Below, in pieces: positions 1-64,000 of a DNA stretch of 64,000 nucleotides. Source of the DNA: Candidatus Daviesbacteria bacterium RIFCSPHIGHO2_12_FULL_37_16. GTDB lineage: Bacteria; Patescibacteriota; Microgenomatia; Daviesbacterales; UBA10151. Within the stretch, counting starts at the first letter, position 1. Every line of letters begins with the position of its first letter. The stretch lies in NCBI GenBank assembly GCA_001776785.1, contig MFDF01000008.1, positions 18,443-82,442 of the forward strand, read 5' to 3'. The notes beneath the pieces are model-generated. The model was not told the DNA's origin, made no database searches, and was given only the letters and a program-made list of their open reading frames with translations. The translations under genes and the position numbers were made by a program.

Positions 1-58
1 AAATCCAGGCCACTCTCACCACATCCATTATTTTTAGGGTTTATACAAGCTGCATCAA

Positions 59-742
59 ATGTCTAAAGGAAAATTAATTGTTATTGAGGGGACTGATGGT
101 GCAGGAAAAGGTACACAACTAAAAATATTAGAAGATAAATTAAAATCCCTCAAAATTAAATTTAAGGTGATAGACTTCCCAAGATACACAAATAATTTAT
201 ATGGAGAGCTTGTAGGCAGATTTCTAAAAGGGGAGTTTGGTCCCCTGGATCAGGTTGATCCCTACATTGCATCACTTGCTTATGCTGGAGACAGAATGCT
301 GGCAGGCCATGAAATTAAAAATTGGTTAGCTGATGGGCAGGTAGTAATTGCAAATAGGTATGTTCTTTCAAACAAAGCATATATGGCAGCCAGGCTTCCT
401 GAAAATGAAAGAAAAAAATATATTAACTGGCTGGAGAAATTAGAATATGGTTTAAATAAAGTCCCCAGGGAAGACTTAGTGATTTTTTTATATGTCCCAT
501 CAGAAATTGGTCAGGAAAATGTATTAAAAAAAGAAAAAAGGTCACACCTTGGTGATAAGAAAAGGGACATCATGGAAGAAGATTTAAACTTCCAAAAAAA
601 AGTTGCTCAAATTTATTTAGAGTTTGCCATTAAAGCCTCTAACTGGGCATTAATTGAATGCACAAGCAATGGAAAAATGAGATCTAAGCAAGAAATCCAT
701 GAGGAAATTCTAAAAATTTTAGAATCCAGAAGAATTATTTAA
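59..742 (+). CDS. tmk: thymidylate kinase
   Basis: N-terminal P-loop IEGTDGAGKGTQ and DR(Y/M) motif typical of dTMP kinase; size 227 aa. Confidence 0.9.
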   Translation: MSKGKLIVIEGTDGAGKGTQLKILEDKLKSLKIKFKVIDFPRYTNNLYGELVGRFLKGEFGPLDQVDPYIASLAYAGDRMLAGHEIKNWLADGQVVIANRYVLSNKAYMAARLPENERKKYINWLEKLEYGLNKVPREDLVIFLYVPSEIGQENVLKKEKRSHLGDKKRDIMEEDLNFQKKVAQIYLEFAIKASNWALIECTSNGKMRSKQEIHEEILKILESRRII

Positions 743-1760
743 ATTTTTTTAAAGTATGTTCTAATTTTTTCTGAAAATTGTCTGAGGAAATTCTTGCATC
801 TATATCCAGAGTTTCTGGATCATAAGCATCAGTTACTGCAAAAAGCCAGGATTTAATATCAGTTTTTTGGGATAAATGTTTTTGGTCTTTATCAGAATTG
901 GCCCAGACATCATTTGCATATATAACTATTTTTTGCAGGGGTAGCCTCAACCTTTGGGAAGCAATCATTCCCCACTCTCTGTCATGGTTGATATCAAGCT
1001 GGGCTCCCCCATAAGCATCTATTGCCCTGTGCAGATGATAAGAAGTAAAGCCTGTGGGATTTCCCTTCTTATCAAAGTTAATATAAAGCTGGTAGTTTTG
1101 ATAAACAGGCACAGCCCCGGCTGAACCTGAATGGTCAATATTTTGATAAATAAATGATGGAATGATTGCCCTTCTTGAGGTTGGAGAGTATCTTAATTCT
1201 TCAACAATTGATAAAAGTGTATCCTCTCTTTGGCTTTTTAACTCCAGATCCAAAATTTCAGGATTTTTTAAATAAAAGTTTATTAATTTCTCACCCTTCC
1301 AGGATAAAACTGCTAGAATAATTTCTGGATGATAAAGCTTGTAAGTTTGTTTAATTAAATCTATTAAATCACTCTTTTTACTAAAGTTAACTCTTTTTAA
1401 TTTTAAGTACTGTAAAAGTGAAATTACCCCCTTTAAATAGCCCCACCCAGAGTCATAATATCTTGACCTCCAGGCATATTTATAAGCATAAATATCCTGT
1501 TTGTGCTTTAAATATTCAGGAGGTTTATTTGACTCTTTTTTTACAAAATTATCCTGATACCAGTCATCCTCTGATTTACTCCAGTATGGATAGCTTTTTC
1601 TGTCATCCTGAGGCTCTGTAATTATAAAAGTTGCAGCTTTAATAGATCTGGATAAACCTCTCTGGCTTTTATACTCAGACCCGTTCTTTTTAATAGAATC
1701 CCAGGCCTTTTTTAGAACTGCATCTGCAGATTTGCCCTCAAATAAAAAACCTGTATTCAT
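735..1760 (-). CDS. thymidylate-synthase-fold protein lacking the catalytic cysteine (ThyA-like paralogue, function unknown)
   Basis: Motif-by-motif similarity to ThyA: N-term GSEYKSQRGLSRSIKAATF ~ GTQKNDRTGTGTLSIFG; SRRAIIPSFIY ~ SRRIIVSAWNV; HRAIDAYGG ~ QRSCDVFLG; the protein contains no Cys at all (ThyA nucleophile position reads VPVYQNYQLY). Confidence 0.5.
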   Translation of the reverse strand: MNTGFLFEGKSADAVLKKAWDSIKKNGSEYKSQRGLSRSIKAATFIITEPQDDRKSYPYWSKSEDDWYQDNFVKKESNKPPEYLKHKQDIYAYKYAWRSRYYDSGWGYLKGVISLLQYLKLKRVNFSKKSDLIDLIKQTYKLYHPEIILAVLSWKGEKLINFYLKNPEILDLELKSQREDTLLSIVEELRYSPTSRRAIIPSFIYQNIDHSGSAGAVPVYQNYQLYINFDKKGNPTGFTSYHLHRAIDAYGGAQLDINHDREWGMIASQRLRLPLQKIVIYANDVWANSDKDQKHLSQKTDIKSWLFAVTDAYDPETLDIDARISSDNFQKKLEHTLKKFK

Positions 1761-1762
1761 AA

Positions 1763-2416
1763 TTAATTTTTTGGAATTTGGGGCAGGGCAAATTTTTGTT
1801 TTAACTGTTTAATGTTCCCTTTAGCAATTAACTTTTCTTCTTTTTTGCTCTTCTCAGAAAGCCTGCCCACCATAATATCTTTTTTATGCCACCTTGATTG
1901 AACCACTTTTACAGGAGCAGATAAAGGATAAAATACCAGCTGACAAAACCTTTCACCAGGATAAATTCTGACTACCTGGTTTGAAGTGTTATTAGTAATT
2001 GGGATCAAAAGCCTGCCTTCATAACCTGCATCCACAATTCCTGACAGGTCAACAGACAGGCCTTTCCTGTTTATTGAAGATCTTGGGTATAAAACTGCCA
2101 TCAAATCATCAGGTAAAGAGACTTCCTCTAAAGTTGAAGCAACTACTGATTCTTTTGGCAAAAGGTCAAAAAATTGTCCATGCTCAAGCTCTATTAGTTC
2201 AAACCTGTCCCTTTCATCTAAATAATCTACTAAAAATGCTTCCCTGCCTTTTTCAGTCAGCCCCCAGACTTTAGGGACCATAAAACTATAACCAAGTCTT
2301 AAATCAATTGAGTGGGACTGGATCTGAAATTGGTCTATCTGGGGAGAAAATTTAAGTTTGCCAGATTTTAAATATTGTAAAATCTGATCCTTTACTAAAA
2401 TACCTGTTGAAACCAT
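1763..2416 (-). CDS. dcd: dCTP deaminase (possibly bifunctional dCTP deaminase/dUTPase)
   Basis: PRSSINRKGL...IVDAGYEG matches the dCTP deaminase/dUTPase jelly-roll motifs (GRSSLARLGL...IDPGWSG). Confidence 0.8.
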   Translation of the reverse strand: MVSTGILVKDQILQYLKSGKLKFSPQIDQFQIQSHSIDLRLGYSFMVPKVWGLTEKGREAFLVDYLDERDRFELIELEHGQFFDLLPKESVVASTLEEVSLPDDLMAVLYPRSSINRKGLSVDLSGIVDAGYEGRLLIPITNNTSNQVVRIYPGERFCQLVFYPLSAPVKVVQSRWHKKDIMVGRLSEKSKKEEKLIAKGNIKQLKQKFALPQIPKN

Positions 2417-2434
2417 AGTTTTTGTTATACCTTA

Positions 2435-3271
2435 CTACAATACAATCTGCAATCCTTTTATAGCCTCCATAGCTTTATATTGTGAATTTATTTGATCCAC
2501 AATTTCTGAAACTAAACTTACATCTCCTTTTTCTGCCCTTTCAAACCAGTTTACTTCTGCCTCTAAATTTATTTTTTTGTGGGTATTTTTTCTTTTAATA
2601 ATCTCCTTAGCTGCTTCGTAGTGGACCCCATAAATATGGGCATTAGAAATAGAGTGGGTATATTTTCCAACCTTCACCCCTAGTCTTGCTGCTAAAATCC
2701 TCTGTAAAAGTCCAAATCCTGCAGCATCATGGGGACACCCTAAAATCATATCATTAGACCTGACAATTAAATGAAGATGTAATTTTCCTCTAATAATATT
2801 AACTGTAAAAGTGTAAGGGCAGGGGATGTTAGCTTTTTTAAAAGTTGCAGAAAGCCCATCATTTGCAGGGTCCCACATCATGACAACTCCATGCCTTGAA
2901 GAGGGTTCTTTCTCAAGCATTTTTATTAAAAGTGCAATCTGGTCCCTGCCAAAGTGGTGTCTCCACCTATACCCATAAGCTGTTGATACAACCCCATCCA
3001 CATTTGTAAAATCATCCCAGATTTTAGTGAACTGATCTAAAAACTCACTAGGCCTTCTGGAACCCATTAAAAACCAAATCTGTTCTGCCACAAAAATTTT
3101 AACTGGAATTTTTCTCAAAGTTAGGATTGGAAAACCATCCTCTGGTTCTATTTCGATAGTTTTCCCTGGTAAAATTTTTACCTTATGATTAGTCCTCTCG
3201 TTTATCTCTTCATAGCCTGAATTCATGATATCTTTTAGGATTTTTTGATACTGCAAATCAAATTGGGTCAT
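2435..3271 (-). CDS. thyA: thymidylate synthase (ThyA family)
   Basis: SRRHGVVMMWDP, catalytic Cys in IPCPYTFTVNI, RSNDMILGCPHDAAGFGLL, and Asn in HSISNAHIY align with ThyA R126/R127, C146, R166-D169, N177 regions. Confidence 0.8.
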   Translation of the reverse strand: MTQFDLQYQKILKDIMNSGYEEINERTNHKVKILPGKTIEIEPEDGFPILTLRKIPVKIFVAEQIWFLMGSRRPSEFLDQFTKIWDDFTNVDGVVSTAYGYRWRHHFGRDQIALLIKMLEKEPSSRHGVVMMWDPANDGLSATFKKANIPCPYTFTVNIIRGKLHLHLIVRSNDMILGCPHDAAGFGLLQRILAARLGVKVGKYTHSISNAHIYGVHYEAAKEIIKRKNTHKKINLEAEVNWFERAEKGDVSLVSEIVDQINSQYKAMEAIKGLQIVL

Positions 3272-3329
3272 ATAGTGGATTGACTAAAGTGTAAAAGCAT
3301 ACTAAAACAAAAGGTATAACATTTTCAAT

Positions 3330-3896
3330 ATGAGCAAAATTTCAATTATTGCAGCTATGAGTAAAAACAGGGTTATTGGGACAAAAAATAAACTTCCATG
3401 GAATATCCCTGATGAATTAAAAAGGTTTAGGCAAATTACAGAAGGTCATCCAATAATCATGGGCAGAAAAACCCATGAATCCATTGGTAGGGTTTTACCC
3501 AATAGGCTAAACATTATTATCACAAGGGATGAAAATTATATTCGCAAGAATAATCTTGCTCATTATCAAACAAGATATAAAGTTGATGGTGTAATAATTG
3601 TCCATTCTTTGGAAGAAGCCATAAAAACTGCTAAGAATATATATCCTTCGGCTGCGCCCGCCTTTGGCGTGGCTGCGCCTCAGGATGACAAAAGTGAAAT
3701 CTTCATTATTGGGGGCGGGGAGATTTACAGACAGGCTTTACCCTTGGCAGATAAACTATATTTAACAGTAATAGATAAGAAATATGAAGGTGACACCTTC
3801 TTTCCAGACTATTCTGAGTTTAAAAAGGTGATAAAAGAAGAAAAAAAACAAACTGATGGTGGAGTTTCCTATACTCTTTTTGAACTTGAAAAATGA
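3330..3896 (+). CDS. folA: dihydrofolate reductase with two in-frame insertions
   Basis: IIAAMSKNRVIGTKNKLPWNIPDELKRF and IIMGRKTHESIG are classic DHFR motifs; extra loops NYIRKNNLAHYQTRYK and YPSAAPAFGVAAPQDDKS relative to E. coli DHFR. Confidence 0.85.
   Translation: MSKISIIAAMSKNRVIGTKNKLPWNIPDELKRFRQITEGHPIIMGRKTHESIGRVLPNRLNIIITRDENYIRKNNLAHYQTRYKVDGVIIVHSLEEAIKTAKNIYPSAAPAFGVAAPQDDKSEIFIIGGGEIYRQALPLADKLYLTVIDKKYEGDTFFPDYSEFKKVIKEEKKQTDGGVSYTLFELEK
3535..3580. repeat. short repeat, copy A (in frame within folA); 31-nt core near-identical to 17382-17415
   Basis: attatattcgcaagaataatcttgCtcattatc (A) vs atttatattcgcaagaataatcttgTtcattatc (B), followed by aaacaagatataa / aaaaaagatataa. 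Confidence 0.6.
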
Positions 3897-4264
3897 TATC
3901 TTGACCACCCCATAATTTTTCTGATAAGTTATTCTTAACTTCATGGCAAGGGAAATGAACGGAATTAGCCAGGATATTCAAAAGATAGAAACTTTCACTG
4001 ACCAACTTTCAACAAATAAGCATTATTCAGAAAAAGGGGGACACCAAGCTAGAGGTTTCTGGTGGAGAGATATCAGAAGAATCTATGGAGGGTCTACAGA
4101 TGTAACACCAAAAGATTTTAGCTGGATGCAGCGGAGAAAAATGCCGCGTAACCCAAGCGATGGCAAACATTGACTTTTAAGCCTAATTCCTGCTAATATA
4201 CCCAAATCACACATCTAGTATTTTAATTTCCTAAATTCATGATACTAGAGAGGTTTAAGGAAAT

Positions 4265-5209
4265 ATGGCAATTTCAACACCTTCAATGCAGGAGTTATTA
4301 ACAGCAGGTGTCCACTTTGGACACAAGATCTCCCGTGGCCACCCTAAGATGAAGCAATTTATCTATGGTGCAAGAGAAGGAGTGCATATTATTGATTTAG
4401 CCATGGCAGATGAAAAGTTAAAAGAAGCAGCAGAGGAAGCTTATAAGTTAGGAAAAGCTGGAAAAGTTTTATTAATTGTAGGTACAAAAAAACAAGCCCA
4501 GCAAAAAATAGAAAGCTTGGCTAAAGAAGCAAACTCCTTTTATTTAAACAAAAGGTGGGTTGGAGGGCTTTTGACAAATTTTGAAGAAATCAGAAAAAAT
4601 ATTAAAAAATTAAATGACTTAAAAATCCAGCAGGAAAAAGGAGAACTTTCAAGGTATACAAAAAAAGAACAGCTTTTAATCTCCAGAAAATTAACTAAAT
4701 TCATCTCAGAACTTGGAGGGATTGCAGATATGGATAAAATCCCTGATGCAATGTTTATTGTAGATGCAGTTTCAGATAAAACTGCAGTTGTAGAAGCCAA
4801 AAAAACAGGAGTAGAAGTTTTAGGCCTTTGTGACACAAATGCAGACCCATATTTTTTTGACTTCCCGGTCCCTGCAAATGATGATGGAATTAAATCAATA
4901 AACCTCATTTGTGACACAGTTTTGGGAGCATATGTAAAAGGCAAAAAATCCTCCTCCGCTCAAGCTACGGAGGACAAGGAAGCTGGAATAAAAGAAGAGT
5001 CGAAGGAGTCGGAAGGGACTGAAGAGCCGAAGGTCAAGAAAACTGGGGAAAAAGCAGGGGAGAAAAAATCTGAAAAAATAGAAGAAAAAACAGAAAATCC
5101 TGAAGAACCGGCACCAGCAGTTGATGCAGCAGTAGCCCATGAGACAGCTGCCCTAGAAGAAGAAGTAGAAAAAGTAGTTTTAGAGGAAAGTGAGAGGAAA
5201 ATAGAATAA
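4265..5209 (+). CDS. rpsB: 30S ribosomal protein S2 with acidic C-terminal extension
   Basis: MQELLTAGVHFGHKISRGHPKMKQFIYGAREGVHIIDL is the S2 signature; the Glu/Lys-rich tail contains a GC-rich hairpin repeat. Confidence 0.95.
   Translation: MAISTPSMQELLTAGVHFGHKISRGHPKMKQFIYGAREGVHIIDLAMADEKLKEAAEEAYKLGKAGKVLLIVGTKKQAQQKIESLAKEANSFYLNKRWVGGLLTNFEEIRKNIKKLNDLKIQQEKGELSRYTKKEQLLISRKLTKFISELGGIADMDKIPDAMFIVDAVSDKTAVVEAKKTGVEVLGLCDTNADPYFFDFPVPANDDGIKSINLICDTVLGAYVKGKKSSSAQATEDKEAGIKEESKESEGTEEPKVKKTGEKAGEKKSEKIEEKTENPEEPAPAVDAAVAHETAALEEEVEKVVLEESERKIE
4953..4975. repeat. GC-rich hairpin motif cctccgctcaagctacggaggac (copy in rpsB); related copy at 8388-8411
   Basis: TCCTCCG...CGGAGGA stem; 20/23 identical to cctccgctaaagctacggcaggac in the proS leader. 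Confidence 0.5.
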
Positions 5210-5319
5210 ACAAATTTTCAATTTAAAATTCGAAATTTGAAATGAATTTGAAATGTTTAAAAATTAAATCATTTAAAGTTTAGATTTCAATAAAAATTAA
5301 AAATTTTCAATTTAAAATT

Positions 5320-5775
5320 ATGAGCATATCAGTAGATGACATTAAAAAACTAAGAGAAGAGACAGGTGCAGGGATCGCAGACTGTAGAGAGGCTTTAGAA
5401 GAAGCAAAAGGAGATTTAGAAAAAGCAAAACAAGTTTTAAAGAAAAAGGGTTTGGATAAAGCAGGATCTAAATCTGACAGGGAAGTTAGGGCTGGGATTG
5501 TTGATGTTTACTCTCATGGGGGCAGGGTTGGGGTTATGGTTGAACTTTTGTGTGAAACAGACTTTGTTGCCCGCACTGATGATTTTAAAAATTTAGCCCA
5601 TGAGCTTTCACTGCAGATTGCCTCTATGAGACCTGACAGTGTATCAGATCTTTTAGAGCAGGAATATGTTAGGGACCCTTCCCTAAAAATAGATGATTTA
5701 ATAAAAGCTGCAGTTTTAAAACTTGGGGAAAATATCCAGGTTGGCAGGTTTGAAAGAATTGAGTTAGGGAAATAA
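5320..5775 (+). CDS. tsf: elongation factor Ts (short form)
   Basis: N-terminal UBA-like KKLREETGAGIADCREALEEAKGDLEKA and EF-Ts core; 151 aa as in CPR/short EF-Ts. Confidence 0.9.
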   Translation: MSISVDDIKKLREETGAGIADCREALEEAKGDLEKAKQVLKKKGLDKAGSKSDREVRAGIVDVYSHGGRVGVMVELLCETDFVARTDDFKNLAHELSLQIASMRPDSVSDLLEQEYVRDPSLKIDDLIKAAVLKLGENIQVGRFERIELGK

Positions 5776-5778
5776 TAA

Positions 5779-5888
5779 CCAAGAAACAAGATACAAGTGA
5801 GCAAAGCTCCTGCTAACGCAGTAACAAACAATTTTTTAATACTAAATATTTCAATTTGTTTGTATCTTGGTTATTGTATCTTGTAAAC
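5779..5888. repeat. inverted-repeat hairpin element (ccaagaaacaagatacaag ... tttgtttgtatcttgg ttattgtatc) directly after the tsf stop; probable terminator/REP-like element
   Basis: ~17/19 bp complementary arms; same arms recur at 19179-19245 and the right arm at 26071-26100. Confidence 0.6.
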
Positions 5889-5900
5889 TTAATTTAAGCT

Positions 5901-6455
5901 ATGGAACCTTTTATAACTGAAGTAAACCAAAAAATCTCCCAGGCAATTGAGCATTTGAAAAGAGAACTTTCAGGAATCAGGGCTGGGCGCGCAAACCCAA
6001 CACTATTGGAAGATATTCAAGTTTTGGCATATGGTTCACAGATGAAACTTATGGAAGTTGGTACTATCACAGCGCCCCAACCCTCACTTTTAACAGTCCA
6101 GGTTTGGGACCCGGGTATTATTAAAGATGTTGAAAAAGCAATTATGGAGGCGAACTTAGGTTTAAATCCATCAACAGAGGGTACTACCCTCAGGGTTCCA
6201 ATCCCGCCCTTATCTGAAGAAAGAAGGGTAGAATTTGTTAAACTTTCCCACCAAAAAGGGGAACAGTTCAAAGTTGAGATTAGACAAATCAGACAGGAGG
6301 CAAGGAGTGATTGGGACAGGCAAAAAGAGTCAGGAGAGATAGGTGAGGATGAGCTATTTAGGAGACAAAATATGCTCCAGGACCTGGTTGACAAATCCAC
6401 CAACTCAATTGACATAATGATTAAGCAAAAAGAAGAAGAATTAATGGAAATTTAA
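5901..6455 (+). CDS. frr: ribosome recycling factor
   Basis: LSGIRAGRANPTLLEDIQVLAYG...LNPSTEGTTLRVPIPPLSEERR is the RRF signature. Confidence 0.95.
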   Translation: MEPFITEVNQKISQAIEHLKRELSGIRAGRANPTLLEDIQVLAYGSQMKLMEVGTITAPQPSLLTVQVWDPGIIKDVEKAIMEANLGLNPSTEGTTLRVPIPPLSEERRVEFVKLSHQKGEQFKVEIRQIRQEARSDWDRQKESGEIGEDELFRRQNMLQDLVDKSTNSIDIMIKQKEEELMEI

Positions 6456-7585
6456 TGTTTATTTTAGTTTTTATAATTACTATCCTTATTTTAGTTGTTA
6501 TTCATGAACTTGGGCACTTTTTTGCTGCGAAAAAATTTAACATAAAAGTTTTAGAATTTGGGTTTGGGCTTCCACCCAGGGCCTGGGGCAAAAAAATTGG
6601 TGAAACAATCTGGAGTCTTAACTGGCTTCCTTTTGGAGGTTTTGTCAGGCTTTTGGGTGAAGATGAGGTGGATAAAGAAGTTTTAGACAATACCCGCTCT
6701 TTTGCAGCCCAGCCTGTCACTAAAAGGATGCTGGTTGTAGTAGCTGGGGTTGTAATGAATTTAATATTGGCCTGGCTTTTATTTTATATAGTTTTGGGAG
6801 CTCAAAACTTTAAAGCACAAGTCCCGCTTTTGTCTGACCATAAATTTGCAGGAGTCTCCCAAACTAATGAAAAAATTATCTTAATTGGGGATGTAGTTCC
6901 AAATTCTCCAGCCTCTCAGGCAGGTTTAAGCTCAGGGGAGCGGGTAATTGCAGTTGACAGTGAAGAAGTTTTAGATGCAAACCAGTTTATAGAAATTACA
7001 AAGCAAAAAGCAGGACAACCTATGCAGCTAACTGTTTCTGATATTGCAAAATCAGATCAAAGGATTTTAGAAATTACCCCTAGGGAAAATCCACCATCTG
7101 GAGAAGGCCCACTGGGGGTTTCACTTGGGACTTTTGAGATTGCTAATTTAGAATATAAAGAGCCATTGCAGATTGCACTGTCAGGGCCAATCCATTCCTA
7201 TAATTTAATAACTTATTCCTGGGAGATTTTAGCAAAAACTGTTTCATACTCTTTTGCTCAAAAAGATATAACCCCTGTTTCCCAAAATGTGGCAGGCCCA
7301 ATAGGGATTACCAATATAGTTAAAGAAATTTTAAGTGTCAAAAACCCTCTTATTCCATACTTAGACTTTATGGCAGCACTATCTTTGAACCTGGCCATAA
7401 TAAACATTCTTCCATTCCCTGGACTTGATGGAGGCAGGTTTTTCTTCCTGTTACTTGAGGCTATAACCAGGAAAAAAGCTCACCCAACAATAGAAAAATA
7501 TGTCCACACCATTGGCCTGGCCATTTTACTGGGATTAATATTTTTAGTAACTCTCTCAGACATCAAAAAACTCATCCCCCAATAG
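6455..7585 (+). CDS. rseP: RIP metalloprotease RseP (site-2 protease, M50 family) with PDZ domain
   Basis: HELGHFFAAKKF zinc motif, polytopic TM profile, central PDZ-like region, C-terminal LDGG motif. Confidence 0.85.
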   Translation: MFILVFIITILILVVIHELGHFFAAKKFNIKVLEFGFGLPPRAWGKKIGETIWSLNWLPFGGFVRLLGEDEVDKEVLDNTRSFAAQPVTKRMLVVVAGVVMNLILAWLLFYIVLGAQNFKAQVPLLSDHKFAGVSQTNEKIILIGDVVPNSPASQAGLSSGERVIAVDSEEVLDANQFIEITKQKAGQPMQLTVSDIAKSDQRILEITPRENPPSGEGPLGVSLGTFEIANLEYKEPLQIALSGPIHSYNLITYSWEILAKTVSYSFAQKDITPVSQNVAGPIGITNIVKEILSVKNPLIPYLDFMAALSLNLAIINILPFPGLDGGRFFFLLLEAITRKKAHPTIEKYVHTIGLAILLGLIFLVTLSDIKKLIPQ

Positions 7586-7654
7586 CTTACTATTCACATC
7601 TGTTTATAAGCTTCCACAGACTTAGAGTCCATAGATACTCATTTCTTATACAGC

Positions 7655-7688
7655 GTTACAATCAATAGCTATCGCAACTCATTGTAAC
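7655..7688. repeat. hairpin element gttacaat-caatagctatcgcaactc-attgtaac immediately upstream of the PaaX-like gene
   Basis: 8-bp perfect outer stem; loop aatagctatcgc shared with copies at 8253-8290 and 41146-41181. Confidence 0.55.
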
Positions 7689-7698
7689 AATAGTTGAA

Positions 7699-8268
7699 GT
7701 GGAGTATTCTGGTTCTATGGATAAGGTAACAACAAAAGATGTGCTTAAAGTTATTGCAGTAAGCGGAGTAGTCATAGGAAGTTTTGTAATTCCAGCATTG
7801 CCCATAGCTGCAGCATCTGCATTTAAGATATGGAAAAACTTTAACAGAAGGGATGTAGGCAGAATCCTAAAAAGACTTGAAAAACAACAAATGATTTCAG
7901 TCAAAGAAAATAATGGAAAAATATATATAGAAATTGCTGAAAAGGGTAAAAGAAGATTGTTAGAGTATGATTTTGAAAATATTGAGCTTAAATCTAAGAA
8001 AAGAGATGGAAAATGGAGATTAATAATTTTTGATATTCCAGAATATAAAAAAAGTGCAAGGGAAGTTTTCAGAAGAAAACTTAAACAGTTAGATATAATT
8101 CAACTCCAAAAAAGTGTATTTGCATCAGCTTTTTCCTGTAAAAATGAAATAGATTTCTTGTGTAACTTCTTAGAAATTTCAGATTATGTAACTTTGGTAT
8201 CTTTAAATAAAATAGAAAGAGGAGAACAACTTATCTTCAAAAAATATCATGATTGGGACAACGAATAG
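7699..8268 (+). CDS. membrane-anchored PaaX-like regulator family protein (winged helix + Cas2-like C-terminal domain)
   Basis: TM segment VIAVSGVVIGSFVIPALPIAAASAF; wing ILKRLEKQQMISVKENNGKIYIEIAEKGKRRL; C-terminal DGKWRLIIFDIPEYKKSAREVFRRKLKQLDIIQLQKSVF matches the PaaX_C / Cas2-like WhLvxfxIPE..R..R..LR..L...GF..LQ.SVW pattern; no CRISPR array nearby. Confidence 0.5.
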   Translation: MEYSGSMDKVTTKDVLKVIAVSGVVIGSFVIPALPIAAASAFKIWKNFNRRDVGRILKRLEKQQMISVKENNGKIYIEIAEKGKRRLLEYDFENIELKSKKRDGKWRLIIFDIPEYKKSAREVFRRKLKQLDIIQLQKSVFASAFSCKNEIDFLCNFLEISDYVTLVSLNKIERGEQLIFKKYHDWDNE

Positions 8269-8290
8269 CTATCGCTACTTAGTGTACCAA
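8253..8290. repeat. second copy of the aatagctatcgc-loop hairpin, overlapping the stop codon of the PaaX-like gene
   Basis: ttgggacaac-gaatagctatcgctactta-gtgtaccaa; loop nearly identical to 7661-7680. Confidence 0.5.
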
Positions 8291-8299
8291 AGCCATTTT

Positions 8300-8530
8300 A
8301 TATTTCAAACTTGAAACTTGAAATTTAATAACAGAATTTATTATAATCAATTCAAAGCTGTGAAAGAGTTTCCCGCTCTGGAGTCCGCCTCCGCTAAAGC
8401 TACGGCAGGACGAGCTGGGTGCGATAAGCATCCCCGGTTGAACCGTAAAAACTTAAATTGAGAAGTAATCAAGGTGGTACCACGAATGCACTTCGTCCTT
8501 GCAAGAGTGTAAGGAAGGAGTGCTTTTTTA
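8300..8530 (+). promoter_or_regulatory. putative T-box riboswitch leader of proS
   Basis: aatcaaGGTGGTACCacg resembles the T-box consensus AGGGUGGNACCGCG; followed by hairpin gcacttcgtccttgc...aaggaaggagtgc plus TTTTTT directly before the proS start; region is GC-rich relative to flanks. Confidence 0.5.
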
Positions 8531-10246
8531 ATGCTTTATTCAAAGTTATTTCCAAAAACAATTAAAGAAACACCTAAAGATGCTTCACTGACCTCCCATA
8601 AACTCCTTTACAGGGGTGGGTTTATCAGGGAATCAGCAGCAGGAAGATATTACTTGCTTCCACTTGGAATAAGGGTCCATCAAAAAATACAAAAAATCAT
8701 AAAAGAGGAGATGGATAAAACAGGAGCCCAGGAAATGGTAACTCCAGTTTTGCACCCTAAAGAACTCTGGAAAGAAACAAACAGAACTTCCTCAGTAGGT
8801 TTTGAGTTAATGAGCATAAAAGACAGAAATGAGATGGAGTTTGTTTTAGGTGGAACAGCAGAAGAAATGCTTGTAGATCTAGTTAGAAAATTCAAACTAA
8901 GTTATAGGGACCTGCCATTTAATCTTTATCAATTTTCCACAAAATTCAGGGATGAGTTAAGAGCTAGAGGAGGTCTTTTAAGGCTTAGAGAGTTCATGAT
9001 GAAAGATGCTTATTCTTTTGATGCAACAGAGGGTGATTTTAAAACTGAATATGAAAAAATGTCAAAGACTTATACAGAAATTTTTAATAGGATGGGTTTA
9101 AAAACAATTATTGTTGAATCTGACAATGGATACATTGGTGGGGAATACTGTCATGAGTTTGTAGTTGAATCAGAAGTTGGTGAAAGCAGATTTTTAATGA
9201 CAGAAGATGGTTCATATGCAGCACATGAAGATGTAGCTAAATTTAGCTTAGAAAGAAAAAATGTTTCTGAAAAAGAAAAACCTTTAGAAGAAGTAGAGGC
9301 AGTTAGAGGAACAACAATGGAGGATGGAGTTAAACTGCATAATCTGCCTCTTTGGCAGCAGATCAAAGATGTGTTATTTGTAGATGAAAAAGGCAGGTTT
9401 ATTTTAAGCATTATTAGGGGTGACTATGATGTTAATGAAACAAAGCTTTTACATCTAATTAAATCCTACCAATTAAGACATGCAACAGAAGAAGAGATAA
9501 GGGAAAAGATTCACTCTGAACCTGGATTTATTTCTCCTGTGGGAATTAAAGACATTATAGAAAAGGATGTTGAACTAATTATTGTTGCAGATGATTCACT
9601 AAGGACTGTTAAAAATGCTTATGGTGGTGCAAACAAAAAACACAGAGACCTTTTAAATATGAATATAGACAGAGACTATAAAGCAGACATAGAAGGGGAT
9701 ATTGCTTTAGCCAGGGAAGGGGACTTAGCAGCAGATGGGGGAGGAAAGTTAATAGCAAAAAAGGGAATTGAGGTTGGAAATATTTTCCAGCTTGGTTTTC
9801 ATTATTCTTCAAAGATGAAAGGTGCAAATTACATAGATAAAGATGGTAAAGAAAAACCTTATTATATGGGTTGTTATGGCATAGGCCTTGCCAGGACTTT
9901 GGCCACAGTAGTTGAAGTTTACAATGATGAAAAGGGCATTGTATGGCCAGAATCTGTAGCACCATATCAAGTTCACCTTGTTGGTTTAGACCTATCTGAC
10001 AAAGCTGTTTTGGAAAAAGCAGAACAAGTTTATAAAATTCTAACTTCTCATGGGATAGAAGTTTTATTTGATGACAGGATAGAGCCCTCTGCAGGTGAAA
10101 AGTTTGCAGATGCAGATTTGATAGGGATTCCTTATAGAGTAGTAATTTCTAAGAAAACCGGAGCAGAGATAGAAGTTAAAAAAAGGTCCCAAAAAGAGAC
10201 TGAATTTAAAAAATTAGAGGATCTGGTAAAATCTATCAAGGAATGA
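8531..10246 (+). CDS. proS: prolyl-tRNA synthetase
   Basis: Class II aaRS motifs (FRDELRARGGLLRLREFMMKDAYSFD), ProRS anticodon-binding C-terminus; 571 aa. Confidence 0.95.
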   Translation: MLYSKLFPKTIKETPKDASLTSHKLLYRGGFIRESAAGRYYLLPLGIRVHQKIQKIIKEEMDKTGAQEMVTPVLHPKELWKETNRTSSVGFELMSIKDRNEMEFVLGGTAEEMLVDLVRKFKLSYRDLPFNLYQFSTKFRDELRARGGLLRLREFMMKDAYSFDATEGDFKTEYEKMSKTYTEIFNRMGLKTIIVESDNGYIGGEYCHEFVVESEVGESRFLMTEDGSYAAHEDVAKFSLERKNVSEKEKPLEEVEAVRGTTMEDGVKLHNLPLWQQIKDVLFVDEKGRFILSIIRGDYDVNETKLLHLIKSYQLRHATEEEIREKIHSEPGFISPVGIKDIIEKDVELIIVADDSLRTVKNAYGGANKKHRDLLNMNIDRDYKADIEGDIALAREGDLAADGGGKLIAKKGIEVGNIFQLGFHYSSKMKGANYIDKDGKEKPYYMGCYGIGLARTLATVVEVYNDEKGIVWPESVAPYQVHLVGLDLSDKAVLEKAEQVYKILTSHGIEVLFDDRIEPSAGEKFADADLIGIPYRVVISKKTGAEIEVKKRSQKETEFKKLEDLVKSIKE

Positions 10247-10539
10247 AGGAAAATCCTTTTAGACTAAAAGAATTACAAACGTCAGATCTGCCCATATTTG
10301 AAACTGATAGAAGAGTGGCATATCGTGCAGAAGTCCCTGATAATCCAATTTGGGAATCTAACTCAATGCGTCTAATCAGGCTCTCAGCAATTTTTGGAAT
10401 TTACCCTCCAGCCACAAGTACTGAAGAATTTTTATACCATATTGCAGTCATGGGAGCTGAAACTGTGCAGCTTTTTAGGGATACCATGAGAGAAACTTTA
10501 GAGAAAATAGATTATGAACACCAAGTTAGAGGTAATTAA
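10243..10539 (+). CDS. hypothetical protein, translationally coupled to proS (ATGA overlap)
   Basis: ORF start overlaps the proS stop; no recognisable motif. Confidence 0.4.
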   Translation: MKENPFRLKELQTSDLPIFETDRRVAYRAEVPDNPIWESNSMRLIRLSAIFGIYPPATSTEEFLYHIAVMGAETVQLFRDTMRETLEKIDYEHQVRGN

Positions 10540-10697
10540 CAATCATTGATTTTAAAGCTATATCCTGGCTTAGATCAGCTTGTAAAAAGTATAAATCCCA
10601 GGGTGTCAAGCTAACACACGCCCGAGGTGGGTAATTATACAAGTCTGTAATTGATAATTTCTTACATTTTTGGTATTCTTACGCATTAGTAAAACAT

Positions 10698-11861
10698 ATG
10701 GCAGTTACTAAAAACATAATTAAACAGCCTAAAGCACAAGTTCAGGTACAAGTAACTATGCCCTGGGCAGATGTGGAGCCTAAATGGAATGAAACTCTGC
10801 AAAAAATGTCAGCTGAAGTTGAACTTGCAGGTTTTAGAAAAGGCACAGCCCCCCTTAACATGGTTGAACAGCAGCTTTCAACCAGGCTTTCAGATGAAGT
10901 TGTCAAAGTTATAATGCCACAAGCCTTAATTGAGGCCCTCCAGGGTACAAACATTGTCCCAATTGATTATCCTAAATATCAGTCCATCCAGTTTCAAAAA
11001 GGGACTGATTTGGTCTTCACAGCTCTTTTAACAGAGCGCCCGGCAGTCACTGTTGGTGAGTATAAAACTATAAAGGTTGCAAGGCCTGCACAAAAAACTA
11101 TCACAGATGAGGAAGTTGCAAAAGTTATAGATGATATCTTCAAAAGATGGAAGCTTAGACAACCTCAAACTCCAACTCCAGCTCAAAGTACACCAGTTCC
11201 TGCAGCGCCCCAATCTGGTGGAAGCTTAAGCTTTAATGCTCCAGCTGATACAACTCAGCCTGCCTCGCCTGACTCGCTTCGCGAAGCGAGCAGCGGTCAA
11301 GGCGGGCCTCAGGCAACTCCTGCTCAAGCAGCTGCTTCCCAAGCTCCAGATGATAACTTTGCTAAAGCAGTTGGGGCAAATTCACTGGAGGATCTAAAAA
11401 CTAAAATTAAAACAGACTTAGAAAATGAAGCAAAATATAATAATGAATTAGACTATGAAGAAGCAATCCTCCAGGAAGTAGAAAAAATAACCACAGTTGA
11501 TATCCCTGATATTTTAGTCTCAGATGAACTCTCAAGGATGATGCTTTCTTTACAAAGGAATGTGACAGACAGGGGACTTTTACTGGATGAATACCTAAAA
11601 TCCCAGGGCAAAACCCAGGAATCCTTAAAGAATGAGTGGAGGCCCCAGGCTGAAAAAAATGTCAGGATGGAGCTTGGGTTATCTGAGGTAGCCAGAGCTG
11701 AAAATGTAAATATCACAGACCAGGAACTCCAGGCTGAGATAGATAAAATCCAGGATAACAGGGTCAAATCCCAATTCAACTCCCAGGAACCAAGGTTGCA
11801 CCTAAGACACGCATTAAGACAAACAAAAACTCTTAACCTCCTAAAAACTTTAGTTAAGTAA
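10698..11861 (+). CDS. tig: trigger factor with a Pro/Ala/Gln-rich low-complexity insertion
   Basis: N-terminal ribosome-binding region with GFRKG(T) signature and PPIase/C-domain order; ~60-aa GC-rich insert 11160-11355. Confidence 0.85.
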   Translation: MAVTKNIIKQPKAQVQVQVTMPWADVEPKWNETLQKMSAEVELAGFRKGTAPLNMVEQQLSTRLSDEVVKVIMPQALIEALQGTNIVPIDYPKYQSIQFQKGTDLVFTALLTERPAVTVGEYKTIKVARPAQKTITDEEVAKVIDDIFKRWKLRQPQTPTPAQSTPVPAAPQSGGSLSFNAPADTTQPASPDSLREASSGQGGPQATPAQAAASQAPDDNFAKAVGANSLEDLKTKIKTDLENEAKYNNELDYEEAILQEVEKITTVDIPDILVSDELSRMMLSLQRNVTDRGLLLDEYLKSQGKTQESLKNEWRPQAEKNVRMELGLSEVARAENVNITDQELQAEIDKIQDNRVKSQFNSQEPRLHLRHALRQTKTLNLLKTLVK

Positions 11862-11862
11862 A

Positions 11863-12222
11863 ATGTTAACCCCTGAAGAATTTGCAGCATTTCCTAATCA
11901 GGAAGTTGATCATCCTGAAGCACAAACAATTCTTATGAATTACGCGATGATAATGGAAAAAAAGAAAGAAGGGTCAAAAGAACTTGCTGAGTTTCTAGGT
12001 ATGAAAGTCGCTTCATATACAGGATTTATTGGTAGAGCAATTAGTCCAGAGATCGATAGGCAAGAGGAATCGTTGCTAATGGTCTATTGGCCTCATGTTC
12101 ATAGAATTCAACAAGACCCTGCTTTATCAGAGTTATATAATCAATCACTTCAAGAAACATTTAGAAGGATGGGGGTTATCAAAAGAAAAGCCAGATTGAT
12201 GCATGAAGAAGGCCTCTACTAG
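11863..12222 (+). CDS. hypothetical protein, 2 nt downstream of tig (coupled)
   Basis: ORF only. Confidence 0.4.
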   Translation: MLTPEEFAAFPNQEVDHPEAQTILMNYAMIMEKKKEGSKELAEFLGMKVASYTGFIGRAISPEIDRQEESLLMVYWPHVHRIQQDPALSELYNQSLQETFRRMGVIKRKARLMHEEGLY

Positions 12223-12330
12223 ATTTTTGCTGAGCGAGCGCAGCGAGTCGAAGCATTTCCTATAACTTTTTCCATCTTTGCATTCAATGATATAAACAAA
12301 CCATTTCCACTTTTTCATTTTTGGCTGAGC

Positions 12331-12350
12331 CCTGCCTGCCGGCAGGCAGG
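12331..12350. repeat. perfect 20-nt GC palindrome cctgcctgccggcaggcagg in a GC-rich intergenic patch
   Basis: Self-complementary; flanked by duplicated frame tttt(g)gctgagc...gtcgaagc at 12228-12260 and 12318-12362. Confidence 0.6.
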
Positions 12351-12400
12351 TTGTCGAAGCCCTACCTCCATTTGACTTTTAAATATTAAACTCATAATAT

Positions 12401-12901
12401 TTGACTATGGCAGTTGAGAGTCCAGTTGAAAATCTTAGTAGTATAGTTAATCTTAGGAGCAAAAGAGGGAAGTTTTTTATGGCAGGTATGGCAATATTAT
12501 TTGCTACTTTGGGAGATTTGGTGATATCTTTAGAAAGTTCCCACTTAAGGGATGTGAATAGTCAGATTTCCTACCCTGTCTCAGATACTGAAGCAATGGA
12601 AGCTAGAAGTTATAAATCTTCTTTAGATACTCATATTTTGGATGCAGCATATTCCAAAGACTATGGAAGAATTACATTAATTGTGGAAGATCCCAAAACT
12701 ACCAAAACTACTGTTATTTTAGATCAGCTAAAAACTACAGATGAGCAAAGAAAAGCTAGAATAGCAGAAATTGAAGCTTCTCAGAAGAAAGCTATTGGAG
12801 ATTTGAGAATTCACAGAGCAGATTTAGATCTTGCTGCAGCTGGTCTTGGAACCCTTTTATGCTTAGGTGCTATGCTTGCCCCAATATCTAAACCAGCTTA
12901 A
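12401..12901 (+). CDS. hypothetical membrane protein
   Basis: TM segments near both ends; true start may be the internal Met (MAGMAILF). Confidence 0.35.
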   Translation: MTMAVESPVENLSSIVNLRSKRGKFFMAGMAILFATLGDLVISLESSHLRDVNSQISYPVSDTEAMEARSYKSSLDTHILDAAYSKDYGRITLIVEDPKTTKTTVILDQLKTTDEQRKARIAEIEASQKKAIGDLRIHRADLDLAAAGLGTLLCLGAMLAPISKPA

Positions 12902-13016
12902 TTTTTCCCCAAAATTGCCCAAAAAAGCCCTTAGTGGTACAATAGAGGGCAGTAAACCCAAATAAAGGAGGTGTTTTTTGCAATTTACCAATTCTTTGGT
13001 AGATTGAATATAAATT

Positions 13017-13217
13017 ATGTCTATTATAGTTAGAGCAACAGGCAATGATAATTCTGATGCTGTAATCAGGAAATTTCAAAAAAGAGTAGTCCTGGAAAAA
13101 GTTGTCCAGGAATACAGGGATATAATGTTTCATAAAAAGAACTCTGAAAAAAGAAAAGAGATGTTAGCAGAAAGAAGAAGAAAAATCAGAAGAGCACAAA
13201 GACTTGCCAACCAATAA
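13017..13217 (+). CDS. rpsU: 30S ribosomal protein S21
   Basis: IIVRATGNDNSDAVIRKFQKR...EKRKEMLAERRRKIRR resembles S21 (VKVRENEPFDVALRRFKR...). Confidence 0.8.
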   Translation: MSIIVRATGNDNSDAVIRKFQKRVVLEKVVQEYRDIMFHKKNSEKRKEMLAERRRKIRRAQRLANQ

Positions 13218-13304
13218 TTAAAGCTGATTAATGATTGAAGATTAAGGATTAAAGAGAAAAAGAAAAAATCATTAATCATTCTTCATTAATCTTTAATCAT
13301 CTCA

Positions 13305-13742
13305 ATGGAAACTAAAATTAAAGAGGATCTGAAACAAGCCCAGCTTAACCGCGATGAGATTCGCCTCTCCACTTTGCGTCTTCTTTTATCAGAAATAAAT
13401 AATTCTAAGATTCAAAAAGGCTCTGATCTAACAGATGATGAGATAACCTCTGTTGTCCAAAAAGAAGCAAAAAAAAGAAGGGAATCAGTTGAATCTTTCA
13501 AAAAAGGAGGGAGGGAAGACCTGGCCCAAAAAGAAGAGTCTGAACTTAAAATACTGGAAGCTTACATGCCTGCAGGTCTCTCAAATGAGGAGTTGACTAA
13601 ATTAGTTGAAGACTCTATAAATGAGTTAGGGGCAAATTCTTTGGCTGACATGGGCAAAGTAATGAGCTCGGTAATGGCAAAAGTTGCAGGCAGGGCAGAT
13701 GGTAGTATTGTAAGCAGTCTGGTTAAAGAAAAATTATCATGA
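13305..13742 (+). CDS. yqeY: GatB/YqeY domain protein
   Basis: LKQAQLNRDEIRLSTLRLLLSEI...KRRESVESFKKGGREDLAQKEESELKILEAYMP...DMGKVMSSVMAKVAGRADGSIVSSLVKEKL matches YqeY end to end. Confidence 0.85.
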   Translation: METKIKEDLKQAQLNRDEIRLSTLRLLLSEINNSKIQKGSDLTDDEITSVVQKEAKKRRESVESFKKGGREDLAQKEESELKILEAYMPAGLSNEELTKLVEDSINELGANSLADMGKVMSSVMAKVAGRADGSIVSSLVKEKLS

Positions 13743-14155
13743 TAAATATTATTGTCACTTCAGACCCAAGATACCAGGTAAATAAACTTGCTATCCAGGC
13801 CTCTGTGCTGGATATCCTAAAACGCAACAATGTTACAGGCAATATAGAAATTGGGGTCAATATTGTAGGGGATCGGAAGATGCATGAGGTTAACAAAAAG
13901 TATAGGGGAATTGATTCAACCACAAATATCCTGTCTTTTGCCCTGGAAGACCCTGTTTCTGCAAGTGGGCTGCAGCATGTTAGAAACCTGGGTTTTGTAA
14001 AATCACCTGATAAGATATTAAAACTTGGTGATATCCTGATTTCCTGGCCTGAACTTCAAAAAGATGCAGCTGCAGCAGGTGTTTCAACAGAGCAGCAGGC
14101 AAGGTATTTGGTAGAGCATGGGACTAAGCATTTGCTTGGGATTCACCACGACTAA
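13739..14155 (+). CDS. ybeY: endoribonuclease YbeY (rRNA maturation factor)
   Basis: TNILSFALEDP and HGTKHLLGIHHD (H-x3-H-x5-H) motifs. Confidence 0.85.
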   Translation: MINIIVTSDPRYQVNKLAIQASVLDILKRNNVTGNIEIGVNIVGDRKMHEVNKKYRGIDSTTNILSFALEDPVSASGLQHVRNLGFVKSPDKILKLGDILISWPELQKDAAAAGVSTEQQARYLVEHGTKHLLGIHHD

Positions 14156-14223
14156 GAAGTTATTACAAAAACCTTTAACTTATCTTGTAAGTTTTATATT
14201 TTTTTCATATATTATCTAAACCA

Positions 14224-15750
14224 ATGGTTTACTATCGTAAGTATCGGCCACAGACTCTTGATGAAATTATTGGCCAGGAGCATATTAAAAATGCCCTAAA
14301 AAAAGCCCATGAATCCAATAGGCTTTCCCATGCTTATCTTTTTGCAGGACCCAAAGGCTCTGGTAAAACCTCAACAGCCAGGATTTTAGCAAAAATGATA
14401 AATTGTGAAGTTGGAGGTCCCTGCAATAAATGCTCTACATGTCTCTCTATAACTGATGGAAGCAACCTTGACCTGATAGAAATAGATGCAGCTTCAAACA
14501 GGGGAATTGATGATATAAGGGAGCTTAGGGAAAAGATAAAGCTTGCCCCCACTTCTTCTAAGAAAAAAGTTTATATTATAGATGAAGTCCATATGCTCAC
14601 AACTGAAGCTTTTAATGCACTTTTAAAAACTCTGGAAGAACCACCTTCCCATGTTTTATTCATCTTAGCAACCACAGACCCACACAAAATCCCCCAAACT
14701 ATTTTATCCAGGGTTCAAAGGTTTGACTTCCAGGCTGCTAAAGAAGAAGAAATAATTGAATATTTAAAAAATGTAATAAAGATAGAAAAGTTAAAAATTA
14801 GTGATGAAGCCCTTAATTTGATTGCTAAAAAATCAGAGGGAAGTTTCAGGGATGGATTAAAAATTCTTGACCAGCTTGCCAGTTCAGGTAATGAAATAAC
14901 TCTTGAGGATGTTGAAAATATTTATAAATCAGGGAAATCTGAAGATTCAATTAAGCTTTTAAATTTTATTGCAGATGCTGATACAAAATCTGCTTTAGAA
15001 TTTGTCACAGAACTTTCAGAAAGAGGAATAAGTTTAAAAGAGTTTATAAATCAAACATTACATACACTAAGACTGCTTCTTTTAATAAAACATGACACTA
15101 AAAAAGATGAAAGTCTTTCTGGTCTTTCTCAAAAACTATCAAGTCCTCAAATTGTAAAAATTGTAAATTCGCTTGGTATCGCTTTAGAAAAAATGAAGTT
15201 TGTTTCAATTCCAACCCTGCCTCTTGAAATTGCAGTAGTGGAGAGCTGCCAGGAACAAGAGGTACCACGGGGGGAAAGGGTATCACAGGTACCACAGGGA
15301 GAAGAAAATAATATTGGAAATAAGCCCCGTGATACTCGTGATACTTCAAAACCCCGTGATATCTCCAATGAGCTGATTTCTCCAGCAATTCCTGCCCCCA
15401 TCTCAGATGCCCAGGAAATTATTATTATCAAAGACAAATGGGCCTATATTTTAGAAACTATAAAACCCTACAACTTTTCTTTGGAAGCACTTTTAAAACA
15501 GTCCAAAATAGTAAGTTTTGAATCAGAAACATTAATTTTAGAAGTACCTTATTCATTCCATAAGAGAATTTTAGAAGCTCCAAAATCAAGAGAACTTTTA
15601 GAGTCAGTTTTAGCAGAAGTTTTGGGAAAAAGCGCTAAAGTCTCAACAGTTTTGGGAACCAGGCCTGTTAGGGTAGAGGAATTAGCCAATGTAGAAGTAG
15701 CAGCTGATGATGAGATTATAAAAATTGCCTCAGAGATTTTTAATTCTTAA
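14224..15750 (+). CDS. dnaX: DNA polymerase III subunit gamma/tau
   Basis: YRPQTLDEIIGQEH, Walker A GPKGSGKTS, zinc module CNKCSTC, SRVQRFDF sensor; middle section holds a tandem PRDTRDTSKPRD repeat. Confidence 0.9.
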   Translation: MVYYRKYRPQTLDEIIGQEHIKNALKKAHESNRLSHAYLFAGPKGSGKTSTARILAKMINCEVGGPCNKCSTCLSITDGSNLDLIEIDAASNRGIDDIRELREKIKLAPTSSKKKVYIIDEVHMLTTEAFNALLKTLEEPPSHVLFILATTDPHKIPQTILSRVQRFDFQAAKEEEIIEYLKNVIKIEKLKISDEALNLIAKKSEGSFRDGLKILDQLASSGNEITLEDVENIYKSGKSEDSIKLLNFIADADTKSALEFVTELSERGISLKEFINQTLHTLRLLLLIKHDTKKDESLSGLSQKLSSPQIVKIVNSLGIALEKMKFVSIPTLPLEIAVVESCQEQEVPRGERVSQVPQGEENNIGNKPRDTRDTSKPRDISNELISPAIPAPISDAQEIIIIKDKWAYILETIKPYNFSLEALLKQSKIVSFESETLILEVPYSFHKRILEAPKSRELLESVLAEVLGKSAKVSTVLGTRPVRVEELANVEVAADDEIIKIASEIFNS

Positions 15751-16068
15751 AACCCTTGGAGTATAGTTTTCTGGAGTAATTTGTGGAGTAGTTCTCCTGC
15801 TGGAATTGCGGGTTTCCCATAATTTATTCATACCCGATTCTATATGTTCCAAACCTTCGAAAATTACATAACCCAAGACAACCATTACTCCTCCTGCAAC
15901 ATGTGCGCCTTGCCTTAAAGATTCTGGATTTGGGTGGGGAAGATTTAGTTCTAAGGGCATAAAAAACTCCGATTTTATACGGATTATTGTAATATATCTT
16001 ACACTTTTTAAATTGTCAAATCTCACCTCCTTGACAGAAAGGCTTCTTTTAAATAGCATGGTTACTCA

Positions 16069-17358
16069 ATGTCATCTAAAGTTTTTAAACTAATTGAAGA
16101 AGAGAAAAAAAGGCAGATAGAAGGTTTGGAAATGATCCCTTCAGAAAACTATGTATCAGTTGATGTTCTCAAAGCTTTGGGCTCAATTCTAACCAACAAA
16201 TACTCAGAAGGCTTCCCGGGCAGAAGATATTATGGTGGTAATGAAGTTATAGACAAAATTGAAAACTATGCTTCAGACTTAGCAAAAAAACTATTTAAAG
16301 TCCCCGTAGCTCTAGTCCAGCCTTACTCAGGTTCACCAGCTAACTTTGCAGCCACCATGGCAGTCTGTGAGCCTGGTGATGTAATAATGGGCCTTTCTCT
16401 CTCCTCAGGGGGGCATCTTACTCATGGGGCACACCTGAGTTTTTCTTCAATTTTTTACAAAGCTGTTAACTATTCAGTTGGTGCAGACTGGAAGATAGAT
16501 TTTGATGAATTGGAAAAACTGGCTATAAAACATAAACCCAAACTCATCTGGGCAGGCACCACAGCTTATCCTTTCAAACTGGATTATAAAAAGTTTAGGG
16601 ATATTGCAGACAAAGTTGGTGCTACAGTAGTTGCAGATATAGCCCATATCTCTGGATTAATAGTAGGAGGAGTGCATGATAGTCCTGTACCATATGTTGA
16701 GGTAATTACCACCACCACCCACAAGACCTTGAGGGGGCCCAGGGGAGCCATGATCATGGTGACTGATCTGGGTATGAAAAAAGATCCAGAGCTTAAGGCA
16801 AAGTTAGAAAGAGCAATCATTCCGGGGCTTCAGGGAGGTCCTCACAACCACCAGACTGCAGCAATAGCCATTTCACTAGAAGAAGCCTTAACCCCAGCCT
16901 TTAAAAAATATGCTTCCCAGGTGGTAAAAAATGCAGCAGTGTTAGCTAAAGAGTTAGGGACTGTTTCAGAAAACCATCTGGTTCTCTTAAGCCTGACAGA
17001 TTATGGTAAGGGCATGGGTTATCAAGCTCAATATGCTCTGGAAACTGCAGGAATTACTGTAAATAAAAATACTATCCCCAATGAACCCATTTCACCCTTT
17101 TATCCCTCAGGCATCAGGATGGGCACTCCAGCTCTGACCACAAGGGGGATGAAAGAAAAAGATATGATAAAAATTGCTTCCTGGATCAAAAGAGCTTTAG
17201 AAGAGATAAAAGGCTTAGATATTCCTGAGCAAAAAGAAGAAAGAGCTCAATATATAAAGGACACAAAGGTCTCTTTAGCCAAAAATAAAAACCTTTTAAA
17301 GATAAAAGAAGAAGTTAAGAATTTTGCTCTGAAATTTCCTGTGCCAGGGATAGATTAA
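16069..17358 (+). CDS. glyA: serine hydroxymethyltransferase
   Basis: MIPSENYVS, PLP site TTTTHKTLRGPRG. Confidence 0.95.
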   Translation: MSSKVFKLIEEEKKRQIEGLEMIPSENYVSVDVLKALGSILTNKYSEGFPGRRYYGGNEVIDKIENYASDLAKKLFKVPVALVQPYSGSPANFAATMAVCEPGDVIMGLSLSSGGHLTHGAHLSFSSIFYKAVNYSVGADWKIDFDELEKLAIKHKPKLIWAGTTAYPFKLDYKKFRDIADKVGATVVADIAHISGLIVGGVHDSPVPYVEVITTTTHKTLRGPRGAMIMVTDLGMKKDPELKAKLERAIIPGLQGGPHNHQTAAIAISLEEALTPAFKKYASQVVKNAAVLAKELGTVSENHLVLLSLTDYGKGMGYQAQYALETAGITVNKNTIPNEPISPFYPSGIRMGTPALTTRGMKEKDMIKIASWIKRALEEIKGLDIPEQKEERAQYIKDTKVSLAKNKNLLKIKEEVKNFALKFPVPGID

Positions 17359-17381
17359 GTCTTTAAAATTTATTCTTTATA

Positions 17382-17431
17382 ATTTATATTCGCAAGAATA
17401 ATCTTGTTCATTATCTTTAAAAAAGATATAA
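17382..17431. repeat. short repeat copy B (intergenic, glyA-ybaB), near-identical to folA-internal copy 3535-3580
   Basis: 31/32-nt identity. Confidence 0.6.
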
Positions 17432-17433
17432 TT

Positions 17434-17715
17434 ATGTCTATGGGAATAATGGACAGTATGAAACAGCTTGGGGATCTCAAAAAGATGAGAGACCAGGCTA
17501 TGGAAGTTCAAAAAAAGCTAGCTCTAATAAAAATTACAGTAGAACACAAAGGTGTAACTATTGTCATGACTGGTGATCAAAAAGTAGTCTCTATCTCAGG
17601 GGAAAATGATCTTGATAAAGTCACAGAAGCTGTTAATGAAGCATTAAAACAATCCCAAAAAGTTGCTGCAGAAGAGATGAGATCCTTAATGGGCGGTCAA
17701 ATCCCCGGAATGTAA
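17434..17715 (+). CDS. ybaB: nucleoid-associated protein YbaB/EbfC
   Basis: MKQLGDLKKMRDQAMEVQKKL...VTIVMTGDQKVVSISGEN; ATG at 17434 preferred over the TTG at 17404. Confidence 0.85.
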   Translation: MSMGIMDSMKQLGDLKKMRDQAMEVQKKLALIKITVEHKGVTIVMTGDQKVVSISGENDLDKVTEAVNEALKQSQKVAAEEMRSLMGGQIPGM

Positions 17716-17721
17716 CCAGAA

Positions 17722-18123
17722 TCAGTGATTAATGATTACTGATTTAGGATTAATGAATGTTTTGCTCTTTTTAATAAATCCCTGTAACAATTTATCAACT
17801 ATATTCGCTTGATCTGCTAAATTCATCATTGCCTCATTATTCAAATAACCAACATCTTTTGCAATTAAAATAAAGTTTTTCAATTCTGATAATGAGCCTT
17901 TTGATAAATAATAAAACTGAACCTTCTCTTTATAACCTTGCCTACCAAAACCTTCTGCAATATTAGCCGTTATAGAAGCTGCAGCTCTTCGCATCTGATC
18001 AGTAATAGAATAAGTTTCTTCCTTTGGAAAGTTCTTAGTAATTTTGTAAATCAAGATAACTAGTTTATGCCCTTCTTTCCAGACATTTAAATCAGTAAAA
18101 GTTTCAATTTTCCCATTCCTCAT
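17722..18123 (-). CDS. four-helix-bundle protein (TIGR02436-like, 23S rRNA intervening-sequence protein family)
   Basis: W..GHKLVILIYKITKNFPKEETYSITDQMRRAAASITANIAEGFGR...SLSEL pattern. Confidence 0.8.
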   Translation of the reverse strand: MRNGKIETFTDLNVWKEGHKLVILIYKITKNFPKEETYSITDQMRRAAASITANIAEGFGRQGYKEKVQFYYLSKGSLSELKNFILIAKDVGYLNNEAMMNLADQANIVDKLLQGFIKKSKTFINPKSVIINH

Positions 18124-18160
18124 ATTCTTTAATCAGTAATCTTCCATCTTTAATCTTAAA

Positions 18161-18658
18161 CTAAGGAGTTGCAGATGAAGATGCAGTTGATGGTTGAGCA
18201 GTTGGTGAACTGGTAGGTTCAGAAGTTGGCTCAGAAGTTGGGCTTGGTGTTGGAGTAGGACTCTCAGTTGGTGCAGGTGTAGGAGAGGGAGTTGGGCTGG
18301 TTGTTTTTACAGGTGCTTTTTTAGGTGCAGGGGTGGGAGTAGAGGTGGGTGTTGGGATTGGGGTAGAAGTTGGGAATGGGGAAGGCTGCGGTGTTGCTTC
18401 TACTGCTTCTCCAGCAACCTCAGGGTTTGGAAAAACTAAATTTTTTATAAACACTCCACCTGAGAAAACTATAACTACTAAAACCAAAATAAGTCCAGCT
18501 GTTAATTTGTTAAAATTCCTTAATCTTTCCACTTTTAACTCCTTATATACTAAATACTGTATACTATTGTCAAACAAATGGCCACAATTCCTAAAGTAGT
18601 AAGAGATCTTATTGATGCTTTTGAGAGGCTGCCTGGTATTGGTCCAAAAACAGCCCAA
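18161..18658 (-). CDS. membrane-anchored Pro/Thr-rich protein (start probably downstream of the annotated Met)
   Basis: TM helix then [11 protein letters not shown]... low complexity; the ORF 5' end overlaps the recR start, so a GTG/TTG internal start is likely. Confidence 0.35.
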
Positions 18659-19174
18659 AGGTTAACTTATTACCTTTTACATGCCCCAAAGGAAGAAGCA
18701 AAAGCTTTAGCAGAGTCTGCCCTGGCCCTAAAAGAAAAAACTGTCCTTTGCAGTGTTTGTTTTAATATCTCTGAAACTGACCCATGTGAAATAGAAACAG
18801 ACCCGCTCAGGGATAAATCTGTGATTGCAGTGGTTGAAGACCCTCTGGATATGCTTGCCTTAGAAAGAGCAAATTTTAAAGGGCTTTACCATGTTCTTCA
18901 TGGAGCAATCTCTCCTTTAGAAAACATAGGGCCAGAGGAACTGCACATTAGGGAACTGCTCCCAAGGTTAAAAGATGGGACTATAAAAGAGATAATTTTA
19001 GCAACTAACCCAACAATGGAAGGTGAAGCAACAGCCATGTATATAGATAGACTTATAAGACCACTTGGAGTAAAGGTTACAAGAATTGCCAGGGGACTGC
19101 CAGTAGGGGGAGATTTAGAATATGCAGATGAAACTACATTAAGCAGGGCGCTTGAAGGCCGCAAAGAGTATTAA
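18578..19174 (+). CDS. recR: recombination protein RecR
   Basis: Hh[13 protein letters not shown], zinc finger C-x2-C...C-x2-C, Toprim domain. Confidence 0.95.
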
Positions 19175-19178
19175 GTCT

Positions 19179-19245
19179 CCAAGAAACAAGATACAAGTAT
19201 CCAAATATAGTTTGTTTCTTGTATCTTGGACACTTGGTTATTATC
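19179..19245. repeat. inverted-repeat hairpin element (ccaagaaacaagatacaag-loop-cttgtttcttgtatcttgg + cttggttattatc) right after the recR stop
   Basis: Same arms as 5779-5888; 19-nt arms with 2 mismatches. Confidence 0.6.
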
Positions 19246-19253
19246 ATTAAGCT

Positions 19254-19688
19254 ATGGCTAATGGTTTAAGAGGACAAATTGCAGATACAGCTTATGAGAC
19301 TTTAGAAGAAATTCCAGCTGCAGTTGGGAAACCAGTCCAGGATGAAGTTGGTAAAATGATAGAAGTTGGTGTCCAAGCAATTCAAGGACAAACCACAGAT
19401 CCCCAAAAATTAGCCCAGCAGCAGGAACAGGCAGCTAAAAGTAAAAAAGATACAGAATTAAAAAGAAGAAAAGTTCAGGCCTGGTTAAATGAATTAAATA
19501 GGCAGCAGACTGCACTAAATCAGCAAAATCTAAAAAAACAGCAGGAAAAACAGGCACAATCCCAGGAAGAAAAACAAAAAAAAGAAGTTAAACAGTTTGA
19601 AGTTGTCCAAAAAAGACAAAACTTAATTGATGAAAATGTCAGGGCAAAACAAGCCAAAGCTGAAATTAAAAGAGGAGTAGGTGGATAA
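19254..19688 (+). CDS. hypothetical Gln/Lys-rich coiled-coil protein
   Basis: Compositional only. Confidence 0.35.
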   Translation: MANGLRGQIADTAYETLEEIPAAVGKPVQDEVGKMIEVGVQAIQGQTTDPQKLAQQQEQAAKSKKDTELKRRKVQAWLNELNRQQTALNQQNLKKQQEKQAQSQEEKQKKEVKQFEVVQKRQNLIDENVRAKQAKAEIKRGVGG

Positions 19689-19690
19689 TC

Positions 19691-20719
19691 TCAAATACCT
19701 AAGTTAGTTTTTAACATTTCCTGTAACTGACTTTCATTGTCAGCATCATTAAAAAGCTCAATTAGTCTATCACCTTCAATTGCAAAATCATCTAGTAATC
19801 TTTCAAAAGCTCTCAAGCTGTAAAATCTTAGGAACAAATCATTAAATTGCTGCCATCTTTTATCTCTTGTGCCAACTAGAATTTCTACTGAACTTGATCT
19901 CTGCTCGTCTTCTCTAGGACTAATACCGCAGAGTGAGTAGAAATAAGTTGGTAAATCATCCATTGAGGCAGTTAAGAACGACTCTTCAGAAACTGGGATA
20001 GGGTAAACCGTACTTGCTTCCCAATCTATTCCTTCAACATTTCCTCTTGGTGTAACCCAAAAGTTTTTTAATTGCGGATCAGAATGTCTGATACCGGAAG
20101 CGTGCAAATCAGCCAATAGAACAGCATTTCTGTGTATAAGCTGTTCAAAATATGTTTTGGCTAAGAATTCTCCTGTATGAAATTGTGACCAGGGTTCACT
20201 ATCTAATGTTTTAGTATCTGTTCTGGCAACCGATACCAAAAAGCCGGAATCTTCCTCTGAAATAAAGCAGATTGGGTGGACTGTCTTAAAGCCCCTATCT
20301 AATACTTTTAATGTATTTTTTATTTCTATTATACCTTTTGCCGTCTGCTTAAAAGGTTTAACTGCCACATTCAAAAGTTTAACTTCGCCTGTTTCGCTAT
20401 CTCTTATTTCAATAATTCCAAAAGAAACATTGTGTGCACTTCCACCTCGGACAAACCAATCTTGTTCTCCTCTTCTTTGACCAATCCTCAAAACCTGTCT
20501 GCCGGAAAATTCCGGAGCGAGAAAAACGCCATCCTTAAAATGGTTTCCTTCTGCAATATTAATTACATGCGAATTTTTTCTGAAGTGCTTTTGGACTGCT
20601 GCATTAGCATCTTTTAATACCGGGCTTGGATTTTTTTCCCAGTGTTTTATACTCTGTTTTTCTGCGTAAGGAGTAATTACATCTGGGGATGAAACAGGAC
20701 TAAGCAGTTCAGTCATCAT
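19691..20719 (-). CDS. protein-kinase-like fold protein (atypical), function unknown
   Basis: VAVKPFKQ (VAIK-like Lys), catalytic-loop-like HSDPQLKNFWV (cf. HRDLKPEN) and IDWE (DFG-like). Confidence 0.4.
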   Translation of the reverse strand: MMTELLSPVSSPDVITPYAEKQSIKHWEKNPSPVLKDANAAVQKHFRKNSHVINIAEGNHFKDGVFLAPEFSGRQVLRIGQRRGEQDWFVRGGSAHNVSFGIIEIRDSETGEVKLLNVAVKPFKQTAKGIIEIKNTLKVLDRGFKTVHPICFISEEDSGFLVSVARTDTKTLDSEPWSQFHTGEFLAKTYFEQLIHRNAVLLADLHASGIRHSDPQLKNFWVTPRGNVEGIDWEASTVYPIPVSEESFLTASMDDLPTYFYSLCGISPREDEQRSSSVEILVGTRDKRWQQFNDLFLRFYSLRAFERLLDDFAIEGDRLIELFNDADNESQLQEMLKTNLGI

Positions 20720-21369
20720 TTTATCTTATTTTTAAAACTTTGTTTAAGGATTTCTATTTGTGATTCATGAGGATGATTTGGATCCTGCCTTTTTAATTCA
20801 TCTAAAATCCTTTGAGAAACCTCGTCTAGTGTTATTTCTGTATCTAGGACATAAGGAGGTAGAAGTCTAATTAAATCTTTCTGGCCCTGGGTAAGAACTA
20901 AATCTGAAAGATGCAACTCTTTAGGAAGGGCATTTGTGGCTTTATAAATTTTTCCCAAGATTGCCCCGACTTCAGTCATGATTTCAAAGGCACCTAAATA
21001 GCTCTGGGTAAATCCCTGCTCTTTAAATTGCATGCCGTCAAGAGGTCTTGTATTATAGGGAATCTTTACTACCTCAATAAGACTACTGTCATTATAGCCA
21101 ACTGTTTCAAATGCCGGAACATTAGCTTTAACAAAAAGATCCTTAGGTAAAGTTTCATTTGTTGCTGGTTGAAAAAAAAGATATCTTTGATGTCCAAGTA
21201 CAACATCAACGCCTCTTCTGTTCCTGGTTAAATTATAACCAAAATTGATCTCTGTGCCCCCTCCTTCTAATAGCACTTCACGCAAGTCATTAATATCCCT
21301 ACTTGTTCTAACTGCGTTCTTTGCAAGCTCTTCATTTGACCCATTTTCTTCATGTTCTAATTCATTCAT
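20716..21369 (-). CDS. hypothetical protein, 4-nt overlap (operon) with the kinase-like gene
   Basis: ORF and operon context only. Confidence 0.35.
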   Translation of the reverse strand: MNELEHEENGSNEELAKNAVRTSRDINDLREVLLEGGGTEINFGYNLTRNRRGVDVVLGHQRYLFFQPATNETLPKDLFVKANVPAFETVGYNDSSLIEVVKIPYNTRPLDGMQFKEQGFTQSYLGAFEIMTEVGAILGKIYKATNALPKELHLSDLVLTQGQKDLIRLLPPYVLDTEITLDEVSQRILDELKRQDPNHPHESQIEILKQSFKNKIK

Positions 21370-21432
21370 GGAATTAATTATAGGCTATAATGTTTATTAT
21401 ATCAATAACCCTCCTTGGAATAGATATTATTC

Positions 21433-22812
21433 TTGAATATAATAAACTCAGTTTCATTTAATTATATGTTAAAAATATATAACTCTCTATCCAGAAAAGT
21501 TGAAGAATTTATTCCTCTAAACCCTCCTAAGGTTGGGGTCTATACCTGTGGTCCAACTGTTTATGACTTTCAGCATATTGGAAATTTCAGGACCATGATT
21601 TTTTCAGATATTCTTTTAAGAACTTTAATGGCCAATAATTTTGATGTTAAGTCAGTAAGGAATATAACAGACATAGATGACAAAATAATAAAAGCTGCAA
21701 AAGAAAAAAACTTAGGGATTGAAGAATTTAGCTCTGAATTTACAACTGCTTTTTTTAATGATTTAGGTAAGTTAAATATTCTCCCTGTAGATGTTTCCCC
21801 CAAAGCTACAGAACATGTTACTAAAATGGTCAAATATATAGAAGTTTTAATAAAAAAAGGTTTAGCTTATATAGAAGATGATGGATCTGTATATTTTGAT
21901 ATTTCTAAATTCCCAAATTATGGAAAACTCTCAGGGCTGGAAAAAAGGCAGTTAAAAACAGGGACCAGGATTTTGTCTGATGAATATTCAAAAGAAGATG
22001 TTCAAGACTTTGCTTTATGGAAATCAATTAGTCCTTCTGAGGTTGGATATGACTCTCCCTGGGGCAGGGGCAGGCCTGGCTGGCACATAGAGTGCTCAGT
22101 TATGAGCCAGGAATATTTAGGGGAGACTTTAGATATCCATGCAGGTGGGATAGACCTATTATTCCCCCATCATGAAAATGAAATTGCCCAATCAGAAGGG
22201 TATACAGGCAAACCCTTTGCTAATTTTTTTGTCCATGGAGAGCACTTATTAGTTGAAGGGGCAAAAATGAGCAAATCCTTAAAAAATTTTTATAAACTCT
22301 CAGATTTAGAAGATAAAGGTTTTGAACCCCTCTCCTACAGATATTTAGTTTTAACAGCCCACTACAGGGATAAACTAAATTTTACCTGGGAGTCTCTTCA
22401 AGCTGCCCAAAATGCTTTAAATAATTTAAGGGAAATAGTAAGAGGTTGGGATGAACCCAAAATAGGCTGTGCAGAGTTTGAGCAAAGGTTTATGCAAGCT
22501 ATTAACAATGATTTAAATACCCCAACTGCTTTGGCAGTAATGTGGGAAATGATAAAGTCTGATTATCCAGCTTCTGCAAAAGCTGCATCAATTTTAAAAA
22601 TGGACAAAGTTTTAGGTTTAAAATTTGATGGGTATGTTGGAAAGCAAATAGAAATCCCTGATAATGTTAAAAAATTAGTTGACCAAAGGGAAAATGTTAG
22701 AGAATCAGGAGATTTTGAACTTTCTGATAAGTTAAGAAAAGAAATTAAAGGTTTAGGATATGAGCTAGAAGATACTTCAAAGGGACCAAGAATTAAAAAG
22801 CTAATTACCTAA
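21433..22812 (+). CDS. cysS: cysteinyl-tRNA synthetase (probable start at the MLKIYNS Met)
   Basis: CGPTVYDFQHIGN (HIGH), KMSKS, zinc-binding residues. Confidence 0.9.
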   Translation: MNIINSVSFNYMLKIYNSLSRKVEEFIPLNPPKVGVYTCGPTVYDFQHIGNFRTMIFSDILLRTLMANNFDVKSVRNITDIDDKIIKAAKEKNLGIEEFSSEFTTAFFNDLGKLNILPVDVSPKATEHVTKMVKYIEVLIKKGLAYIEDDGSVYFDISKFPNYGKLSGLEKRQLKTGTRILSDEYSKEDVQDFALWKSISPSEVGYDSPWGRGRPGWHIECSVMSQEYLGETLDIHAGGIDLLFPHHENEIAQSEGYTGKPFANFFVHGEHLLVEGAKMSKSLKNFYKLSDLEDKGFEPLSYRYLVLTAHYRDKLNFTWESLQAAQNALNNLREIVRGWDEPKIGCAEFEQRFMQAINNDLNTPTALAVMWEMIKSDYPASAKAASILKMDKVLGLKFDGYVGKQIEIPDNVKKLVDQRENVRESGDFELSDKLRKEIKGLGYELEDTSKGPRIKKLIT

Positions 22813-22857
22813 TTCTTACTTGTTAGATTCTCAATTTGCGAGTATAATCCTCTTTTA

Positions 22858-23529
22858 GTGTCAGAAGTTATAACTATTGATGGTCCGACTTCTTCAGGGA
22901 AGTCTTCAGTGGGCCATCTTTTTTCTGCTAATATAGGTTTTCAGTTTATAGATACCGGCGCAATTTATCGGGCTGGATCCCTTTTCATCCTTGAAAATAA
23001 TCTAAGTACAGCTGATGAAAACGTATGTGCCAAAGTTTTTGAAAATTTAAATGTTGAATTCAAAGAAATTGATGGGTCCCAAAGAATTTTTCTGGATGGT
23101 AAAGATATAACTGAAAAACTCCACTTACCTCAAGTCACAAAAGTAGTTCCAATAATTGCAGCTTTCCCTAAAGTCAGGGAATTATCTAAAAAAATCCAAA
23201 GGAAAATTGGCAGTTTACAAAATACAGTTATGACAGGAAGGGATATTGGCACAGAAATTTTTCCTGACAGTAAACTCAAAATTTTTTTAACTGCATCTCC
23301 CGAGATTAGAGCAAAAAGAAGGTATGAACAGTTAAAACAAAAAGACTTAGATATTTCATATGAAAAAGTTTTAGAAGAGATGTTAAAAAGGGATGAAGCA
23401 GATTCCATCAGGGAGGCTTCTCCATTTAGAAAACCTGATGATGCAGTTGAAATTGATACAACAAATTTAACAACTAAGCAGACTGTAGAAAAGATGTTAG
23501 AATTATTTAAAGCCCGTGGATTATCTTAA
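22858..23529 (+). CDS. cmk: cytidylate kinase
   Basis: ITIDGPTSSGKSSVG P-loop, overall CMP kinase architecture. Confidence 0.9.
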   Translation: MSEVITIDGPTSSGKSSVGHLFSANIGFQFIDTGAIYRAGSLFILENNLSTADENVCAKVFENLNVEFKEIDGSQRIFLDGKDITEKLHLPQVTKVVPIIAAFPKVRELSKKIQRKIGSLQNTVMTGRDIGTEIFPDSKLKIFLTASPEIRAKRRYEQLKQKDLDISYEKVLEEMLKRDEADSIREASPFRKPDDAVEIDTTNLTTKQTVEKMLELFKARGLS

Positions 23530-24283
23530 CGCTATAATTTTGTCCATAGTTGAGGGAGCAACAGAATTTCTTCCGATTTCTTCAACTGGCCATTTAGTTT
23601 TAGCATCCAAAGTTTTAAATATCCCCCAGACAAATTTTATTAAAAGTTTTGAGATTTTTATTCAACTTGGTGCAATCCTGGCAGTAGTTTTTTTATATTG
23701 GCAAAAACTTATATATAATTTCAAACTTTGGAAAAATATTTTAATTGCTTTTATTCCAACTGCAATTGTAGGATTAGCTTTTTATGAAATAATTAAAAAC
23801 TATTTTATTGGGAATTTACAAATTACTCTTCTGGCACTTTTTTTAGGTGGTTTAATTTTAATCTTTGTAGATAAACTTCTAAAAGAAAAAGATTTTGATA
23901 GTTTAGAAAAACTAACTGTTAAACAATCTTTACTAATTGGACTGGCCCAATCTGTTTCTGTAATTCCAGGAGTCTCCAGGGCTGCTGCCACCATCATTGG
24001 CGGGCAATTTGCAGGGCTTAGTAAAAAAGCAGCTTTAGAATTTTCATTTCTTCTGGCAATCCCAACAATGTTTGCAGCCACTGGGTTGGATGTTATAAAA
24101 AGCAATTTTAACTTCTCTTTAACTGAGTGGTCCTATCTTTTTATTGGATTTATTGGATCATTTATAACAGCCCTTTTTGTTATAAAGTGGTTTATAAAGT
24201 TTGTTGAAAAAAATAACTTTTTCATATTTGGAGTTTACAGAATAATCTTAAGTATTTTATTCTGGTTTACCTTTTTAAGGTAG
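23516..24283 (+). CDS. uppP: undecaprenyl-diphosphate phosphatase
   Basis: GATEFLPISSTGHL and SRSG(A/T)TI-type motif (VSRAAATIIGG); 8 TM. Confidence 0.9.
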   Translation: MDYLNAIILSIVEGATEFLPISSTGHLVLASKVLNIPQTNFIKSFEIFIQLGAILAVVFLYWQKLIYNFKLWKNILIAFIPTAIVGLAFYEIIKNYFIGNLQITLLALFLGGLILIFVDKLLKEKDFDSLEKLTVKQSLLIGLAQSVSVIPGVSRAAATIIGGQFAGLSKKAALEFSFLLAIPTMFAATGLDVIKSNFNFSLTEWSYLFIGFIGSFITALFVIKWFIKFVEKNNFFIFGVYRIILSILFWFTFLR

Positions 24284-24319
24284 TTTAATTTTCTTAGGTG
24301 ATCTGATATCCTACCAAGC

Positions 24320-25585
24320 ATGTACAATATCCAAACTTTAAAAAATGGTTTAACTTTAATCACCATCCCAATGCCTCACCTGGATTCAGTCACAACTTTA
24401 GTTGCAGTTGGTGCAGGCAGTAGGTATGAAACCAAAAATATAAATGGCATCTCCCACTTTCTTGAACACATGTTTTTTAAAGGTTCCAGAAAATTCCCAA
24501 CAGCAGAACAGATTTCAACCTTAATAGATGGCCTGGGAGCAGTAAATAATGCAGCTACTTCAAAAGAATGGACTTATTATTGGATAAAGTCTGCCTCAAA
24601 GCATATTGAGCTTGCAAATGATGTTTTATCCTCAATGTTAAAAGAATCCCTTTTAGTTGAAGAAGAGATAGAGCGGGAAAAAGGGGTAATAATTGAGGAG
24701 TTAAGGATGTATAGGGATAATCCAGGTAGATATGTCTGGGAACTTTATGAAAGGCTGCAGTTTGGAGATCAGCCCTTAGGTTGGGATATTGGAGGGGATG
24801 AAGAAACTATAAAATCTTTAAATAGGGAAGAGTTTTTAAGTTATTTAGAATCTTTGTATTCCCCTGAGAATATGGTTTTAGTTTTAGCTGGTAAACTTCC
24901 TAAAGACCCAAAAGCATTTGCAGAAAAGTATTATTTGGATTTGCCAAAAAGGGATCAATATAAATTTAAGGAATTTAAAAAAACTAAACAGACAAAACCA
25001 AAAGTTAATGTTTTTTATAAAGCCACAGACCAGGCAAATTTAATTTTAGGGGTGGAGGGCTATCACAGAAATCATCCTAAAAGGTATGCAGCCAGGATTT
25101 TGGGTGCCATTTTGGGAGAAAGCATGTCCTCAAGGTTATTTATCCAGGTTAGGGAAAGAAGGGGATTAGCTTATCATATTAGTGCAGGCCATGAAGGTTT
25201 TGTGGACACAGGAACTTTTACAGTTTTTGCAGGGCTTAAATTAGAAAAAGTTTATGAAGGCTTAGAGGTTATAAAAGCAGAACTGGAACGGACAATTTTA
25301 GAAAAAGTCACAGAAGATGAATTAAAAAAAGCTAAAGAAATGTTAAGAGGGAGGCTTGCAATCAGGGAAGAATCAACCAACTTTTTAGCAGAACACTTTG
25401 GGGTGGAGTATGTTTTAGATAGGGAGTTAGAAGGGTTTGATGAGTATTTAAAAAAAATTGATAAAGTAACTGCAGAGCAGGTAAGGGATGTAGCTAAAGA
25501 ACTTTTTAAAAATGAAAGGTATAACCTTCAGGTAATAGCCCCAATAAAATCTACTGAAAAATTTGTTAGTATCCTAAATAGTTAA
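24320..25585 (+). CDS. M16-family zinc peptidase (insulinase/PqqL-like)
   Basis: Inverted zinc motif HFLEHMFFKGS. Confidence 0.85.
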   Translation: MYNIQTLKNGLTLITIPMPHLDSVTTLVAVGAGSRYETKNINGISHFLEHMFFKGSRKFPTAEQISTLIDGLGAVNNAATSKEWTYYWIKSASKHIELANDVLSSMLKESLLVEEEIEREKGVIIEELRMYRDNPGRYVWELYERLQFGDQPLGWDIGGDEETIKSLNREEFLSYLESLYSPENMVLVLAGKLPKDPKAFAEKYYLDLPKRDQYKFKEFKKTKQTKPKVNVFYKATDQANLILGVEGYHRNHPKRYAARILGAILGESMSSRLFIQVRERRGLAYHISAGHEGFVDTGTFTVFAGLKLEKVYEGLEVIKAELERTILEKVTEDELKKAKEMLRGRLAIREESTNFLAEHFGVEYVLDRELEGFDEYLKKIDKVTAEQVRDVAKELFKNERYNLQVIAPIKSTEKFVSILNS

Positions 25586-25606
25586 ATTTTTTAATACACT
25601 TAGATT

Positions 25607-26230
25607 ATGAACAAAAAACTGCAGCTTATTTTACTGGGAGTTTTTATACTGCTTGCAGTTTATGTAAAATCTAACTATATAGTAAGTACAGACCTTTTCA
25701 TAACCCAAACACTGCAAAATCTAAATTTTTTCTGGTTTGATTTATTAATGAAATTTATTTCCAAGTTGGGTTATCAAATAACATGGATAATTTCTCTTCT
25801 TGGAGCAGTATTATTTTTTATGCTTCTTAAAAAAAGAAAAGAAGCCTTAGTTATTTTCATGTCCATTTTAGGGGCATTATTTTTAAGCGAGTTTTTTAAA
25901 ATTATAATTGCCCGTCCAAGGCCAGATCCTAATTTAATCTATCAGTTTGAAAAATTAGCCAGGTTTGATTCATACCCGTCAGGACATATACTGTTTGCAA
26001 TTGGTTTTTATGGCTTTATTTTCTACTTGATTTACAAAAACCTCAAAAAAAGGCTTGCTTAAAAACTTATTACTTGTTTCTTGTATCTTGGTTATTATCC
26101 TGATGGGTTTTTCCAGGATTTATCTTGGGTCCCATTGGTTTTCAGATGTATTAGGAGCTTACATTTTAGGAATTTTATGGATTAATTTTATTATAAATCT
26201 GTACAAAAGGTTAAAAGTTTAGTTATACTA
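25607..26230 (+). pseudogene. PAP2-family phosphatase split by a frameshift at an A7 homopolymer (26046-26052); motifs 1-2 in frame 2, motif 3 in the next frame
   Basis: KIIIARPRP and YPSGH in the 25607-26062 ORF; SRIYLGSHWFSDVLGA (SRx5Hx3D) continues in the +1 frame to 26220; the junction lies inside the cttgtttcttgtatcttggttattatc repeat. Confidence 0.5.
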
Positions 26231-26235
26231 TTTTA

Positions 26236-26994
26236 ATGCAAAACCAGAATCTTCTGATTGCTAATACTGTTTCATTCCTGATTAAATCAATTATTTTTTT
26301 ACTTCTGATATTTCTCTACATTAAATTTGCAGGTCCAATCCCTTTTTCTGTAAATTCCACAACCACCTCTAAATCAGATGCCTTCTCTGTCACAGGTGAA
26401 GGTAAAGCAGATATCAAACCTGATTTTGGAACACTAAGGGTTGGTGTAACTGCAAATGCTCAAACAGTTGAAGCAGCTCAGTCTCAAATGAATACCTCTA
26501 TAAATAAAGTTACAGATGCACTAAAAAATGCTGGGATCGCCTCAGATGATATTCAAACTGAAAATTACAATGTAAACCCAAACTATGACTACACCTCTGG
26601 AACCCAAAAAATCACAGGCTACAATGCTAATACAAACTTAGTAATTAAAATAAGGGATATAAATAAGGCAAACCAAATTATAGATTTAACAACTCAAAAT
26701 GGAGCAAATCAATTAGGAGGGTTAACATTTGAAAATTTAGATAAATCAAAAGCAGAAGATGAGGCAAGGATAAAGGCAGTTGAAGATGCAAAGAAAAAAG
26801 CTTCCAGGGCTGCCCAGGCTGCAGGGTTTAGTTTAGGGAAATTAGTTAATTATCAGGAATCTTTTGGAGGCCAACCACCAATAATATATGCAGCAGACAG
26901 GGCACTTCCCCAATCAGGTGGAGGTGACACACAGGTAGAACCGGGAACCAATGAGATAGTTGTTAATGTCACATTAAGCTACGAAGTCCGATGA
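26236..26994 (+). CDS. SIMPL-domain (DUF541) secreted/membrane protein
   Basis: Pattern G..DIKPDFGTLRVGV...AQ...V...LK..GI...DIQT.NYNVNPNYDY.......ITGY; N-terminal TM anchor. Confidence 0.75.
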   Translation: MQNQNLLIANTVSFLIKSIIFLLLIFLYIKFAGPIPFSVNSTTTSKSDAFSVTGEGKADIKPDFGTLRVGVTANAQTVEAAQSQMNTSINKVTDALKNAGIASDDIQTENYNVNPNYDYTSGTQKITGYNANTNLVIKIRDINKANQIIDLTTQNGANQLGGLTFENLDKSKAEDEARIKAVEDAKKKASRAAQAAGFSLGKLVNYQESFGGQPPIIYAADRALPQSGGGDTQVEPGTNEIVVNVTLSYEVR

Positions 26995-27030
26995 CTTGAC
27001 ACAATGAAAAATGTTTGTTAGTTTAGAATT

Positions 27031-27591
27031 ATGGCAAATCTCATTGATGATGTTAAAAATGCTTTGAGTTCAGTCCTTACTGGTGCTGGAGATGTAGTCT
27101 CTGCTGCTCAGGATGTAGCTAGAGATAATGTCACCAAAGCTGTCCAGGGTGCAGGTGAAGTTGCAGTAGGAGGCATAGATGCAGTCTCCCAGGTTGTCAC
27201 AGGTGGAATAGATGCCCTCTCTTCTTCTGGAAGCTCCCTTACCCAGGGTGTGACAGGACTTGTAAGAGGTGCAGTAGATGGCGCAAAAGATGTAGGGGTA
27301 GATAGTGCAGAAGCTGCAGGAGAGGCAGCATCTACAGCAGTTAAAGAAGGATCAAAGGTTGGAGGAGATGTTGGAGAGGTAGCAGTCTCTGCTGTTGAAG
27401 GGGTAATTGGGGCTGCAGACGACATAGGTGCAGATGCTGGAAACTTAGCAAAAAGTGCAGTTTTAGGAGCACTTTCCGCAGCTGATGAGATAAGTTCAGA
27501 GGCAGGCAGTATAGTTAGGAAAGCATTACTAAATGCAATAGCCCTGCCCCATGATGTAATTGATGCACTCCTAACAGGTAAAACTGAGTGA
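27031..27591 (+). CDS. hypothetical Ala/Gly/Val-rich low-complexity protein
   Basis: Repetitive (V/A)xG(A/G)xD composition; local GC clearly above background. Confidence 0.35.
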   Translation: MANLIDDVKNALSSVLTGAGDVVSAAQDVARDNVTKAVQGAGEVAVGGIDAVSQVVTGGIDALSSSGSSLTQGVTGLVRGAVDGAKDVGVDSAEAAGEAASTAVKEGSKVGGDVGEVAVSAVEGVIGAADDIGADAGNLAKSAVLGALSAADEISSEAGSIVRKALLNAIALPHDVIDALLTGKTE

Positions 27592-27830
27592 AAGTCACAG
27601 TCTACTCAACAACTACTTGTCCTTTTTGCAGAATGCTCCGGGACTATCTTTATTCAAAAAGTATCCAATATGAAGATGTTTTACTTGAAGAACACCCTGA
27701 TAGGGTTGATGAGGCTGTATCCAACTCTGCTCACATGGGAGTCCCTGTGACTGTAGTTATAAATGATGATGGTTCTAAACAAACAGTAATAGGGTTTAAT
27801 AAAGAAAAACTGGATCAGATTTTCAAGTAA
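27588..27830 (+). CDS. glutaredoxin-like protein (NrdH/Grx family)
   Basis: CPFC active site, 80 aa thioredoxin fold. Confidence 0.75.
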   Translation: MKVTVYSTTTCPFCRMLRDYLYSKSIQYEDVLLEEHPDRVDEAVSNSAHMGVPVTVVINDDGSKQTVIGFNKEKLDQIFK

Positions 27831-28696
27831 TTTCCTAAAAGAATTATTCCTCCCAATAGTCCATTGTCATCTCCAAGTTTAGAAAACTCTATTTTAGGGG
27901 CCTTATAAATCTCTAATTTTTTTTGAGTGAATTTTACTAAAGGTTTAGTAAACTTTTCTCCAGCTTTAATTAAACTTCCCCCAATCACCAAAACATCAGG
28001 AGTCCACATAGTAATGACATTTACTAAACCTACAGAAACAGTTTCAGCATGTTCTTCCCAGATCCTCCCGTCTCCGCAGTTTTCTGGTTTTACCCCATAA
28101 GTTATCTCAAATGCACTCCCGGACCCTAAGCTTTCAAAACACCCCTTTTGCCCGCAGCCTGGCCAAAACCTGCCTTTGGGGTCTATAATCATATGCCCTG
28201 GTTCAAAAGGAGTGGCATGGTAGTCAACACTGCCATCAACTATTCTTGCTCCTCCAATCCCTGTGGATAAGGTTATATATGCAACTATTTTAGACTTTTT
28301 TCTTTTACTTGCTTCAGCTATCCCAGCCAGTGCTGCATCATTTTCTAAATAAACTTTTGTCCTAAGCCTTAGCTCAAGCTCTTTTCTTAAAAGATGCCCA
28401 GACCAGCTGGGCAGAGCAGGAACTTTAATTAAACTCCCTTTTTCATAATCAATCGGGCTGGCAGCTCCTACAGCAATGGAATGGGGAATATGGTGGTTTG
28501 TTAGCTCCTCGATCTTTTCCTCAATTAAATCTATCCCATCGTCATATTTTTTTGGAGTTAAAAAACTTACTTTTTTATCAATTTTCCTGCCATTTTTGGA
28601 AACTGCAATGCGGGTATTAGTACCACCAATATCAACAGACAGAAACATTATAAAAATAAGTTTACAACCTACTAACTTTTTTGTATAGTGAATCAA
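27815..28696 (-). CDS. ROK-family sugar kinase (glucokinase-like)
   Basis: LSVDIGGTNTRIA ATPase motif, ROK zinc motif PGCGQKGCFESLGSG. Confidence 0.75.
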   Translation of the reverse strand: MIHYTKKLVGCKLIFIMFLSVDIGGTNTRIAVSKNGRKIDKKVSFLTPKKYDDGIDLIEEKIEELTNHHIPHSIAVGAASPIDYEKGSLIKVPALPSWSGHLLRKELELRLRTKVYLENDAALAGIAEASKRKKSKIVAYITLSTGIGGARIVDGSVDYHATPFEPGHMIIDPKGRFWPGCGQKGCFESLGSGSAFEITYGVKPENCGDGRIWEEHAETVSVGLVNVITMWTPDVLVIGGSLIKAGEKFTKPLVKFTQKKLEIYKAPKIEFSKLGDDNGLLGGIILLGNYLKI

Positions 28697-29659
28697 GTGA
28701 AAATAGGTTACATTGGTTTAGGCAGAATGGGAAAAAACATGGTGCTCCGCTTACTGGAGCAGGGGATAGAAGTTGTAGCCTGGAATAGGTCACCTGAACC
28801 TATTGAAGATATAAAAAATCAAATATCAAAAAGTAAAAATACAGATCAAAAATTAAAAATTGCAAATGATCTTGAGGAATTAGTTAATAGTTTGGAAAAA
28901 CCTAGGGTAATTTGGCTGATGTTGCCTGCTGGCGGAGTCACTGACCAGTTTATTGGTAAATTACTTCCATTGTTATCTGCTGGGGATCTACTGATAGATG
29001 GTGCGAACTCTTTTTATAAAGACACACTAAGAAGATCCAGCGAATTATTAAAAAGCGGCATTCATTTTATGGATATTGGTGTTTCAGGTGGCCCTGCAGG
29101 TGCCCGCTCTGGAGCCTGTTTAATGATTGGTGGCTCCAGTGAAGATTTTGAAAAAATAAAAGATTTGGCAAAAGCTGCAGGAGCTCCTGGGGCTTATCAG
29201 CACCTGGGTGCTCAAGGCTCTGGCCATTTAGCTAAAATGGTCCATAATGCAATTGAATATGGAATGATGGAGTCTTTAGGAGAGGGTTTAGCAATATTAA
29301 AACACTCAGAGTTTAAATATGATTTCTCCAGGCTTTTAGATCTTTATAACCATAAATCAGTAATTGAATCAAGGCTGGTTGGTTGGGCCAAAGAAGCTTT
29401 TGATGAAGACCCAAATTTATCTGATATATCTTCAATAATTGGTTCTGGTGGTGCAGGGAAGGAAAGGATTAAAGCAGAAGGGGATTGGACTATCGAGCTT
29501 GCCCAAAAGTTAGGTGTTGATGCACCTTCAATAGAAGCTTCAATGAAAGTCAGGTCAGACTCCTCAAATGTTGAAGAATCCTCTCCCAATGGATTTAGAA
29601 ACAAAGTAGTGTCTGCCCTAAGGGGCAAATTTGGTGCTCATGCTGTTAAAAAATCCTAA
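28688..29659 (+). CDS. gnd: 6-phosphogluconate dehydrogenase, short (~300 aa) NAD(P)-binding form
   Basis: IGYIGLGRMGKNMV Rossmann motif, GVSGG, HLAKMVHNAIEYG. Confidence 0.8.
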   Translation: MNQVKIGYIGLGRMGKNMVLRLLEQGIEVVAWNRSPEPIEDIKNQISKSKNTDQKLKIANDLEELVNSLEKPRVIWLMLPAGGVTDQFIGKLLPLLSAGDLLIDGANSFYKDTLRRSSELLKSGIHFMDIGVSGGPAGARSGACLMIGGSSEDFEKIKDLAKAAGAPGAYQHLGAQGSGHLAKMVHNAIEYGMMESLGEGLAILKHSEFKYDFSRLLDLYNHKSVIESRLVGWAKEAFDEDPNLSDISSIIGSGGAGKERIKAEGDWTIELAQKLGVDAPSIEASMKVRSDSSNVEESSPNGFRNKVVSALRGKFGAHAVKKS

Positions 29660-29689
29660 TTCGTAGTAAAATTTCTCTGTTTAAAAATT

Positions 29690-30304
29690 ATGTCAGAAAC
29701 AGCAAACTCCAATCCTATTGATAAATTTTCTCCTGAAGAAATAGAAGCTATCCTGAAGCATAGAGCAAGGCTTTTAGCTATTAGAGGTGAGGACCCTGAG
29801 AGTGTAAAATTATCAGAAGAAGAACAGTCTAAAAAATTAGCAATGGGTAGGAAAAAGTTTCATAGGGTTCACGCAAAAATGGAATTTGATGATGAACATT
29901 TTCACCAAAGAAATGAGGAGTTAATAGCTTTTGCATCAGGATTTATTAAAAATAGTGCCAACAGAAATGAAAAAAAAATAAAAGGAAATTTATCCGAGTA
30001 CTTAATTTTACCAGTTAACAAAGATAATACAGGCTATTCTTTAAGAAGAAGTCTTATGCGTTACAAAGAAGGAGAAAGCGAAGGAGTAATCGTTTTGATA
30101 GAACAAATAATCATTCCAAATCCAGAATTTAAGATTATGATATCTTCTTATCTAGGTTATGGGGCATTTTATCAAAGGGGGGCCCTAGGTAAAACCCAGA
30201 CTTTGTCTGTTGACTTAACTAGAGATGATCCAACTACACATACATATGAGGCTTTGAGAGAGTTCACAAGGGTAGAACGAATACTAAATGATCTGAGAAA
30301 ATGA
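29690..30304 (+). CDS. hypothetical protein between gnd and zwf
   Basis: ORF only; operon position where pgl/opcA often sit. Confidence 0.4.
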   Translation: MSETANSNPIDKFSPEEIEAILKHRARLLAIRGEDPESVKLSEEEQSKKLAMGRKKFHRVHAKMEFDDEHFHQRNEELIAFASGFIKNSANRNEKKIKGNLSEYLILPVNKDNTGYSLRRSLMRYKEGESEGVIVLIEQIIIPNPEFKIMISSYLGYGAFYQRGALGKTQTLSVDLTRDDPTTHTYEALREFTRVERILNDLRK

Positions 30305-30308
30305 TTAC

Positions 30309-31781
30309 TTAGATCTTGCAATAAAGCATATTTGGTTCAATCCACTTTCTTTCATCTTTTTCTATCAACTCATCTGCCTCTTTTGGCCCCCAGCTGCCAG
30401 CCTGATACTTAAAGATTTTGCTTTTTGCATTAGACAAAGGATCCACAAAAGCCCATTGTGCTTCAACCTCAGATGCATCATTAAAAAAGGTCTGGTCTCC
30501 TCTTATAGCATCTGCAATTAGTCTTTCATATGGATCAGGGAAATAGTGGCTGTGTGGGTCTAGTTTGAAGCAAAACTCCATTACAGAAGGCTCCAGTTCA
30601 ATTTTGTGTCCAGGTTTTTTGGTTAAGACCTCCATAATTATCCCTTCATTTGGTTGGATTCTGTAAGTTAAATAATTTGGTTCCATACCTGACTTTAAAT
30701 TTTTAAAAAGCCTGTTCTCTGGAATCTTAAAAACTATAACTATTTCAGTTACAGTTTGTTTTAACTTTTTCCCTGCCCTTATATATACTGGTACATTTCT
30801 AAACCTGTCATTTTCAATAAAGGCCTTAAATGCATAAAAAGTGTCTGTTTGGGAATTTGCTTCAACATTTTCCTCATTTAGATATCCCTCATATTGTCCA
30901 AAAACAACTTCTTCAGGCAAAGGTTTTAAAGCTTGCAAGATTTTTAACCTCTCTTGTGTCACAGCCTGGTTACTAAACTGGCTTGGAGCATCCATTGTGG
31001 CAAAAGCCAGCATTTGCAGCTGGTGGTTTTGTCCAACATCCTTTAGAGCCCCAACTTTGTCATAATATCCCCCCCGCCTTCCTATCCCAAAATCCTCTGC
31101 AGCAGTAATCTGGATATGGTCTATATAATCTTTGTTAATTAAAGGTTCAAAAATCCCATTTCCAAACCTGAAAGTTAAAATATTTTGTAAAGTCTCTTTC
31201 CCTAAATAATGGTCTAACCTGTAAATCTGGTCTTCATTAAAATATTTTAGTAAAAGAGAGTTTAATTTTTTGGCAGACTCCAGATCACTTCCAATTGGTT
31301 TTTCAATCATTAACCTTACATAGCCACTTTCTTGTTTGTTTAGGTCAAACTTTTGCACATTCTCAAAAATATCTGCATAAAGGTCTGGGTATGTTGCCAA
31401 ATAAAAGATCCTGTTCTCACAAGGATGCCCATGTCCTGATAATTCATCTAAATAATCTTTAAGCTTTTGGTAAAACTTGGAATCATCTAAATTCCCATTA
31501 ACATAATGTAGCCTTTGGCAAAGGTCATTAAATACTTCCTCTTTTATTTCATGCTGGTGGTGGATATTTTCTGTATTTAAAACTTTCTTAAAATATTCTT
31601 TAAATTCCTCACTGCTCATTTCCTTCCTGGCTGTGCCAATAATTGTCATGCCCGGAGGTAAAAGCCCTTTTTCAGCCATGTCATAAAGTGCTGGAATAAG
31701 CTTAATTTGAGCTAAATTAGAAGTAATCCCAAAAATTATTAATGCAAAAGAGTCCATGAAGACTATTATAGCTATTGCCAA
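30309..31781 (-). CDS. zwf: glucose-6-phosphate 1-dehydrogenase
   Basis: IIFGITSNLAQIKLIPALY, IEKPIGSDLESA, DHYLGKE, RFGN motifs. Confidence 0.9.
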   Translation of the reverse strand: MAIAIIVFMDSFALIIFGITSNLAQIKLIPALYDMAEKGLLPPGMTIIGTARKEMSSEEFKEYFKKVLNTENIHHQHEIKEEVFNDLCQRLHYVNGNLDDSKFYQKLKDYLDELSGHGHPCENRIFYLATYPDLYADIFENVQKFDLNKQESGYVRLMIEKPIGSDLESAKKLNSLLLKYFNEDQIYRLDHYLGKETLQNILTFRFGNGIFEPLINKDYIDHIQITAAEDFGIGRRGGYYDKVGALKDVGQNHQLQMLAFATMDAPSQFSNQAVTQERLKILQALKPLPEEVVFGQYEGYLNEENVEANSQTDTFYAFKAFIENDRFRNVPVYIRAGKKLKQTVTEIVIVFKIPENRLFKNLKSGMEPNYLTYRIQPNEGIIMEVLTKKPGHKIELEPSVMEFCFKLDPHSHYFPDPYERLIADAIRGDQTFFNDASEVEAQWAFVDPLSNAKSKIFKYQAGSWGPKEADELIEKDERKWIEPNMLYCKI

Positions 31782-33118
31782 AAAAACTACAAATATGTCA
31801 AACTATTTTTGTGAGATTTAACTACTCTAATTCCCAGACTGATCCAAAAGACATAGAAAAAACTGCCAAAAAGTTAAAAGATTACATTAAGTTTTTAAAT
31901 AAAGTCGTAGAAGACAATGAGTATTCAAAAGATGAAGCCTCAATCATTCTGCCCTTTGATGATAACCTCCATGAAGAAATAAAAAGGTTGGTGTCTGTAA
32001 AATGTAATGACAGCCTAAAATATATAATTGATATAGGGATTGGAGGCTCAAATCTTGGTACAAAAGCAATTTATGACTCACTTTTAGGATTCTCAGACAT
32101 TTTAGAACCAGACAGGTTCCCTAAAATTATTTTTGCAGATACAGTAGACCCTGAGTTTTTAGAAAAAATTGGAAATTTTTTAAGAAGTATTTCATCTGGT
32201 AACGAAATCTTAATTAATGCTATCTCAAAATCTGGTACTACCACAGAAACAATAACAAACTTAGAAATAATTTTAGAAAATCTAAACATAGAAAATAAAT
32301 TCTCAAGGTTAGTTTTAACAACAGATGCAGGTTCAAAACTTGATGCTAGAGCCAAAGAGTTAGGGATCACTACCCTAAATATCCCTAAAACAGTTGGGGG
32401 CAGGTTTAGTGTTTTCTCCTCAGTAGGGCTCTTCCCACTTTTAGCCTCTGGAATAAACATAGACTTTTTATTAGATGGAGCCAGAAATATTATTCACAGG
32501 TCATTAAATGATGATACCCTCTCTAATCCTTCATTAATCTCAGCAATTATTCTCTACCATCAGCTGCAGAATGGAAAAATAATTTGTGATAACTTTTTCT
32601 TTCACCCTGAAATGGAATCAATTGGAAAATGGTACAGACAATTAATGGGTGAAAGCTTAGGTAAAGAAAAAGATTTAAAAGGGAGAACTGTAAACTCTGG
32701 TATTACCCCAACAGTTTCTTTGGGGTCAACAGACCTTCACTCAATGGCCCAGCTCTATTTTGGTGGTCCCAAAGACAAAGTTACAACCTTTGTCTATACT
32801 TCCCAGATTAATGGAAATCCCACTCTACCTCTAGATGGAGAATTTCAAAATCTTGTAGATGGAATCTCAGGTAAATCTGCATATGAGCTCATGTCTGCAA
32901 TTTATATGGGAGTAAAACAAACTTATATAAAGCGGGAAATCCCTTTTATGGAAGTTATCCTGGAAGATATCTCTGAAAAATCTTTAGGCCAATACCTCCA
33001 GTTTAAAATGATAGAGATGATGTATCTGGGAAAACTTTTAAATCTAAATACCTTTGACCAGCCAAATGTAGAAGAGTATAAAATTGAAACTAAAAAAATC
33101 TTAAATTCTTCAATGTAA
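31775..33118 (+). CDS. pgi: glucose-6-phosphate isomerase
   Basis: DIGIGGSNLG and GGRFSVFSSVG PGI signatures; start codon uncertain because it overlaps the zwf start. Confidence 0.85.
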   Translation: MPKKLQICQTIFVRFNYSNSQTDPKDIEKTAKKLKDYIKFLNKVVEDNEYSKDEASIILPFDDNLHEEIKRLVSVKCNDSLKYIIDIGIGGSNLGTKAIYDSLLGFSDILEPDRFPKIIFADTVDPEFLEKIGNFLRSISSGNEILINAISKSGTTTETITNLEIILENLNIENKFSRLVLTTDAGSKLDARAKELGITTLNIPKTVGGRFSVFSSVGLFPLLASGINIDFLLDGARNIIHRSLNDDTLSNPSLISAIILYHQLQNGKIICDNFFFHPEMESIGKWYRQLMGESLGKEKDLKGRTVNSGITPTVSLGSTDLHSMAQLYFGGPKDKVTTFVYTSQINGNPTLPLDGEFQNLVDGISGKSAYELMSAIYMGVKQTYIKREIPFMEVILEDISEKSLGQYLQFKMIEMMYLGKLLNLNTFDQPNVEEYKIETKKILNSSM

Positions 33119-33175
33119 GATATCTTACTGCAATTTTTATGCTATAGGATTATAATTTTCAAAAAATCAGGAGGG

Positions 33176-33832
33176 TTGAATATGGAAGGCAAAGATGGAG
33201 AGTATAACGATGGGAGAATTAAAAATTGTCTAACCTTACCTGGCGAAAAACTTCTGATAGCCAAAAGGCAGCATTGGTTTGTAATAATGGTCCCTTTGGT
33301 AATTTCAATAATACTAAATTTTGGATTAATAGCTATAGTTTCCTTTCTTTTTCTTATCTTTTTAAACTCAGTTGAGCTTTTAATCGCTGCAAGTCTTTTG
33401 ATTTCATCTATTTTTCTAACTGGTATAACAAAATTAATAGTAGATTGGTTTAACCATGTGTATGTTGTTACTAATAGAAAAATCTTAGAAGTAAATTATG
33501 CACCCCTATTCTCTGACGCATTAAGTGATTTATTACTTGATCAGGTTAGGACAATTGAAGTGGATATTAAAAAAGATAATATATTAAATCAACTATTTGA
33601 CATGGGTGATATCATTATCTCTTTTGATAGGCCATCAAAAGATAAGGTATTTGTTTTATCAAATATAAACAAACCAAGAGAATCAGGAATTTTTTTGGGA
33701 GATCAACTTGAGTCTGTTATGGAAAGTTCACCTGCAGGGTTTCAGAATAGTAAAAGTGATCACCCTTCAAAATTTACCCAGGATTATGTAGAGGAAAAAT
33801 ATATTGATGAAACTAAATACAGGAGGGTTTAG
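33176..33832 (+). CDS. membrane protein with bacterial PH (bPH_2/DUF304-like) domain
   Basis: GEKLLIAKRQHWFVI then two TM helices then VVTNRKILEV pattern. Confidence 0.5.
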   Translation: MNMEGKDGEYNDGRIKNCLTLPGEKLLIAKRQHWFVIMVPLVISIILNFGLIAIVSFLFLIFLNSVELLIAASLLISSIFLTGITKLIVDWFNHVYVVTNRKILEVNYAPLFSDALSDLLLDQVRTIEVDIKKDNILNQLFDMGDIIISFDRPSKDKVFVLSNINKPRESGIFLGDQLESVMESSPAGFQNSKSDHPSKFTQDYVEEKYIDETKYRRV

Positions 33833-33834
33833 AT

Positions 33835-34068
33835 ATGCAGGATATCAGATTAATTTTATTGACAATTTTTTTAATTCTTAATTTTTTAATTCTGGGATTT
33901 AATATCTTTTACAGGACTCAGGTTTTAAAATCTACTTATGAATTTGGAGCAATAATGCCTGGAGCTGTTAAAAGATTGTTATTAGCCAATATTCTACTGG
34001 TCATTTTAGGAATTATTTTTACAGCAATTTTCTTAATTAATGAATTGATATTCAGATTATTTAACTAA
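33835..34068 (+). CDS. small hypothetical membrane protein
   Basis: Two predicted TM helices, ORF only. Confidence 0.3.
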   Translation: MQDIRLILLTIFLILNFLILGFNIFYRTQVLKSTYEFGAIMPGAVKRLLLANILLVILGIIFTAIFLINELIFRLFN

Positions 34069-34446
34069 AAATCCCCTGAAAGTTTTAGTTGAAAAATATA
34101 AGGAGAGAAAAAATAAAAATGCCAGAATCTGGTTAACAGATGCATAAAGCTTTTCTGAAGTTGAAAAATAATCAACAGCAATAGTCTCAAATATAATAAA
34201 AGCTGACAGGGAGATAAAAAGGTTTATTAGTGATATCCACTTCTGCAAAGGATTAGTAAGCCCTGCAAAAAGGTCAACAGAAATAATCACAAAAATTGCA
34301 ATCCCTACTGGTACAACAATCAAATCCTTAAAAATTGGCAGGAATACAAGCATTAAAATTCCTGCAATGACAAAAATTACCCTGACTATATCCCCATAGT
34401 AGTGGGGAATTTTTTTATGCTTTTCCTCATCATCTGTTGGAAACAT
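34057..34446 (-). CDS. hypothetical membrane protein
   Basis: 3-4 TM helices. Confidence 0.35.
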   Translation of the reverse strand: MFPTDDEEKHKKIPHYYGDIVRVIFVIAGILMLVFLPIFKDLIVVPVGIAIFVIISVDLFAGLTNPLQKWISLINLFISLSAFIIFETIAVDYFSTSEKLYASVNQILAFLFFLSLYFSTKTFRGFLVK

Positions 34447-34451
34447 TTTTA

Positions 34452-34976
34452 TTACTCTCCTCCTTTTGCTTCACCTAATTTTTCAAGCTTACTTACAAGT
34501 TCCCTGTGTTCAAGCCCGCTAATATCAATTTTACTTTGTTTAACAGCAATCAGTCCCTGGATAATCCTTCTGGCCCTGACTGCATCCTTAGTCTTTAAGT
34601 TATCAACCTTAATATAAATTGGGTTTCTAACATTGCTTGAGTCTATTATCTCCAGTGTAGACAAAAAAGGGGTTGTTTGTACAGTCACATCTGTTATATC
34701 CCCAATTAAAACACTCCTGACGTGTTCAGTACCCATAAAAGTTTTACTGATTATGCTGACTTTATTCTCATCAATACACAAACAATCTGGAAAAAGATCA
34801 AAAGGGAAAACTGTTTTAACCCTGAAAAGCACATCCTGGGACCTTTCAACCAGCCCCTCCAGCTTCTCAAATTGTTTTTTCTGCTCCTCCTCGCTCTTTA
34901 TTTCTTCTTTAGCTTCTCTAATCTGACTTTGGGTAAACTCACCATCAAAAACAATCTGTCCTTTAGTTATTGGCAT
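34452..34976 (-). CDS. hypothetical protein
   Basis: ORF, close spacing with neighbours. Confidence 0.35.
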   Translation of the reverse strand: MPITKGQIVFDGEFTQSQIREAKEEIKSEEEQKKQFEKLEGLVERSQDVLFRVKTVFPFDLFPDCLCIDENKVSIISKTFMGTEHVRSVLIGDITDVTVQTTPFLSTLEIIDSSNVRNPIYIKVDNLKTKDAVRARRIIQGLIAVKQSKIDISGLEHRELVSKLEKLGEAKGGE

Positions 34977-35016
34977 AAGCTAATTATACAAAAAATTTAG
35001 ATGAGGGGATAGCTTC

Positions 35017-36183
35017 TTAAATTAATTTTTTACTTCTTAAGTCTTTGTAGAAAGAGTATCTTTCACTTATTAGCCCACCCAGCCCAAAAATTATTGCAAA
35101 AAGTCCTGCTACCCAGCCTAAGACTGGGATTGTAACCAGCGCTGCATAAATTATTAAGCCCACCACCAAAGCCCAAATAAGTGAAGTAGACTTGCCGCTT
35201 ATTGAAAATACTTTTTGACCTATAACCACTGCAATAATAATTTTTGAAAAGTAAATTAAAATTAAATATGAGGCAAGCAGTATAAAGGCTAAGGGGATAC
35301 CCACTACAGTTAAAAGCAGGATTATAAATAAAATTGGAGTCAAAATTAAAGAGATAAGTCCAACTAAAAAAGAATTCCCAGGTTTTTTAACAACTAAATC
35401 TACAGTCTTTTGGGTATAAATTGGTGCAAATTTAATAAGCAAAAACCCAATTATTAATGCAGAGATTAAAGTTATTATTTTATAAACTGCATAAAGCCCT
35501 ACAAAAAACTTAGCAATGTCTTCACCAGCCCGCCTGTTTGGGGCTTCTGATGGTGTAAACTTATTTGTTTTTCCTGAAAGCTGTGCACCTTGTTCAACTC
35601 TACCGTCATTTTGGCTCCAGTAATTTATATCACCCAATATTTGAGCTGAGGAAGCAATTGTCAGCTGTTCAACCCCTGCATAAACTGTTTTGCCAATTTT
35701 ATTTCCAATAATTAAATTACCTGCACCTGCTGTTAAGTCCCCTCCAATTTCTGAGTAAACGTTTAAATCTCCAGCGCCTGAAACTACATTGCCTGTGATT
35801 TTAGCTGTATCTGCTAAATTTACAGATCCTCCTGTAGCAGTTAAGTTTCTGCCAATAACCCCTGTTACAATTATCTCTCCCCCTGCAGCCCTGACATTTC
35901 CGGCAATATTTCCTCTTACCTGAACACTACCCCCTGCTACCAATAAATCACCATTGATAGTCCCATCTACAATAACCTTTCCTCCAGCCACATATGCATC
36001 GCCATTGACTGTTCCTGAAACTGTGACTGCTTCTCCTGCCCCAAAATAATCTGAATTTATAACTTTGTCTCTTTCTAAAATGATATTTTCCCCTGATTGA
36101 AGCTGGTCAAATGCAAGTAAGGTAGCTGGAACAAATAAAACTGACAGAAGCAGTAGTATTAAAAATACAGTCTTTTTAAACAT
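35017..36183 (-). CDS. signal peptide + bactofilin-like (polymer-forming, beta-helical G-x-V/I repeats) domain fused to a multi-TM C-terminal domain
   Basis: Repeats VSGTVNGDAYVAGGKVIVDGTINGDLLVAGGSVQVRGNIAGNVRAAGGEIIVTG...; C-terminal ~6 TM. Confidence 0.5.
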   Translation of the reverse strand: MFKKTVFLILLLLSVLFVPATLLAFDQLQSGENIILERDKVINSDYFGAGEAVTVSGTVNGDAYVAGGKVIVDGTINGDLLVAGGSVQVRGNIAGNVRAAGGEIIVTGVIGRNLTATGGSVNLADTAKITGNVVSGAGDLNVYSEIGGDLTAGAGNLIIGNKIGKTVYAGVEQLTIASSAQILGDINYWSQNDGRVEQGAQLSGKTNKFTPSEAPNRRAGEDIAKFFVGLYAVYKIITLISALIIGFLLIKFAPIYTQKTVDLVVKKPGNSFLVGLISLILTPILFIILLLTVVGIPLAFILLASYLILIYFSKIIIAVVIGQKVFSISGKSTSLIWALVVGLIIYAALVTIPVLGWVAGLFAIIFGLGGLISERYSFYKDLRSKKLI

Positions 36184-36228
36184 ACCTTTATCATAGTATA
36201 TTATACTAGTAAAAAGTAAGAAAGAGTT

Positions 36229-36711
36229 ATGAATGTTGAAGATGTTTTGAAATATGGAGATCTTACCCTTCTTAAATCACTTGAAGGGTTAAAAAATAAA
36301 GATCAGGAAAAAAAAGGTGCCTGTGGTGTCTGGTCAATAAAAGATGTCCTATCACACCTTACATCCTATGAAATAATGCTCTCAGATTTATTGGGCACTT
36401 TTTTAAATATTAAAGAACAATCTCCAACCTTGGATCTTCTGCAAAGCAGTGGGGGAGAATTTAATGATATTGAGGTAGGCAAAAGAGCAAACAAACCTTT
36501 TAGTGAGATTTTAAAAGAATATAAAAAAGCTCACTCCCAAGTTATGAAAAGAGCTAAACAGATTCCTGAAAAGATGTTATCAAAAAATGGGGCAATTCCC
36601 GGGTATGGAGATTACTATAGTTTAGAAGACTATATAGTATATAGAAATTATGGTCATAAAAGGGAACATTGTGCTCAAATTGTGGTCTTTAGGGATAATC
36701 TAAATTCTTAG
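36229..36711 (+). CDS. DinB_2 / ClbS-DfsB-like four-helix-bundle protein
   Basis: GVWSIKDVLSHLTSYE resembles the ClbS/DUF1706 and DinB_2 core. Confidence 0.45.
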   Translation: MNVEDVLKYGDLTLLKSLEGLKNKDQEKKGACGVWSIKDVLSHLTSYEIMLSDLLGTFLNIKEQSPTLDLLQSSGGEFNDIEVGKRANKPFSEILKEYKKAHSQVMKRAKQIPEKMLSKNGAIPGYGDYYSLEDYIVYRNYGHKREHCAQIVVFRDNLNS

Positions 36712-36980
36712 AGTTCAGCAAAACCGCCAGAGTCTTTAATAGTTGCTTCAATCTGTTTTAAATTTTGTTTAATAACGCTTTTTTCCTGGGTTAAGTTTGA
36801 TTTAAGGATCCCGCTGCAGTACATCTTCCACTCTTTTTCAGTTAATTTCTCTGCCTGGTCCAATACTTTAGCCCCGCCCCGGAGCCTGATGACTTTAACA
36901 ACAACTTTATGCCAAGCTTCTCTTTGCTTTTGTTTCTTAGGATTAACTGGTATTCTCACAAGTCCTCCTAAACTTGCCAA
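36708..36980 (-). CDS. hypothetical basic protein
   Basis: ORF only. Confidence 0.3.
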   Translation of the reverse strand: MASLGGLVRIPVNPKKQKQREAWHKVVVKVIRLRGGAKVLDQAEKLTEKEWKMYCSGILKSNLTQEKSVIKQNLKQIEATIKDSGGFAEL

Positions 36981-37098
36981 AATCTTTTTTATGAGCAGAC
37001 AGACAGAATAAATGAAGATTTCTAATTGCTAAGTATATCAGGTTTTAGGGTTAAATACAAATACTTGCACACTTTTATCTAAAAAGTATAATACCAGT

Positions 37099-37431
37099 AT
37101 GGCAGAGGATAAATTCCTAATTGAAGACATAAAAAAAGGTAATGGGGATGAAGTTCAAAGCGGAGATTATGTAATCATTCATTACAGTGGAACTCTAAAA
37201 GATGGAACAAAATTTGATTCATCTTATGAGCGGGGCTCCCCATTTAAAACAAGGATTGGAGTAGGGGCTGTGATAGATGGCTGGGACATGGGGGTTTTGG
37301 GGATGAAAGTTGGAGGCAAAAGAAAATTAATTATACCTGGAAAGCTTGCTTATGGAGACTCAGGAATCCCTGATGTTATCCCCCCAAATGCTACCTTGAT
37401 ATTTGAAGTAGAGTTACTGGGAATAGAATAG
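37099..37431 (+). CDS. FKBP-type peptidyl-prolyl cis-trans isomerase
   Basis: VIIHYSGTLKDGTKFDSSYERGSPFKTRIGVGAVIDGWDMGVLGMKVGGKRKLIIPGKLAYG. Confidence 0.9.
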   Translation: MAEDKFLIEDIKKGNGDEVQSGDYVIIHYSGTLKDGTKFDSSYERGSPFKTRIGVGAVIDGWDMGVLGMKVGGKRKLIIPGKLAYGDSGIPDVIPPNATLIFEVELLGIE

Positions 37432-37923
37432 CTAATTAAACTCTACTTTAAACTGATCTCCCTCTTTTATTTCTTTATCCAAAGCATTTTGATCTAATTG
37501 ACCATTTAAGAAAAATTTCAAACTCTGTGAAGCTGTATTACAAAAAGTCTGTCCTGTGCCAGTATATAAACACTCTTTAGTAACTTTCATGGGAGAGGGG
37601 AGTGTATCAAAAAAATTCTGCCAGGTAACCCCTGACTTTTTAACATGAACAATGCTTGGATCATCTGCAGTAAGAAAAACATCCTCAGACCTGTTGTGAT
37701 ACTTAGAATCTGTAAAAATTCTTTTTGTCCCATTTGTAGTTATAGAAAAAGTAGCTGTGAAATTTACATCCTGATCTTGGTTTGGTTGAGAACTCTGGAT
37801 AATTTGTGATTCTGAAGTTTGTTCTTGTTTAGTATTTTTTAACCCACCCTCAGCCACATAAAACAAAAAATAACCTGCTATTAAAAGGCTACCTATAATT
37901 ATAACTGGTAAAAAGTTTTTCAA
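37432..37923 (-). CDS. hypothetical membrane-anchored secreted protein
   Basis: N-terminal TM, Cys-containing C-terminus. Confidence 0.35.
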   Translation of the reverse strand: MKNFLPVIIIGSLLIAGYFLFYVAEGGLKNTKQEQTSESQIIQSSQPNQDQDVNFTATFSITTNGTKRIFTDSKYHNRSEDVFLTADDPSIVHVKKSGVTWQNFFDTLPSPMKVTKECLYTGTGQTFCNTASQSLKFFLNGQLDQNALDKEIKEGDQFKVEFN

Positions 37924-39086
37924 AGTTTTTCTGGATTAACTCTCAAAATTTTATCATCATCAGCTTGAGGATCACCCCTACCATCTTTATTAGAAGTTGT
38001 AATGTAAAGCATATTGTCTGGTCCCAAGATAACTTCTCTTATTCTTCCAAACTCTCCTTTAAAATGAGTAACTAATTTAGGACCTCCCTCAAATTTAACC
38101 TGGTATAATGCTTCTCCCCTTAAACCTCCAAAGAAAAATGAGTTTCTAAAAAAAGCTAACCCTGCAGGTGCCCAGGTATCAGTCCCACTATGCAGGATTG
38201 GGGGAGTCATACCTGTTTTTGTCTGGTCACCCTGAATCTCAGGCCAGCCATAATTTTTCCCAACCTCAATCTTATTAAACTCATCATTTCCAGTTCCAAG
38301 CCCTCCACCTGATGGCCCATGCTCAGTTTCCCAAAGCTGGCCATTACTATCCCAGGCAATCCCCTGAGGGTTTCTGTGCCCATATGAATAAACTGGAGAA
38401 TTAAATGGGTTTCCAGAAACAGGCTGTCCCTCATCTGTAACCCTTAATATTTTCCCAGCCAAAGAGCTTGTATCCTGGGAAAGTGATGGGTTTTGGGCAT
38501 CACCTGTTGTGATATATAAATTTTTATCTGAAAGAGAGCTTTGCTCATCAGGCCCAAATTTAACTCTTCCTCCATCATGAAAAATAGCCCCTGGAATTCC
38601 TTCAATAATAATTTTAGGTTCTGTAAGTTGGTTGTTTAAAAAACTATACCTGACTACTTTGTTTAAAGAATTATTTCCAGATGATGAATATGTGTAATAT
38701 AAATAAACAAATGGTTTGGTTGAGAAATCTGGGTGGAGTGCAATCCCATGTAAACCACTTTCACCAGTCTGCTTTACCTCAGAAATAGTTATAACTGGCT
38801 GAGACTGCAAAGTCCCATCATTTTCAACCAGCCTTACCCTCCCAGCCCTCTCTGTAACTAAAAGCCTTCCATCAGGCAAAAATGCAATTGCCCAGGGCAC
38901 CTCTAAATTTTTGGCAAAAACAGAAACTGCCTCGCCTTTACTTTTCTCATCAGCCTGCCCAATAGAAGGACCTGGCTGAGCTTTAGGGTTTAAAGATGGT
39001 GTTTTTATAGATCTGGAGTTATTAATAAACCAAAGTCCACCTAGAATTATTAGAACAACTAAAATTAATCCAAATAGTCTATTCAC
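37920..39086 (-). CDS. PQQ-dependent soluble sugar (aldose) dehydrogenase, beta-propeller (YliI/GSDH family)
   Basis: PDGRLLVTERAGRVRLV, LHGIALHPDF, six-blade propeller repeat pattern. Confidence 0.7.
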   Translation of the reverse strand: MNRLFGLILVVLIILGGLWFINNSRSIKTPSLNPKAQPGPSIGQADEKSKGEAVSVFAKNLEVPWAIAFLPDGRLLVTERAGRVRLVENDGTLQSQPVITISEVKQTGESGLHGIALHPDFSTKPFVYLYYTYSSSGNNSLNKVVRYSFLNNQLTEPKIIIEGIPGAIFHDGGRVKFGPDEQSSLSDKNLYITTGDAQNPSLSQDTSSLAGKILRVTDEGQPVSGNPFNSPVYSYGHRNPQGIAWDSNGQLWETEHGPSGGGLGTGNDEFNKIEVGKNYGWPEIQGDQTKTGMTPPILHSGTDTWAPAGLAFFRNSFFFGGLRGEALYQVKFEGGPKLVTHFKGEFGRIREVILGPDNMLYITTSNKDGRGDPQADDDKILRVNPEKL

Positions 39087-39209
39087 CTTATGTCCTATTA
39101 TACCAGCCTTTTTAAATGACCTAATAATAATTTATTCAATTCTTACAAAATTCATTATTTATTATTTACAAAACCTCCATATACTCAACCTTCTAAACAT
39201 TGAAGGGGG

Positions 39210-39404
39210 GTGAGAATAATGGCTAGAAACAAAAGTGATGAAGGTGAGGTTGACAAACCACAAAGGAGTGATGTTCCAGAGCAGGAAGGGATGGAGCAGG
39301 ATATAAACAAAGGTGAAAAAGGAGGACAGACTCAAACAGAAAAGCAGGGTGAACAGCAAAATGACCCCTGGCAGGTTGATGAAGGTTTCCTAAGTGGTGA
39401 TTAA
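39210..39404 (+). CDS. hypothetical small acidic protein
   Basis: RBS-like gggggtgagaa upstream; ORF only. Confidence 0.3.
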   Translation: MRIMARNKSDEGEVDKPQRSDVPEQEGMEQDINKGEKGGQTQTEKQGEQQNDPWQVDEGFLSGD

Positions 39405-39457
39405 ACCAGTTTAATATTAAAAATATATAGTGGGTAGGGTATAAAAGCCCTACCCGG

Positions 39458-40531
39458 CTAAATAAGATTTACCAGGTATGAACCAGTTGAGTTATACAAC
39501 TTGGCTTTATTATATTCTTCCTCTGCTTCTATTTCTTTTCCCTGTTCTTTAAAAATATCACCCCTTAACTTATAAAGTTCAGAATAAGCCCTGTTGTGAT
39601 AATTTAAAATTCTATCAGTTATTTCCAAAACTCTTTCATTGTTTCCCAATTTTCTGTAAGCTAAGACAGGTTCCAGCTGATACCACAAAGTTCTAAATGG
39701 TAAGCTATCTTCAACTTTTTCAAACTCAGAAACTGATTCCTGATAATCTCCAATATAATAAAATGCCACTGATAAATTAAACCTTGAATAAACATCATCT
39801 GGATTTTTTTGCAGTTCTTTTCTTGATAACTCTATTGCATATTCCCAGGATTTTTTAAAATCCAAATCTTCCCCCAAAATTTGCTCAGCCAATTTTTGTT
39901 TTTCTTTTGGAACTAAAACTAAATATTCATAGTTAAACTTTTTCCAAATCTCGTTAAACTCAAAAAAACTATATCTTAAATTTTTATTCTGCAATGAATC
40001 ATCCTGGATAAATTCATTTTCTGTATAACCTCTGATAATTCTGTAATGTCCAATATCCTCATTGGGTTTTGTCCAGGTCCTGACAATTACTGGTATGTCA
40101 TTTGCGATAAATTTTTTTAATAACTCCTCAGATCCATTTGGCCTGTGGTAAGTTAAAAGCCCCAAATTTTCTGCATATTTAGAAAGCTCTTCTAAGGTTA
40201 CAGATTTATCATCATTGTCACCACCAGGGATTTGATAGGGCCTTAAAGCCTGTCCAATCTCTGTCTGAGTTTTGCTAATGTTGTAGTAGGACAAAGCCAT
40301 GGACATTGCAGCAGGCCCGCAGTTATTAAAAGTTTGAAAAACATGGGTTTTAATTGGGATTTCATAAGAGTCTGGGACTATTAAAGGTTGGGGAGTAGGG
40401 GTAGGGATAAACTGGTTTACAGTTTCCAAAATAGGGTTTGCAGTTTTAATCTCTTTCTCTGAAAAAAACTGGTTTTGGTAATAAAAAAAGCCTGCAGCAA
40501 TTAAGATTATAAGTAAAATAATTTTAAGCAT
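39458..40531 (-). CDS. C39-like (peptidase_C39_2) cysteine peptidase domain fused to TPR repeats, N-terminal TM
   Basis: FNNCGPAAMSMALSYY ... GHYRIIRGY (Cys/His pair), C-terminal TPR-like YYIGDYQESV.../YRKLGNNERV. Confidence 0.5.
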   Translation of the reverse strand: MLKIILLIILIAAGFFYYQNQFFSEKEIKTANPILETVNQFIPTPTPQPLIVPDSYEIPIKTHVFQTFNNCGPAAMSMALSYYNISKTQTEIGQALRPYQIPGGDNDDKSVTLEELSKYAENLGLLTYHRPNGSEELLKKFIANDIPVIVRTWTKPNEDIGHYRIIRGYTENEFIQDDSLQNKNLRYSFFEFNEIWKKFNYEYLVLVPKEKQKLAEQILGEDLDFKKSWEYAIELSRKELQKNPDDVYSRFNLSVAFYYIGDYQESVSEFEKVEDSLPFRTLWYQLEPVLAYRKLGNNERVLEITDRILNYHNRAYSELYKLRGDIFKEQGKEIEAEEEYNKAKLYNSTGSYLVNLI

Positions 40532-40564
40532 TAGAGTATTTTAACATTTGGTAGAATATCTTTC

Positions 40565-41143
40565 ATGAAACTTACATTAACCTTATTTTCAATTTTATTA
40601 TTTTGCATTGGGATTTTATCTTTCCAGCAAAACTCTAAAAATAACCCCACAGTTTTATCTGCAACTGTAGAAGATAAATATTGGCTTTTACTTTATAGAA
40701 AATCTAATGTTGAGTACTTATATACAGGAGTACCTGGAGAAATAGAAAAATCTAATCTGGTAAAAACTTTTAAAGTAAAAACTGGAGTTCCAGGAGAAAA
40801 ACCAACTCCACTTCCCAAACTTTTAGGGAGAGAATATTGGGTTATTACAGAAAAACTTGATGCATCAGAAAACCCAGAAACTGCCCCTTACTTTTTAACT
40901 TTGAATATACCAGTGACTGAAGAGAAACCCTTCGGACCCACTCCATATGAAGAATGTTCTGGGCAGTGTGATTGGGAAATTCCTGGGGCATTTGGTTTAC
41001 ATGGAGTAAATGGAGATTTGAGTAAATTAGAAGATGAAGGTTCCTCAGGCTGCATTAGACATTCAGATGAAGACATTACATATTTATATAATTTTTTAAA
41101 CCCAGTTGATATGGAGATTAGATATTATATAGAAGATATTTAG
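40565..41143 (+). CDS. L,D-transpeptidase (YkuD domain)
   Basis: HGVNGDLSKLEDEGSSGCIRHSDEDI catalytic His/Cys motif. Confidence 0.75.
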   Translation: MKLTLTLFSILLFCIGILSFQQNSKNNPTVLSATVEDKYWLLLYRKSNVEYLYTGVPGEIEKSNLVKTFKVKTGVPGEKPTPLPKLLGREYWVITEKLDASENPETAPYFLTLNIPVTEEKPFGPTPYEECSGQCDWEIPGAFGLHGVNGDLSKLEDEGSSGCIRHSDEDITYLYNFLNPVDMEIRYYIEDI

Positions 41144-41145
41144 CT

Positions 41146-41181
41146 GGTGACAATCAATTGCTATAGCAATCCTTTGTCACC
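41146..41181. terminator. nested hairpin ggtgacaa-tcaattgctatagcaatcc-ttgtcacc between convergent genes (third copy of the aat(a/t)gctat(c/a)gcaa loop family)
   Basis: 8-bp outer stem plus inner perfect palindrome ttgctatagcaa. Confidence 0.55.
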
Positions 41182-41212
41182 AAGACTAAATATGAAATTA
41201 AAAATAATTACT

Positions 41213-41653
41213 TTATCCTAAATAACCCATTACCAAACCCATTAACATTAACCCAACTAGCTGGTAGCTTGTATCAATTCCCAAAAGTTGCCACTTATTT
41301 TTATTATCAGATCCAAAAATGGCATTTCCAGTTTGGGTTGGCATTACAAACCCAAGCCACATCCAAAATCCAGATGTTAATCCAGTTGTAACTCTATCCG
41401 TCCCAAAAAAAGCCATAGACATTATCATTACATGGTATAAAATATAAGCTGTTAAAAGTGAAACTACAAAAGTTAGTCCATAGAGTGGACCCATTTTTGC
41501 CTGTTCTGCTTTTAATTCAGATGAGTTAAGGCCTCTAAGTTTCATCCATGGTTTTCCCAAAAGTGAAGGTGAATACCACAAGAATCCTAAAACCATATAT
41601 GCTATTGCTGCAGCCAAAACTGATATATAATTTACTTCTATCAATCTAATCAC
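41213..41653 (-). CDS. hypothetical polytopic membrane protein (DUF1761-like)
   Basis: 4 TM helices, LGFLWYSP motif. Confidence 0.4.
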   Translation of the reverse strand: MIRLIEVNYISVLAAAIAYMVLGFLWYSPSLLGKPWMKLRGLNSSELKAEQAKMGPLYGLTFVVSLLTAYILYHVMIMSMAFFGTDRVTTGLTSGFWMWLGFVMPTQTGNAIFGSDNKNKWQLLGIDTSYQLVGLMLMGLVMGYLG

Positions 41654-41741
41654 CCCCTTCTGAGAATATTATTAACAGCTAACTTGATTTATACAAGTAT
41701 CAGCTTTTTCTCAGGAATTTATATATAATATGTAGCTTAAG

Positions 41742-42404
41742 GTGAGAATATTAGTGGTTGAGGATGAACACAAAATTGCAAATTCAATTAAAAAAGGTTT
41801 AGAACTTGAAAGTTTTGCAGTAGATGTAAGTTTTACAGGTTCTGAGGGGTTTGATTTGGCTTCATCTGAAGAGTATGACTTAATAATTTTAGATATTATG
41901 CTGCCAGGTTTAAGTGGATTAGAAATTTGTAAAAAATTAAGGAAAGAAAATATCCACACCCCAATATTAATGCTCACAGCCAGGGGGCAGGTTTCTGATA
42001 AAGTTGAAGGTTTAAACTCTGGGGCAGATGATTATTTAACAAAGCCTTTTGCTTTTGAAGAACTTTTAGCCAGGGTCAGGGCTCTGACCAGAAGGCCCAA
42101 AGGAAGTGTTGGGCAAGTTTTAAGCATTGAAAACCTGAGTTTAAATACACTAAATTTTGAAGTAAAAAGAGGAAAAAAACAGATAATGCTTTCTTCAAAA
42201 GAATATGCTCTTTTAGAATATCTGCTAAGACACCCAAACCAGGTTTTGAGTAAAGACCAGATTATAAACCATGTCTGGGATTATGAGTCAGATGTTTTAC
42301 CAAACACAGTTGAGGTTTATATTGGGTATTTAAGAGGTAAATTGGGAAAACCTGAGATAATAAAAACAGTCAGGGGATTTGGATATAAATTGGAAGGAAA
42401 ATAA
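41742..42404 (+). CDS. OmpR-family response regulator
   Basis: Receiver ILVVEDE...DLIILDIMLPGLSG...LMLTA plus winged-helix C-domain. Confidence 0.9.
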   Translation: MRILVVEDEHKIANSIKKGLELESFAVDVSFTGSEGFDLASSEEYDLIILDIMLPGLSGLEICKKLRKENIHTPILMLTARGQVSDKVEGLNSGADDYLTKPFAFEELLARVRALTRRPKGSVGQVLSIENLSLNTLNFEVKRGKKQIMLSSKEYALLEYLLRHPNQVLSKDQIINHVWDYESDVLPNTVEVYIGYLRGKLGKPEIIKTVRGFGYKLEGK

Positions 42405-43411
42405 TGTTTAACAATGCAAGGCTTAAATTAACAACCTGGTACTTGCTAATAATAATGCTGATTAGCATCTCATTTTCTTTTGCGATTTATGAAATCTTAA
42501 CTTTTGAATTAGACAGAGTTGAACATATGCAAAGGGCAAGACAAGAAAAATTTTCTCCAATTACTTTGCATCCCTTAAGGTCAATTGACCTGGAGGTTAT
42601 TGAAGAAACAAAAGATAGGTTAAAAATAAGGCTATTAATAATTAATTTGGGCATTCTAAGTTTTGCAGGCTTAGCAGGTTACTTTTTGGCAGGTAGGACT
42701 TTAAGGCCAATTAAAGAAATGGTTGATGAGCAAAACAGGTTCATTACAGATGCATCCCATGAACTGCGGACTCCACTAACCTCCCTAAAGTCTGAGATAG
42801 AGGTTAATTTAAGGGATAAAAAATTAAACTTATCTGATGCAAAAAAACTGCTGCAGTCTAATTTAGAAGAGGTTAATAACCTCCAGTACCTGTCTGATAA
42901 TTTAATAAAACTTTCCCAAAACCAGACAGTAAATAGGGATGAATTATTTGAAAAAGTATTATTAAAAGATGTTATTGATGAGGCAGTTAAGAAAGCGGAA
43001 AAGTTAGCAAATTTCAAAAATATCACGATCGTGAGAGAAATGAAACATTTTACAATAACAGGAGAGAGACAGAGCCTCATAGAGCTGTTTGTAATTTTAC
43101 TGGATAATGCAATTAAATATTCACCTAAAAACTCCAAAGTAATTATAAATTTGAGTAGACACCCGAGGGGTGGACGCTCAAACTTTGTGGAAATACAGGT
43201 TAAAGATCAGGGTATGGGTATTGCAAAAGAAGACATGCCTCATTTGTTTGACAGGTTTTACAGGGCTGATAAATCAAGAGGAAGTGCTGGTTATGGACTG
43301 GGTCTGTCTATTGCCAAACAGATTGTAGAAAAAAACAAGGGCAATATAAAAGTTGAGAGTGAAATCTCCAAAGGATCTACATTTACAGTATATCTTCCTG
43401 CAAAAGCCTAA
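42404..43411 (+). CDS. sensor histidine kinase
   Basis: HisKA H-box ASHELRTPLTS, HATPase N/G boxes (DNAIKYS, DQGMGI, GYGLGLSIAK). Confidence 0.9.
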   Translation: MFNNARLKLTTWYLLIIMLISISFSFAIYEILTFELDRVEHMQRARQEKFSPITLHPLRSIDLEVIEETKDRLKIRLLIINLGILSFAGLAGYFLAGRTLRPIKEMVDEQNRFITDASHELRTPLTSLKSEIEVNLRDKKLNLSDAKKLLQSNLEEVNNLQYLSDNLIKLSQNQTVNRDELFEKVLLKDVIDEAVKKAEKLANFKNITIVREMKHFTITGERQSLIELFVILLDNAIKYSPKNSKVIINLSRHPRGGRSNFVEIQVKDQGMGIAKEDMPHLFDRFYRADKSRGSAGYGLGLSIAKQIVEKNKGNIKVESEISKGSTFTVYLPAKA

Positions 43412-43537
43412 AATACTTCTAAGCATTTTTTCAGGTTAGTTTGTTTTAATAGCTATCAGTCATCAGCTTTCAGCTATCAGACCGATTCAAACAATATCTG
43501 ACAACTGAAGACTGACATCTGATGACTAGTATAGGAG

Positions 43538-44032
43538 GTGAGGAATATGAGAAAAAAAGTTATATTACCTGCAGCTTTGGGTATAAGCTTGATTGGAGGA
43601 ATTCTCTTTAGTGCCATGTCTGTAGGGGCCCAAACCCCATCAGAGGGAACCCAAACTATCATCCAAAGGATTGCCCAAAGGTTTAACTTAAATGAAACAG
43701 ATGTCCAGAAAGTCTTTGAAGAGCAAAGGGATGAACACCACGCCCAGATGAAGAAAAATCTGGAAGAAAAATTAACCCAGGCTGTCAAAGATGGCAAAAT
43801 AACAGAAGTCCAAAAAACTGCCATTTTAAATAAATTCTCAGAGATAAAAACTAACAAGCCTGATTTTAAAAACATGACTCCAGATCAGAGAAAACAGGCT
43901 ATGGACCAAAAAAAGACTGAGTTGGAAAACTGGGCTAAAGAAAATGGTTTATCTCTTGAAACATTACAGGAAGTTTTAGGACATGATGGAAGAGGCTTTG
44001 GACACAAAGGAATGATGTTCATGCAAAAGTAA
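43538..44032 (+). CDS. secreted helical protein adjacent to the two-component system (CpxP/Spy-like by position)
   Basis: Signal peptide, K/E-rich helices; homology not established. Confidence 0.35.
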   Translation: MRNMRKKVILPAALGISLIGGILFSAMSVGAQTPSEGTQTIIQRIAQRFNLNETDVQKVFEEQRDEHHAQMKKNLEEKLTQAVKDGKITEVQKTAILNKFSEIKTNKPDFKNMTPDQRKQAMDQKKTELENWAKENGLSLETLQEVLGHDGRGFGHKGMMFMQK

Positions 44033-44064
44033 AGTTATTGCTGCTCACTTAGTTCAAAGATAAC

Positions 44065-44088
44065 AGCTCCTGGGTGCACCCAGGAGCT
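44065..44088. terminator. perfect 24-nt palindrome agctcctgggtgcacccaggagct
   Basis: Self-complementary GC-rich hairpin after the 43538 gene; no T-run. Confidence 0.4.
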
Positions 44089-44138
44089 TAAGCTCTAAGC
44101 ATTTTCTCAGAGAAGTTGTGGTAAAATTTTAAAGCTTC

Positions 44139-45185
44139 ATGAAACCACTTCAAGTTTTTTTATTGTTGGGAATATTAATAATTGGTGGGTTTTTTGTTTA
44201 TTCAAATTATTCTAAAAGTCCTTCTTTGGTTGGTCAATTCATGCAGCCAGAGAATGATGGTGGACCAGCATCTGAGCCTCCTCATCCACTTTCTATAGAA
44301 AGCTTAAAGAATGGTGAATATCCTGGCTCAGATTTGGTAATAGAACAAACCCTGGATCCTGGAAGTAATTATTCAAGACAAATTGTTTCCTACAAATCTG
44401 AAGGTCTGAAAATCTATGCACTTTTAACTATCCCAAATGGAACCCCTCCAGCGGGTGGCTGGCCAATAATTATATTTAACCATGGTTACATTCCACCCAA
44501 GGAATATAGGACAACAGAAAGATATTTAGCTTACACAGATGCATTCTCAAGGGCAGGCTATGTTTTATTAAAGCCTGATTACAGAGGTCATGGAAACTCA
44601 GAAGGGGAAGCCACAGGAGGATATGGCACCAATGACTATTCTATAGATGTTCTAAATGCAGTCTCCTCTATCAAAAAATATTCTGGAGTTAATCCAGAAA
44701 AGATTGGCATGTGGGGACATTCTATGGGAGGAAGTGTCACTTTAAAAAATATGGTTGTAAGAAAAGATATAAAAGCTGGAGTGATTTGGGCTGGAGTGGT
44801 TGCATCTTACCCTGATTTAGTGGAAAGATGGAGGAGAAGGTCACCCCAACCCACTTTACCTGGAAATACTAATATGTCTGGTAGAAGTTCATGGAGGCAA
44901 AATTTAATTGCCCAATTTGGGGAACCTTCCCAAAATCCAGATTTTTGGGCAAAACTTTCTGCAAATTCTTATTTATCTGATATCTCAGGTCCTCTGCAGC
45001 TGCATCATGGAACCTCTGACTCTTCAGTCCCAATTGAGATGTCTGTGAAACTGGATGAACAGTTAAAAGCTGCTGGAAAAGAAGTGGAATATTTTGAATA
45101 CCCGGGAGATGACCACAATTTAGCCAACAATTTAGGAGTTGCCCTCCAAAGATCAGTTGCCTTCTTTGACAAATACCTAAAATAA
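44139..45185 (+). CDS. alpha/beta hydrolase (S9/dienelactone-hydrolase-like), N-terminal TM anchor
   Basis: GHSMGG nucleophile elbow, DYRGHGNSEGE, C-terminal D...H. Confidence 0.7.
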   Translation: MKPLQVFLLLGILIIGGFFVYSNYSKSPSLVGQFMQPENDGGPASEPPHPLSIESLKNGEYPGSDLVIEQTLDPGSNYSRQIVSYKSEGLKIYALLTIPNGTPPAGGWPIIIFNHGYIPPKEYRTTERYLAYTDAFSRAGYVLLKPDYRGHGNSEGEATGGYGTNDYSIDVLNAVSSIKKYSGVNPEKIGMWGHSMGGSVTLKNMVVRKDIKAGVIWAGVVASYPDLVERWRRRSPQPTLPGNTNMSGRSSWRQNLIAQFGEPSQNPDFWAKLSANSYLSDISGPLQLHHGTSDSSVPIEMSVKLDEQLKAAGKEVEYFEYPGDDHNLANNLGVALQRSVAFFDKYLK

Positions 45186-45208
45186 AAATCATTTGTATAA
45201 TTAAATAA

Positions 45209-46246
45209 ATGAAATCTTTTTTAATTTTCTCTTTCTTAGTAAGTTTTTTAGCCCTGGGAATCTATTTTTTAAAAGATAGCAATAAATCAAACCTTCAGCC
45301 AATAATCCAAAGTTCGCTAAAACTTAATTCCCCAGCTCCTTCACCTTTCCCATTTGAAGAGTTAACAATCCCTTTTTTAAGAAATAAAGAGTTCAAAAGC
45401 AGCTTAGGGGAGTTAAAACTGGTAAGCAGTAATGGTAATTACACAAGCTACCTGACTTCTTATACCTCAGATGGTCTAAAAATTAATGGGTTATTAACAA
45501 AACCCTCAGGAGAAATGCCCTCTGGTGGCTGGCCAGCAATAGTTTTTGTCCATGGATATATCCCTCCAAAAACTTACCAGACTTTGGAAAAATATACTAT
45601 GCATGTAAATTTTTTAGCCAGTAATGGGTTTGTGGTATTTAAAATAGATTTAAGAGGTCATGGTACCTCAGAAGGTGAAGCAGGTGGGGGATATTACTCA
45701 TCAGATTATATTGTGGATGTCTTAAATGCCAGGGCAGCTTTGCAAAATTCTGACTTTGTAAACAAAGTTGGTCTTTGGGGCCACTCAATGGCAGGAAATG
45801 TGGTGATGAGGGCTTTTGCAGCAAAACCAGAAATCCCAGCAGTTGTTATCTGGGCAGGTGCAGTTTACACCTATAAAGACCTGGCTGATTATGGAATTTC
45901 TGACAATAGCTACCAGCCCTTACCCTCTGATTCAGAAAGACAGAGAAAAAGGCAGGAACTTAGAAATCTGTATGGGGATGCCAAAGATGGAAATCCTTTC
46001 TGGAATTTAGTTGCACCCACTAATTATCTAAATGACCTAAAGGGTGCATTAAGTCTAAACCATGCTGTAAATGATGATGTGGTTTCTATAGAATACAGTA
46101 GGAATTTAAGCAGGCTATTAAATGATACTTTAGTTACCCACGAGCTTCATGAATACCCAAATGGGGGACATAATATAAATGGCTCAAGCTTTACTCAAGC
46201 CATGCAAAATACAGTAGAATTTTTTAAAAAATATTTATCTAACTAA
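45209..46246 (+). CDS. alpha/beta hydrolase, tandem paralogue of the preceding gene
   Basis: Same motifs (GHSMAG, DLRGHGTSEGE) and collinear similarity. Confidence 0.7.
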   Translation: MKSFLIFSFLVSFLALGIYFLKDSNKSNLQPIIQSSLKLNSPAPSPFPFEELTIPFLRNKEFKSSLGELKLVSSNGNYTSYLTSYTSDGLKINGLLTKPSGEMPSGGWPAIVFVHGYIPPKTYQTLEKYTMHVNFLASNGFVVFKIDLRGHGTSEGEAGGGYYSSDYIVDVLNARAALQNSDFVNKVGLWGHSMAGNVVMRAFAAKPEIPAVVIWAGAVYTYKDLADYGISDNSYQPLPSDSERQRKRQELRNLYGDAKDGNPFWNLVAPTNYLNDLKGALSLNHAVNDDVVSIEYSRNLSRLLNDTLVTHELHEYPNGGHNINGSSFTQAMQNTVEFFKKYLSN

Positions 46247-46879
46247 ATCTAACTGGATATTTCCATCACTATTGGGTTTTGGATCAAAGGAAATATAATA
46301 CATCAGCCCATATTGGTGGATAGCTCTTGCAATAGAACTCCTTATCCAGTCTGAGTCATAATCCTTAAGCTTAGCTTCTTCAAATAAATTATCAACTAAA
46401 TTATCAGGTAATGGTTGCAATAGCCTACCCGCATGATTGCTTGCGATAAGCTGCACACTTTTTTTATCTAGAATTAAAACTGAAAGTATTTTGCCATTTG
46501 CATGTTCAATATCAGCATCAGTAGGAAAGGTTGCTTTTATATGAGCTGTCTTTTCAGGTATTGGATGAGAATGGGCAACTATAATTTCATTTGCTCCAAT
46601 AGAATCTAAACCATGGGGAAAAAAATCGAAATGAATTGAATGATTTTCTCCACTTTTTATATCAGTTTTAAGCAGTTTATTGCCCTTTGTTGAAATTATA
46701 AATCCAAATTCTTTGTCAGTTTCGCCTGTTTTTTTAAGCACTTCTTCCCATAGCTCATATCCCAAAACCTCACCAGGTATAAGAATATCAGAATTAGGAA
46801 AAACTCTATCTTTATGGGTTAAATCAATTAATTCAGGTTTGCGTTCAAAAATTAGTCTCTCAGTTTCCTGTGAATCCAT
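46235..46879 (-). CDS. hypothetical protein with RadC-like JAB/MPN metal-binding motif
   Basis: EFGFI...IIVAHSHP...FPTDADIEHA resembles E...HNHPSG...PSxxD. Confidence 0.35.
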   Translation of the reverse strand: MDSQETERLIFERKPELIDLTHKDRVFPNSDILIPGEVLGYELWEEVLKKTGETDKEFGFIISTKGNKLLKTDIKSGENHSIHFDFFPHGLDSIGANEIIVAHSHPIPEKTAHIKATFPTDADIEHANGKILSVLILDKKSVQLIASNHAGRLLQPLPDNLVDNLFEEAKLKDYDSDWIRSSIARAIHQYGLMYYISFDPKPNSDGNIQLDLVR

Positions 46880-46899
46880 TGGTTAATTTTAGCAGATTG

Positions 46900-48198
46900 T
46901 TAAAAAGAATCTATAAAGGTCAAAGCAGTTCCAGTTTTTCCAGCTCTGCCTGTCCTGCCAATCCTGTGGATATAATCATCATAAGTTTCAGGAAGCTCAT
47001 AATTTATAACATGGCTTACCCCATCAATATCCAGTCCTCTTGAGGCCACATCTGTTGCCAGCAAAATTTTAATTTCATTTCTTTTAAAGCTTTCCAAAAC
47101 CCTTTTTCTGTAACCCATATTTTTATTTCCATGCAAAGCTCCTGTTTTAAAACCTCTCTCATTTAACTGTCTGTCTAATTTTTCTACTCCATGTTTTGTC
47201 CTGCCAAAGATTAAAACTTTATCAAACCCATCTTTAATTAAAAGATCATGTAAGATATCTAATTTCTTTAGTGGGTTTGATACCCTGACAACATCCTGGG
47301 TTACATTCTCAGAAGTCTCCTGAAGTTTTACAGAAACAGTTACAGGGTCTTTCACAAAAGCCCTAAGTATTTCATTAACTTTGGGTGGGATTGTAGCAGA
47401 GAAAAATAAAGATTGTCTAATTGTTGGTAACTGGGAGATAAAAAAATTAATGTCATGGATAAAACCTATATCTACCATTAAATCAACTTCATCAAGTACA
47501 AAGATAGAAAAATCCTCAAGCATTAAAACATCCCTTTTAATTAAGTCCTTAAGCCTGCCTGGAGTCCCAACTACAACATGGGGGTTTCTTTTAATTTCAT
47601 GGATCTGCCTGTACATATTAGCTCCACCTATTACTAAACAGGAATAAATCTTCATATCCCTGACAAAGCTTTTTAACTCTTCATTAATCTGGATTGCCAG
47701 TTCCTTAGTGGGGGCAATAATTATTGCATTCTGATTTCTGAATTTGAAAATTTTATCAACTATAGGAATTAAAAATGCAGCAGTTTTACCTGTACCTGTT
47801 GAAGCCAAACCTATTAAATCTTTCCCTTCTAAAATAGGTTCAATTGCCTGATCCTGGATTGGGGTGGGGGTAGTGTAACCCTTGCCCTGGATATTAAATT
47901 TTAATGGGTTTGAAATAGAAAAATCAGAAAAACTTTTATGCTCAGTTTCAGTTTGCACAAAAGCATTTTCTGAAGCTTTCTTAATAAAAATATTTGGGTC
48001 TCTGGTAGAAATTGTTTTAATTTTTCTGGGGAAATTATTCCTTCCTCTGGAAAAATTACCATTACTAAAACTGCCTCTATTAAAAGACCTCATTGAATTT
48101 CTGTTTTTTGAATATTGTTTATACATAATTTTGTTTGGATCTTCTTTTCCGCCAAAGCTAAAAAGCTGCGGAACAAGAAGATAAATTTTAAATCCCAA
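46900..48198 (-). CDS. DEAD-box ATP-dependent RNA helicase with RG/RN-rich N-terminus
   Basis: Q-motif, GTGKT, PTKELA, DEVD (DEAD variant), SAT, HRIGRTGRAG. Confidence 0.9.
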   Translation of the reverse strand: MGFKIYLLVPQLFSFGGKEDPNKIMYKQYSKNRNSMRSFNRGSFSNGNFSRGRNNFPRKIKTISTRDPNIFIKKASENAFVQTETEHKSFSDFSISNPLKFNIQGKGYTTPTPIQDQAIEPILEGKDLIGLASTGTGKTAAFLIPIVDKIFKFRNQNAIIIAPTKELAIQINEELKSFVRDMKIYSCLVIGGANMYRQIHEIKRNPHVVVGTPGRLKDLIKRDVLMLEDFSIFVLDEVDLMVDIGFIHDINFFISQLPTIRQSLFFSATIPPKVNEILRAFVKDPVTVSVKLQETSENVTQDVVRVSNPLKKLDILHDLLIKDGFDKVLIFGRTKHGVEKLDRQLNERGFKTGALHGNKNMGYRKRVLESFKRNEIKILLATDVASRGLDIDGVSHVINYELPETYDDYIHRIGRTGRAGKTGTALTFIDSF

Positions 48199-48381
48199 AA
48201 AACGGGATAAATTGAAAAAGAAAAACTAAAAAATGTGGATTGCTCCAAAAAACTTTAGGGAGCTAAAAAAAGAATTAACCCGAAGGTAAAAATATCTGAA
48301 TAGCTCAGATTCTAAATCAACTAAAAAGTAGTATAACACAACTGAATACAATAAGCAAACTCTATGGGATATAGACCTGAT

Positions 48382-49449
48382 TTACTCATAAAACCACATA
48401 TATTCAGGGTTTTCTACTTCTTTAATCTCAGGATCCCAGAGAAGCCACTTTCCGTCAATATTTCTTATCTCCCAAACTCCCTCAAAAAACTTGGTTTTAA
48501 TTTCATCTTCCACTAAATCTTTTGTGGAAAGTTTAACTTTAATATACCCTTCTTTATCGCCATTTTTAATGGAAATTACTGAGGTATCAAGATTGGATTC
48601 ATAGCCCTTTTTCCAGTTTTCAAATTTAAAATCCCCTTTATAATTATCAGATAAGAGTTCAAAAGCTTCTTCCATTTTTCTGATCTTTATATAGTTATAA
48701 AAAGCAGTTACAGCTTCCAGAGACCCCTTTTCAGGCTCAAAAGTGATAACTCTTACATCTTTTAAGGAGTCTTTGGATGTTGCCATATCTAGCCATTTTT
48801 GTTTGATAGACTCAGAAGTGATAGCCAGCCCCAGGCCTCCTGTGCCCGCAGTGTTTATTCCCATAACCTCTCCACAGATATTGATCATTGGCCCTCCTGA
48901 AACCCCTGGATTAAGTGTGGCATCAGTCTGGATATAATCTAAATTTGTATCTTTTTCATGCCTTCTTCCTGCAAGAGAACCTTTATTGACTGTAGATTCT
49001 CCAACTAAGCCTCCTCCAAAAGGGAATCCAATAGCTAAAAGTTCATCTGCAGGATTAAGTTTCTTACTATCACCCCATTTAACTTCAGGCAGTTTTCCAT
49101 TTATTTCCAAAAGTGCCAGGTCTGCATTTTTATCTCCCATTAAAACTTGGGCAGTTGCAAATTTATTATCAGGCATAATAATTTTGGGGCTTGGTTCAAA
49201 TTCAATAACATGAAAGTTGGTTAAAACTACATTTTCTTTGACTGCAAAGCCTGAACCCTCAGAAAAACCTCCCACAACCCGAACAACAGATTTTCTGATA
49301 TTTTCAATAGAATCTTTTTCATTGCATAAAATTAAACTCTTACCACCAAGTTTATTTTCAATTAAATTTAATCTTTTGCTGAGTTCAAAGTTTTGGTAAA
49401 CAAGAAAAGCTAGTATAGCTAAAAGCAAAAAGGGAAGTATCTTTTTCAC
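48382..49449 (-). CDS. S1-family (trypsin/HtrA-like) serine protease with non-PDZ C-terminal domain
   Basis: TNFHV (His), D, GVSGGPM (Ser) triad motifs; C-terminal ~120 aa without PDZ signature. Confidence 0.75.
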   Translation of the reverse strand: MKKILPFLLLAILAFLVYQNFELSKRLNLIENKLGGKSLILCNEKDSIENIRKSVVRVVGGFSEGSGFAVKENVVLTNFHVIEFEPSPKIIMPDNKFATAQVLMGDKNADLALLEINGKLPEVKWGDSKKLNPADELLAIGFPFGGGLVGESTVNKGSLAGRRHEKDTNLDYIQTDATLNPGVSGGPMINICGEVMGINTAGTGGLGLAITSESIKQKWLDMATSKDSLKDVRVITFEPEKGSLEAVTAFYNYIKIRKMEEAFELLSDNYKGDFKFENWKKGYESNLDTSVISIKNGDKEGYIKVKLSTKDLVEDEIKTKFFEGVWEIRNIDGKWLLWDPEIKEVENPEYMWFYE

Positions 49450-49536
49450 ACAACTATAATATCTGATTATAGGCCAAAATCAACGGGGAAATGTCATTTA
49501 ATTTTAAGAGATTTTATGTTTTAATATAGCCAGAAA

Positions 49537-49827
49537 ATGAAAGTTATTTTAAGACCCCATTTAAAAATCCGTCTTAAGGAAAGAAAGATTCCGCAAAAGT
49601 ACCCAGAGATAATAGTCATAAGTCCTGAAAATAAATATTTGGATACTGAAACTAACCATCAAATTGTTGTAAAAAAGCTTGTATATAATGAAAAACTGAG
49701 GCCAATGGTGGTTTCCTATGATATAATAGATTCTACTATACAAATTATAACTATTCATCCAATAAGTGAACAGGAAATTCAAAATAAATTAAATAGAAAA
49801 AGGTGGATTAAAAATGAAGAAAACTAA
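49537..49827 (+). CDS. DUF4258-like small protein (putative toxin-like partner)
   Basis: Size, HLKIRLKERKIP N-terminus, 14-nt overlap with a DUF2283-like gene. Confidence 0.45.
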   Translation: MKVILRPHLKIRLKERKIPQKYPEIIVISPENKYLDTETNHQIVVKKLVYNEKLRPMVVSYDIIDSTIQIITIHPISEQEIQNKLNRKRWIKNEEN

Positions 49828-50056
49828 TCAAAAAATATACTACGATAAGAAAACTGATGTGCTTTGGTTTAATATTAAGGGCGGTTTAGAAGAAGAATAC
49901 AAAGAAGTAGCTCCTGGAGTAAATCTAGAGTTGGATAAAAATGGAGAACTTTTGGGGATAGAAGTACTTAATGCTTCCAAAACTTTAGGTTCTAAACTAG
50001 GACTTAAAAGTGTAAAAGCTATTCAGTCTGGTGCAGTAGCCCATTCAATCAAATAA
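49814..50056 (+). CDS. DUF2283-family small protein (putative antitoxin-like partner)
   Basis: YYDKKTDVLWFNI...GVNLELDKNGELLGIEVLNAS pattern. Confidence 0.55.
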   Translation: MKKTNQKIYYDKKTDVLWFNIKGGLEEEYKEVAPGVNLELDKNGELLGIEVLNASKTLGSKLGLKSVKAIQSGAVAHSIK

Positions 50057-50122
50057 CTAAAAAGCCCTTCAGATCTATCACTTCCTTTAGCCTCAAATTG
50101 AGAGTACAATAGCTGCAATAAT

Positions 50123-50827
50123 TTGCAGCATATGAAAATACAAGACGACGTATTATCCTACAGAGAGATGTGTGGCATTGAGGGAGTTCAAACCCTTCAA
50201 AGAGGAATGAATTTTAGATTAAATCCTAACTATTCTGTAATTTTAATGTCTCAAAGATCAAACGCACCATATCAAGATAAAATTCACGATGATGGAATAA
50301 CAATTGAATATGAGGGGCATGATGTCTCAAGACAAAGTTATCAACACAACCCAAAAGATGAAGATCAACCTTCTACACTACCTTCTGGGAAATTAACTCA
50401 AAACGGATTATTTATAAAAGCAGCAGAAGAATACAAAGCAAATAAAAGGGAAGGTGAACCAGTAAAAGTTTATGAAAAAATTATGGACGGGGTTTGGTCA
50501 TTGAAAGGGATATTTGAACTTGCAGATTACAAAATAGTTCATGATGGCAAAAGAAATGTCTTTAGATTTATTTTAAATCTTACAAACGAATCAATAATAG
50601 GCGAAACTAAAACAATTGAAATATCTCATACAAGATTAATCCCAACAGAAGTTAAAAAAGAAGTTTGGAAAAGAGATAAAGGCCAATGTGTTTTATGTAG
50701 TGATACCAAAAACCTACATTTTGATCATGATTTACCCTATTCAAAGGGAGGAACAAGCTTAAGTGTTAAAAATGTTAGACTTCTTTGTATGAAACACAAC
50801 CTCCAAAAATCAGGAAAAATTGAATGA
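50123..50827 (+). CDS. SRA(YDG)-like domain fused to HNH nuclease; candidate type IV modification-dependent restriction endonuclease
   Basis: N-domain YSVILMSQRSNAPYQDKIHDDGITIEYEGHD resembles the SRA core (SIVLSGGYEDDEDHGD.LIYTGQGG); C-terminal CVLCSDTKNLHFDHDLPYSKGG...NVRLLCMKHN HNH motif. Confidence 0.5.
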   Translation: MQHMKIQDDVLSYREMCGIEGVQTLQRGMNFRLNPNYSVILMSQRSNAPYQDKIHDDGITIEYEGHDVSRQSYQHNPKDEDQPSTLPSGKLTQNGLFIKAAEEYKANKREGEPVKVYEKIMDGVWSLKGIFELADYKIVHDGKRNVFRFILNLTNESIIGETKTIEISHTRLIPTEVKKEVWKRDKGQCVLCSDTKNLHFDHDLPYSKGGTSLSVKNVRLLCMKHNLQKSGKIE

Positions 50828-50834
50828 ATAAATT

Positions 50835-51116
50835 GTGAAAATATCTGTTTCTGCTAAACCTAAGAGTAAAAAGGAGTTTATTAAAAAGCTCAAAGATTTT
50901 TCTTATTCTGTTGCTGTAAAAGAAGAAGCAAAGGAGGGAAGGGCTAATGAGGCTGTTATTAAAGCTCTCTCAGAATATTTTAATATTCCCAAATCTGAAA
51001 TTAAAATTGTTACAGGACTTTCATTTAAACAAAAAATCATAGAACTTCCTTTAACTGAAAAAGAAATAAAAGAAATTGAAGATTCAAAAATATTGCAGCC
51101 TAGACTAATTCCCTAA
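50835..51116 (+). CDS. DUF167 (YggU-like) protein
   Basis: ISVSAKPKSKKEFI...VAVKEEAKEGRANEAVIKALSEYF...IKIVTGLSFKQK. Confidence 0.7.
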   Translation: MKISVSAKPKSKKEFIKKLKDFSYSVAVKEEAKEGRANEAVIKALSEYFNIPKSEIKIVTGLSFKQKIIELPLTEKEIKEIEDSKILQPRLIP

Positions 51117-51788
51117 GGATTTTAAGCAGGCTGCTTTGGCTGAGGCATCTGTGATCTGATCACAGATTGATGCATCTAGCTTTGGCATAGGACCTGTTCC
51201 AGTTCCCTGAACCTTTTTTAAAAGCTCTGACATATCTGTGAAAGTCACATTTGTAGGTACTGTAAATTTAGAATTGTCCACACTCCAGTTTTTGCAGTTC
51301 ATATCAACTTCTTTGTTTAAATCAGCACTTTGGGGCGCTCCTGCAGGAGCAGAAGGAATTGGCTGGTTAGGATCTATTGTAATTTTTGTCCCCTGGTTTG
51401 AAGCATCAGTCCAGACATAAGCTGTATTATTCTCATTTATCATATGGCTCATCAGCTCTTTATTATCAACTTTGGTTGTAAAATCCCCTCTGACTTTAGT
51501 CCCTGCAACATAAACTGTCCCAGAACCTGACCCTTCTGGATAAGATATAGAACAAGTCACATTTTTACCCTGTTTTAATAAACTCTGGATTGTCCCTTTA
51601 TTTGCTGAAGACTCAGGAAGTTGTTGTTCTTCTTGTTGTGTCACAGTCTGCTGAGTCTGACTTTCACCTCTATTTAGCTGCAATAAAGCCACTACCCCAA
51701 TGACTGCTAAAACTACTACTATAGCTGTAACTATTGCTGTCTGCCTGTTCATTAGCCACAAGTATACCCTATATTTTTCTAAAAGCAA
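51105..51788 (-). CDS. hypothetical membrane-anchored secreted protein
   Basis: TM anchor, Q-rich linker, Cys-containing domain. Confidence 0.35.
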   Translation of the reverse strand: MLLEKYRVYLWLMNRQTAIVTAIVVVLAVIGVVALLQLNRGESQTQQTVTQQEEQQLPESSANKGTIQSLLKQGKNVTCSISYPEGSGSGTVYVAGTKVRGDFTTKVDNKELMSHMINENNTAYVWTDASNQGTKITIDPNQPIPSAPAGAPQSADLNKEVDMNCKNWSVDNSKFTVPTNVTFTDMSELLKKVQGTGTGPMPKLDASICDQITDASAKAACLKSLGN

Positions 51789-51829
51789 GAATTACCTAAA
51801 AGTAGTTTACTTATCCTTAAATTTCTGCA

Positions 51830-52069
51830 ATGATGGAAAAAGGATCTATCCCAAAAAAGGGGGTGAGATGTATGAAAATGCTTGGCACACTGGCAATGAT
51901 TTTGGTGGTAGTAGGTGCTCTAAATTGGGGCATGGTAGGACTATTAAATCTCAATTTAGTAACTGCACTTTTTGGTGAGGGATCAACTCTTACTATGGTT
52001 GTCTATTCACTGGTTGGATTATCTGGACTTTATGTTGCAGCAACTGTACTGCCCAAACAGATGCAGTAG
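51830..52069 (+). CDS. DUF378-family small membrane protein (likely start at the MKMLGTL Met)
   Basis: VGALNWGMVGL...VVYSLVGLSGLY signature. Confidence 0.65.
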   Translation: MMEKGSIPKKGVRCMKMLGTLAMILVVVGALNWGMVGLLNLNLVTALFGEGSTLTMVVYSLVGLSGLYVAATVLPKQMQ

Positions 52070-52136
52070 TAATTATTTGTTAGGCTGCCCAAAACTTTTT
52101 GGACAGCCAATAGAGATAATTAAAACCCAGCCTGAA

Positions 52137-52397
52137 CTATCCCTCTTTCTCAACAGCAATTGTGCACTCAGAAACTAAAGCAATTATTGTCCCAATTGCT
52201 GCCAGTGGGGGAAGCACAACTGCACCTATTACCCCAACTGTCAGGGGAAACTCAGCAATGACTTTTCCCTCTTTACTTTTTATGGTTATCTTTCTGATAT
52301 TACCCTCTTGGACTAACTCCCTTAACTTTTTTAAAATATCCTCACCAGAAACTTTAAACTCTTCTGTCCTTGTTTTCTTTTTAGCCATACTATTCAC
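52137..52397 (-). CDS. DUF4342-family protein
   Basis: EEFKVSGEDILKKLRELVQEGNIRKITIKSKEGKVIAEFPLTVGVIGAVVLPPLAAIGTIIALVSECTI. Confidence 0.6.
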   Translation of the reverse strand: MNSMAKKKTRTEEFKVSGEDILKKLRELVQEGNIRKITIKSKEGKVIAEFPLTVGVIGAVVLPPLAAIGTIIALVSECTIAVEKEG

Positions 52398-52809
52398 CTC
52401 CTACCTTCTCTCTAATTGTTGAATGGTCTGGATATTCACTTTCAGTTGGGTAATGGATGTCTTTAAACTTTTCAATCTCTTCAAAAATCCTCTCAAACCC
52501 TAAATTGATACATTCATCAATAGTCCTGCCCTTAAAATGGACATAAAGCCTGTTTTTATCAAGCCTGAAAGTAATTGAACCCTCATAAAAAGCCAATGAA
52601 GGCTTTTTATCTGAATAAGTTTTATGGGAGTGGGGATGGGTCCTTTGGGGATGATACTTATCAGTATTTCTTTTTAGTGTTAACCTGAAAACAATTAAAT
52701 CACTCTCAACATGAGGCAGGGCCTTAACAATCTTTTCTAAATTTGCCTGGATATGTTTGTGGTTATCTTCTGAAAGTTCACAATTTTTGCAAGTTATCTT
52801 AAGAATCAT
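52390..52809 (-). CDS. HPF/RaiA-like ribosome hibernation factor with an inserted His/Pro-rich loop
   Basis: ILKITCKNCELSEDNHKHIQANLEKIVK ... SDLIVFRLTLKRN pattern of the YfiA/HPF fold. Confidence 0.45.
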   Translation of the reverse strand: MILKITCKNCELSEDNHKHIQANLEKIVKALPHVESDLIVFRLTLKRNTDKYHPQRTHPHSHKTYSDKKPSLAFYEGSITFRLDKNRLYVHFKGRTIDECINLGFERIFEEIEKFKDIHYPTESEYPDHSTIREKVGGE

Positions 52810-53503
52810 ATTCTCTAAATCCCTCCTTAAAGTTATGGCTTAAATATTTTTTAAACCAATCTGATGCATGCTCTGCAGCTTTTTCCAAAGTACCTGTTTC
52901 TTCAAAAAGATGGGTTGCATTTGGGATAATCTCCAGCTTCTTGGTAGTAATTATAGCCTGGTAAGCCTGCCTGTTTAGGTCCAGCACCTCTGGGTCTTCT
53001 TCCCCAACAATGAGCAAAGTGGGGGATTTAACCTTAGCTAATTCATCCATTGCCAGATCAGGCCTGCCTCCTCTTGAAACTACTGCCCTAATGTCTGACC
53101 CAACCCTGGCTGCAGCATTCAGTGCAGCTGCAGCACCTGTTGATGCTCCAAAATACCCAAGCTTCAACCCCTTTAAATGGGGCTGCTTTCTAATCCAGCT
53201 GGTTGCTTTTATTAGCCTTTCAGTCAGGAGTTCAATCTCAAACCTCATAGCATAATCTAAATCCTCCTCTTCAGTTAAAAGGTCAAAAAGCAGAGTTGCC
53301 ACCCTTGAGCGCCTTAAAACTTCTGCCACAAAATTATTCCTGGGACTATGCCTGCCGCTGCCGCTCCCATGGGCAAACAAAACTATCCCTCTTGGGTTGT
53401 GGGGAATCCTTAAAACCCCTTCCACAGACACCCCATTAACAGGAATAGTGACTGTGCTCCTTACATCTTTATTATCTTTTGGCACATCTAAATTTTTAAC
53501 CAT
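52799..53503 (-). CDS. dienelactone-hydrolase-family alpha/beta hydrolase
   Basis: FAHGSGSGRHSPRN...GYFGASTGAAAAL nucleophile region. Confidence 0.65.
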   Translation of the reverse strand: MVKNLDVPKDNKDVRSTVTIPVNGVSVEGVLRIPHNPRGIVLFAHGSGSGRHSPRNNFVAEVLRRSRVATLLFDLLTEEEDLDYAMRFEIELLTERLIKATSWIRKQPHLKGLKLGYFGASTGAAAALNAAARVGSDIRAVVSRGGRPDLAMDELAKVKSPTLLIVGEEDPEVLDLNRQAYQAIITTKKLEIIPNATHLFEETGTLEKAAEHASDWFKKYLSHNFKEGFREYDS

Positions 53504-53511
53504 ATGTCTCC

Positions 53512-54477
53512 TTACAAAAGCGGCTCTTCAGGTTCTGCTATTTCCACCTTTTTTGCCTCTCTGTAAACCCTTTTTATCTCCTTCCTGATTTTTTTAAGAT
53601 GATGGGAATATTCTATAAGCAATGGTCCAACAGAGATAACCTCTATTTCCTTTAAATTTAAGGAATAGACTGTTGGTATAGAATCTGTGCAGTAAATTTT
53701 TTTAACATTTAAGTTAAAAAGCTGCTTCCAACTGCTTCCACTAAATTGCCCATGGGTAACAAATATATAGATATTCTTAGCTCCTGCAGATTTTAAAACC
53801 CTTGAGCACTCAACAAGTGTCCCCCCTGTATCTAAAATATCATCAATAACCACCACATTCTTGCTAACTTGGCCATACAAAATTGAACTTATACCCCCGG
53901 GGGTCCTTTCTTTCTTCATAAAAGCAATTTCAACTTCTCCTCCATACTCCTCAATTACTTTACGGGTCCTTTCCATGGCCCCCTCATCAGGTGCAACAAA
54001 GGTTGGGTTTTTAAGCTTAAGCTTCTTAATTTCTTTAGCAAAAAGTTTTGCAGGGGACAGGTCATATATGGGAATTGAGAAGAGGCTCTCTGCTTTGTGG
54101 CTATGTAAATCTATGGTTATTATTTCACTAATATATGAACTTCTCATTAAGGCGCCAACGCATGCAGCAGCCAGGCTCTCGCCCTTTTTTTCTTTATCCT
54201 GCCTGGCATATGCAAGATAGGGGAGTATCACGCTTACTTTTGATGCGCCCTCTTTTTTTAGTGTATGGGCAAGCAGCAGAAATGCTAGAAGCTGTTCATC
54301 AGGGGGCGCAATTGTACCCAGTATCAGACAATCCTTATCCTCTACACTGGTATCTACTTTCACAAAAAGCTCCAGGTTGGGAAACCTTCCGGCGCTAAAA
54401 TCCCCCAGCCTGCTTTCTGGTAAATCCTTTAGGTATTTAACTAAATATTTATACTGCTTGAATGGGAATATGACCAT
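53512..54477 (-). CDS. prs: ribose-phosphate pyrophosphokinase
   Basis: DLHS, PRPP-binding VVIDDILDTGGTL. Confidence 0.9.
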   Translation of the reverse strand: MVIFPFKQYKYLVKYLKDLPESRLGDFSAGRFPNLELFVKVDTSVEDKDCLILGTIAPPDEQLLAFLLLAHTLKKEGASKVSVILPYLAYARQDKEKKGESLAAACVGALMRSSYISEIITIDLHSHKAESLFSIPIYDLSPAKLFAKEIKKLKLKNPTFVAPDEGAMERTRKVIEEYGGEVEIAFMKKERTPGGISSILYGQVSKNVVVIDDILDTGGTLVECSRVLKSAGAKNIYIFVTHGQFSGSSWKQLFNLNVKKIYCTDSIPTVYSLNLKEIEVISVGPLLIEYSHHLKKIRKEIKRVYREAKKVEIAEPEEPLL

Positions 54478-55111
54478 ACCCTTTAACCTTCTTCATGATT
54501 TTAACAACATCACTATCTTCAACTGTGGAAAAATCCCGGTAATATGCACCAATTGCACCCAAAAAATCTTCTTCTAAACTTACTGCTTTGACTTCTACTC
54601 CTTCTTTTTCAAGTTCTTCAGCTATGTCTACAGGTGCAACTGGTACTGCTACAATTATCTTTTTAGGGAAATAATGGAGTTTAAGCTCTGAGACTGCAGC
54701 TTTAACAGTGAAGCCTGTTGCTATCCCATCATCAACTAAAATTGCTACTTTCCCCCTGCATGGTATTGGTTTCCTGCCTGATAAATAAACTTCCCGCCTT
54801 CTGCGCGCTTCTAACTGTTGTTTGTAGCCCTCCTCTTTTAAATACTCCTCATCAATACCCAATACTTCATCCTTATTCAAAATAGAATGACCGTTTTCAG
54901 CAACAGCCCCAATTGCATACTCTGGAGAATATGGATGCCTAATTTTCCTGGTGATAATTAAATCAAGCGGAGCATTTAAGGCTTTGGCAACTTCTGCCCC
55001 CACTACAACACCTCCTCTTGGAAGTGCATAAACTACAACCTCCCCACCCCCATATTTTTTTAAAAGTTTTGCAAGTTTCTTCCCTGCCTCAACCCTGTCT
55101 CTAAAAATCAT
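54449..55111 (-). CDS. type I phosphoribosyltransferase-domain protein (COG1926-like)
   Basis: ILVDDGIATGFT PRPP motif. Confidence 0.7.
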   Translation of the reverse strand: MIFRDRVEAGKKLAKLLKKYGGGEVVVYALPRGGVVVGAEVAKALNAPLDLIITRKIRHPYSPEYAIGAVAENGHSILNKDEVLGIDEEYLKEEGYKQQLEARRRREVYLSGRKPIPCRGKVAILVDDGIATGFTVKAAVSELKLHYFPKKIIVAVPVAPVDIAEELEKEGVEVKAVSLEEDFLGAIGAYYRDFSTVEDSDVVKIMKKVKGYGHIPIQAV

Positions 55112-55129
55112 TTTCTCATCCTCATACCT

Positions 55130-55546
55130 TTAAACTGTCTTCACCTCAATCTTTTTAGGCTTTGATGGAGCAGTTTTTTTAAAAACTATATGCATCATAC
55201 CATCTTTGTAAGTAGCTTCTGGTGTAGTTTTTGGGTTGACATCGGTTGGGACTGACACCCTGTATGAGAAAGAACTTGTTGCTTTTCTGTAATATTTCTT
55301 CTCTTTTTCTTCTTCTTTAGCCTCCCCGCTGACATGGAGGATACCATTATCAAAGGTTACCTCAATCTTTTTGGGGTCAATTCCGGGTAGTGCAGCATCA
55401 ATGTAAAAATTCTTATTATCCTCAGAGACAGATAGCCCGCTTGGAATTGTGTCCAATCTTGTTTCCTCCAGCAAATCTTCCATTACAGAGGGCATTCTCA
55501 AAGTTGGAAATGTCCAGAAATTTCTTGGGATTAAACCATTTGGCAT
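55130..55546 (-). CDS. Hsp20/alpha-crystallin small heat-shock protein
   Basis: ACD core FYIDAALPGIDPKKIEVTFDNGILHVSGE...SFSYRVSVP. Confidence 0.85.
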   Translation of the reverse strand: MPNGLIPRNFWTFPTLRMPSVMEDLLEETRLDTIPSGLSVSEDNKNFYIDAALPGIDPKKIEVTFDNGILHVSGEAKEEEKEKKYYRKATSSFSYRVSVPTDVNPKTTPEATYKDGMMHIVFKKTAPSKPKKIEVKTV

Positions 55547-55579
55547 ATTTTTTCACCTCCTTTTCTGCAGCTTAAATTT

Positions 55580-55897
55580 TTATGCTGCCATATAGCCTCT
55601 CTGATGTCTTTCTGACTCCTGTTCCCTGTGGGCAAAGTTGTTATATAAAGCGACTGTGCCATAGGTAACTATCCAGGTTAAGACAGTTAGAGAGATAAAA
55701 CCCCAAACAAATGAACCAAAAGTCATTGCACTTGTAGCCCTGACTGCTTCTAAACTAAGGGTATGTACCCAAGCTTGAACAATTCCCACTATGAAATCAG
55801 GAACTATTAAACTTAAGGATGCACAAACAACATAAAGGATTACCACCGCAGTGGTCACTGCATTAGCTGCTGCTATTGGTCTTATCATTTTTCTCAC
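55580..55897 (-). CDS. hypothetical membrane protein
   Basis: 3 TM helices. Confidence 0.35.
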   Translation of the reverse strand: MRKMIRPIAAANAVTTAVVILYVVCASLSLIVPDFIVGIVQAWVHTLSLEAVRATSAMTFGSFVWGFISLTVLTWIVTYGTVALYNNFAHREQESERHQRGYMAA

Positions 55898-55969
55898 CCC
55901 CTCAACTGTATCCTTTTGTATTATCTCTCCTGGCTGTAAGTTTTTTCAGTGATTTGCATCAGAAAATTG

Positions 55970-55985
55970 TGTGATTTGAGTCACA
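55970..55985. promoter_or_regulatory. perfect Crp-type site TGTGA-tttgag-TCACA upstream of the crp/fnr gene
   Basis: Exact TGTGA-N6-TCACA ~38 nt upstream of the 56023 start. Confidence 0.6.
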
Positions 55986-56022
55986 CTGGTAAGACAAAAA
56001 GGATTAGAGTAAAATACTTCTG

Positions 56023-56676
56023 ATGGATTTGGATATCAAGCAAAAACTTGAAAATTTTTTCAAGCAGTATAAAAATCAAAAATATAGAAAAGGGGAAATT
56101 TTAGTCAGGGCGGATGATAATCCCTCTGGAGTATTTTATTTAATAAATGGGGTTGTCAGAAGATATTCAATTTCCCCGGCTGGTGAAGAACTGACCCTAA
56201 ACATTTACAGGCCGGTTTCTTTTTTCCCAATGGATTGGGCAATAAACCAAACCTCAAGCACTCATTATTATGAAGCTATGACTACTGCAGAAGTTTATAG
56301 GGCTCCAAGGGATGAAGTGTTGAAATTTATATCTGATAAACCAGATATTTTGCTGGATTTATTATCAAGGATTTACCATGGGCTGGATGGTTTTATGATG
56401 AGGATGGAGTACTTAATGGCTGGTAATGCCCAGGCCAGGTTGATTACAGAAGTTTTGATTTATGCCAGGCGTTTTGGAAAACCAAATGGTAAGGCTATTC
56501 TAATTGATCTAAAACTGACAGAGAAAGATTTAGCCTCACAATCCGGCATAGCCCGGGAGACTGTCAGCCGTGAATTACAAAAACTTAAGGGTAAAAATTT
56601 GATAAGTTTCAAAAGCAATCAATTAATTGTTAAGGATATAAAAAGACTGGAACAAGAGTTATTCGGCAGCCAGTGA
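56023..56676 (+). CDS. Crp/Fnr-family transcriptional regulator
   Basis: cNMP-binding beta-roll and C-terminal HTH ARETVSRELQKL. Confidence 0.85.
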   Translation: MDLDIKQKLENFFKQYKNQKYRKGEILVRADDNPSGVFYLINGVVRRYSISPAGEELTLNIYRPVSFFPMDWAINQTSSTHYYEAMTTAEVYRAPRDEVLKFISDKPDILLDLLSRIYHGLDGFMMRMEYLMAGNAQARLITEVLIYARRFGKPNGKAILIDLKLTEKDLASQSGIARETVSRELQKLKGKNLISFKSNQLIVKDIKRLEQELFGSQ

Positions 56677-57063
56677 AGGCAGCATGGAGGAACGGACTCT
56701 GGTAATTACTTCATCAGTCGGTATAATTCTACTGCGAAGCAGGAGCTTTTGCTCATTCCTTTTCTTTATGTTGTTGGGAAGGCCGGTGGGAAGTAAATAA
56801 CCCTGCCAGCAGCCAATGCCAACAGACAATTCTAGATGCCAGGTATTTGTAATGCTTGGCTCTTCAATAACTTTATATAGTCTGTATTTACCTAAAGCCA
56901 GAATATAGTCAGCACTATGCTGTTTATGAGATGTGACTAAAATCTCTCCAATGCCTTCAGCGTTAACCCAGGCATATATTCCCCTTTGATCCAAAAAAAG
57001 GATCTTTGTTAAATGTCTAGTTTCTATTAACCTATAATCACCACTTCTTAAAAGCTTAATCAT
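56659..57063 (-). CDS. hypothetical protein
   Basis: ORF; two Crp-type sites lie 34-90 nt upstream of its start. Confidence 0.3.
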   Translation of the reverse strand: MIKLLRSGDYRLIETRHLTKILFLDQRGIYAWVNAEGIGEILVTSHKQHSADYILALGKYRLYKVIEEPSITNTWHLELSVGIGCWQGYLLPTGLPNNIKKRNEQKLLLRSRIIPTDEVITRVRSSMLPSLAAE

Positions 57064-57096
57064 ATAGAAATTATGGCAGGTTTATTCTTTATAGGC

Positions 57097-57112
57097 TGTG
57101 ACAGATATCACA
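57097..57112. promoter_or_regulatory. perfect Crp-type site TGTGA-cagata-TCACA
   Basis: Exact match to TGTGA-N6-TCACA. Confidence 0.6.
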
Positions 57113-57134
57113 TCAAAAATTGATTATGATCAAA

Positions 57135-57150
57135 TGTGATTTAGATCACA
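57135..57150. promoter_or_regulatory. perfect Crp-type site TGTGA-tttaga-TCACA
   Basis: Exact match; centre-to-centre 38 nt from the previous site. Confidence 0.6.
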
Positions 57151-57277
57151 AAAATTTATTGACCAAAAACACTGAAATACCTGAAAGAGTAGTATAAAGT
57201 TATTTTAAGGTTTGGGGCAGGCAAAGACAAAGTTGCGGCCCTGCCCCACAACTGAGTTTAAATATGGGAGGTGAAAA

Positions 57278-57370
57278 ATGAAAACCATAAAGATCTTAAA
57301 AGAATTAATGGAAGAGATGGAAGCGGTTATAGACCAATTATTACTACTTCTTAAAGCACCAGTAATTTAA
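57278..57370 (+). CDS. candidate 30-aa micro-protein MKTIKILKELMEEMEAVIDQLLLLLKAPVI
   Basis: Strong RBS gggaggtgaaaa-ATG; preceded by hairpin tggggcagg...cctgcccca (57223-57250); not in the ORF track because <60 aa. Confidence 0.25.
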   Translation: MKTIKILKELMEEMEAVIDQLLLLLKAPVI

Positions 57371-57379
57371 AGGAGGGAT

Positions 57380-57532
57380 ATGGAAATTATATTATTAGTT
57401 TTATTTATAATAACTGGAATCATATTGGCACTTATTCAGATTTATCTTCAAACTAAAAGGCATCCTCATCCAATGACCAAAAAAGAAAAAGATGAGTTTA
57501 TGTTCAATAATATTATATTATTAAGAAGGTGA
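57380..57532 (+). CDS. candidate 50-aa single-TM micro-protein
   Basis: RBS aggaggg-ATG; TM helix IILLVLFIITGIILALIQIYL; stop overlaps the GTG start of the next ORF (GTGA). Confidence 0.25.
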   Translation: MEIILLVLFIITGIILALIQIYLQTKRHPHPMTKKEKDEFMFNNIILLRR

Positions 57533-57867
57533 ACAAACAAAAATTTCTCTACTGGGCTCCAAGGGTTTTGTCAATTGGAATGATCCTATTCTTAGGGCTT
57601 TTTGCACTTGATGTATTCACACCTGGCCAGCCTATACTTTATATGATAGGAGGTTTTTTAATACACCTTATCCCAAATTATATCCTGGCAATTGCCCTTT
57701 TTATTGCCTGGAAATTTGAATTATTAGGAGGGATAATTTTTGTACTTCTTGCCATAATTATGTCATTATTTTTCAGAAACCCGCTGCCTGTAAATTTAAT
57801 GCTCTTTGGCCCAATCATGCTTATAGGAATTTTGTTCTTGGTGCACAATTATTATTACAGAAGATGA
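57529..57867 (+). CDS. hypothetical membrane protein (GTG start)
   Basis: 4 TM helices. Confidence 0.4.
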   Translation: MNKQKFLYWAPRVLSIGMILFLGLFALDVFTPGQPILYMIGGFLIHLIPNYILAIALFIAWKFELLGGIIFVLLAIIMSLFFRNPLPVNLMLFGPIMLIGILFLVHNYYYRR

Positions 57868-57868
57868 T

Positions 57869-58330
57869 TTATACCTTCAAAAAGTAGCCTACTAACAGCC
57901 CAATTGAAGTAGCAACTGCACCAATTATAAAAAGCTCAATAGCAGACCTTAGAGGTTTGTGTTCTACTACTTTTCCTTTAATATACCCAACTAAAAATAG
58001 TCCAATAAATGCAAAAATAATGGATAAAATCCTGGCATCTGACTGGTTAAATAAAATAACCGGGACAATTGGAATTAGTCCTGCTAAAAGATAGCTGAAA
58101 AACATGATTAGTGCACCCAAAATTAAAGAGTCAGTGTGTTTGCCTGTTTTGTCCATCTGATGGACAGCTTTCTCGGATGAGTATTGCCCTGCAGCCATAG
58201 AAGTAGCCTCAACTGCAACTGCCACAAAAGCAGCTAAAACAACAATCTCTTTTTGGGAAACCCCTGCAGAAAATCCCCACCACCACCCCTGTTGTAGACA
58301 CAAGCCCATCCTGCAGCCCAAATAGCGCAC
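57869..58330 (-). CDS. VIT1/CCC1-family (DUF125) membrane protein, N-terminus short or alternative start
   Basis: EATSMAAGQYSSEKAV matches the VIT-family SMAaGEYvSV motif; C-terminal TM pair. Confidence 0.55.
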   Translation of the reverse strand: MRYLGCRMGLCLQQGWWWGFSAGVSQKEIVVLAAFVAVAVEATSMAAGQYSSEKAVHQMDKTGKHTDSLILGALIMFFSYLLAGLIPIVPVILFNQSDARILSIIFAFIGLFLVGYIKGKVVEHKPLRSAIELFIIGAVATSIGLLVGYFLKV

Positions 58331-58464
58331 TCCTCAAATAATCCTCATGAATATGAAGCATCATTCAATTATAGATTATTTAGTTTCAGTGTAAAACACC
58401 TTCCCGCATCCGGTATGAGAAGCTACCAGCTTCTCCCCAAGTATCTCTGTGTTAACATTAATTA

Positions 58465-59280
58465 ATGCCTCAAAAAGGATTTACCAGTTTAGCAGTAATA
58501 TTAATTTTCCTGGTTTTTTTATCAGCTTCAGCATTTTTACTGTTAAGAGTACCTTCTAAGAATAAGGAAAGTATTCAGTCTTCACCTACCCAAAGTGAAA
58601 CCCGTAAAGCTGAGAATCCACAAATTGTCCAGAATTCAGGTGAACCACCACTCAAACTCAAAAGCATTGGAATAAACCTGGACTATTATGACCCTAAAAC
58701 AGGAAAAGCTGGGGATTTTGAATTTACCAAGCAAAAACTTGAATTTAACAGGCTGTTTATGGGTTATGGTTTTGTAATCCCCGGGAATATGTCTTCTACT
58801 AATCAGGATAAATCAAATCCACAGCCTACTTTTATTTTACCTCTGGGTACTCCTGTCAGGTCTTTGGTGGATGGAGTAGTTGCTAATATACCGGCTATCT
58901 GGAGTGGAGATGTTTCTATTCAGATCACTACAGATGGAAAATTGCAAAAATGGGTTTATGAAACAGAACATGTTATCAATCCAAAAGTTAAAGTTGGAGA
59001 CAAAGTAAAAGCCGGAGACATTATTGCTGAGGTCAGTAATTTCGACAAAGGAGCACCCAAGGGATATGGGGCTGTGGAAATTGGAATTTTACATGGGGGA
59101 GGGGAAGGGCCTCCAGAGCATGTTTGTCCGTTTTTATATCTGGACCCTTCTATCAAAGAAGAAACTCTTAAAAAAATTACTGCCCTTTTTAAATCCTGGG
59201 AAGATTATACTGGGGATCAAACACTTTATAATGAAACTATTACTCCAGGCTGCCTCACTCAAGACCCAATAGATGGATAA
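58465..59280 (+). CDS. hypothetical secreted protein (weak M23-peptidase-like resemblance)
   Basis: Signal anchor; GDKVKAGDIIAEV...HGGGEGPPEH. Confidence 0.3.
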   Translation: MPQKGFTSLAVILIFLVFLSASAFLLLRVPSKNKESIQSSPTQSETRKAENPQIVQNSGEPPLKLKSIGINLDYYDPKTGKAGDFEFTKQKLEFNRLFMGYGFVIPGNMSSTNQDKSNPQPTFILPLGTPVRSLVDGVVANIPAIWSGDVSIQITTDGKLQKWVYETEHVINPKVKVGDKVKAGDIIAEVSNFDKGAPKGYGAVEIGILHGGGEGPPEHVCPFLYLDPSIKEETLKKITALFKSWEDYTGDQTLYNETITPGCLTQDPIDG

Positions 59281-59299
59281 AATAACTCCAATGGGCAGT

Positions 59300-60485
59300 T
59301 ATATCTACTAAATCATTTAAGGGATGCAAAAGATGAGATACATCGGTAACACTCCTGAGGTAGAATTTTTACCCAGGGAGGTGATTACAGATGAAAAAGA
59401 TCAGGTATCTCCTGCAACCCAAATTAGATCCTAAAATACCAGATAAATGGACTTTTTTAAGGAAATTTGCCAAGAAACAAATTAGTGAAAAAGCTCAGCT
59501 AAAGCTGGAATGGATAATTTTCTACCATACATCCTCAGGTAAAAATGCCAAAGCTACAGCAATGCATTTTGGTATATCCAGAAAAACATTACATAAGTGG
59601 CTTAGTAGATTTGATGAAATTCACTTAAAGAGTTTAGAAGAGTACTCTAGAGCACCCAGACATGTTAGACACAGGCAAATTGATCTTTGGGAAAGAGGCA
59701 GGATTACTAAATTAAGGAAGAAACACCTAAAGTATGGCAAGATGAAACTGCAAAGAAGATACTTAAAAGTTTATGGTGAATATATCTCTTCCTGGAAGAT
59801 CCAAAAAGTAATTGAAGAGGGTAATCTCTACCCAGACAAACAAGCAGCCAAAAAAGCAAGGGAAAAGAAAAACAGGCATAAAGGACAGGCTAAAAAGAGG
59901 ATTACCCAGTTTCAAAAGAAAGAAATTACTAACTACCTTTGGCATGTAGATACAGTTTTGTTAACCATGAGTTCTGGAGGGTACAGATACCTTTTAACTG
60001 CAATTGATGAAGTTTCTAAACTAGCCTACTCCAGACTCTACACTACTCATTCATCAAAACAAGCTAAAGACTTTCTTTTAAGGCTTAATTACTTAACTGA
60101 TCAAAGAATCATCAATTTACATCATGATAATGGCTCAGAGTTTAAAAAAGACTTTGAAAAGGCTTGTGAAGAACTTAAACTGCCCCAGTGGTACTCCAGA
60201 CCACATACACCTAAAGATAATCCAGTCTTAGAAAGGTTTAACAGAACTATCCAGGAAGAATTTACTAACTTTTGGGATGTTAATCCTATGGATGTGGAAG
60301 ACTTTAACTTACAGCTTTTAGACTGGTTAATTGAATACAACTCCATTAGGCCTCATCAAACCCTTGATTACCAGACTCCTTTAGAATATATTGATACCCA
60401 TACCTTAGAAAAAGTGTCACCTATGTACTCATCCAGTACAAGGGATTGACAATTTATCCTAAAGTGATAGTCTAAACTTATAGTT
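59300..60485 (+). mobile_element. putative IS481-family insertion sequence; terminal inverted repeats only weakly recognisable
   Basis: Possible imperfect IRs ctaaatcatttaagggat (left, ~59311) vs atcctaaagtgatag (right, ~60460-60475); ~13/16 match. Confidence 0.35.
59391..60449 (+). CDS. IS481-like DDE transposase (rve integrase core)
   Basis: N-terminal HTH FGISRKTLHKWLSRFDE; HVDTV...D, HHDNGSEF, RPHTPKDNPVLERFNRTIQEEF (DDE motif). Confidence 0.8.
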   Translation: MKKIRYLLQPKLDPKIPDKWTFLRKFAKKQISEKAQLKLEWIIFYHTSSGKNAKATAMHFGISRKTLHKWLSRFDEIHLKSLEEYSRAPRHVRHRQIDLWERGRITKLRKKHLKYGKMKLQRRYLKVYGEYISSWKIQKVIEEGNLYPDKQAAKKAREKKNRHKGQAKKRITQFQKKEITNYLWHVDTVLLTMSSGGYRYLLTAIDEVSKLAYSRLYTTHSSKQAKDFLLRLNYLTDQRIINLHHDNGSEFKKDFEKACEELKLPQWYSRPHTPKDNPVLERFNRTIQEEFTNFWDVNPMDVEDFNLQLLDWLIEYNSIRPHQTLDYQTPLEYIDTHTLEKVSPMYSSSTRD

Positions 60486-61106
60486 ATGGATAAAATAACT
60501 CCAACTGTTATTGCAGCCTTTGTTATAGGTGCACTCCTGGGTTATTTTGCATTTAACCAGTTTTCATCCTCTCCTAAAACTCAAACTTCATCAACAGAAC
60601 AGGCAAGTACTATGTCTTCTGCCCAGCCAGGCAGTCCTGTGGACAAAGTCCAGCAGGCCCTGTCTGCTGCACCAGAAACAGTTGCATTAAATGCAACAGT
60701 TTTAGATTTTCCAGAAAAAGCAGGGGCTGAAATGACAGAGTTAAAAAAGGGCACAAATGACTGGACCTGTCTTCCTGATTACCCAGCCTCTCCAGGTATT
60801 GACCCAATGTGTTTAGACAAACAGGGGATGGTCTGGCTCAATGCCTATATTTCCCAACAGCCACCTAACTTAACCCAGGCAGGCTTGGCTTACATGCTCC
60901 AGGGTGGAAGTGATGCCTCAAACACTGATCCTTTTGCAGAAAAACCCACTGAAGGGGAAGACTGGATTACCTCACCTTCACACACCATGGTTTTCCCAGT
61001 TGGGAAGCTTGACCAGACAGTTTATTCAACTGACCCCAAAAATGGAGGTCCCTGGATTATGTGGGTAGGCACTCCATATGAGCACCTGATGGTTCCTGTT
61101 AAGTAA
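60486..61106 (+). CDS. hypothetical secreted protein
   Basis: Signal anchor; GC above local background. Confidence 0.35.
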   Translation: MDKITPTVIAAFVIGALLGYFAFNQFSSSPKTQTSSTEQASTMSSAQPGSPVDKVQQALSAAPETVALNATVLDFPEKAGAEMTELKKGTNDWTCLPDYPASPGIDPMCLDKQGMVWLNAYISQQPPNLTQAGLAYMLQGGSDASNTDPFAEKPTEGEDWITSPSHTMVFPVGKLDQTVYSTDPKNGGPWIMWVGTPYEHLMVPVK

Positions 61107-61200
61107 AACCTTCTTTAAGATAATTACTCTTTTCTTATTGATATTTTACTCATTTTTTGTCATTTATCAGATATAGTATATAAACTTAATTAAAAGGGAG

Positions 61201-61956
61201 GTGAAAAATATGAATATTAAAAAATTTTTAGCCTCCACAACTATCTCAGGAGCAGTATTGCTTAATTTAGCAACACCAATCCTTGCAGCACCACCAGTAT
61301 TATTTGGAGATGTAACAATAGTAGCTGGAGGTAATCCAGGAAATGCAGCGAGTTTAGTATCTGATGTAACCTTAACTAATGGTTACTCAGGTGTCACATT
61401 TACATTGCCTGATGATACTGCATGGGCAGATTTAGATACAGTTTCAACTGATTATAATGTTACAGATGACAACTGTGGAGGTGGTTCTCCCAGATTCCAA
61501 ATAAAAGTTGATACTGACAATGATGGGATATCAAATGGAAACGTACACGTAGCTATTGGACCTTCACCTTCATTTACAGGTTGTTTGCCAGGATGGCAGT
61601 CAACAGGAAATGTTATAGGTAACGAAGATGCTGGAAGATATGACTACAGTGCATTTGGTGGTTCCCCATTCACAACTTACTCTAATGCACCAGCAAGTGT
61701 ATTAGCTGGAGAAGTAATTTCTGTACAGCTAGTGGTTGATGGTTCATGGAGTGTAGCTGCAACAGGTGGAGATGGAGAGCAAACAGTGCTTGTGGACAAT
61801 GTCTTGGTTAATGCTGATTTGCATACATTTGAACCTAACACACCAGCAAGTAAAGATGCTTGTAAAAAAGGTGGTTGGGATAGTTTAGAGGATGCTGATG
61901 GCAATCCATTTAAGAATCAGGGACAGTGTGTTGCTTACTTTAACCATAATAATTAA
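61201..61956 (+). CDS. hypothetical secreted protein
   Basis: Signal peptide ending LAAPP; strong RBS aagggaggtgaaaaat. Confidence 0.35.
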   Translation: MKNMNIKKFLASTTISGAVLLNLATPILAAPPVLFGDVTIVAGGNPGNAASLVSDVTLTNGYSGVTFTLPDDTAWADLDTVSTDYNVTDDNCGGGSPRFQIKVDTDNDGISNGNVHVAIGPSPSFTGCLPGWQSTGNVIGNEDAGRYDYSAFGGSPFTTYSNAPASVLAGEVISVQLVVDGSWSVAATGGDGEQTVLVDNVLVNADLHTFEPNTPASKDACKKGGWDSLEDADGNPFKNQGQCVAYFNHNN

Positions 61957-61985
61957 TGGTTAAATAGAAGCTTAACTTAAAACAG

Positions 61986-62022
61986 CCCATCGGGTGAAAA
62001 ATCCGGTGGGTTGTGGGTTTTT
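61986..62022 (+). terminator. rho-independent terminator
   Basis: cccatcgg-gtgaaaaat-ccggtggg hairpin followed by ttgtgggttttt. Confidence 0.6.
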
Positions 62023-62048
62023 ATAAAAAAGAGGGGAGGTGAATATTA

Positions 62049-62333
62049 ATGCAATTTAAAAAATTTATAGCAGGAGCAGCTATTACAGCTGCAGCTTTGG
62101 GATCTATGGCAGCACCAGCTTTTGCAGAACGTCCCGCATACGGTGAGCAGCCTGGATATTCAAAGGCTTCAGATTGCGGTTCTGCTCATGGCTCATTTGC
62201 ATATTTTGATGGAGACACTAACCTTGGTGTAAAAAGCCTTGGACCAGGTACTCCTGTGTACCATGGTGGCGCAACCGGACAGGAACCAGGAGCAACTGGT
62301 TACAATAACTCGCATACTGACTGTCAGTCGTAA
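62049..62333 (+). CDS. hypothetical small secreted protein
   Basis: Signal peptide ...APAFA; RBS gaggggaggtgaata. Confidence 0.35.
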   Translation: MQFKKFIAGAAITAAALGSMAAPAFAERPAYGEQPGYSKASDCGSAHGSFAYFDGDTNLGVKSLGPGTPVYHGGATGQEPGATGYNNSHTDCQS

Positions 62334-62357
62334 TAGAAATGTGTTGAGTTTTAAAAC

Positions 62358-62393
62358 AGCCCAAAGGGAGAAATCCCGGAGGGTTGTTTTTTT
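62358..62393 (+). terminator. probable rho-independent terminator, paralogous in sequence to 61986-62022
   Basis: aaacagccca...gaaatccc.g.gggttgttttttt shares the frame of the previous terminator. Confidence 0.45.
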
Positions 62394-62431
62394 GCAGCAC
62401 GGTTTTTGCTAAAATACTTACAAAGACTTTT

Positions 62432-62716
62432 ATGGCTAAATATTGGTCTAAAAAGGTTACAGAGGAAAGTAATGCCCTGGATTTAGAAGAGGGTGTTTTT
62501 AAGTTTAAAAACCCTAAAAAAATTGCACTGTCTTTAAAAAAATCAGCAGAGGCAAGTACTAGAAAAAAGGCCCATCCATTCCAATCAGCAATGAGCATGC
62601 TTAACTTCTATATTAATAGAGCTGGTGAAAATTTAGACCCCACTCAAAAAGAAATTTTGGAAAAAGCTAAGATAGAGTTGCGCAAACTCTTCAAAAAAGC
62701 CCCCAAATCTGGCTAA
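62432..62716 (+). CDS. DUF3175-family protein
   Basis: MAKYWSKKVTEESNALDLEEGVF...IALSLKKSAEAS.RKKAHPFQSAMSMLNFYINRAGENL...ILEKAKIELRKLF closely follows the DUF3175 consensus. Confidence 0.75.
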   Translation: MAKYWSKKVTEESNALDLEEGVFKFKNPKKIALSLKKSAEASTRKKAHPFQSAMSMLNFYINRAGENLDPTQKEILEKAKIELRKLFKKAPKSG

Positions 62717-62787
62717 TCTCCCCCAAAAGTCCTAAAATTTGAAGCTGGCGAAAATTTCAAGCTTCGCCTATAATTTGCTTTAAATTT

Positions 62788-63459
62788 ATGAAAGTTGATA
62801 TCAACTCTAAACTCAATGCTCTTTGTAAAAAAGACCACCCTACTGAAAGCGAAGTTGTGCATATTATGGTATTGATAAGAAAATATTTAGAATATCCAGA
62901 TATGGAAATGAACCAGAAATTTCTGGCTTTGAAATTTTTTTGCGATTGGAGTTTGCATATTGCTATTGAATACTCTATTCCAGCTATGGAAATCCTAGTT
63001 AAACTTAATGATACGATAGTAAGACTTAAGCAAACCCCAGACAATGATCTTCTAATGAAAGAAATAACTAAAGTAGTTTCATTTCCTGTACTCAAGGAGC
63101 AGCTCCACAAATTTCTATCATCAATAGGAATTAATGATAAGTTTACAACAGTAACTATAAATTGGTTAAATTTCCTTGAAAAATATATTGAAGTAATCCG
63201 TGATCAAGTTATCGCTTTTCCAGAAGAAATGAGTCCTAGAAATCGGTATTTTAGAATGTTGAAACCCTACTATGATCAAATTAGATCAAATCCTATAAAA
63301 GAGGGATGTTGGACAATTGGACTTTCACTTTCTTACATGAATGAAAGTTTCTTTAAGGGCAAAAATATACCGTCTCAAAATTCATTATTCTGTTTAATCT
63401 TATATGCTAGTGATACGACCAAGATTATTATCCCACTTGCAAAACAAGAGCTACTATAG
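62788..63459 (+). CDS. hypothetical protein
   Basis: ORF only. Confidence 0.3.
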   Translation: MKVDINSKLNALCKKDHPTESEVVHIMVLIRKYLEYPDMEMNQKFLALKFFCDWSLHIAIEYSIPAMEILVKLNDTIVRLKQTPDNDLLMKEITKVVSFPVLKEQLHKFLSSIGINDKFTTVTINWLNFLEKYIEVIRDQVIAFPEEMSPRNRYFRMLKPYYDQIRSNPIKEGCWTIGLSLSYMNESFFKGKNIPSQNSLFCLILYASDTTKIIIPLAKQELL

Positions 63460-63495
63460 CTTCTTAGCCTCAAAAATGCTAGTATCAGCATAATT

Positions 63496-63984
63496 ATGGA
63501 TGCTACTAACTCAGCCTTGATAAATGTTTTGGGTTTTGGGACTGAAGAGTTTACCCGCGAGATTATTCAAGTTATTTCGCGATATATGGAAGCTTTTATC
63601 TTGGGTGGACTTGTAACTCTTGTGATAACTGGATTAGTAAAAGAGTTTTTTGAGAATAGGAAATATCATAAAGATGAAAAGAGAAAATGGGCTAATGAGG
63701 TGATAGCAATAGTGAATGAGGGTAACAGTTGCAATTACAAAACACAACCTGGAGACAGTAGACATATTAATTTTGTAGCCACACAACTTGAAGCGTATGA
63801 TTCTCAGATGCCTTCTAAGCTACGAACTCACCTCTTATTATGGTTAAGAATAGCATTTGCATTTTCCAATAAACCAAAAGGTATGCATTGGAAAGAGGAT
63901 GAGAAACTTCTCATTGAGGATCAGAATGAGATTACAAAACTTTCTGATGATTTAATTGGAGCGGCACATAAATTAAAGAAATAG
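63496..63984 (+). CDS. hypothetical protein with one TM helix
   Basis: ORF only. Confidence 0.3.
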   Translation: MDATNSALINVLGFGTEEFTREIIQVISRYMEAFILGGLVTLVITGLVKEFFENRKYHKDEKRKWANEVIAIVNEGNSCNYKTQPGDSRHINFVATQLEAYDSQMPSKLRTHLLLWLRIAFAFSNKPKGMHWKEDEKLLIEDQNEITKLSDDLIGAAHKLKK

Positions 63985-64000
63985 ATCGCTGTTTTTAGGA

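Follow-up and report, generated by a model that had tools for sequence, protein, structure and literature searches.

A putative membrane-anchored PaaX-like protein and the palindromic elements that bracket its gene in Daviesbacteria

The gene and its product

The window analysed here, by which the whole 64-kb stretch of DNA is meant, carries a gene for a small protein that the first-pass annotation had described as a 189-aa open reading frame. The gene is present, but its length has to be revised: the mechanical reading frame starts at GTG 7699 (189 aa), whereas the alignment of the homologues, which begin at an equivalent methionine, and the promoter geometry described below suggest that the real start is probably ATG 7717. 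The coding sequence would therefore span 7717-8268 (+) and encode a protein of 183 aa. An identical protein was found on groundwater metagenome contigs, and no second paralogue of the gene was found in the window. The gene is largely syntenic (rpsB-tsf-frr-rseP-X-proS-tig), and its family is very large, with 4328 clusters at 50% identity and an identity of 60-78% across Daviesbacteria and Levybacteria. No homologues were found in viral contigs, and a link with phages or mobile elements was rejected on that basis. To our knowledge, next to nothing has been learnt about how genes are regulated in the CPR/Patescibacteria, the ultra-small groundwater bacteria to which the gene belongs, and none of the papers searched ties PaaX-like or Cas2-like winged-helix proteins to these organisms.

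Profile searches, the structure model and Foldseek agree with the earlier description of the product: it resembles PaaX, has a Cas2-like domain and carries a hydrophobic anchor at its N-terminus, followed by a winged helix. The hydrophobic segment (approximately residues 10-38; 7744-7830, +) is preceded by about 9 residues, there is no periplasmic sensor domain, and the segment is evident in the sequence and the alignments, where P26 and P29 are invariant, while the structure model is of low confidence there. Its hydrophobicity suggests a membrane anchor. A cleavable signal peptide (AAASA-F in the window protein) was considered and discarded, given that the A-x-A is not kept in the homologues (LVKTYK, LAHTYK and others) and that an exported winged helix would be senseless. 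The putative winged-helix region (approximately residues 41-88; 7837-7980, +) is modelled as a helix (44-56), a beta hairpin (60-73) and a second helix (75-87); its profile matches are weak, and the Pfam search gave no match to the PaaX N-terminal family in this protein.

Next comes a ferredoxin-fold domain (7996-8217, +) with the order beta-alpha-beta-beta-alpha-beta and an invariant FDIPE motif, in which the elements modelled with pLDDT >90 are strand 96-105, helix 109-124, strands 128-131 and 134-139, helix 142-152 and strand 158-163. This domain had been taken for PaaX_C, which proved mistaken: it corresponds to the middle domain PaaX_M (PF20803; E=2.2e-18, 66.5 bits where the cut-off is 24), and the protein stops about 16 residues past it, with no Pfam match to PaaX_C at E up to 10. 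In the profile search proposed at that time, PaaX_M was well above its cut-off, PaaX_C absent and Cas2 below cut-off. Among solved structures, the best Foldseek match was E. coli PaaX (8a39, E=6.7e-5, 174 columns), with Cas2 structures in ranks 2-8; a sequence search of solved structures gave no significant match, so that PaaX surfaced by fold search only. In the databases the homologues are named 'CRISPR-associated endonuclease Cas2' (some of them, in NCBI) or 'hypothetical', and the Cas2 name is very likely a mis-annotation. As stated earlier for this locus, no CRISPR array accompanies the gene; neither a CRISPR nor any other tandem array was found in the 64-kb window.

The palindromic elements of the window

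Two palindromes flank the gene and a third lies about 33 kb away between convergent genes. The upstream site (UP, a putative operator; 7654-7689, +) and the downstream site (DN; 8254-8289, +) each show dyad symmetry over 36 bp, and the third copy (41146-41181, no strand assigned) is an orphan. On direct reading, copy 1 is GTTACAAT-caatagctatcgcaactc-ATTGTAAC (7655-7688), copy 2 is TTGGgACA...TGTaCCAA (8253-8290) and copy 3 is GGTGACAA-tcaattgctatagcaatcc-TTGTCACC (41146-41181), and aatagctatcgc is common to copies 1 and 2, at 7664-7675 and 8264-8275. The relationship among the three, already noticed in the first-pass annotation, was confirmed: a repeat search of the window joined them into a single in-register family with 76-79% identity over 34 nt, and the motif AATWGCTATMGCWA occurs in the window at three sites, one of them matching in its palindromic reverse as well, where 0.36 would be expected; none of 100 shuffles reached that number. 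With a weight matrix built from orthologous sites, copies 1, 2 and 3 scored 39.5, 38.2 and 38.6 bits, everything else in the window scored at most 12 bits, and shuffled windows gave 0.15 hits. The background of the window is AT-rich and prone to repeats.

The conserved positions are not those first proposed. Conservation of the loop, and not of the stems alone, had been described, but across orthologous sites it is ACA/TGT of the outer arms and GC/GC near the centre that never change, and the central 4 nt vary, which gives the site model ACA-N7-GC-N4-GC-N7-TGT. In copy 1 these bases are ACA 7658-7660, GC 7668-7669, GC 7674-7675 and TGT 7683-7685, and the outer boxes of the sites, GNNACA...TGTNNC, are spaced by 22 bp.

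All three copies have a common predicted fold, in which 8-9 pairs form the outer stem and a symmetric internal loop separates it from an inner stem capped by a tetraloop; the folding-energy z-scores are -3.8, -2.4 and -7.0 for copies 1, 2 and 3. Copies 1 and 2 yield weak hairpins with large internal loops (-8 to -9.5 kcal/mol), and that of copy 3 reaches -17.9 kcal/mol. Rfam 15 covariance models gave no match to the hairpins at gathering thresholds across the window; at E up to 1 over 7500-8700 a T-box was the sole match, with none for the hairpins, and the tRNA/tmRNA scan detected nothing. Several known classes of element were also discarded. Intrinsic terminators do not fit, as a terminator scan of 7300-8700 reported neither flanking site and no T-run follows any of the three copies. 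Integron attC sites, dif/lox-like recombination sites and DnaA boxes were set aside as well: the arms do not match the R boxes of attC, there is no recombinase nearby and TATCCACA occurs in few metagenome sites.

Promoter context of the upstream site

The right arm of the upstream site, TTGTAA (7682-7687, +), can be read as a -35 hexamer placed 17 nt ahead of TATTCT (7705-7710, +), a putative -10 hexamer that ends 6 nt before ATG 7717. From the position of this -10 box, the mRNA would be leaderless or near-leaderless. The same geometry is found in 15 of the 19 orthologous upstream sites, in which the right arm TTGNNN lies 16-18 nt (mostly 17) ahead of a TAnnnT box, with an extended -10 TG in 10 of those 15. 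The controls gave far lower counts: 1/16 for the downstream sites, 0/2 for orphans and 3/35 (2/19 + 1/16) for the other strand, and antisense promoters from the left arms were at background level. This geometry suggests that the upstream site is most likely an operator overlapping the -35 box, as in PaaX autorepression, and with the upstream copy forming part of the gene's promoter, the protein would most likely be a self-repressing regulator. The autoregulation proposed earlier hence gains support, for the upstream copy only.

Since the upstream site lies ahead of the inferred transcription start, it would act as DNA and not within the mRNA of the gene. Moreover, mismatches on the sense strand show no G-T excess (31 G-T against 40 A-C), and positions 8-12 of the sites are poorly complementary in Daviesbacteria, both of which fit a duplex read by a protein better than an RNA stem.

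Conservation of the sites in related loci

In about 40 loci of Daviesbacteria, Levybacteria and Parcubacteria a palindrome of this kind stands on either side of the gene, and its sequence shifts by lineage. Strong sites (20-48 bits) lie on both sides of the gene in all 17 distinct Microgenomates loci taken from genome contigs, save at the contig end of L021 and at the insertion-bearing sites of L006 and L020, and the weight matrix found only two non-flanking sites in 430 kb of related loci. Parcubacteria homologues with 36-46% identity are bracketed too, with the different cores GCATATGC, GCCATGGC and GCGATCGC, and so are metagenome homologues at 35-40% identity. The upstream and downstream copies co-vary: their likeness is 0.76 within a locus and 0.58 between loci (permutation p<5e-5). 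Furthermore, the dyad symmetry survives double changes (80% paired against 66% in shuffles), with 101 double-change cells against 46 in shuffles, and 0/500 shuffles reach the observed values. Paralogues within one genome carry their own site flavours (L006/L017, L007/L018, L048); no simple correlation was evident between the residues of the recognition helix and the site core. In another locus (L019), a half-site relic remains between rseP and proS, the place of the gene in its relatives.

The view that the palindromes are specific sites tied to the gene is therefore sustained by their bracketing in every lineage examined and by the co-variation of the two copies at each locus. From this co-location and co-variation, it seems that the protein binds the palindromes.

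The downstream and orphan sites

The left arm of the downstream site, TGG GAC AAC, supplies the codons for the C-terminal W-D-N of the protein, and the stop codon TAG (8266-8268) is inside copy 2. The overlap with the stop codon and the reading frame of the site are the same in Daviesbacteria and Levybacteria orthologues; the conserved C-terminal residues encoded by the site are (W/G)-D-N. This is an unusual layout, with the final codons of a putative regulator written within its own second (putative) binding site. In three loci (L006, L020 and L041), 25-34 nt are inserted exactly at the dyad centre of the downstream site. L006 has such an insert where its close relative L005 does not, and its site is predicted to form one 75-nt hairpin of -33 kcal/mol. 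Such inserts would ruin the spacing of the half-sites on duplex DNA, yet would be harmless in a hairpin.

Two convergent genes enclose the third copy, 40565-41143 (+), encoding an L,D-transpeptidase, and 41213-41653 (-), encoding a DUF1761-like protein; the copy is 3 nt past the stop codon of one and 32 nt before that of the other. It had been regarded as the possible operator of a distal target, which is not supported: it sits between stop codons with no -10 box at promoter spacing, and orphan sites in general are spread about equally over convergent, divergent and tandem junctions (convergent in 15 of 44 classifiable cases, divergent in about a third). The third copy is kept at the same junction in a sister species (L152), where the outer boxes are retained, the 'invariant' GC/GC is lost, and pairing is maintained via two compensatory changes in the inner stem. 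The orphans are not closest to the flanking sites of their own genome and resemble the family consensus. A solo scar of a lost paralogue was also considered for the third copy and rejected, as its flanking genes have no homologues beside the paralogues in L007, L017 and L018.

The other earlier suggestion, a small structured repeat class, is correct in part: such sites do form a dispersed class of low copy number, but the scan does not tie most of them to the protein. Most metagenome pattern matches have no homologue within 1 kb, and therefore may have another binder. Many metagenome sites are perfect palindromes of 36-40 nt, including at positions left free by the search pattern, and this perfection exceeds the needs of a dimer operator.

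Proposed mechanism and alternative explanations

The reading that we favour, with somewhat more confidence than doubt, is that of a 'mini-PaaX' with a membrane anchor that would bind the palindromes, negatively autoregulate its own gene via the upstream site and bind extra sites as well. Such a protein would join the N-terminal anchor to a winged helix for DNA binding and to the Cas2-like PaaX_M, without the ligand-binding C-terminal domain and, hence, without a known effector site. PaaX_M is the dimerisation motif of PaaX, and an oligomer of the mini-PaaX may bind double-stranded DNA at the 34-36 bp dyad-symmetric site, each half of which would offer two fixed patches spaced by roughly a helical turn (ACA-N7-GC), with the halves split by the variable 4-bp centre. 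Since the -35 hexamer is part of the upstream copy, a protein bound there should keep RNA polymerase out, resulting in negative autoregulation like that of PaaX at Px. The downstream copy, over the last codons, would most likely cooperate with the upstream one, either through a DNA loop or by shielding the gene from transcription next to it, and a few further chromosomal copies could also be bound. The protein domains, the conserved bracketing, the co-variation of both flanking copies and the promoter geometry are observed, whereas the binding and repression by this protein, its insertion into the membrane and whatever the downstream and orphan sites may do belong to the inferred part of the model.

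Some observations count against this model: the recognition helix that does not simply follow the site core, the central inserts of downstream sites, the over-perfect metagenome palindromes, the loss of GC/GC in L152, the metagenome sites far from any homologue and the orphans between convergent genes, where no promoter is expected.

A broader alternative, which we consider unlikely, is that the palindromes are more than operators, namely DNA elements able to fold or extrude that have been maintained across CPR together with their own membrane-anchored Cas2-fold partner, in either a REP/RAYT-like partnership on a Cas2 nuclease fold or a Noc-like membrane pinning of hairpin sites.

It is unlikely, in our judgement, that the elements work as folded single strands, that is, as hairpins at the 3' ends of RNA or as DNA extruded into hairpins or cruciforms, acting as factor-dependent terminators, stabilisers or roadblocks, with the Cas2-like domain reading folded nucleic acid and the similarity among sites reflecting a common binder. 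The single architecture of all copies with its significant z-scores would be explained in this way, as would the apical insertions tolerated by, or extending the stem of, three downstream sites, the compensated pairing of the L152 orphan and the perfect palindromes at unconstrained metagenome positions. Transcription of the gene covers the downstream site at its 3' end, about one third of the orphans are wedged between convergent stop codons, and there are RNases among the relatives of Cas2 (e.g. 3exc). However, the upstream site precedes the inferred transcription start and forms a -35 box, the sense strand has no G-U bias, the flanking hairpins of the window are weak with large internal loops, no T-run follows them, the terminator scan was silent on the sites and no Rfam family matches. 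In addition, a third of the orphans are in divergent promoter regions, which have no 3' ends.

The main role of the protein could also be architectural, although we find this quite unlikely. It would hold a few chromosomal palindromes at the membrane, as Noc or RacA do, and so serve nucleoid occlusion, segregation or insulation, with autoregulation as a by-product; with sites beside its own gene, the protein could catch DNA in cis while being inserted co-translationally. The combination of a conserved hydrophobic N-terminus and a DNA-binding module with neither an extracytoplasmic sensor nor a ligand domain agrees with this, as do the sites in non-promoter contexts and the size and good conservation of the family in reduced genomes; against it, hydrophobicity is the one argument for membrane insertion.

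We regard as very unlikely a REP/RAYT-like system of low-copy dispersed repeats with a cognate Cas2-fold nuclease or mobilising enzyme encoded between two copies. Lineage-specific bracketing by cognate palindromes, paralogues with their own flavours, dispersed orphans with no gene-orientation preference, the L019 relic and the dyad-centre insertion that distinguishes L005 from L006 all recall such a system, and the Asp at the Cas2 catalytic position (FDIPE) is invariant here and absent in E. coli PaaX. Nevertheless, there are very few copies (3 in 64 kb and the two non-flanking sites in 430 kb), and copies in one genome are 20-25% different and nearer to the family consensus than to each other, so there is no sign of recent copying. 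The position of the orphan is conserved between species, the gene is largely syntenic and not in viral contigs, the Pfam search of the flanked gene found no HUH/Y1 transposase domain, and the upstream site has an ordinary promoter role.

Chance, or a functionless neutral leftover, has a negligible probability: its one argument is the repeat-prone background, and it is refuted by the motif statistics, the bracketing kept over phylum-level distances, the co-variation of the flanking copies, the symmetry retained through double changes and the promoter geometry.

A large family in a core housekeeping neighbourhood, now labelled 'Cas2' or 'hypothetical', gains a concrete site model, with the right arm doubling as a -35 box, and a probable leaderless promoter architecture is suggested for these organisms. 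Should the sites prove to be more than operators, this family would represent a non-CRISPR use of the Cas2 fold, in sequence-specific handling of palindromic DNA at the membrane, and if the elements do act as folded structures, solitary Cas2-like CPR proteins would gain a role outside CRISPR.

Comparison with known systems

Among known systems, PaaX (8a39, 3l09), the phenylacetyl-CoA-responsive repressor of the paa operons in E. coli and Pseudomonas, shares PaaX_M with the window protein and has in front of it a winged helix, as is predicted for the window protein too. Its operator consists of two 6-bp inverted repeats 27 bp apart, TGATTC(N27)GAATCA, and it represses its own promoter through steric hindrance (PMC9493321). 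A long operator of widely spaced inverted repeats is also the pattern here (GNNACA-N22-TGTNNC against TGATTC-N27-GAATCA), and its overlap with the gene's own promoter is likewise predicted from the sequence. On the other hand, PaaX has 316 aa against about 183 aa here, and the window protein has a putative N-terminal membrane anchor, a Cas2-type FD(I)P motif that PaaX does not have, a second putative operator at the stop codon and an extra inner GC/GC patch in its sites. There are no paa genes nearby, the neighbours being rpsB, tsf, frr, rseP, proS and tig, and the similarity to PaaX is weak both in hhalign (probability of 31% to the E. coli protein) and in TIGR02277 (21.3 bits against a cut-off of 264.55).

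Cas2, the CRISPR adaptation subunit and nuclease, especially that of type II systems, has the same ferredoxin fold and the pattern hhhFDxP...R..FRk.L...G...Q.SV(F/Y). Unlike Cas2, the window protein adds a putative anchor and a winged helix to this fold, and there is no CRISPR array in the 64 kb, where the called neighbours of the gene are housekeeping genes. The Cas2 profiles give 15-23 bits, TIGR01573 gives 20.6 bits against a cut-off of 24.5, the best PADLOC model (23.1 bits) covers residues 100-137 only, and PDB Cas2 sequences match at E ~0.35.

In REP/REPIN-RAYT systems, a single-copy gene has cognate extragenic palindromes of 20-40 nt on either side, with specificity between protein and repeat and further intergenic copies (PMC3337134). 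The flanking of a gene by cognate palindromes and the lineage-specific association are alike. Here, in contrast, no HUH tyrosine transposase is present, the copies are counted in units and not in tens to hundreds, they are diverged (76-79% identity) and one of the flanking copies is a promoter element.

Finally, ToxR and CadC are membrane-integrated one-component regulators and Noc is a membrane-associated site-specific DNA binder. The window protein belongs to another fold family, has no periplasmic sensor and has sites that bracket its own gene; what it would share with them, judging by its sequence, is a membrane-tethered DNA-binding domain directed to specific sites.

Genomic context and the three palindromes

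With about 36% GC, the genome that holds the window is GC-poor; it falls in the Microgenomates group and is Daviesbacteria-like. The ORF for the PaaX_M protein (7699-8268) lies between rseP, encoding a site-2 protease (6455-7585), and proS (8531-10246), within the conserved cluster rpsB-tsf-frr-rseP-X-proS-tig, where X is this gene. Among named homologues of its product, the nearest belong to Candidatus Daviesbacteria and Levybacteria, and identical proteins are present on groundwater metagenome contigs. Judged from the alignment and the geometry of the promoter, translation probably begins at ATG 7717, for a protein of 183 aa. EF-Ts, at 5320-5775, has only 151 aa, a truncated form kept in related loci.

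The first-pass annotation described three related hairpins in this DNA, and these elements are real, in register and statistically unexpected. The copies upstream (7654-7689) and downstream (8254-8289) of the gene and the third one (41146-41181) are grouped by the repeat search as one family, D2, with three sites in 64 kb versus 0.36 expected. A weight matrix built from the flanking sites of related loci scored them at 38-40 bits, and the rest of the window at 12 bits or less. Other repeats were also found in the window. A 35-nt direct repeat, AAATTATATTCGCAAGAATAATCTTGCTCATTATC (3533-3567 and 17381-17415, 94% identical, family D12), includes GCAAGA-ATAA-TCTTGC, an inverted repeat, and may represent a further class of operator or hairpin. 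A 27-nt inverted repeat, ATAATAACCAAGAAACAAGATACAAGT (5772-5798 and 26072-26098, 93% complementary, pair I22), has its arms directly 3' of tsf and of the ORF 25607-26062, respectively, and GATTAA-rich imperfect repeats at 13226-13299, 17726-17762 and 18126-18155 form inverted-repeat pairings (I5 and I18).

Conservation of the bracketed gene

Relatives of the protein were compared at 26 loci from species-representative genomes (L-numbers denote related loci). In almost all of them, a palindrome closely precedes the gene and a second one lies at its stop codon or a short way past it. Of 17 distinct Microgenomates loci, 14 showed both flanking sites with the weight matrix (20-48 bits); the exceptions were L006 and L020, with a downstream insertion, and L021, at a contig end. 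Only two further full sites appeared in 430 kb, namely the third copy of the window and one in L018. Parcubacteria homologues (36-46% identity) are also bracketed, with the other cores GCATATGC, GCCATGGC and GCGATCGC, and metagenome homologues (35-40%) carry the same palindrome pair where contigs are long enough.

Upstream and downstream sites are more similar within a locus (0.76) than between loci (0.58; permutation p<5e-5), and genomes with two paralogues have a separate site flavour for each (L006/L017, L007/L018, L048). In L048, GCCATGGC-core palindromes stand on both sides of the gene for a 36% homologue (13150-13990) and the same contig holds, 3 kb off, a CGCTATAGCG-core orphan, that is, a palindrome with no adjoining gene for the protein; therefore, at least two flavours are possible in one genome. 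In L019, the matrix also picked up a half-site relic, gcgactcaatgtaac (8137-8172), between rseP and proS, the place of the gene in relatives; the downstream sites of L010 and L012 have the same sequence as their right half. In this genome, the gene is now located after proS, which suggests that the cassette was lost or relocated.

Site anatomy and the upstream copy

Alignment of 39 sites in a 36-nt register revealed eight invariant bases, CA (6-7), GC (15-16), GC (21-22) and TG (30-31), and nearly invariant A5 and T32, which extend the outer boxes to ACA and TGT. This pattern defines a half-site ACA-N7-GC, whose two patches are spaced by about one turn of the helix. Positions 8-12 vary, as do the central four bases (TATA, TATC, GGTC, GGCC, TCCA). 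Dyad symmetry is kept through double changes: 80% of cells are paired versus 66% in shuffles, and 101 are double-change cells versus 46, values reached by 0 of 500 shuffles.

The right arm of the upstream copy supplies a hexamer (TTGTAA, TTGTAC, TTGTCA or similar) 16-18 nt, mostly 17, before TAnnnT in 15 of 19 lineages, with an extended-10 TG in 10 of those 15. The same test was positive in 1/16 downstream sites, 0/2 orphans, and 2/19 and 1/16 on the opposite strand. In the window, TTGTAA (7682-7687) is followed after 17 nt by TATTCT (7705-7710), with ATG 7717 6 nt on, which predicts a leaderless mRNA. This geometry therefore makes the upstream palindrome the -35 part of the promoter that serves the gene itself, outside its transcript, and this copy would act as DNA, not as RNA. 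A duplex read by a protein also fits the sense-strand mismatches, which show no G-T excess (31 G-T versus 40 A-C), and the weakness of the flanking hairpins of the window (-8 to -9.5 kcal/mol). The autoregulation proposed in the first-pass annotation is thus well supported for the upstream site by comparative promoter geometry.

Features beyond a plain operator

The palindromes have a real, although rather small, chance of being something more than operators. Three alternatives, namely a role as hairpin or cruciform, a partnership like that of REP and RAYT (PMC3337134) and a function in membrane tethering, are kept alive by the constant downstream copy, the insertions at the dyad centre, the convergent third copy and the distribution of sites in metagenomes.

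The downstream copy is always present regardless of what comes next, and the genes past it are convergent in L017 and L018. In Daviesbacteria and Levybacteria, its overlap with the reading frame has a constant phase: the codons for a conserved C-terminal (W/G)-D-N are those of its left arm (TGG or GGT, then GAC AAY). The strong promoter of the proS leader in the window (8318-8347) begins 29 nt past this site; it is of sigma-70 type (TTGAAA, 18 nt, TATAAT; 11/12 matches). Located 3' of it, upstream of proS, 8351-8503 looks like a divergent CPR T-box, matching RF00230 at 39.7 bits (E=4.8e-7), well under the Rfam gathering score of 93.

Three downstream sites (L006, 10552-10613; L020, about 7880-7950; L041, about 2880-2950) are interrupted precisely at the dyad centre by inserts of 25-34 nt that have CAAGCTNTGCTTATAGC in common; L005, a close relative of L006, has no insert. 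With it, the L006 site forms a single 75-nt hairpin (-33 kcal/mol, z -4.7). L020 and L041 additionally contain a small GAA-loop hairpin with a co-varying stem (GATAAC/GTTATC versus GACC/GGTC).

The third copy had been suggested as a distal target operator, a reading that its position between convergent genes does not support. In L152, a sister species whose adjoining L,D-transpeptidase is 75% identical, the same junction has a palindrome that shares the outer boxes, with two compensatory pairs changed in the inner stem and the GC/GC patches lost.

A metagenome scan with ACAW-N5-CGCTATAGCG-N5-WTGT gave matches at at least 120 loci. Nearly all those listed are near-perfect palindromes of 36-40 nt, through unconstrained positions too. 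Among them, a homologue lies within 1 kb in only 17-18 loci, and the other classifiable sites are convergent (15), divergent (15), tandem (14) or inside ORFs (6). Also among the listed matches, a TrmB-like helix-turn-helix protein ranks second in frequency among the neighbours of CGCTATAGCG-core palindromes (six loci: L072, L075, L096, L119, L127, L132); it may be another binder, or its gene a target. In L117, near-identical palindromes 2.5 kb apart (2457-2484 and 4947-4974) surround three minus-strand genes (144, 229 and 270 aa), the 229-aa product having a C-terminal Cys-rich motif, CDWCKYRH; a fourth ORF (279 aa) lies just beyond the first palindrome. In L070 (2701-3804), palindromes are 1.08 kb apart with no long table-11 ORF in the interval; perhaps an alternative genetic code applies to this contig, or the stretch between them is non-coding.

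The protein family and its likeness to PaaX

In substance, the assignment to a PaaX_C/Cas2-like protein holds, but its domain is PaaX_M ("central Cas2-like domain", E=2.2e-18); the Pfam search of the protein gave no match to PaaX_C. NCBIfam PaaX and Cas2 models and PADLOC Cas2 models matched weakly, all under their own cut-offs. The protein is not a true Cas2, and NCBI records probably use the name "Cas2" wrongly. In the AlphaFold model (input alignment of 60 homologues), a helix, a beta hairpin and a helix precede a ferredoxin-like beta-alpha-beta-beta-alpha-beta domain, which is confident (pLDDT above 90). The hydrophobic N-terminal segment (about 40 residues, with invariant prolines) is probably a membrane anchor, and the rest would be cytoplasmic since the stretch that follows is strongly basic.

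The family comprises 4328 clusters at 50% identity (E up to 0.001), most of them full-length (180-240 aa), and is CPR-specific as far as sampled. No study of it was found in the literature searched, and this large family now has a precise, testable site model.

In a Foldseek search of solved structures, E. coli PaaX was the top match (8a39, E=6.7e-5, 174 columns), and many Cas2 structures came next. The FD(I)P motif of Cas2 type is retained in the family, with its Asp at the Cas2 catalytic position, whereas E. coli PaaX lacks the motif. PaaX proper is marked by its C-terminal domain, paa gene context and equivalog score; the present protein is not PaaX proper, since it lacks the first two and falls far under the third. 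The architecture found here matches that reported for PaaX (PMC9493321), which has TGATTC-N27-GAATCA as its operator and represses itself sterically at Px. The protein appears to work like a stripped-down, membrane-anchored PaaX.

Follow-up and report, generated by a model that had tools for sequence, protein, structure and literature searches.

An atypical kinase-like protein and its conserved operon partner in Candidatus Daviesbacteria and other Patescibacteria

What does the two-gene operon between recR and cysS in a Daviesbacteria genome encode, and on which kind of substrate would its kinase-like product act? The CPR/Patescibacteria, to which this genome belongs, represent a large share of bacterial diversity and combine very small genomes with many genes of unknown function. 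We analysed a 64,000-nt stretch of Candidatus Daviesbacteria bacterium RIFCSPHIGHO2_12_FULL_37_16 (contig MFDF01000008.1), referred to here as the window. The reading we favour, with a probability of about 0.5, is that the pair would form a two-subunit cytoplasmic phosphotransferase, composed of an active kinase and an obligate non-enzymatic partner, with a sugar or small molecule as substrate. The module is conserved in Microgenomates and Saccharibacteria as well as in unclassified lineages (565 or more clusters at 50% identity), and the definition of this family provides a concrete target for biochemistry in an opaque group.

Organization and genomic context of the gene pair

The gene pair (as given in the ORF list), its signals and its neighbours in the window are as follows:

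20716-21369 (-), partner gene, 217 aa, first gene of the operon
19691-20719 (-), kinase-like gene, 342 aa, downstream of the partner gene
20716-20719 (-), ATGA stop/start overlap of the two genes, an arrangement for translational coupling
21377-21405 (-), promoter-like site TTGATA-17-TATAAT, 11 of 12 consensus matches, ending 7 nt before the partner ATG
19254-19688 (+), 144-aa ORF rich in Q, K and E, with KRGVGG at its end, located between recR and the kinase gene and convergent with the latter, their stops 2 nt apart
18578-19174 (+), recR, on the other flank of the pair from cysS
17722-18123 (-), 23S-rRNA-IVP family protein (PF05635, E 4e-37; weak bAvd-like match), between ybaB and recR
17404-17715, ybaB
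21433-22812 (+), cysS, divergent from the pair and followed in the list of neighbours by the genes for Cmk and UppP

A first-pass annotation, made from the sequence alone, had described ORFs of 342 and 217 aa with a 4-nt overlap, in agreement with these coordinates and with the junction sequence. The junction of the partner and kinase genes reads GATAAAATGATGACTG, and the TGA of the former overlaps the ATG of the latter in ATGA. Kinase homologues start with M-T-E, and the Met that is invariant in the family corresponds to the second ATG of the window gene. The true overlap may therefore be a 1-nt TGATG, which is still an arrangement for translational coupling. At other loci, the spacing between the two genes ranges from -32 to +28 nt. 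The pair of ORFs goes beyond chance, since the kinase has 565 cluster representatives and partner homologues are found at this place in 19 of 20 distinct loci. Identical copies of both proteins are on record from Candidatus Daviesbacteria genomes.

The promoter-like site is a consensus match only, and such sites are no more frequent in the region than expected by chance. Its distance of 7 nt from the partner ATG, with no Shine-Dalgarno sequence in between, suggests that the pair is transcribed as a leaderless or near-leaderless mRNA. No terminator-like sites were detected in 19100-21700.

The first-pass annotation had the pair inserted between recR and cysS and divergent from cysS. The position and orientation stand, but the 144-aa ORF, which it did not mention, intervenes on the recR side. 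The pair is not an insertion, since the gene order is conserved in Microgenomates-type loci. Three arrangements were found:

Microgenomates-type loci (relatives with 26-46% identity): ybaB, recR and the small Q/K-rich ORF, then the convergent pair and the divergent cysS
Saccharibacteria-type loci (L009, L011, L013, L022 and L024-L027): pair preceded by a Mur-ligase gene and a DDAH/arginine deiminase (ADI)-like or arginase gene, and followed by groES-groEL
Third lineage (L001, L007 and L008, the only loci with glycosyltransferase neighbours): pair between GT4 and membrane GT2 glycosyltransferase genes

No neighbour is common to all lineages, and the pair is a self-contained module. In the Saccharibacteria-type loci, groES-groEL are encoded 105-130 nt downstream on the same strand, so co-transcription with the pair is possible. 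Vertical inheritance beside housekeeping genes makes a lineage-typical function likely. Phage genomes, plasmids and viral contigs contained no relatives. In the Tn-seq and annotation tables of the Saccharibacterium S. epibionticum, no counterpart is present beside groES, and the sole 'Protein kinase' ECOD domain annotation is that of UbiB (PMC10633639).

Homologues of the 144-aa ORF (137-174 aa) are encoded tail-to-tail with the kinase gene in the Microgenomates-type loci L002, L003, L015 and L023, with phmmer E-values of 5e-10 to 8e-6 in L002, L003 and L023. This ORF is absent from Saccharibacteria-type loci and had no family match. The 23S-IVP family occupies the equivalent position in L002. 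Another ORF of the window, of 165 aa (18161-18658, -), has no match in Pfam; it encodes a hydrophobic segment and, after it, a long tail rich in Pro, Thr and Ser. At its 5' end it overlaps recR, which starts at 18578 on the other strand, by ~80 nt, and this leaves doubt about where it starts or whether it is a real gene.

The named records of the kinase family belong to Daviesbacteria, Saccharibacteria or Saccharimonadales, with one exception binned as Gammaproteobacteria. Contig CAZXEW010000080.1 (L002/L006; 5.7 kb), labelled 'uncultured Gammaproteobacteria bacterium', encodes YbaB, the 23S-IVP protein, RecR, the small ORF, the kinase and the partner in the same order as the Daviesbacteria window, which suggests that it is probably a mis-binned CPR contig.

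Active site, fold and family of the 342-aa protein

Four motifs mark the active site of the kinase-like protein:

20420-20449 (-), RGGSAHNVSF, family-specific equivalent of the glycine-rich loop (S94 invariant; H96, V98 and F100 nearly invariant)
20351-20368 (-), VAVKPF, strand beta3 with the invariant ATP-binding Lys121 (from alignment and translation)
20054-20086 (-), HSDPQLKNFWV, catalytic loop with the invariant D214 (catalytic base) and N219 (Mg ligand) (from alignments)
20018-20029 (-), IDWE, DFG-equivalent with the invariant D232 (Mg ligand) and E234 (from alignment)

The last three had been read at first pass and translate as quoted. In an alignment of 43 relatives, with identities down to 17%, K121, D214, N219 and D232 are invariant; the proposed check on homologues thus found the Lys, the Asp of H-x-D and D232 kept in 43 of 43. 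S94, W177, E234 and Y300 are also invariant and are specific to the family, while H96, V98, F100, P149, D173, A203, H212 and D255 are nearly invariant, as is Q216 in a 17-sequence alignment. The conservation of K121, D214, N219 and D232 indicates that the protein is probably catalytically active, and we regard an active kinase-fold enzyme as very likely.

The model of the 342-aa protein has a bilobal kinase fold, with a five-stranded N-lobe plus alphaC and a C-lobe containing alphaE, the catalytic loop and alphaF. A non-kinase fold, or loss of the Lys, H-x-D or Asp positions, had been named as grounds for rejecting the kinase assignment; both were examined and neither was found. The fold and the invariant catalytic residues thus support the description of the protein as atypical and protein-kinase-like. 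Its closest structural neighbours are Bud32 (15.5) and WaaP (14.8), followed by further Bud32 chains (13-14), APH(3') (12.5), MTR kinase (12.3), RIO1 (12.2) and SelO (12.1). They represent the atypical branch (Bud32, WaaP, APH, RIO), not the Hanks kinases. The stretch GGSAHNVSF is located in a long low-confidence loop (pLDDT <50 at residues 85-95), and IDWE is followed by a very short activation segment leading into helix 245-263 (alphaF). With only ~12 residues between D232 and this helix, a protein-kinase-type activation segment is absent. The hallmarks of the family are the long GGSAHNVSF loop that replaces the glycine-rich loop, the H-x-D-x-Q-x-K-N-F catalytic loop, the IDWE motif and the ~12 residues from D232 to alphaF.

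The first-pass annotation recognized no known family. The single-sequence matches of the window protein are indeed all sub-threshold, and all fall on residues ~175-248: Pfam Kdo/WaaP (E 0.021), the LanKC kinase domain (E 0.021), Bud32 (E 0.084) and PknA. Exhaustive profile searches against 1.84 billion representatives retrieved 565 relatives at E<=1e-3, 252 of them at E<=1e-10; almost all are 300-390 aa long. The family comprises 565 or more clusters at 50% identity. Among solved structures, 201 kinases match the family profile, PknA best of all (E 3.6e-6). Every match runs from alphaE through the catalytic loop to the DFG-equivalent and places D214, N219 and D232 on the canonical residues; the catalytic loop aligns with HRDVKPGN of PknA. 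Among the 43 members, Pfam matches were distributed as follows:

Kdo/WaaP (PF06293): 21 of 43 members (E<0.01), best E 8.9e-10
APH: 11 of 43 members, best E 1.9e-5
Pkinase: 10 of 43 members, weakly, best E 1.1e-6
RIO1: 4 of 43 members, best E 0.0018

The window protein scores 14.7 bits against PF06293, below the gathering threshold of 21.3, whereas a Saccharibacteria member (L011) reaches 42.1 bits and several other members give no match at all. The family thus borders or overlaps PF06293, with the window protein outside the curated boundary. Three weak outgroup matches from other bacteria (L014, L019 and L020) score 75-87 bits, as bona fide members of the Kdo family, and also carry the Q-L-K-N-F catalytic loop. 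On this sequence evidence, the kinase family is a divergent, unnamed radiation beside, and partly overlapping, the Kdo/WaaP family. The literature searched contained no description of the family or of its obligate operon pairing. The fold and chemistry are already known; no curated model is specific to the kinase family, and none of any kind covers the partner family.

Conservation and possible fold of the 217-aa partner

The partner had been described as an unknown protein. It has no match in Pfam, NCBIfam or PADLOC, and neither do its homologues, but it is not an orphan. In 19 of the 20 distinct loci with enough upstream sequence, a homologue of 184-268 aa is encoded directly upstream of the kinase gene on the same strand, which answers the proposed check on co-occurrence. 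Scans with a family alignment gave nine loci in genomes and seven in metagenomes. The only locus without a partner (L010) encodes a 361-aa Saccharibacteria family member (3782-4867, +); no partner was detected in the 6.4 kb of surrounding DNA, and an opposite-strand DDAH/ADI-like gene takes its place. No partner-kinase fusion was present among the 157 family members fetched.

Word-indexed searches with the window partner returned only itself, and three proteins with a profile; its conservation becomes visible only from the DNA upstream of kinase homologues. BLASTP of the window partner against three upstream ORFs gave E-values of 4e-52, 3e-36 and 5e-12. Iterative HMM searches united 17 distinct sequences, each entering at E<=3e-4, and the most divergent, Saccharibacteria-type partners were joined through hhalign (probability 91%, E 9e-7). 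Pairwise identities of kinase and partner over 18 loci are correlated (r = 0.92, not reached in any of 2000 permutations), and the partner is the less conserved of the two in 93% of locus comparisons.

The iterative search also retrieved UppP/BacA (23516-24283, +), with an E-value of 8e-4 that rose to 4e-14 after its absorption into the profile. We judged this to be HMM drift caused by hydrophobic composition, rejected it as a partner relative and repeated the search without it. The same artefact would contaminate any automated iterative search for the partner family.

L025 carries two tandem partner paralogues (1380-2108 and 2181-2987, +; 242 and 268 aa) before a single kinase gene, so the partner has been duplicated in at least one lineage. 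In L012 (3744-4702, +), the kinase gene seems split into ORFs of 97 and 210 aa, 297 nt downstream of the partner, reflecting either a frameshifted pseudogene or an assembly error.

Invariance across 19 partners is limited to P104 and P171; no polar residue, including Ser, Thr or Tyr, is conserved. Together with the lack of family matches, this makes the partner very probably non-enzymatic, and it is probably a non-catalytic subunit.

Three weak signals, all in one register, suggest that the partner might itself have a kinase-like fold. First, the alignment of the partner profile with the kinase family by hhalign (E 0.003, probability 10%, score 27.8) places partner residues 76-162 on kinase residues 134-223 (alphaC, beta4, beta5, hinge, alphaE and catalytic loop). 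None of 100 column shuffles (maximum 15.7) exceeded this score, nor did any of 100 shuffles in blocks of twelve columns (maximum 21.8); the reversed profile scored 11.5. Second, the partner profile, run against 177,635 PDB sequences, matches a single one, that of the pseudokinase TRIB2 (E 0.28), with partner residues 126-169 on its alphaE and degenerate catalytic loop. Third, dozens of sub-threshold HMM matches to kinase-family proteins align partner residues ~107-154 with kinase residues ~175-230. The predicted secondary structure (three strands, a short helix, two strands and a long helix) also follows the kinase order. The aligned core is:

20854-20925 (-), PKELHLSDLVL ... LIRLLPP, on the kinase catalytic loop and DFG-equivalent, with all catalytic residues missing and P171 invariant

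Hydrophobic residues occupy the aligned H-x-D and Asn positions, and L/I-P-P replaces the DFG Asp. The catalytic Lys, Asp, Asn and Asp, which a pseudokinase would have lost, are not kept among the 19 partners. Against a kinase fold count the low hhalign probability and the structure model, which is unusable at a pLDDT of 48. Direct hhalign of the small kinase and partner alignments gave no signal, and the relationship emerged only with the 17-sequence partner profile. On balance, we lean slightly towards a kinase-like fold. The further step, an obligate kinase-pseudokinase heterodimer that arose by an ancient duplication of a Kdo/WaaP-like kinase and was kept from Microgenomates to Saccharibacteria, is tentative, and we hold it to be less probable than the fold itself. 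If true, a dead, minimal kinase domain of ~200 aa would activate or target its active paralogue from the same operon, as a prokaryotic counterpart of STRAD-LKB1-type regulation on a CPR-specific substrate.

Proposed function and comparison with known systems

In the proposed mechanism, Lys121, probably paired with Glu132 of alphaC, would position ATP; Asn219 and Asp232 would bind Mg2+; and Asp214 would be the base that activates the substrate hydroxyl. The partner, which may well descend from an ancient kinase-domain copy that has since degenerated (a pseudokinase), would be made in step with the kinase by translational coupling and would bind it, thereby stabilizing, activating or targeting it. 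We infer this physical interaction, as well as the partner fold and the class of substrate. The most likely acceptor would be a hydroxyl of a sugar or glycoconjugate, or another small molecule of non-protein nature, and not a protein. Several features favour a sugar or glycoconjugate: the nearest family consists of sugar kinases, the activation and docking apparatus of protein kinases is absent, the D-x-E motif resembles that of small-molecule kinases and glycosyltransferase genes flank the pair in one lineage. Taken separately, a sugar or small-molecule substrate is plausible at somewhat below even odds. The candidates include cell-envelope glycoconjugates in organisms without LPS.

Alternatively, the pair might be a protein-kinase signalling module, where the 342-aa enzyme acts on Ser/Thr/Tyr, possibly of its partner, and the 217-aa protein serves it as substrate, adaptor or allosteric regulator. 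The best sequence match of the family profile is indeed to Hanks-type kinases (PknA), Pkinase matches occur in 10 of 43 members, one member was named a serine/threonine protein kinase by its source, and a partner with no enzymatic signature fits a substrate or regulator. However, the ~12 residues from D232 to alphaF (245-263) hold no APE motif, there is no GHI-type substrate-docking region, the structural neighbours are atypical, and Kdo matches more members than Pkinase does, with better E-values. The partner has no conserved Ser/Thr/Tyr, and no FHA domain, phosphatase or other signalling partner was detected at any neighbourhood examined. Membership of the Hanks-type family (PF00069) was rejected, the window protein having no Pkinase match even at E<=10. 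We therefore regard a signalling role as unlikely.

Less probable still is a Bud32/RIO-like ATPase switch, in which ATP hydrolysis would power a conformational change of a ribonucleoprotein or enzyme complex with a housekeeping role, and the partner would be a Cgi121-like accessory. Membership of Bud32/KEOPS was rejected: the window protein scores 12.4 bits against TIGR03724, far from the cut-off of 125, TsaD adjacency is not consistent and the partner is unlike Cgi121.

HipA-family targets are linked with aminoacyl-tRNA synthetases, and although cysS is close by and the small gene precedes and overlaps the kinase gene, as in many toxin-antitoxin operons, a HipA/HipT-like kinase toxin neutralized by the upstream small protein, or an anti-phage defence module, is highly improbable and was rejected given the lack of PADLOC matches and of phage, plasmid or viral relatives, the conserved synteny and the co-divergence of the two genes.

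We return to the two-subunit phosphotransferase and compare it with known systems. Relative to Kdo/WaaP proteins (PF06293; P. aeruginosa WaaP, PDB 6DFL), the window protein is ~100 aa longer, with an N-terminal extension, and has a long GGSAH-containing loop in place of their short glycine loop. The hosts differ as well, the window family being found in CPR bacteria, which are not known to make LPS. The active sites are otherwise alike, except that WaaP carries His168 in place of the Mg-binding Asn (PMC6147952), whereas the window protein keeps the canonical Asn. WaaP is soluble and active only with tightly bound acyl-ACP (PMC6147952); its partner is thus ACP, while the window kinase has a dedicated partner of ~200 aa, encoded in its own operon.

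Bud32/KEOPS (PDB 4WW5 and 8K20) and RIO proteins differ from the window family in their catalytic-loop and glycine-loop signatures. The pair shows no linkage to Kae1/TsaD, TsaD being merely nearby in L026, and the partner has no detectable similarity to Cgi121. APH, choline kinase and MTR kinase (PF01636 and relatives) possess a large helical C-terminal substrate-binding subdomain that the window protein lacks. APH-type matches are weaker than those to Kdo/WaaP, and no dedicated partner protein accompanies these enzymes.

Should the partner have a kinase fold, it would resemble the pseudokinase of eukaryotic kinase-pseudokinase pairs such as STRAD-LKB1, having lost the Lys, the Asp of H-x-D, the Asn and the DFG Asp and acting non-catalytically on an active kinase. 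It would likewise resemble bacterial pseudokinases that lack all three catalytic motifs. A 2025 review describes seven bacterial pseudokinase families (ActPs1-3, GLW, CP1, DYD and DLHK), all derived from Hanks-type Ser/Thr kinases, and does not mention CPR/Patescibacteria (PMC12599244). These are mostly multidomain or membrane proteins (PMC12599244); the kinase fold of the partner is putative. As a pseudokinase, it would represent an eighth, structurally minimal bacterial family beside those seven, and the first tied to a sugar-kinase-like lineage.

Follow-up and report, generated by a model that had tools for sequence, protein, structure and literature searches.

A candidate type IV restriction endonuclease with SRA and HNH domains in Candidatus Daviesbacteria

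The SRA-HNH type IV restriction enzymes TagI, ScoA3IV (Sco5333) and TbiR51I (PDB 6ghs; PMC6212794, PMC4333417, PMC6765204) share their architecture and predicted mechanism with the protein described here, which is encoded by Candidatus Daviesbacteria bacterium RIFCSPHIGHO2_12_FULL_37_16. In SUVH5, a plant histone methyltransferase with an SRA domain (PDB 3q0b, 4ygi), Gln392 occupies the space vacated by the flipped base, on which Tyr416 and Tyr428 stack and whose Watson-Crick edge is read by Asp418 (PMC4740795); in TagI these roles fall to Gln35, Tyr55, Tyr67 and Asp58 (PMC6212794). Among other modification-dependent enzymes, ScoMcrA (SBD-SRA-HNH) has an additional domain, which binds the sulfur of phosphorothioate and is missing in the Daviesbacteria nuclease, and MspJI, LpnPI and AspBHI combine an SRA-like domain with a PD-(D/E)XK nuclease, whereas the Daviesbacteria protein uses HNH. 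SRA-HNH enzymes are useful for the mapping of 5mC and 5hmC, and reveal which DNA modifications circulate in a community. The DNA analysed here is a 64,000-nucleotide stretch of this genome (MFDF01000008.1:18443-82442), referred to as the window, and all positions are counted from its first letter.

The gene at 50132..50827 on the plus strand encodes a 231-aa protein (deposited as EKD91092/KKQ10714, 'HNH endonuclease') that we regard with good confidence as a solitary SRA-HNH endonuclease, most likely a type IV restriction enzyme. Read from a TTG, the ORF spans 50123-50827 (234 aa), and the ATG at 50132 is the start in all deposited homologues; the names found in databases are 'HNH endonuclease' or 'Restriction endonuclease'. 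A word-indexed search returned at least 7,964 matches (best E 2.8e-153), the best 120 of which all span the full length at 72% identity or more, and since thousands of homologues exist, this is a real gene and not a chance ORF. No Shine-Dalgarno sequence precedes the ATG at 50132. A hairpin with a perfect 6-bp stem, read from the sequence (GCTGCA-ATAATT-TGCAGC; 50112..50129, plus strand), ends 2 nt 5' of this ATG and might influence the start of translation or mark where the transcript of the toxin-antitoxin-like pair upstream ends. HNH models match the protein below their cutoffs (HNH_5, 19.5 bits versus 27.5; HNH, 17.6 versus 21.4), and residues 1 to ~165 have no profile match in Pfam, NCBIfam or PADLOC, with none to PF02182 at E<=1. 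Defence-system surveys under-count the clade, because the Pfam SRA model misses the Daviesbacteria sequence and the annotation reads only 'HNH endonuclease'.

An earlier note on this DNA had likened the N-terminal domain to the SRA/YDG fold, and profiles built from relatives bear this out. Residues 1-162, searched against 1.84 billion cluster representatives, yielded 761 relatives; a profile of 36 diverse full-length relatives matched the SUVH5 SRA domain over its entire length (E 2.8e-4), and 22 of the 36 matched Pfam SAD_SRA (PF02182; best E 8e-8), with HNH matched in 24. The N-terminal domain of the nuclease (~residues 8-150; 50153..50581, plus strand) has the SRA beta-barrel fold. In the profile alignment, Gln392-Ser393-Gly394 of SUVH5 corresponds to Q23-R24-G25 of the thumb, Tyr416-Asn-Asp418 to Y47-Q48-D49, and Tyr428 to Y60. 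The four residues Q23, Y47, D49 and Y60 are invariant in 40 close homologues and either invariant or at least 90% conserved in the 36 distant ones. Judged from these positions, the domain appears to possess both a flipped-base pocket, made up of two aromatic walls and a carboxylate, and a gap-filling thumb residue. Further invariant residues are specific to the family, namely His63, at the position of SUVH5 Gln431, and D78-Q79. Three SRA relatives in alignment A2 carry extra N-terminal domains: HIT in a 350-aa protein (P0135, E 3e-17), a PemK/MazF toxin domain preceding the SRA in a 397-aa protein (P0211, E 3e-10), and a D12-class N6-adenine methyltransferase in a 429-aa protein that ends after the SRA, without HNH (P0198, E 2e-15). 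These could be genuine fusions or gene-calling artefacts.

The SRA domain is joined by a flexible linker of ~15 residues to an HNH (beta-beta-alpha-Me) domain that covers ~residues 169-231 plus the stop codon (50636..50827, plus strand). Here, zinc is presumably bound by C186-x2-C189 and C219-x2-H222, the catalytic histidine belongs to D198-H199, and N214 and N223 complete the motif C-x2-C...HFDHD...N...LC..HN, which had been pointed out in the 234-aa form of the protein and whose residues are invariant in the 40 close homologues. Profile alignments place H199 on the catalytic histidine of the IscB and Gme HNH domains. With the catalytic histidine, the asparagines and the zinc ligands all there, the C-terminal HNH is intact. 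The fold, the pocket and this HNH domain support the initial proposal of an SRA-HNH candidate type IV restriction enzyme. Six relatives in alignment A2 (P0146, P0151, P0178, P0181, P0188 and P0238; 40-50% identical) have kept the SRA pocket and lost the HFDH catalytic motif, and may be inactivated nucleases or non-cutting readers of modified DNA.

We propose that the SRA domain would flip 5mC and/or 5hmC into the Y47/Y60/D49 pocket, that Q23 of the thumb loop would plug the gap in the duplex, and that the HNH domain, on its flexible linker, would nick or cut the DNA nearby, at a variable short distance. By analogy with TagI, the nuclease is probably dimeric via its HNH domains. The nuclease would leave alone the DNA of the cell itself, in which C5-cytosine modification would be lacking, and would cut phage or other incoming DNA that bears it. 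From the characterised relatives (PMC6212794, PMC6765204, PMC4333417) we infer the dependence on modification, which base is modified, dimer formation and the role in phage defence. No methyltransferase adjoins the nuclease gene, and a crude motif scan of the 64-kb window found no methyltransferase motifs. Among 1,103 ORFs neighbouring the nuclease gene at 84 SRA-HNH loci, none is C5-methyltransferase-like and nine are of the N6/N4 type.

Relatives of the nuclease were found in 187 species when one genome per species was scanned with alignment A1, and the best 80 of the 187 are 64-84% identical, an unusually strong conservation between phyla for a restriction enzyme. These 80 come from many Patescibacteria classes, from complete Omnitrophota (3.36 Mb) and Acidobacteriota (4.17 Mb) chromosomes, and from MAGs of Alphaproteobacteria, Deltaproteobacteria, Zixibacteria and Bacteroidota. 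A few of the 80 lie on short contigs binned as archaea, and bin labels need caution, especially for these and for 'uncultured Gammaproteobacteria'. The clade is a compact (231-aa), highly conserved one that is widely spread in uncultured groundwater and soil lineages, and its spread would imply that C5-modified phage or incoming DNA is a common threat to Patescibacteria and that their own DNA stays unmarked. Gene GC partially tracks host GC (r 0.73, slope 0.45); SRA-HNH genes in hosts at 55-65% GC have a GC of 39-52%, a sign of fairly recent transfer from donors of low GC. The third-position GC of the gene (L013-L092) varies between 0.18 and 0.67 along with host GC (slope 0.82). Since it follows the host while protein identity stays at 64-84%, the gene is under strong purifying selection as it crosses phylum boundaries. 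A viral origin was considered and rejected, as no relatives turned up in IMG/VR contigs and sequenced phages and plasmids match the HNH part only.

Neighbouring genes at the 84 SRA-HNH loci were clustered, and recurrent clusters were then annotated. The clade is located in defence islands, and at ~30% of loci it comes after genes for a MazG-like protein and an Nhi-like helicase. A MazG-like protein (~115 aa) is encoded at 24 of the 84 loci, mostly two genes upstream of the SRA-HNH gene, and a Schlafen-group-3/DUF2075 helicase of 620-800 aa, with an N-terminal nuclease-like region and PADLOC matches to PDC-S41, AbiO and Nhi, is encoded at 26; both are present at 21. The helicase gene lies directly upstream on the same strand at 20 loci, separated from the nuclease gene by -19 to +15 nt at all of these save one. 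The same-strand trio, in the order MazG-like, helicase, SRA-HNH (genes -2 and -1 being the partners), was seen at L008, L009, L014, L015, L017, L023, L031, L037-L039, L043, L051, L053, L064, L068, L070, L073, L075, L076, L083 and others. Other recurrent neighbours are RadC (8 loci), a DpnI-like enzyme (4) and NmeDI_C (4), and single loci have GmrSD, a reverse transcriptase, Fic, HicA or Gp49/HTH pairs. The defence neighbours, the lack of C5-methyltransferases nearby and the GC pattern fit a mobile, stand-alone, modification-dependent restriction gene.

It is possible, although we consider it unlikely, that the clade provides the sensor and effector of an undescribed three-gene system consisting of a MazG-like nucleotide pyrophosphatase, an Nhi/AbiO-like Schlafen-type helicase and the SRA-HNH nuclease. 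We found no description in the literature searched of a MazG/DUF2075 defence system or of a MazG-like protein combined with an Nhi-like helicase and an SRA-HNH protein. If such a system existed, cytosine-modifying phages would be hit both at the modified dNTP pool and at the modified DNA, the partners, or alternatively a very specific target, could constrain the 64-84% identity, and the solo Daviesbacteria copy would be a stripped-down remnant; the MazG-like and helicase partner genes are absent from the 64-kb window around it.

An HNH nuclease could also employ an SRA-like domain as a general DNA binder and act independently of modification, as a sequence-specific, type II-like enzyme or as a nicking or repair enzyme. 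The sole notable PADLOC match of the Daviesbacteria nuclease is indeed to a 'Type II restriction enzyme' model, in its C-terminal part (E 1.5e-6), the HNH domain of TagI has its own cleavage-site preference (PMC6212794), and an N4/N6 methyltransferase is encoded two genes upstream at 6 of the 84 loci. At those 6 loci, however, the methyltransferase is paired with its own MvaI/BcnI-type endonuclease, and most loci, the Daviesbacteria window included, have no methyltransferase nearby. The tyrosines and carboxylate of the pocket and the thumb glutamine, which are predicted to serve a flipped cytosine, are moreover invariant across the family, and we consider modification-independent cleavage very unlikely.

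Similarly low is the probability we assign to an episymbiotic CPR cell using the enzyme to digest methylated host or environmental DNA for nucleotide salvage, or to attack its host, with phage defence being secondary. Patescibacteria rely on external nucleotides, and the clade is concentrated in this group. The start of the window (59-3896) is a salvage-type nucleotide-metabolism cluster encoding thymidylate kinase (Tmk; 59-742), dCTP deaminase (1763-2416), ThyA (2435-3271) and DHFR (3330-3896), along with a 341-aa ORF (735-1760, minus strand) that has no Pfam or PDB match. Speaking against salvage, near-identical proteins are encoded on the complete chromosomes of an Omnitrophota (3.4-Mb) and an Acidobacteriota (4.2-Mb) member, the neighbours are typical anti-phage genes, and the protein bears no sign of export, residues 1-5 being of low confidence in the model and followed directly by the SRA domain. 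A link between the nuclease and an unusual set of ThyA paralogues, raised in the earlier note, is unsupported: the likeness of the 341-aa ORF to ThyA comes down to an insignificant 'P-x-SRR' patch (BLAST E 9).

The spread and conservation of the gene could alternatively result from its own mobility as a selfish, homing-endonuclease-like element, since it is 64-84% identical over distant phyla and its GC amelioration is incomplete, homing endonucleases commonly contain HNH domains, and phage matches are HNH-only. However, intron or intein context, flanking repeats and defined insertion boundaries were not found, no copies turned up in viral contigs or sequenced phages, positions vary inside the defence islands, and SRA domains are not known to take part in homing, which leaves this explanation highly improbable.

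The gene for the solitary, probably type IV enzyme is the third of four co-directional plus-strand ORFs (49537-51116), as described previously, in a block flanked by minus-strand genes for a trypsin-like peptidase (48382-49449) and a 227-aa membrane protein (51105-51788). The block has a GC content of 31% compared with 36% for the whole window. Its first two ORFs overlap by 14 nt, 75 nt separate ORF2 from the nuclease ATG, and 7 nt separate the nuclease from the last gene, which encodes a DUF167 protein. The four genes are probably co-transcribed at this locus, because no terminator is predicted between them; promoter-like sites show no enrichment. No meaningful direct or inverted repeats and no visible insertion scars were found around the genes. 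Candidatus Daviesiibacteriota genomes from Rifle groundwater have yielded exact copies of the block's proteins, and the arrangement of the four genes is identical in all strain-level contigs. In a metagenome scan, loci with 62-65% identical relatives of the flanking peptidase had no other flanking gene in common, synteny being gone at this level of identity. Also in the flanks are two conserved minus-strand ORFs without Pfam match, one of 214 aa (46235-46879), in which an 'AHSHP...D' stretch resembles the JAB/MPN metalloprotease motif, and one of 139 aa (52390-52809). That the region contains mobile DNA is indicated by a 352-aa transposase/integrase (59391-60449, plus strand; rve and rve_3 core, HTH_28/HTH_23) encoded approximately 8 kb downstream of the block.

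ORF1 (49537..49827, plus strand), the first gene of a two-gene toxin-antitoxin-like module, encodes a 96-aa predicted BECR-fold RNase toxin. Its fold is predicted to be of the RelE/BrnT/colicin type and related to DUF4258, and because 37 homologues exist, it is a real gene rather than a chance ORF. No Pfam, NCBIfam or PADLOC model matches ORF1 at E<=1, and DUF4258 (PF14076) is absent even at E<=10; weak DUF4258 matches were obtained for 8 of 35 ORF1 relatives (best E 0.011), and the UniRef label is 'DUF4258 domain-containing'. The overlapping second gene (ORF2; 49814..50056, plus strand) encodes an 80-aa DUF2283 protein, the putative antitoxin, and has an AGGTGG Shine-Dalgarno-like site 8 nt 5' of its ATG; PF10049 matches over the full model length (E 6e-13; 49.2 bits, cutoff 23). 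Neither the ORF1 family profile nor DUF2283 retrieved a usable match in sequence searches of the PDB. Of the DUF4258/DUF2283 pair originally suggested, the DUF2283 assignment and the overlapping, toxin-antitoxin-like arrangement hold, whereas ORF1 misses the DUF4258 profile. The RNase-toxin fold of ORF1 and the overlapping DUF2283 gene in every relative examined support a toxin-antitoxin module, in which a BECR-fold RNase toxin and its DUF2283 partner would act independently of the nuclease. Nearest to ORF1 are the DUF4258 BECR-fold type II toxins (Gerdes 2025, PMC11980606), BrnT, RelE and the colicin E5/D RNases. ORF1 differs from the DUF4258 toxins in that it fails their model, is partnered by DUF2283 instead of an MqsA/HTH-type antitoxin, and precedes its partner, whereas the antitoxin comes first for DUF4258 in the catalogue (PMC11980606).

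The last gene of the block (50835..51116, plus strand) encodes a 93-aa DUF167/YggU-family protein, an assignment made previously and confirmed by matches above the curated cutoffs to PF02594 (E 1e-16; 61.1 bits versus 30.9) and TIGR00251 (E 5e-18; 65.1 versus 35), with weak PDB matches to YggU (1n91) and MTH637 (1jrm). DUF167/YggU is a widespread small protein without a link to defence, and its gene is adjacent to that of the nuclease and not a recurrent partner of it. That the four genes nonetheless form a co-functional defence islet, with the toxin-antitoxin pair regulating or backing up the nuclease and DUF167 as an accessory, would suit their shared direction, tight gaps, lack of terminator-like sites and constant arrangement in every strain-level contig, but this proposal of the earlier note is scarcely credible and already largely refuted because co-occurrence is lacking: toxin and DUF167 homologues are absent within 6 kb at all 84 other SRA-HNH loci, only one of which has a DUF2283-like match (~3.6 kb off), the closest nuclease homologue (L013, 84% identical, also from a Daviesbacterium) is in a different context, and the overlapping toxin-antitoxin pair recurs in three other genomes (L010, L011 and L012) among unrelated housekeeping genes, with no nuclease nearby at any of them.

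Neither phmmer nor the family profile detected sequence similarity between the SRA-HNH nuclease and TagI or ScoMcrA at E<=10, and a direct sequence link to these enzymes was rejected, their kinship being visible only in the fold and via SUVH5. The closest sequence relative of the nuclease SRA is that of SUVH5, a eukaryotic chromatin reader in which the SRA is fused to a SET domain and a nuclease is lacking, and which binds 5mC and 5hmC equally. The pocket carboxylate lies in a Y-x-D arrangement in the Daviesbacteria nuclease, as in SUVH5, compared with Y-x-x-D in TagI. Because of this spacing, and because the pocket has the family's own His63 in place of SUVH5 Gln431, the preferred base could differ from that of the characterised enzymes. 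The clade also has an invariant E-G-H-D motif where the TagI group has T-G-x-G-G, and apparently a C-x2-C...C-x2-H zinc site, unlike that group. While the published members of the TagI group come mostly from high-GC Actinobacteria and Proteobacteria, the nuclease clade is centred on low-GC Patescibacteria. The nuclease, which databases already list as an HNH or restriction endonuclease, is an extension of a known mechanism rather than an example of a new one; what sets its clade apart is the lack of detectable sequence similarity to TagI and ScoA3IV, the concentration in low-GC uncultured lineages, the high conservation across phyla, and the frequent operon with MazG-like and Nhi-like helicase genes.

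Follow-up and report, generated by a model that had tools for sequence, protein, structure and literature searches.

Conserved CRP-type palindromes around a CRP/FNR-family regulator gene in Candidatus Daviesbacteria: probable operators of a regulator that lacks the cAMP-binding residues

Three perfect CRP-type palindromes (boxes A, B, and C) surround the gene of a CRP/FNR-family regulator in a Daviesbacteria genome, and from sequence comparison they appear to be real, evolutionarily conserved operator-type sites. We consider it probable that the boxes are the operators of the adjacent regulator, which would act without cAMP, and that each serves its own target: box B the convergent gene of a 134-aa protein, box A the regulator gene itself (crp), a degenerate fourth box (A') a divergent stress operon, and box C a rightward unit that contains two micro-ORFs. 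Motif enrichment, positional conservation of the boxes, the features of the proteins, and synteny were all observed directly. The window, i.e., the whole stretch of DNA that was analyzed, is 64 kb long, with a GC content of 0.32–0.40. Its host is an uncultured groundwater Candidatus Daviesbacteria (CPR/Patescibacteria), a little-studied lineage. The features discussed below are as follows, in the coordinates of the window.

52137–55897, minus strand: stress operon, divergent from crp (from ORFs and Pfam)
55920–55925, minus strand: −10-like hexamer GATAAT of the stress operon (promoter scan CTGAAA-18-GATAAT)
55948–55963, palindrome: box A', degenerate Crp/Fnr-type box AGTGATTTGCATCAGA with 2 mismatches, 22 nt centre-to-centre from box A
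55970–55985, palindrome: box A, perfect CRP-type palindrome upstream of crp, followed after 24 nt by TAAAAT
56023–56676, plus strand: crp, CRP/FNR-family regulator of 217 aa, with cNMP_binding and HTH_Crp_2 domains and the helix R178-E-T-V-S-R183
56659–57063, minus strand: 134-aa all-beta protein, convergent with crp, the 3' ends overlapping by 18 nt
57070–57075, minus strand: −10-like hexamer CATAAT, 21 nt past box B and 6 nt ahead of the ATG of the 134-aa gene
57097–57112, palindrome: box B, perfect CRP-type palindrome, its centre 41.5 nt 5' of the ATG of the 134-aa gene
57120–57133, palindrome: exact FNR-type palindrome TTGAT-N4-ATCAA, TTGATTATGATCAA, between boxes B and C
57135–57150, palindrome: box C, perfect CRP-type palindrome facing the plus-strand unit
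57208–57253, plus strand: GC-rich leader hairpin of the plus-strand unit, GGTTTGGGGCAGG...CCTGCCCCACAACT (−25.5 kcal/mol, z −2.2)
57278–57370, plus strand: 30-aa ORF (MKTIKILKELMEEMEAVIDQLLLLLKAPVI), SD GGAGG 6 nt 5' of the ATG, preceded by GGGAGGTGA
57380–57532, plus strand: 50-aa ORF, a single TM helix at the N-terminus and a charged tail, preceded by SD AGGAGG
57529–57867, plus strand: 112-aa DUF7670 membrane protein (Pfam PF24709, E 1.7e-30)

The regulator belongs to the CRP/FNR superfamily, with an N-terminal cNMP-binding-type beta-roll (PF00027, 52.1 bits against a cutoff of 27.5) and a C-terminal HTH_Crp_2 domain (PF13545, 51.6 bits against a cutoff of 27) in Pfam, and every one of its 64 PDB homologues is a CRP/FNR member. 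Its helix R178-E-T-V-S-R183 aligns with R180-E-T-V-G-R185 of E. coli CRP, and RET[VI]SRE is invariant among 10 regulator orthologues. In CAP, R180, E181, and R185 read G2 and G4 of TGTGA (PMC10187061). Both a palindromic 5-6-5 operator and the R-E-x-x-x-R pattern expected for TGTGA are present in the sequence, binding being predicted, and the regulator would read TGTGA half-sites with this CRP-like helix. A search at E ≤ 1e-20 gave 1,379 matches to the family, which carry Daviesbacteria or Patescibacteria names wherever the source names one; the GenBank name of the regulator in the window is “nitrogen-responsive regulatory protein.”

Insofar as the name Crp, used in the sequence-only reading that preceded this analysis, implies a cAMP receptor, it was not supported. 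The positions of E72, R82, S83, T127, and S128 in CRP are occupied here by P, S, T, F, and M, and the phosphate-binding loop has a conserved Arg at no position in the 10 orthologues. According to a review (PMC10187061), no cNMP-binding CRP departs from the motif E(X)nR[ST], and because both this motif and the C-helix T/S pair are missing, identity with CRP sensu stricto and cAMP sensing were rejected. The score against the NCBIfam CRP equivalog was 42 bits, compared with a cutoff of 266 bits. Fe-S sensing was also rejected: the 217-aa protein has no cysteine, so an Fe-S oxygen sensor is excluded. Since canonical cAMP binding is impossible in this protein, the regulator would either answer another ligand than canonically bound cAMP or be active ligand-free.

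Exact TGTGA-N6-TCACA sites occur three times in the 64-kb window, at the coordinates of boxes A, B, and C that had been reported, and nowhere else in it. The expectation is 0.06 per window, and none of 100 dinucleotide-preserving shuffles reached three, which bears out the earlier statement that the sites are far above chance. When 2 mismatches were allowed, 16 sites were found in the 64-kb window against 27.5 expected; with no excess at this level, the signal is a local cluster of perfect sites. Related loci (designated L007, L008, and so on) were collected in several ways. The Crp protein search of genome contigs gave 2 loci, both with other neighbourhoods, and the metagenome contig search, which used a 3-sequence alignment and poor N-terminal patterns, also gave 2; the informative loci were contigs encoding homologues. 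In 165 kb of non-redundant DNA (13 loci), 15 exact boxes were found, all 15 between called genes. The extended consensus of the operator is TGTGAY-N4-RTCACA. The three copies of the window differ from one another in their spacers and flanks.

The 134-aa gene is, as far as the comparison of loci allows us to judge, the main conserved target of the regulator. It adjoins crp in convergent orientation in L010–L016, L018, and L021, and crp and a convergent, overlapping gene of 117–134 aa were found together in 10 distinct loci. The protein family comprises 637 homologues, with a Pfam match in none of them, and the AF2 model of the protein has a pLDDT of 80 and a pTM of 0.75. In the window, L010, L011, L012, L013, L014, L018, and L021, the centre of a box lies 41.5–42.5 nt 5' of the ATG of the 134-aa family, and in these 8 genomes a −10-like hexamer lies exactly 21 nt past the box and 6–7 nt ahead of the ATG. 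The boxes thus occupy orthologous positions in genomes whose Crp is 56–79% identical to that of the window, where measured, and their flanks are not kept. A −10-like hexamer is likewise found 21 nt past a box in L017, before a VKOR gene; TAnnnT occurred at 21–22 nt from 8 boxes, compared with a background of 4.5%. In L007 and L008, which carry relatives of crp, both exact boxes and a 134-aa neighbour are absent.

In PMC10187061, a spacing of 22 bp between the site and the second −10 position is described as peculiar to class II promoters. The geometry at box B (a site near −41.5 and about 21–22 bp to the −10) is of this kind, as read from promoter elements that are consensus matches here and throughout. 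Because box B stands at a class II position, it most likely activates a leaderless mRNA of the 134-aa gene, and this would be the sole target kept across the family. Since the 3' ends of crp and the 134-aa gene overlap, the 134-aa transcript must run antisense into crp.

On the other side of crp, boxes A and A' would together form one bidirectional promoter. TAAAAT (56010–56015) lies 7 nt 5' of the crp ATG and places the centre of box A at about −44.5, from which crp would be autoregulated; the crp mRNA would be leaderless or near-leaderless. The suggestion of autoregulation in the sequence-only reading is consistent with the recurrence of a box upstream of crp in L011, L012, and L021, and of a box with a single mismatch in L015. 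L011 (2321–2336), L012 (FNR-type, 4921–4936), and L021 (FNR-type, 247–262) also have another box 22 nt upstream of the crp-proximal one, and the window, L011, and L012 have in common the order of a box, 24 nt, and TAAAAT or TATAAT, together with the second box 22 nt upstream. The crp-proximal box of L021 is followed by 6 nt, TAAAAT, 7 nt, and the ATG, with its centre at about −27.5. This is a repressor position, and the sign of autoregulation is therefore not uniform.

The hexamer GATAAT of the stress operon is 22 nt from box A', so that box A' stands at about −42.5; L011 has the same layout (box, 21 nt, TATAAG). The operon is tightly packed, with gaps of −29 to 33 nt, and encodes, in order, a DUF5676 2-TM protein, Hsp20, a 220-aa phosphoribosyltransferase (PRTase), PRPP synthetase (prs), a DLH-type hydrolase, a 139-aa weak S30AE/HPF-like protein, and DUF4342. 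Box A' would control the whole of this operon, from DUF5676 through hsp20, PRTase, prs, hydrolase, and HPF-like genes to DUF4342. The HPF-like protein of the window scored 18.9 bits for S30AE, under the cutoff of 23.7, and the HPF of L012 scored 25.1 bits against the same cutoff. Hsp20, Usp, HPF, PRTase, and PNPOx recur beside boxes or crp across loci, which suggests a stress/dormancy theme of the regulon. The small Crp regulon proposed earlier stands in part: the operator-type sites are non-random and the helix is of CRP type, but its conserved core appears to be the 134-aa gene, previously regarded as a mere flank, together with the divergent hsp20 operon.

The rightward unit would be a species-specific addition to this regulon. 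Box C is followed by TGAAAT 22 nt downstream and by TATAAA 42 nt downstream, and a TAnnnT hexamer at 21–22 nt was found on neither strand, so that its target and class are uncertain: it may act as a class II site via TGAAAT or as a class I site at −62.5 via TATAAA. The exact FNR-type palindrome is the only one in the 64-kb window (0.24 expected), and its centre is 22 nt from that of box B and 16 nt from that of box C. L021, whose Crp is 78% identical, repeats this layout with three exact boxes of its own, and the leader past box C is conserved between the two, including a block after the box (TTGAnn ... AAACACTGAAA); the FNR-type stretch is absent there, leaving a 14-nt alignment gap. The outer stem of the hairpin is kept in L021 with both arms changed, and the folding z-score of the L021 leader (−0.85) is not significant, so that the conserved hairpin is a matter of only two sequences. 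An Rfam search of 55000–59000 and of L021 gave no credible family. Box C, possibly with the FNR-type site at 57120–57133, would most likely control the hairpin, the 30-aa and 50-aa ORFs, and DUF7670. The sequence-only reading had listed the three perfect boxes and had missed box A', the FNR-type palindrome, and the hairpin.

The micro-ORFs, their strong SDs, and the stop/start overlap are arranged as that reading described. The SD spacing is 3–6 nt, and the GTG of DUF7670 (57529) overlaps the TGA of the 50-aa ORF, to which DUF7670 would be translationally coupled. DUF7670 has 1365 representative homologues, and the family is widespread. A frameshift joining the 50-aa ORF to DUF7670 was rejected, the Pfam match spanning the 112-aa ORF from residue 2. 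The micro-ORFs had been called unannotated, which is incorrect: several public assemblies include gene-caller predictions of both, and the 50-aa peptide is already deposited in GenBank/UniRef (EKD91079.1, KKQ10728.1, and KKQ15839.1). Seven other contigs are 100% identical to the window, and two strain variants with 99.4–99.6% identity have zero SNPs at 57064–57867. Amino-acid conservation of the micro-proteins in relatives, which had been proposed as a check on them, was not found. A homologue search with the 50-aa peptide among 5.8 billion proteins returned the peptide itself alone. The tblastn searches with both micro-ORFs, DUF7670, and DUF5676 against L007, L008, L010–L015, and the rest of the window returned just the gene of DUF5676 itself, i.e., the eight related loci gave nothing for the micro-proteins. 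In L021, the closest relative of comparable layout, other small ORFs are present, whose similarity to these could not be detected, and BLASTP of the micro-ORFs against the 52-aa ORF of L021 gave no alignment.

That the two ORFs are untranslated, and that 57150–57528 is instead a long structured leader or small RNA for DUF7670 with incidental SDs, is an unlikely alternative, yet one to be weighed seriously. It would agree with the lack of amino-acid conservation, with the presence in L021 of the hairpin and not of the ORFs, and with the omission of the 30-aa ORF by gene callers in some assemblies. It has to account for strong, well-spaced SDs in DNA where only 13 of 71 long ORFs show SD-like 4-mers (a crude count, in which the first ATG was taken as the start), and for codon-usage scores (0.50 for the 30-aa ORF and 0.29 for the 50-aa ORF) that are above those of all 52 spurious small ORFs, the annotated frame having the best score of the six. 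The coupling of the 50-aa stop to the DUF7670 start also argues against it, as does an analogous TM micro-ORF ahead of a membrane protein in L021. The micro-ORFs look like genuine genes restricted to this species; we infer that they are translated, and it is plausible that they encode small membrane-associated orphan proteins.

Other explanations of the boxes themselves fared less well. It is practically inconceivable that the palindromes arose by chance or were left behind by a repeat or mobile element. An rve-family transposase is encoded 2 kb away (59391–60449), but the low expectation per window and the variation in spacers and flanks speak against such an origin, and positional conservation in genomes with a 56–79% identical Crp effectively refutes it. 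A repeat-element origin was rejected for the unlike spacers and flanks of the copies. It is also decidedly unlikely that the regulator is mainly a repressor at its cognate sites, with boxes over core promoters and the locus silenced until a signal arrives. Box B of the window does lie inside a sigma-70-like TTGATG, 17 nt, TATAAA; a CCTAT[AG]AA block directly past the box in the window, L011, and L012 is compatible with repression; and the crp box of L021 has the position described above. However, the order of box, 21 nt, hexamer, 6–7 nt, and ATG kept in 8 genomes is class II activator spacing (PMC10187061), whereas the upstream −35/−10 pair is unconserved in spacing (17–19 nt) and sequence. 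It is improbable, finally, that another CRP/FNR paralogue, or two (a GTGA reader and a TTGA reader), binds the boxes and that the adjacent regulator is merely a target. In the window, L012, L018, and L021, CRP-type boxes have an exact TTGAT-N4-ATCAA at a distance of 22 nt, and the view of the genome is limited to 64 kb; furthermore, hybrid TGTGA-N6-TCAAT and TTGAT-N4-ATCAA sites are in use in more distant clades, so that these regions could also serve a second Crp/Fnr paralogue. On the other hand, the boxes accompany this crp clade in every locus examined, the RET[VI]SRE helix is invariant, and a search of the 64-kb window for a Crp paralogue found none. In this helix, the Arg180 of CRP stands together with an FNR-like Ser, and either half-site could be tolerated. 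Taking these points together, we infer that the adjacent regulator binds the boxes, and that it activates rather than represses, from leaderless starts.

The 134-aa protein may bear a weak fold likeness to LigD phosphoesterase and to triphosphate-tunnel (CYTH, Cet1) or class IV adenylyl-cyclase enzymes. A place in the LigD 3'-phosphoesterase or triphosphate-tunnel (CYTH, Cet1) folds would call for a significant structural match together with the catalytic motifs (HxDxR/ExH or ExExK). Many Glu, His, Asp, Arg, and Lys positions of the 134-aa protein are invariant. It is a long shot, to which we give very little credence, that the regulator and the 134-aa protein form a conserved CPR two-gene signalling module, in which the 134-aa protein would make or destroy the small-molecule ligand of a cAMP-blind Crp and the antisense overlap would close a feedback loop into hibernation. 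If it were true, such a module would switch ultra-small cells to hibernation (Hsp20, HPF, Usp).

To our knowledge, very few transcription-factor regulons of CPR/Patescibacteria have been characterized. The family described here comes with an operator that can be tested, with a promoter architecture, and with a target that is conserved, and it offers an entry point to the control of stress and dormancy genes (hsp20, a hibernation factor, Usp) in ultra-small uncultured bacteria. The constant partner of the regulator is an unannotated protein family of 637 members; the micro-ORFs are of local interest only. In a survey published in 2025 (PMC12531629), which covered about 6,000 genomes, the CPR clade was reported to stand out by its lack of two-domain CRP/FNR proteins, whereas the full-length CRP/FNR family found here carries Daviesbacteria or Patescibacteria names wherever a source is named.

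Several known systems can be compared with the regulator. It and E. coli CRP/CAP share the two-domain architecture, the RETV(S/G)R helix, the 16-bp TGTGA-N6-TCACA operator, the 21–22 bp class II spacing from site to −10 (PMC10187061), and sites upstream of their own genes. They differ in that overall identity is 23%, the cAMP-binding residues are replaced in the Daviesbacteria protein, and its targets appear leaderless. NtcA, the cyanobacterial 2-oxoglutarate sensor, is the best match among solved structures (8h3v, 3la2, and 2xgx; E 1e-17 to 6e-16) and among NCBIfam models, yet the regulator scores only 71.6 bits against an equivalog cutoff of 245. NtcA also acts from class II-type positions. 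Its helix R-V-T-V-T-R reads GTA-N8-TAC, whereas here Glu replaces Val after the first Arg and the sites are TGTGA-N6-TCACA; on these grounds and that of the score, identity with NtcA was rejected. The Arg of the NtcA “SDRFY” segment, which we take to be a 2-OG-binding residue, aligns with Thr here, and 2-OG sensing was rejected from the comparison with NtcA structures.

With E. coli FNR, the locus shares the exact TTGAT-N4-ATCAA at 57120–57133 and similar sites 22 nt from the CRP-type boxes of relatives, and the Ser of the helix presumably corresponds to Ser212 of FNR. In contrast to FNR, the regulator has an equivalent of Arg180 and no cysteine; FNR identity was rejected because the N-terminal Cys cluster for [4Fe-4S] is missing and the score is 41.3 bits against a cutoff of 228. 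The apo-active “CRP-like” stress regulators, such as Thermus thermophilus SdrP (PDB 2ZCW) and TAP, are CRP/FNR members that act free of cAMP at class II promoters, and SdrP is a stationary-phase stress regulator. SdrP is a detectable homologue of the regulator (2zcw, E 5.8e-8), although these stress regulators are distant from it in sequence. The neighbours of the Daviesbacteria-type regulator encode small heat-shock, universal stress, hibernation-factor-like, and PRTase-domain proteins, and the composition of the DosR regulon resembles this gene set. DosR itself is unlike the regulator in being of LuxR type, with different motifs. The likeness to mycobacterial dormancy-type regulons (DosR, and the Cmr/CRP overlap; PMC4705688) would thus be one of analogous gene content.

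An exact search of the 64 kb window found TGTGA-N6-TCACA exactly three times, at 55970-55985 (box A), 57097-57112 (box B) and 57135-57150 (box C), whereas dinucleotide-preserving shuffles gave a mean of 0.06 copies and none of 100 shuffles reached three. The sequence-only reading had reported these palindromes as far above chance, and both the sites and their rarity were borne out. When up to two mismatches were allowed, there was no general excess in the window (16 found vs. 27.5 expected); one of the two-mismatch matches, AGTGATTTGCATCAGA at 55948-55963 (box A'), lies 22 nt from box A. The ORF layout previously proposed was also confirmed throughout:

56023-56676, plus strand: Crp/Fnr gene (crp), 217 aa
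56659-57063, minus strand: 134-aa ORF, 18-nt overlap with the 3' end of crp
57278-57370, plus strand: 30-aa ORF, GGAGG 6 nt upstream
57380-57532, plus strand: 50-aa ORF, AGGAGG in front
GTG at 57529, plus strand: 112-aa ORF (DUF7670), start overlapping the 50-aa stop codon

At least 23 public contigs carry the exact regulator sequence, among them GCA_000991895.1 and GCA_000991695.1, and UniRef places it in Candidatus Daviesiibacteriota; seven fetched contigs were 100% identical to the window across the region. A profile search returned 1,379 homologues at E ≤ 1e-20, and all those with a named source were from Daviesbacteria or Patescibacteria. We fetched the gene contexts of homologues with 56–79% identity. 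In loci L010 to L016, L018 and L021, a convergent gene of 117–134 aa, homologous to the 134-aa ORF of the window, overlaps the 3' end of crp. The coding overlap is 4–44 nt at every locus (56659-56676 in the window, 3073-3076 in L011, 5637-5651 in L012, 5608-5651 in L013 and 5648-5651 in L014). Because the two genes converge with overlapping coding regions, each transcript must run antisense into the other, and this mutual antisense transcription could act as a feedback device.

In eight genomes the Crp box also keeps its spacing to the ATG of this gene, at 41.5 or 42.5 nt measured from the box centre:

Crp boxes in front of the 134-aa-family gene (distance from box centre to ATG)
Window, L011 and L021: exact box, 41.5 nt
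L012 and L013: exact box, 42.5 nt
L010 and L014: one-mismatch box, 41.5 nt
L018: hybrid TGTGA-N6-TCAAT box, 41.5 nt

All eight have the same layout: the box, exactly 21 nt, a -10-like hexamer (CATAAT, CAAACT, AATATT, TAAAAT, TAGATT, CATATT, TAAAGT or TAGACT), 6–7 nt and the ATG, with no SD sequence before the gene. L016 keeps the box, 21 nt and TATAGT with a leader of 24 nt. In L017, the box, 21 nt, TATAGT, 7 nt and the start codon stand in front of a VKOR gene, and the 134-aa homologue is inside an hsp20 operon downstream of boxes. Eight boxes have a strict TAnnnT hexamer at a distance of 21–22 nt (background rate, 4.5% per direction), and all 15 exact boxes in 165 kb of non-redundant DNA were located between called genes. 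The layout is the geometry of a class II activator on leaderless transcripts, from which we infer activation by the regulator and the transcription starts of the 134-aa-family genes.

No Pfam domain was found in any of the 637 members of the 134-aa family. An AF2 model of the window's protein (60 homologues; pLDDT 80, pTM 0.75) predicted an all-beta fold in which eight strands are accompanied by a helix at the C terminus. Many polar residues are invariant across the family (E14, K20, D52, H76, E78, Q87, Y89 and E118), and the protein is possibly enzymatic or ligand-binding.

Three loci (the window, L011 and L012) have TAAAAT or TATAAT 24 nt after the crp-proximal box, which places the box centre at about -44.5. 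In the window, only 7 nt separate this hexamer from the ATG, which makes the crp transcript look leaderless as well. The crp box of L021 is only 6 nt ahead of TAAAAT, a repressor-like position, and autoregulation may therefore be positive or negative. Upstream of the proximal box, at 22 nt from centre to centre, there is a second, variable box, which is AGTGA-type in the window and L011 and an exact TTGAT-N4-ATCAA in L012 and L021. Since it is 22 nt from a minus-strand GATAAT in the window and 21 nt from TATAAG in L011, it is placed to serve the divergent operon, which in the window comprises DUF5676, hsp20, a 220-aa PRTase, PRPP synthetase, a DLH hydrolase, a weak S30AE/HPF-like protein and DUF4342, with intergenic gaps of -29 to 33 nt. 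The hibernation-factor-like gene (Pfam S30AE) is linked to the regulon in the window (52390-52809, minus strand; next to DUF4342, 18.9 bits, below threshold) and in L012 (6118-6504, plus strand), where it is above threshold and directly served by a second box.

A perfect CRP box paired in tandem, at 22 nt, with a variable GTGA/TTGA box was found in the window, L011, L012, L018 and L021. The only exact FNR-type TTGAT-N4-ATCAA in the window (TTGATTATGATCAA, 57120-57133; 0.24 expected) lies between boxes B and C, 22 nt from box B. L021 (Crp 78% identical) also has boxes B and C, and this stretch is missing there as a 14-nt alignment gap.

Downstream of box C, the window and L021 share TTGAnn, AAACACTGAAA and AGGTTTGGGG, followed by a leader hairpin (57208-57253 in the window, 1448-1556 in L021). 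Its stem is kept through changes on both arms (GGGGCAGG/CCTGCCCC vs. GGGGGTGGGTA/TACCTACCCC) between conserved flanks (AGGTTTGGGG ... CCCC-CAACTGA), and the L021 insert is much larger. The hairpin matched no Rfam family in either locus; lying ahead of the micro-ORFs, it might function as an RNA regulatory element. The earlier proposal of a Crp regulon that includes micro-proteins holds for the conserved operator-type boxes, but control of the plus-strand unit by box C is its least secure step, because no canonical hexamer occurs 21–22 nt from that box. The elements present are TGAAAT, 22 nt from the box, and TATAAA, 42 nt from it; use of the latter would put box C at -62.5, a class I position.

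Both micro-ORFs have correctly spaced SD sequences in a tightly packed unit. Of the six frames, the annotated one scored best for codon usage, and the scores (0.50 and 0.29) exceeded those of all 52 spurious ORFs (ATG ORFs of 28–60 aa, out of frame within long genes). They had been described as unannotated, which is incorrect, since gene callers predict both in several of these assemblies and GenBank entries exist for the 50-aa peptide. Nor do they show the amino-acid conservation that the sequence-only reading had asked for: the peptide had no homologue among 5.8 billion proteins, tblastn against eight related loci found nothing, and the genes in this place in the nearest relative (L011, 79%) are unrelated. 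L021 has ORFs of 25, 52 (TM) and 54 aa there, followed by an overlapping Ferric_reduct membrane protein, an analogous architecture but without sequence similarity. The micro-ORFs are thus probable small genes, though lineage-specific ones, whereas DUF7670 is widespread (1,365 representative homologues). They share a reading frame (57278-57532), separated by TAA and 9 nt (AGG AGG GAT), and stop read-through would yield an 84-aa fusion protein.

Rightward of the 134-aa gene, each relative has a different gene content, pointing to a variable region. An rve-family integrase/transposase (IS element; 352 aa, 59391-60449) lies 2 kb right of the regulon. VIT1 (58200-58364, minus strand), which adjoins the DUF7670 unit without a box of its own, is interrupted near 58270 by a frameshift that puts the N-terminal VIT1-like part (MMLHIHEDYLRSALFGLQDGLVSTTGVVVGI) in another frame than the rest; strain variants L019 and L020 have one base fewer there and read through intact, with a SNP cluster at 58200-58341, outside which the locus is almost invariant. 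Additional exact boxes occur in L013 (8247-8262 and 9118-9133) and L014 (6724-6739), before an SDR gene, between SDR and VIT1 genes, and before a PAS-histidine kinase gene. In L007, which has no 134-aa gene, one-mismatch boxes (5644-5659 and 9926-9941) flank a gpmA-eno-PEP synthase cluster directly downstream of crp, and in L016 a PEP-utilising enzyme is encoded divergently to the 117-aa gene; in some lineages, lower glycolysis may also come under the regulon. L007 is deposited under the label "uncultured Gammaproteobacteria" and looks like a mis-binned CPR contig.

The regulator has the Pfam domains cNMP_binding and HTH_Crp_2, and no second Crp/Fnr paralogue was found within the window. Its nearest solved structure is NtcA (E about 1e-17), followed by mycobacterial CRP, DNR, SdrP (2zcw), FNR, PrfA and CAP, and all its NCBIfam scores are far below the equivalog cutoffs, including those for NtcA (71.6/245), CRP (42/266) and FNR (41/228). 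Its R178-E-T-V-S-R183 aligns with R180-E-T-V-G-R185 of E. coli CRP, the helix residues that read G2 and G4 of TGTGA in CAP (PMC10187061), and the recognition helix RET[VI]SRE is invariant in 10 orthologues. The cAMP signature is absent in the same alignment (E72, R82 and S83 are P, S and T; T127 and S128 are F and M), and none of the ten orthologues has a conserved Arg in this loop; E(X)nR[ST] is invariant among cNMP-binding CRPs (PMC10187061). The 217-aa sequence contains no cysteine, which excludes an FNR-type cluster. The Arg of the NtcA "SDRFY" segment, which contacts 2-oxoglutarate, is opposite Thr. The CRP-type helix and the missing cAMP, Cys and NtcA-Arg features indicate a protein that would be CRP-like in its DNA reading, with a different effector or none.

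The Crp-site finding is thus real, and its support is stronger than the sequence-only reading could know; its main weight shifts away from the micro-ORFs and onto the conserved regulator/134-aa gene pair and the divergent stress operon. We found no published description of a Crp regulon in Patescibacteria in the literature searched, and our data do not fit a survey that reported the CPR clade as notably lacking two-domain CRP/FNR proteins (PMC12531629). The regulator belongs to the CRP/FNR family, with an operator like that of CAP and promoters of class II-like geometry, but differs from CRP proper, NtcA and FNR in the features that define each of them, and resembles the apo-active "CRP-like" stress regulators.
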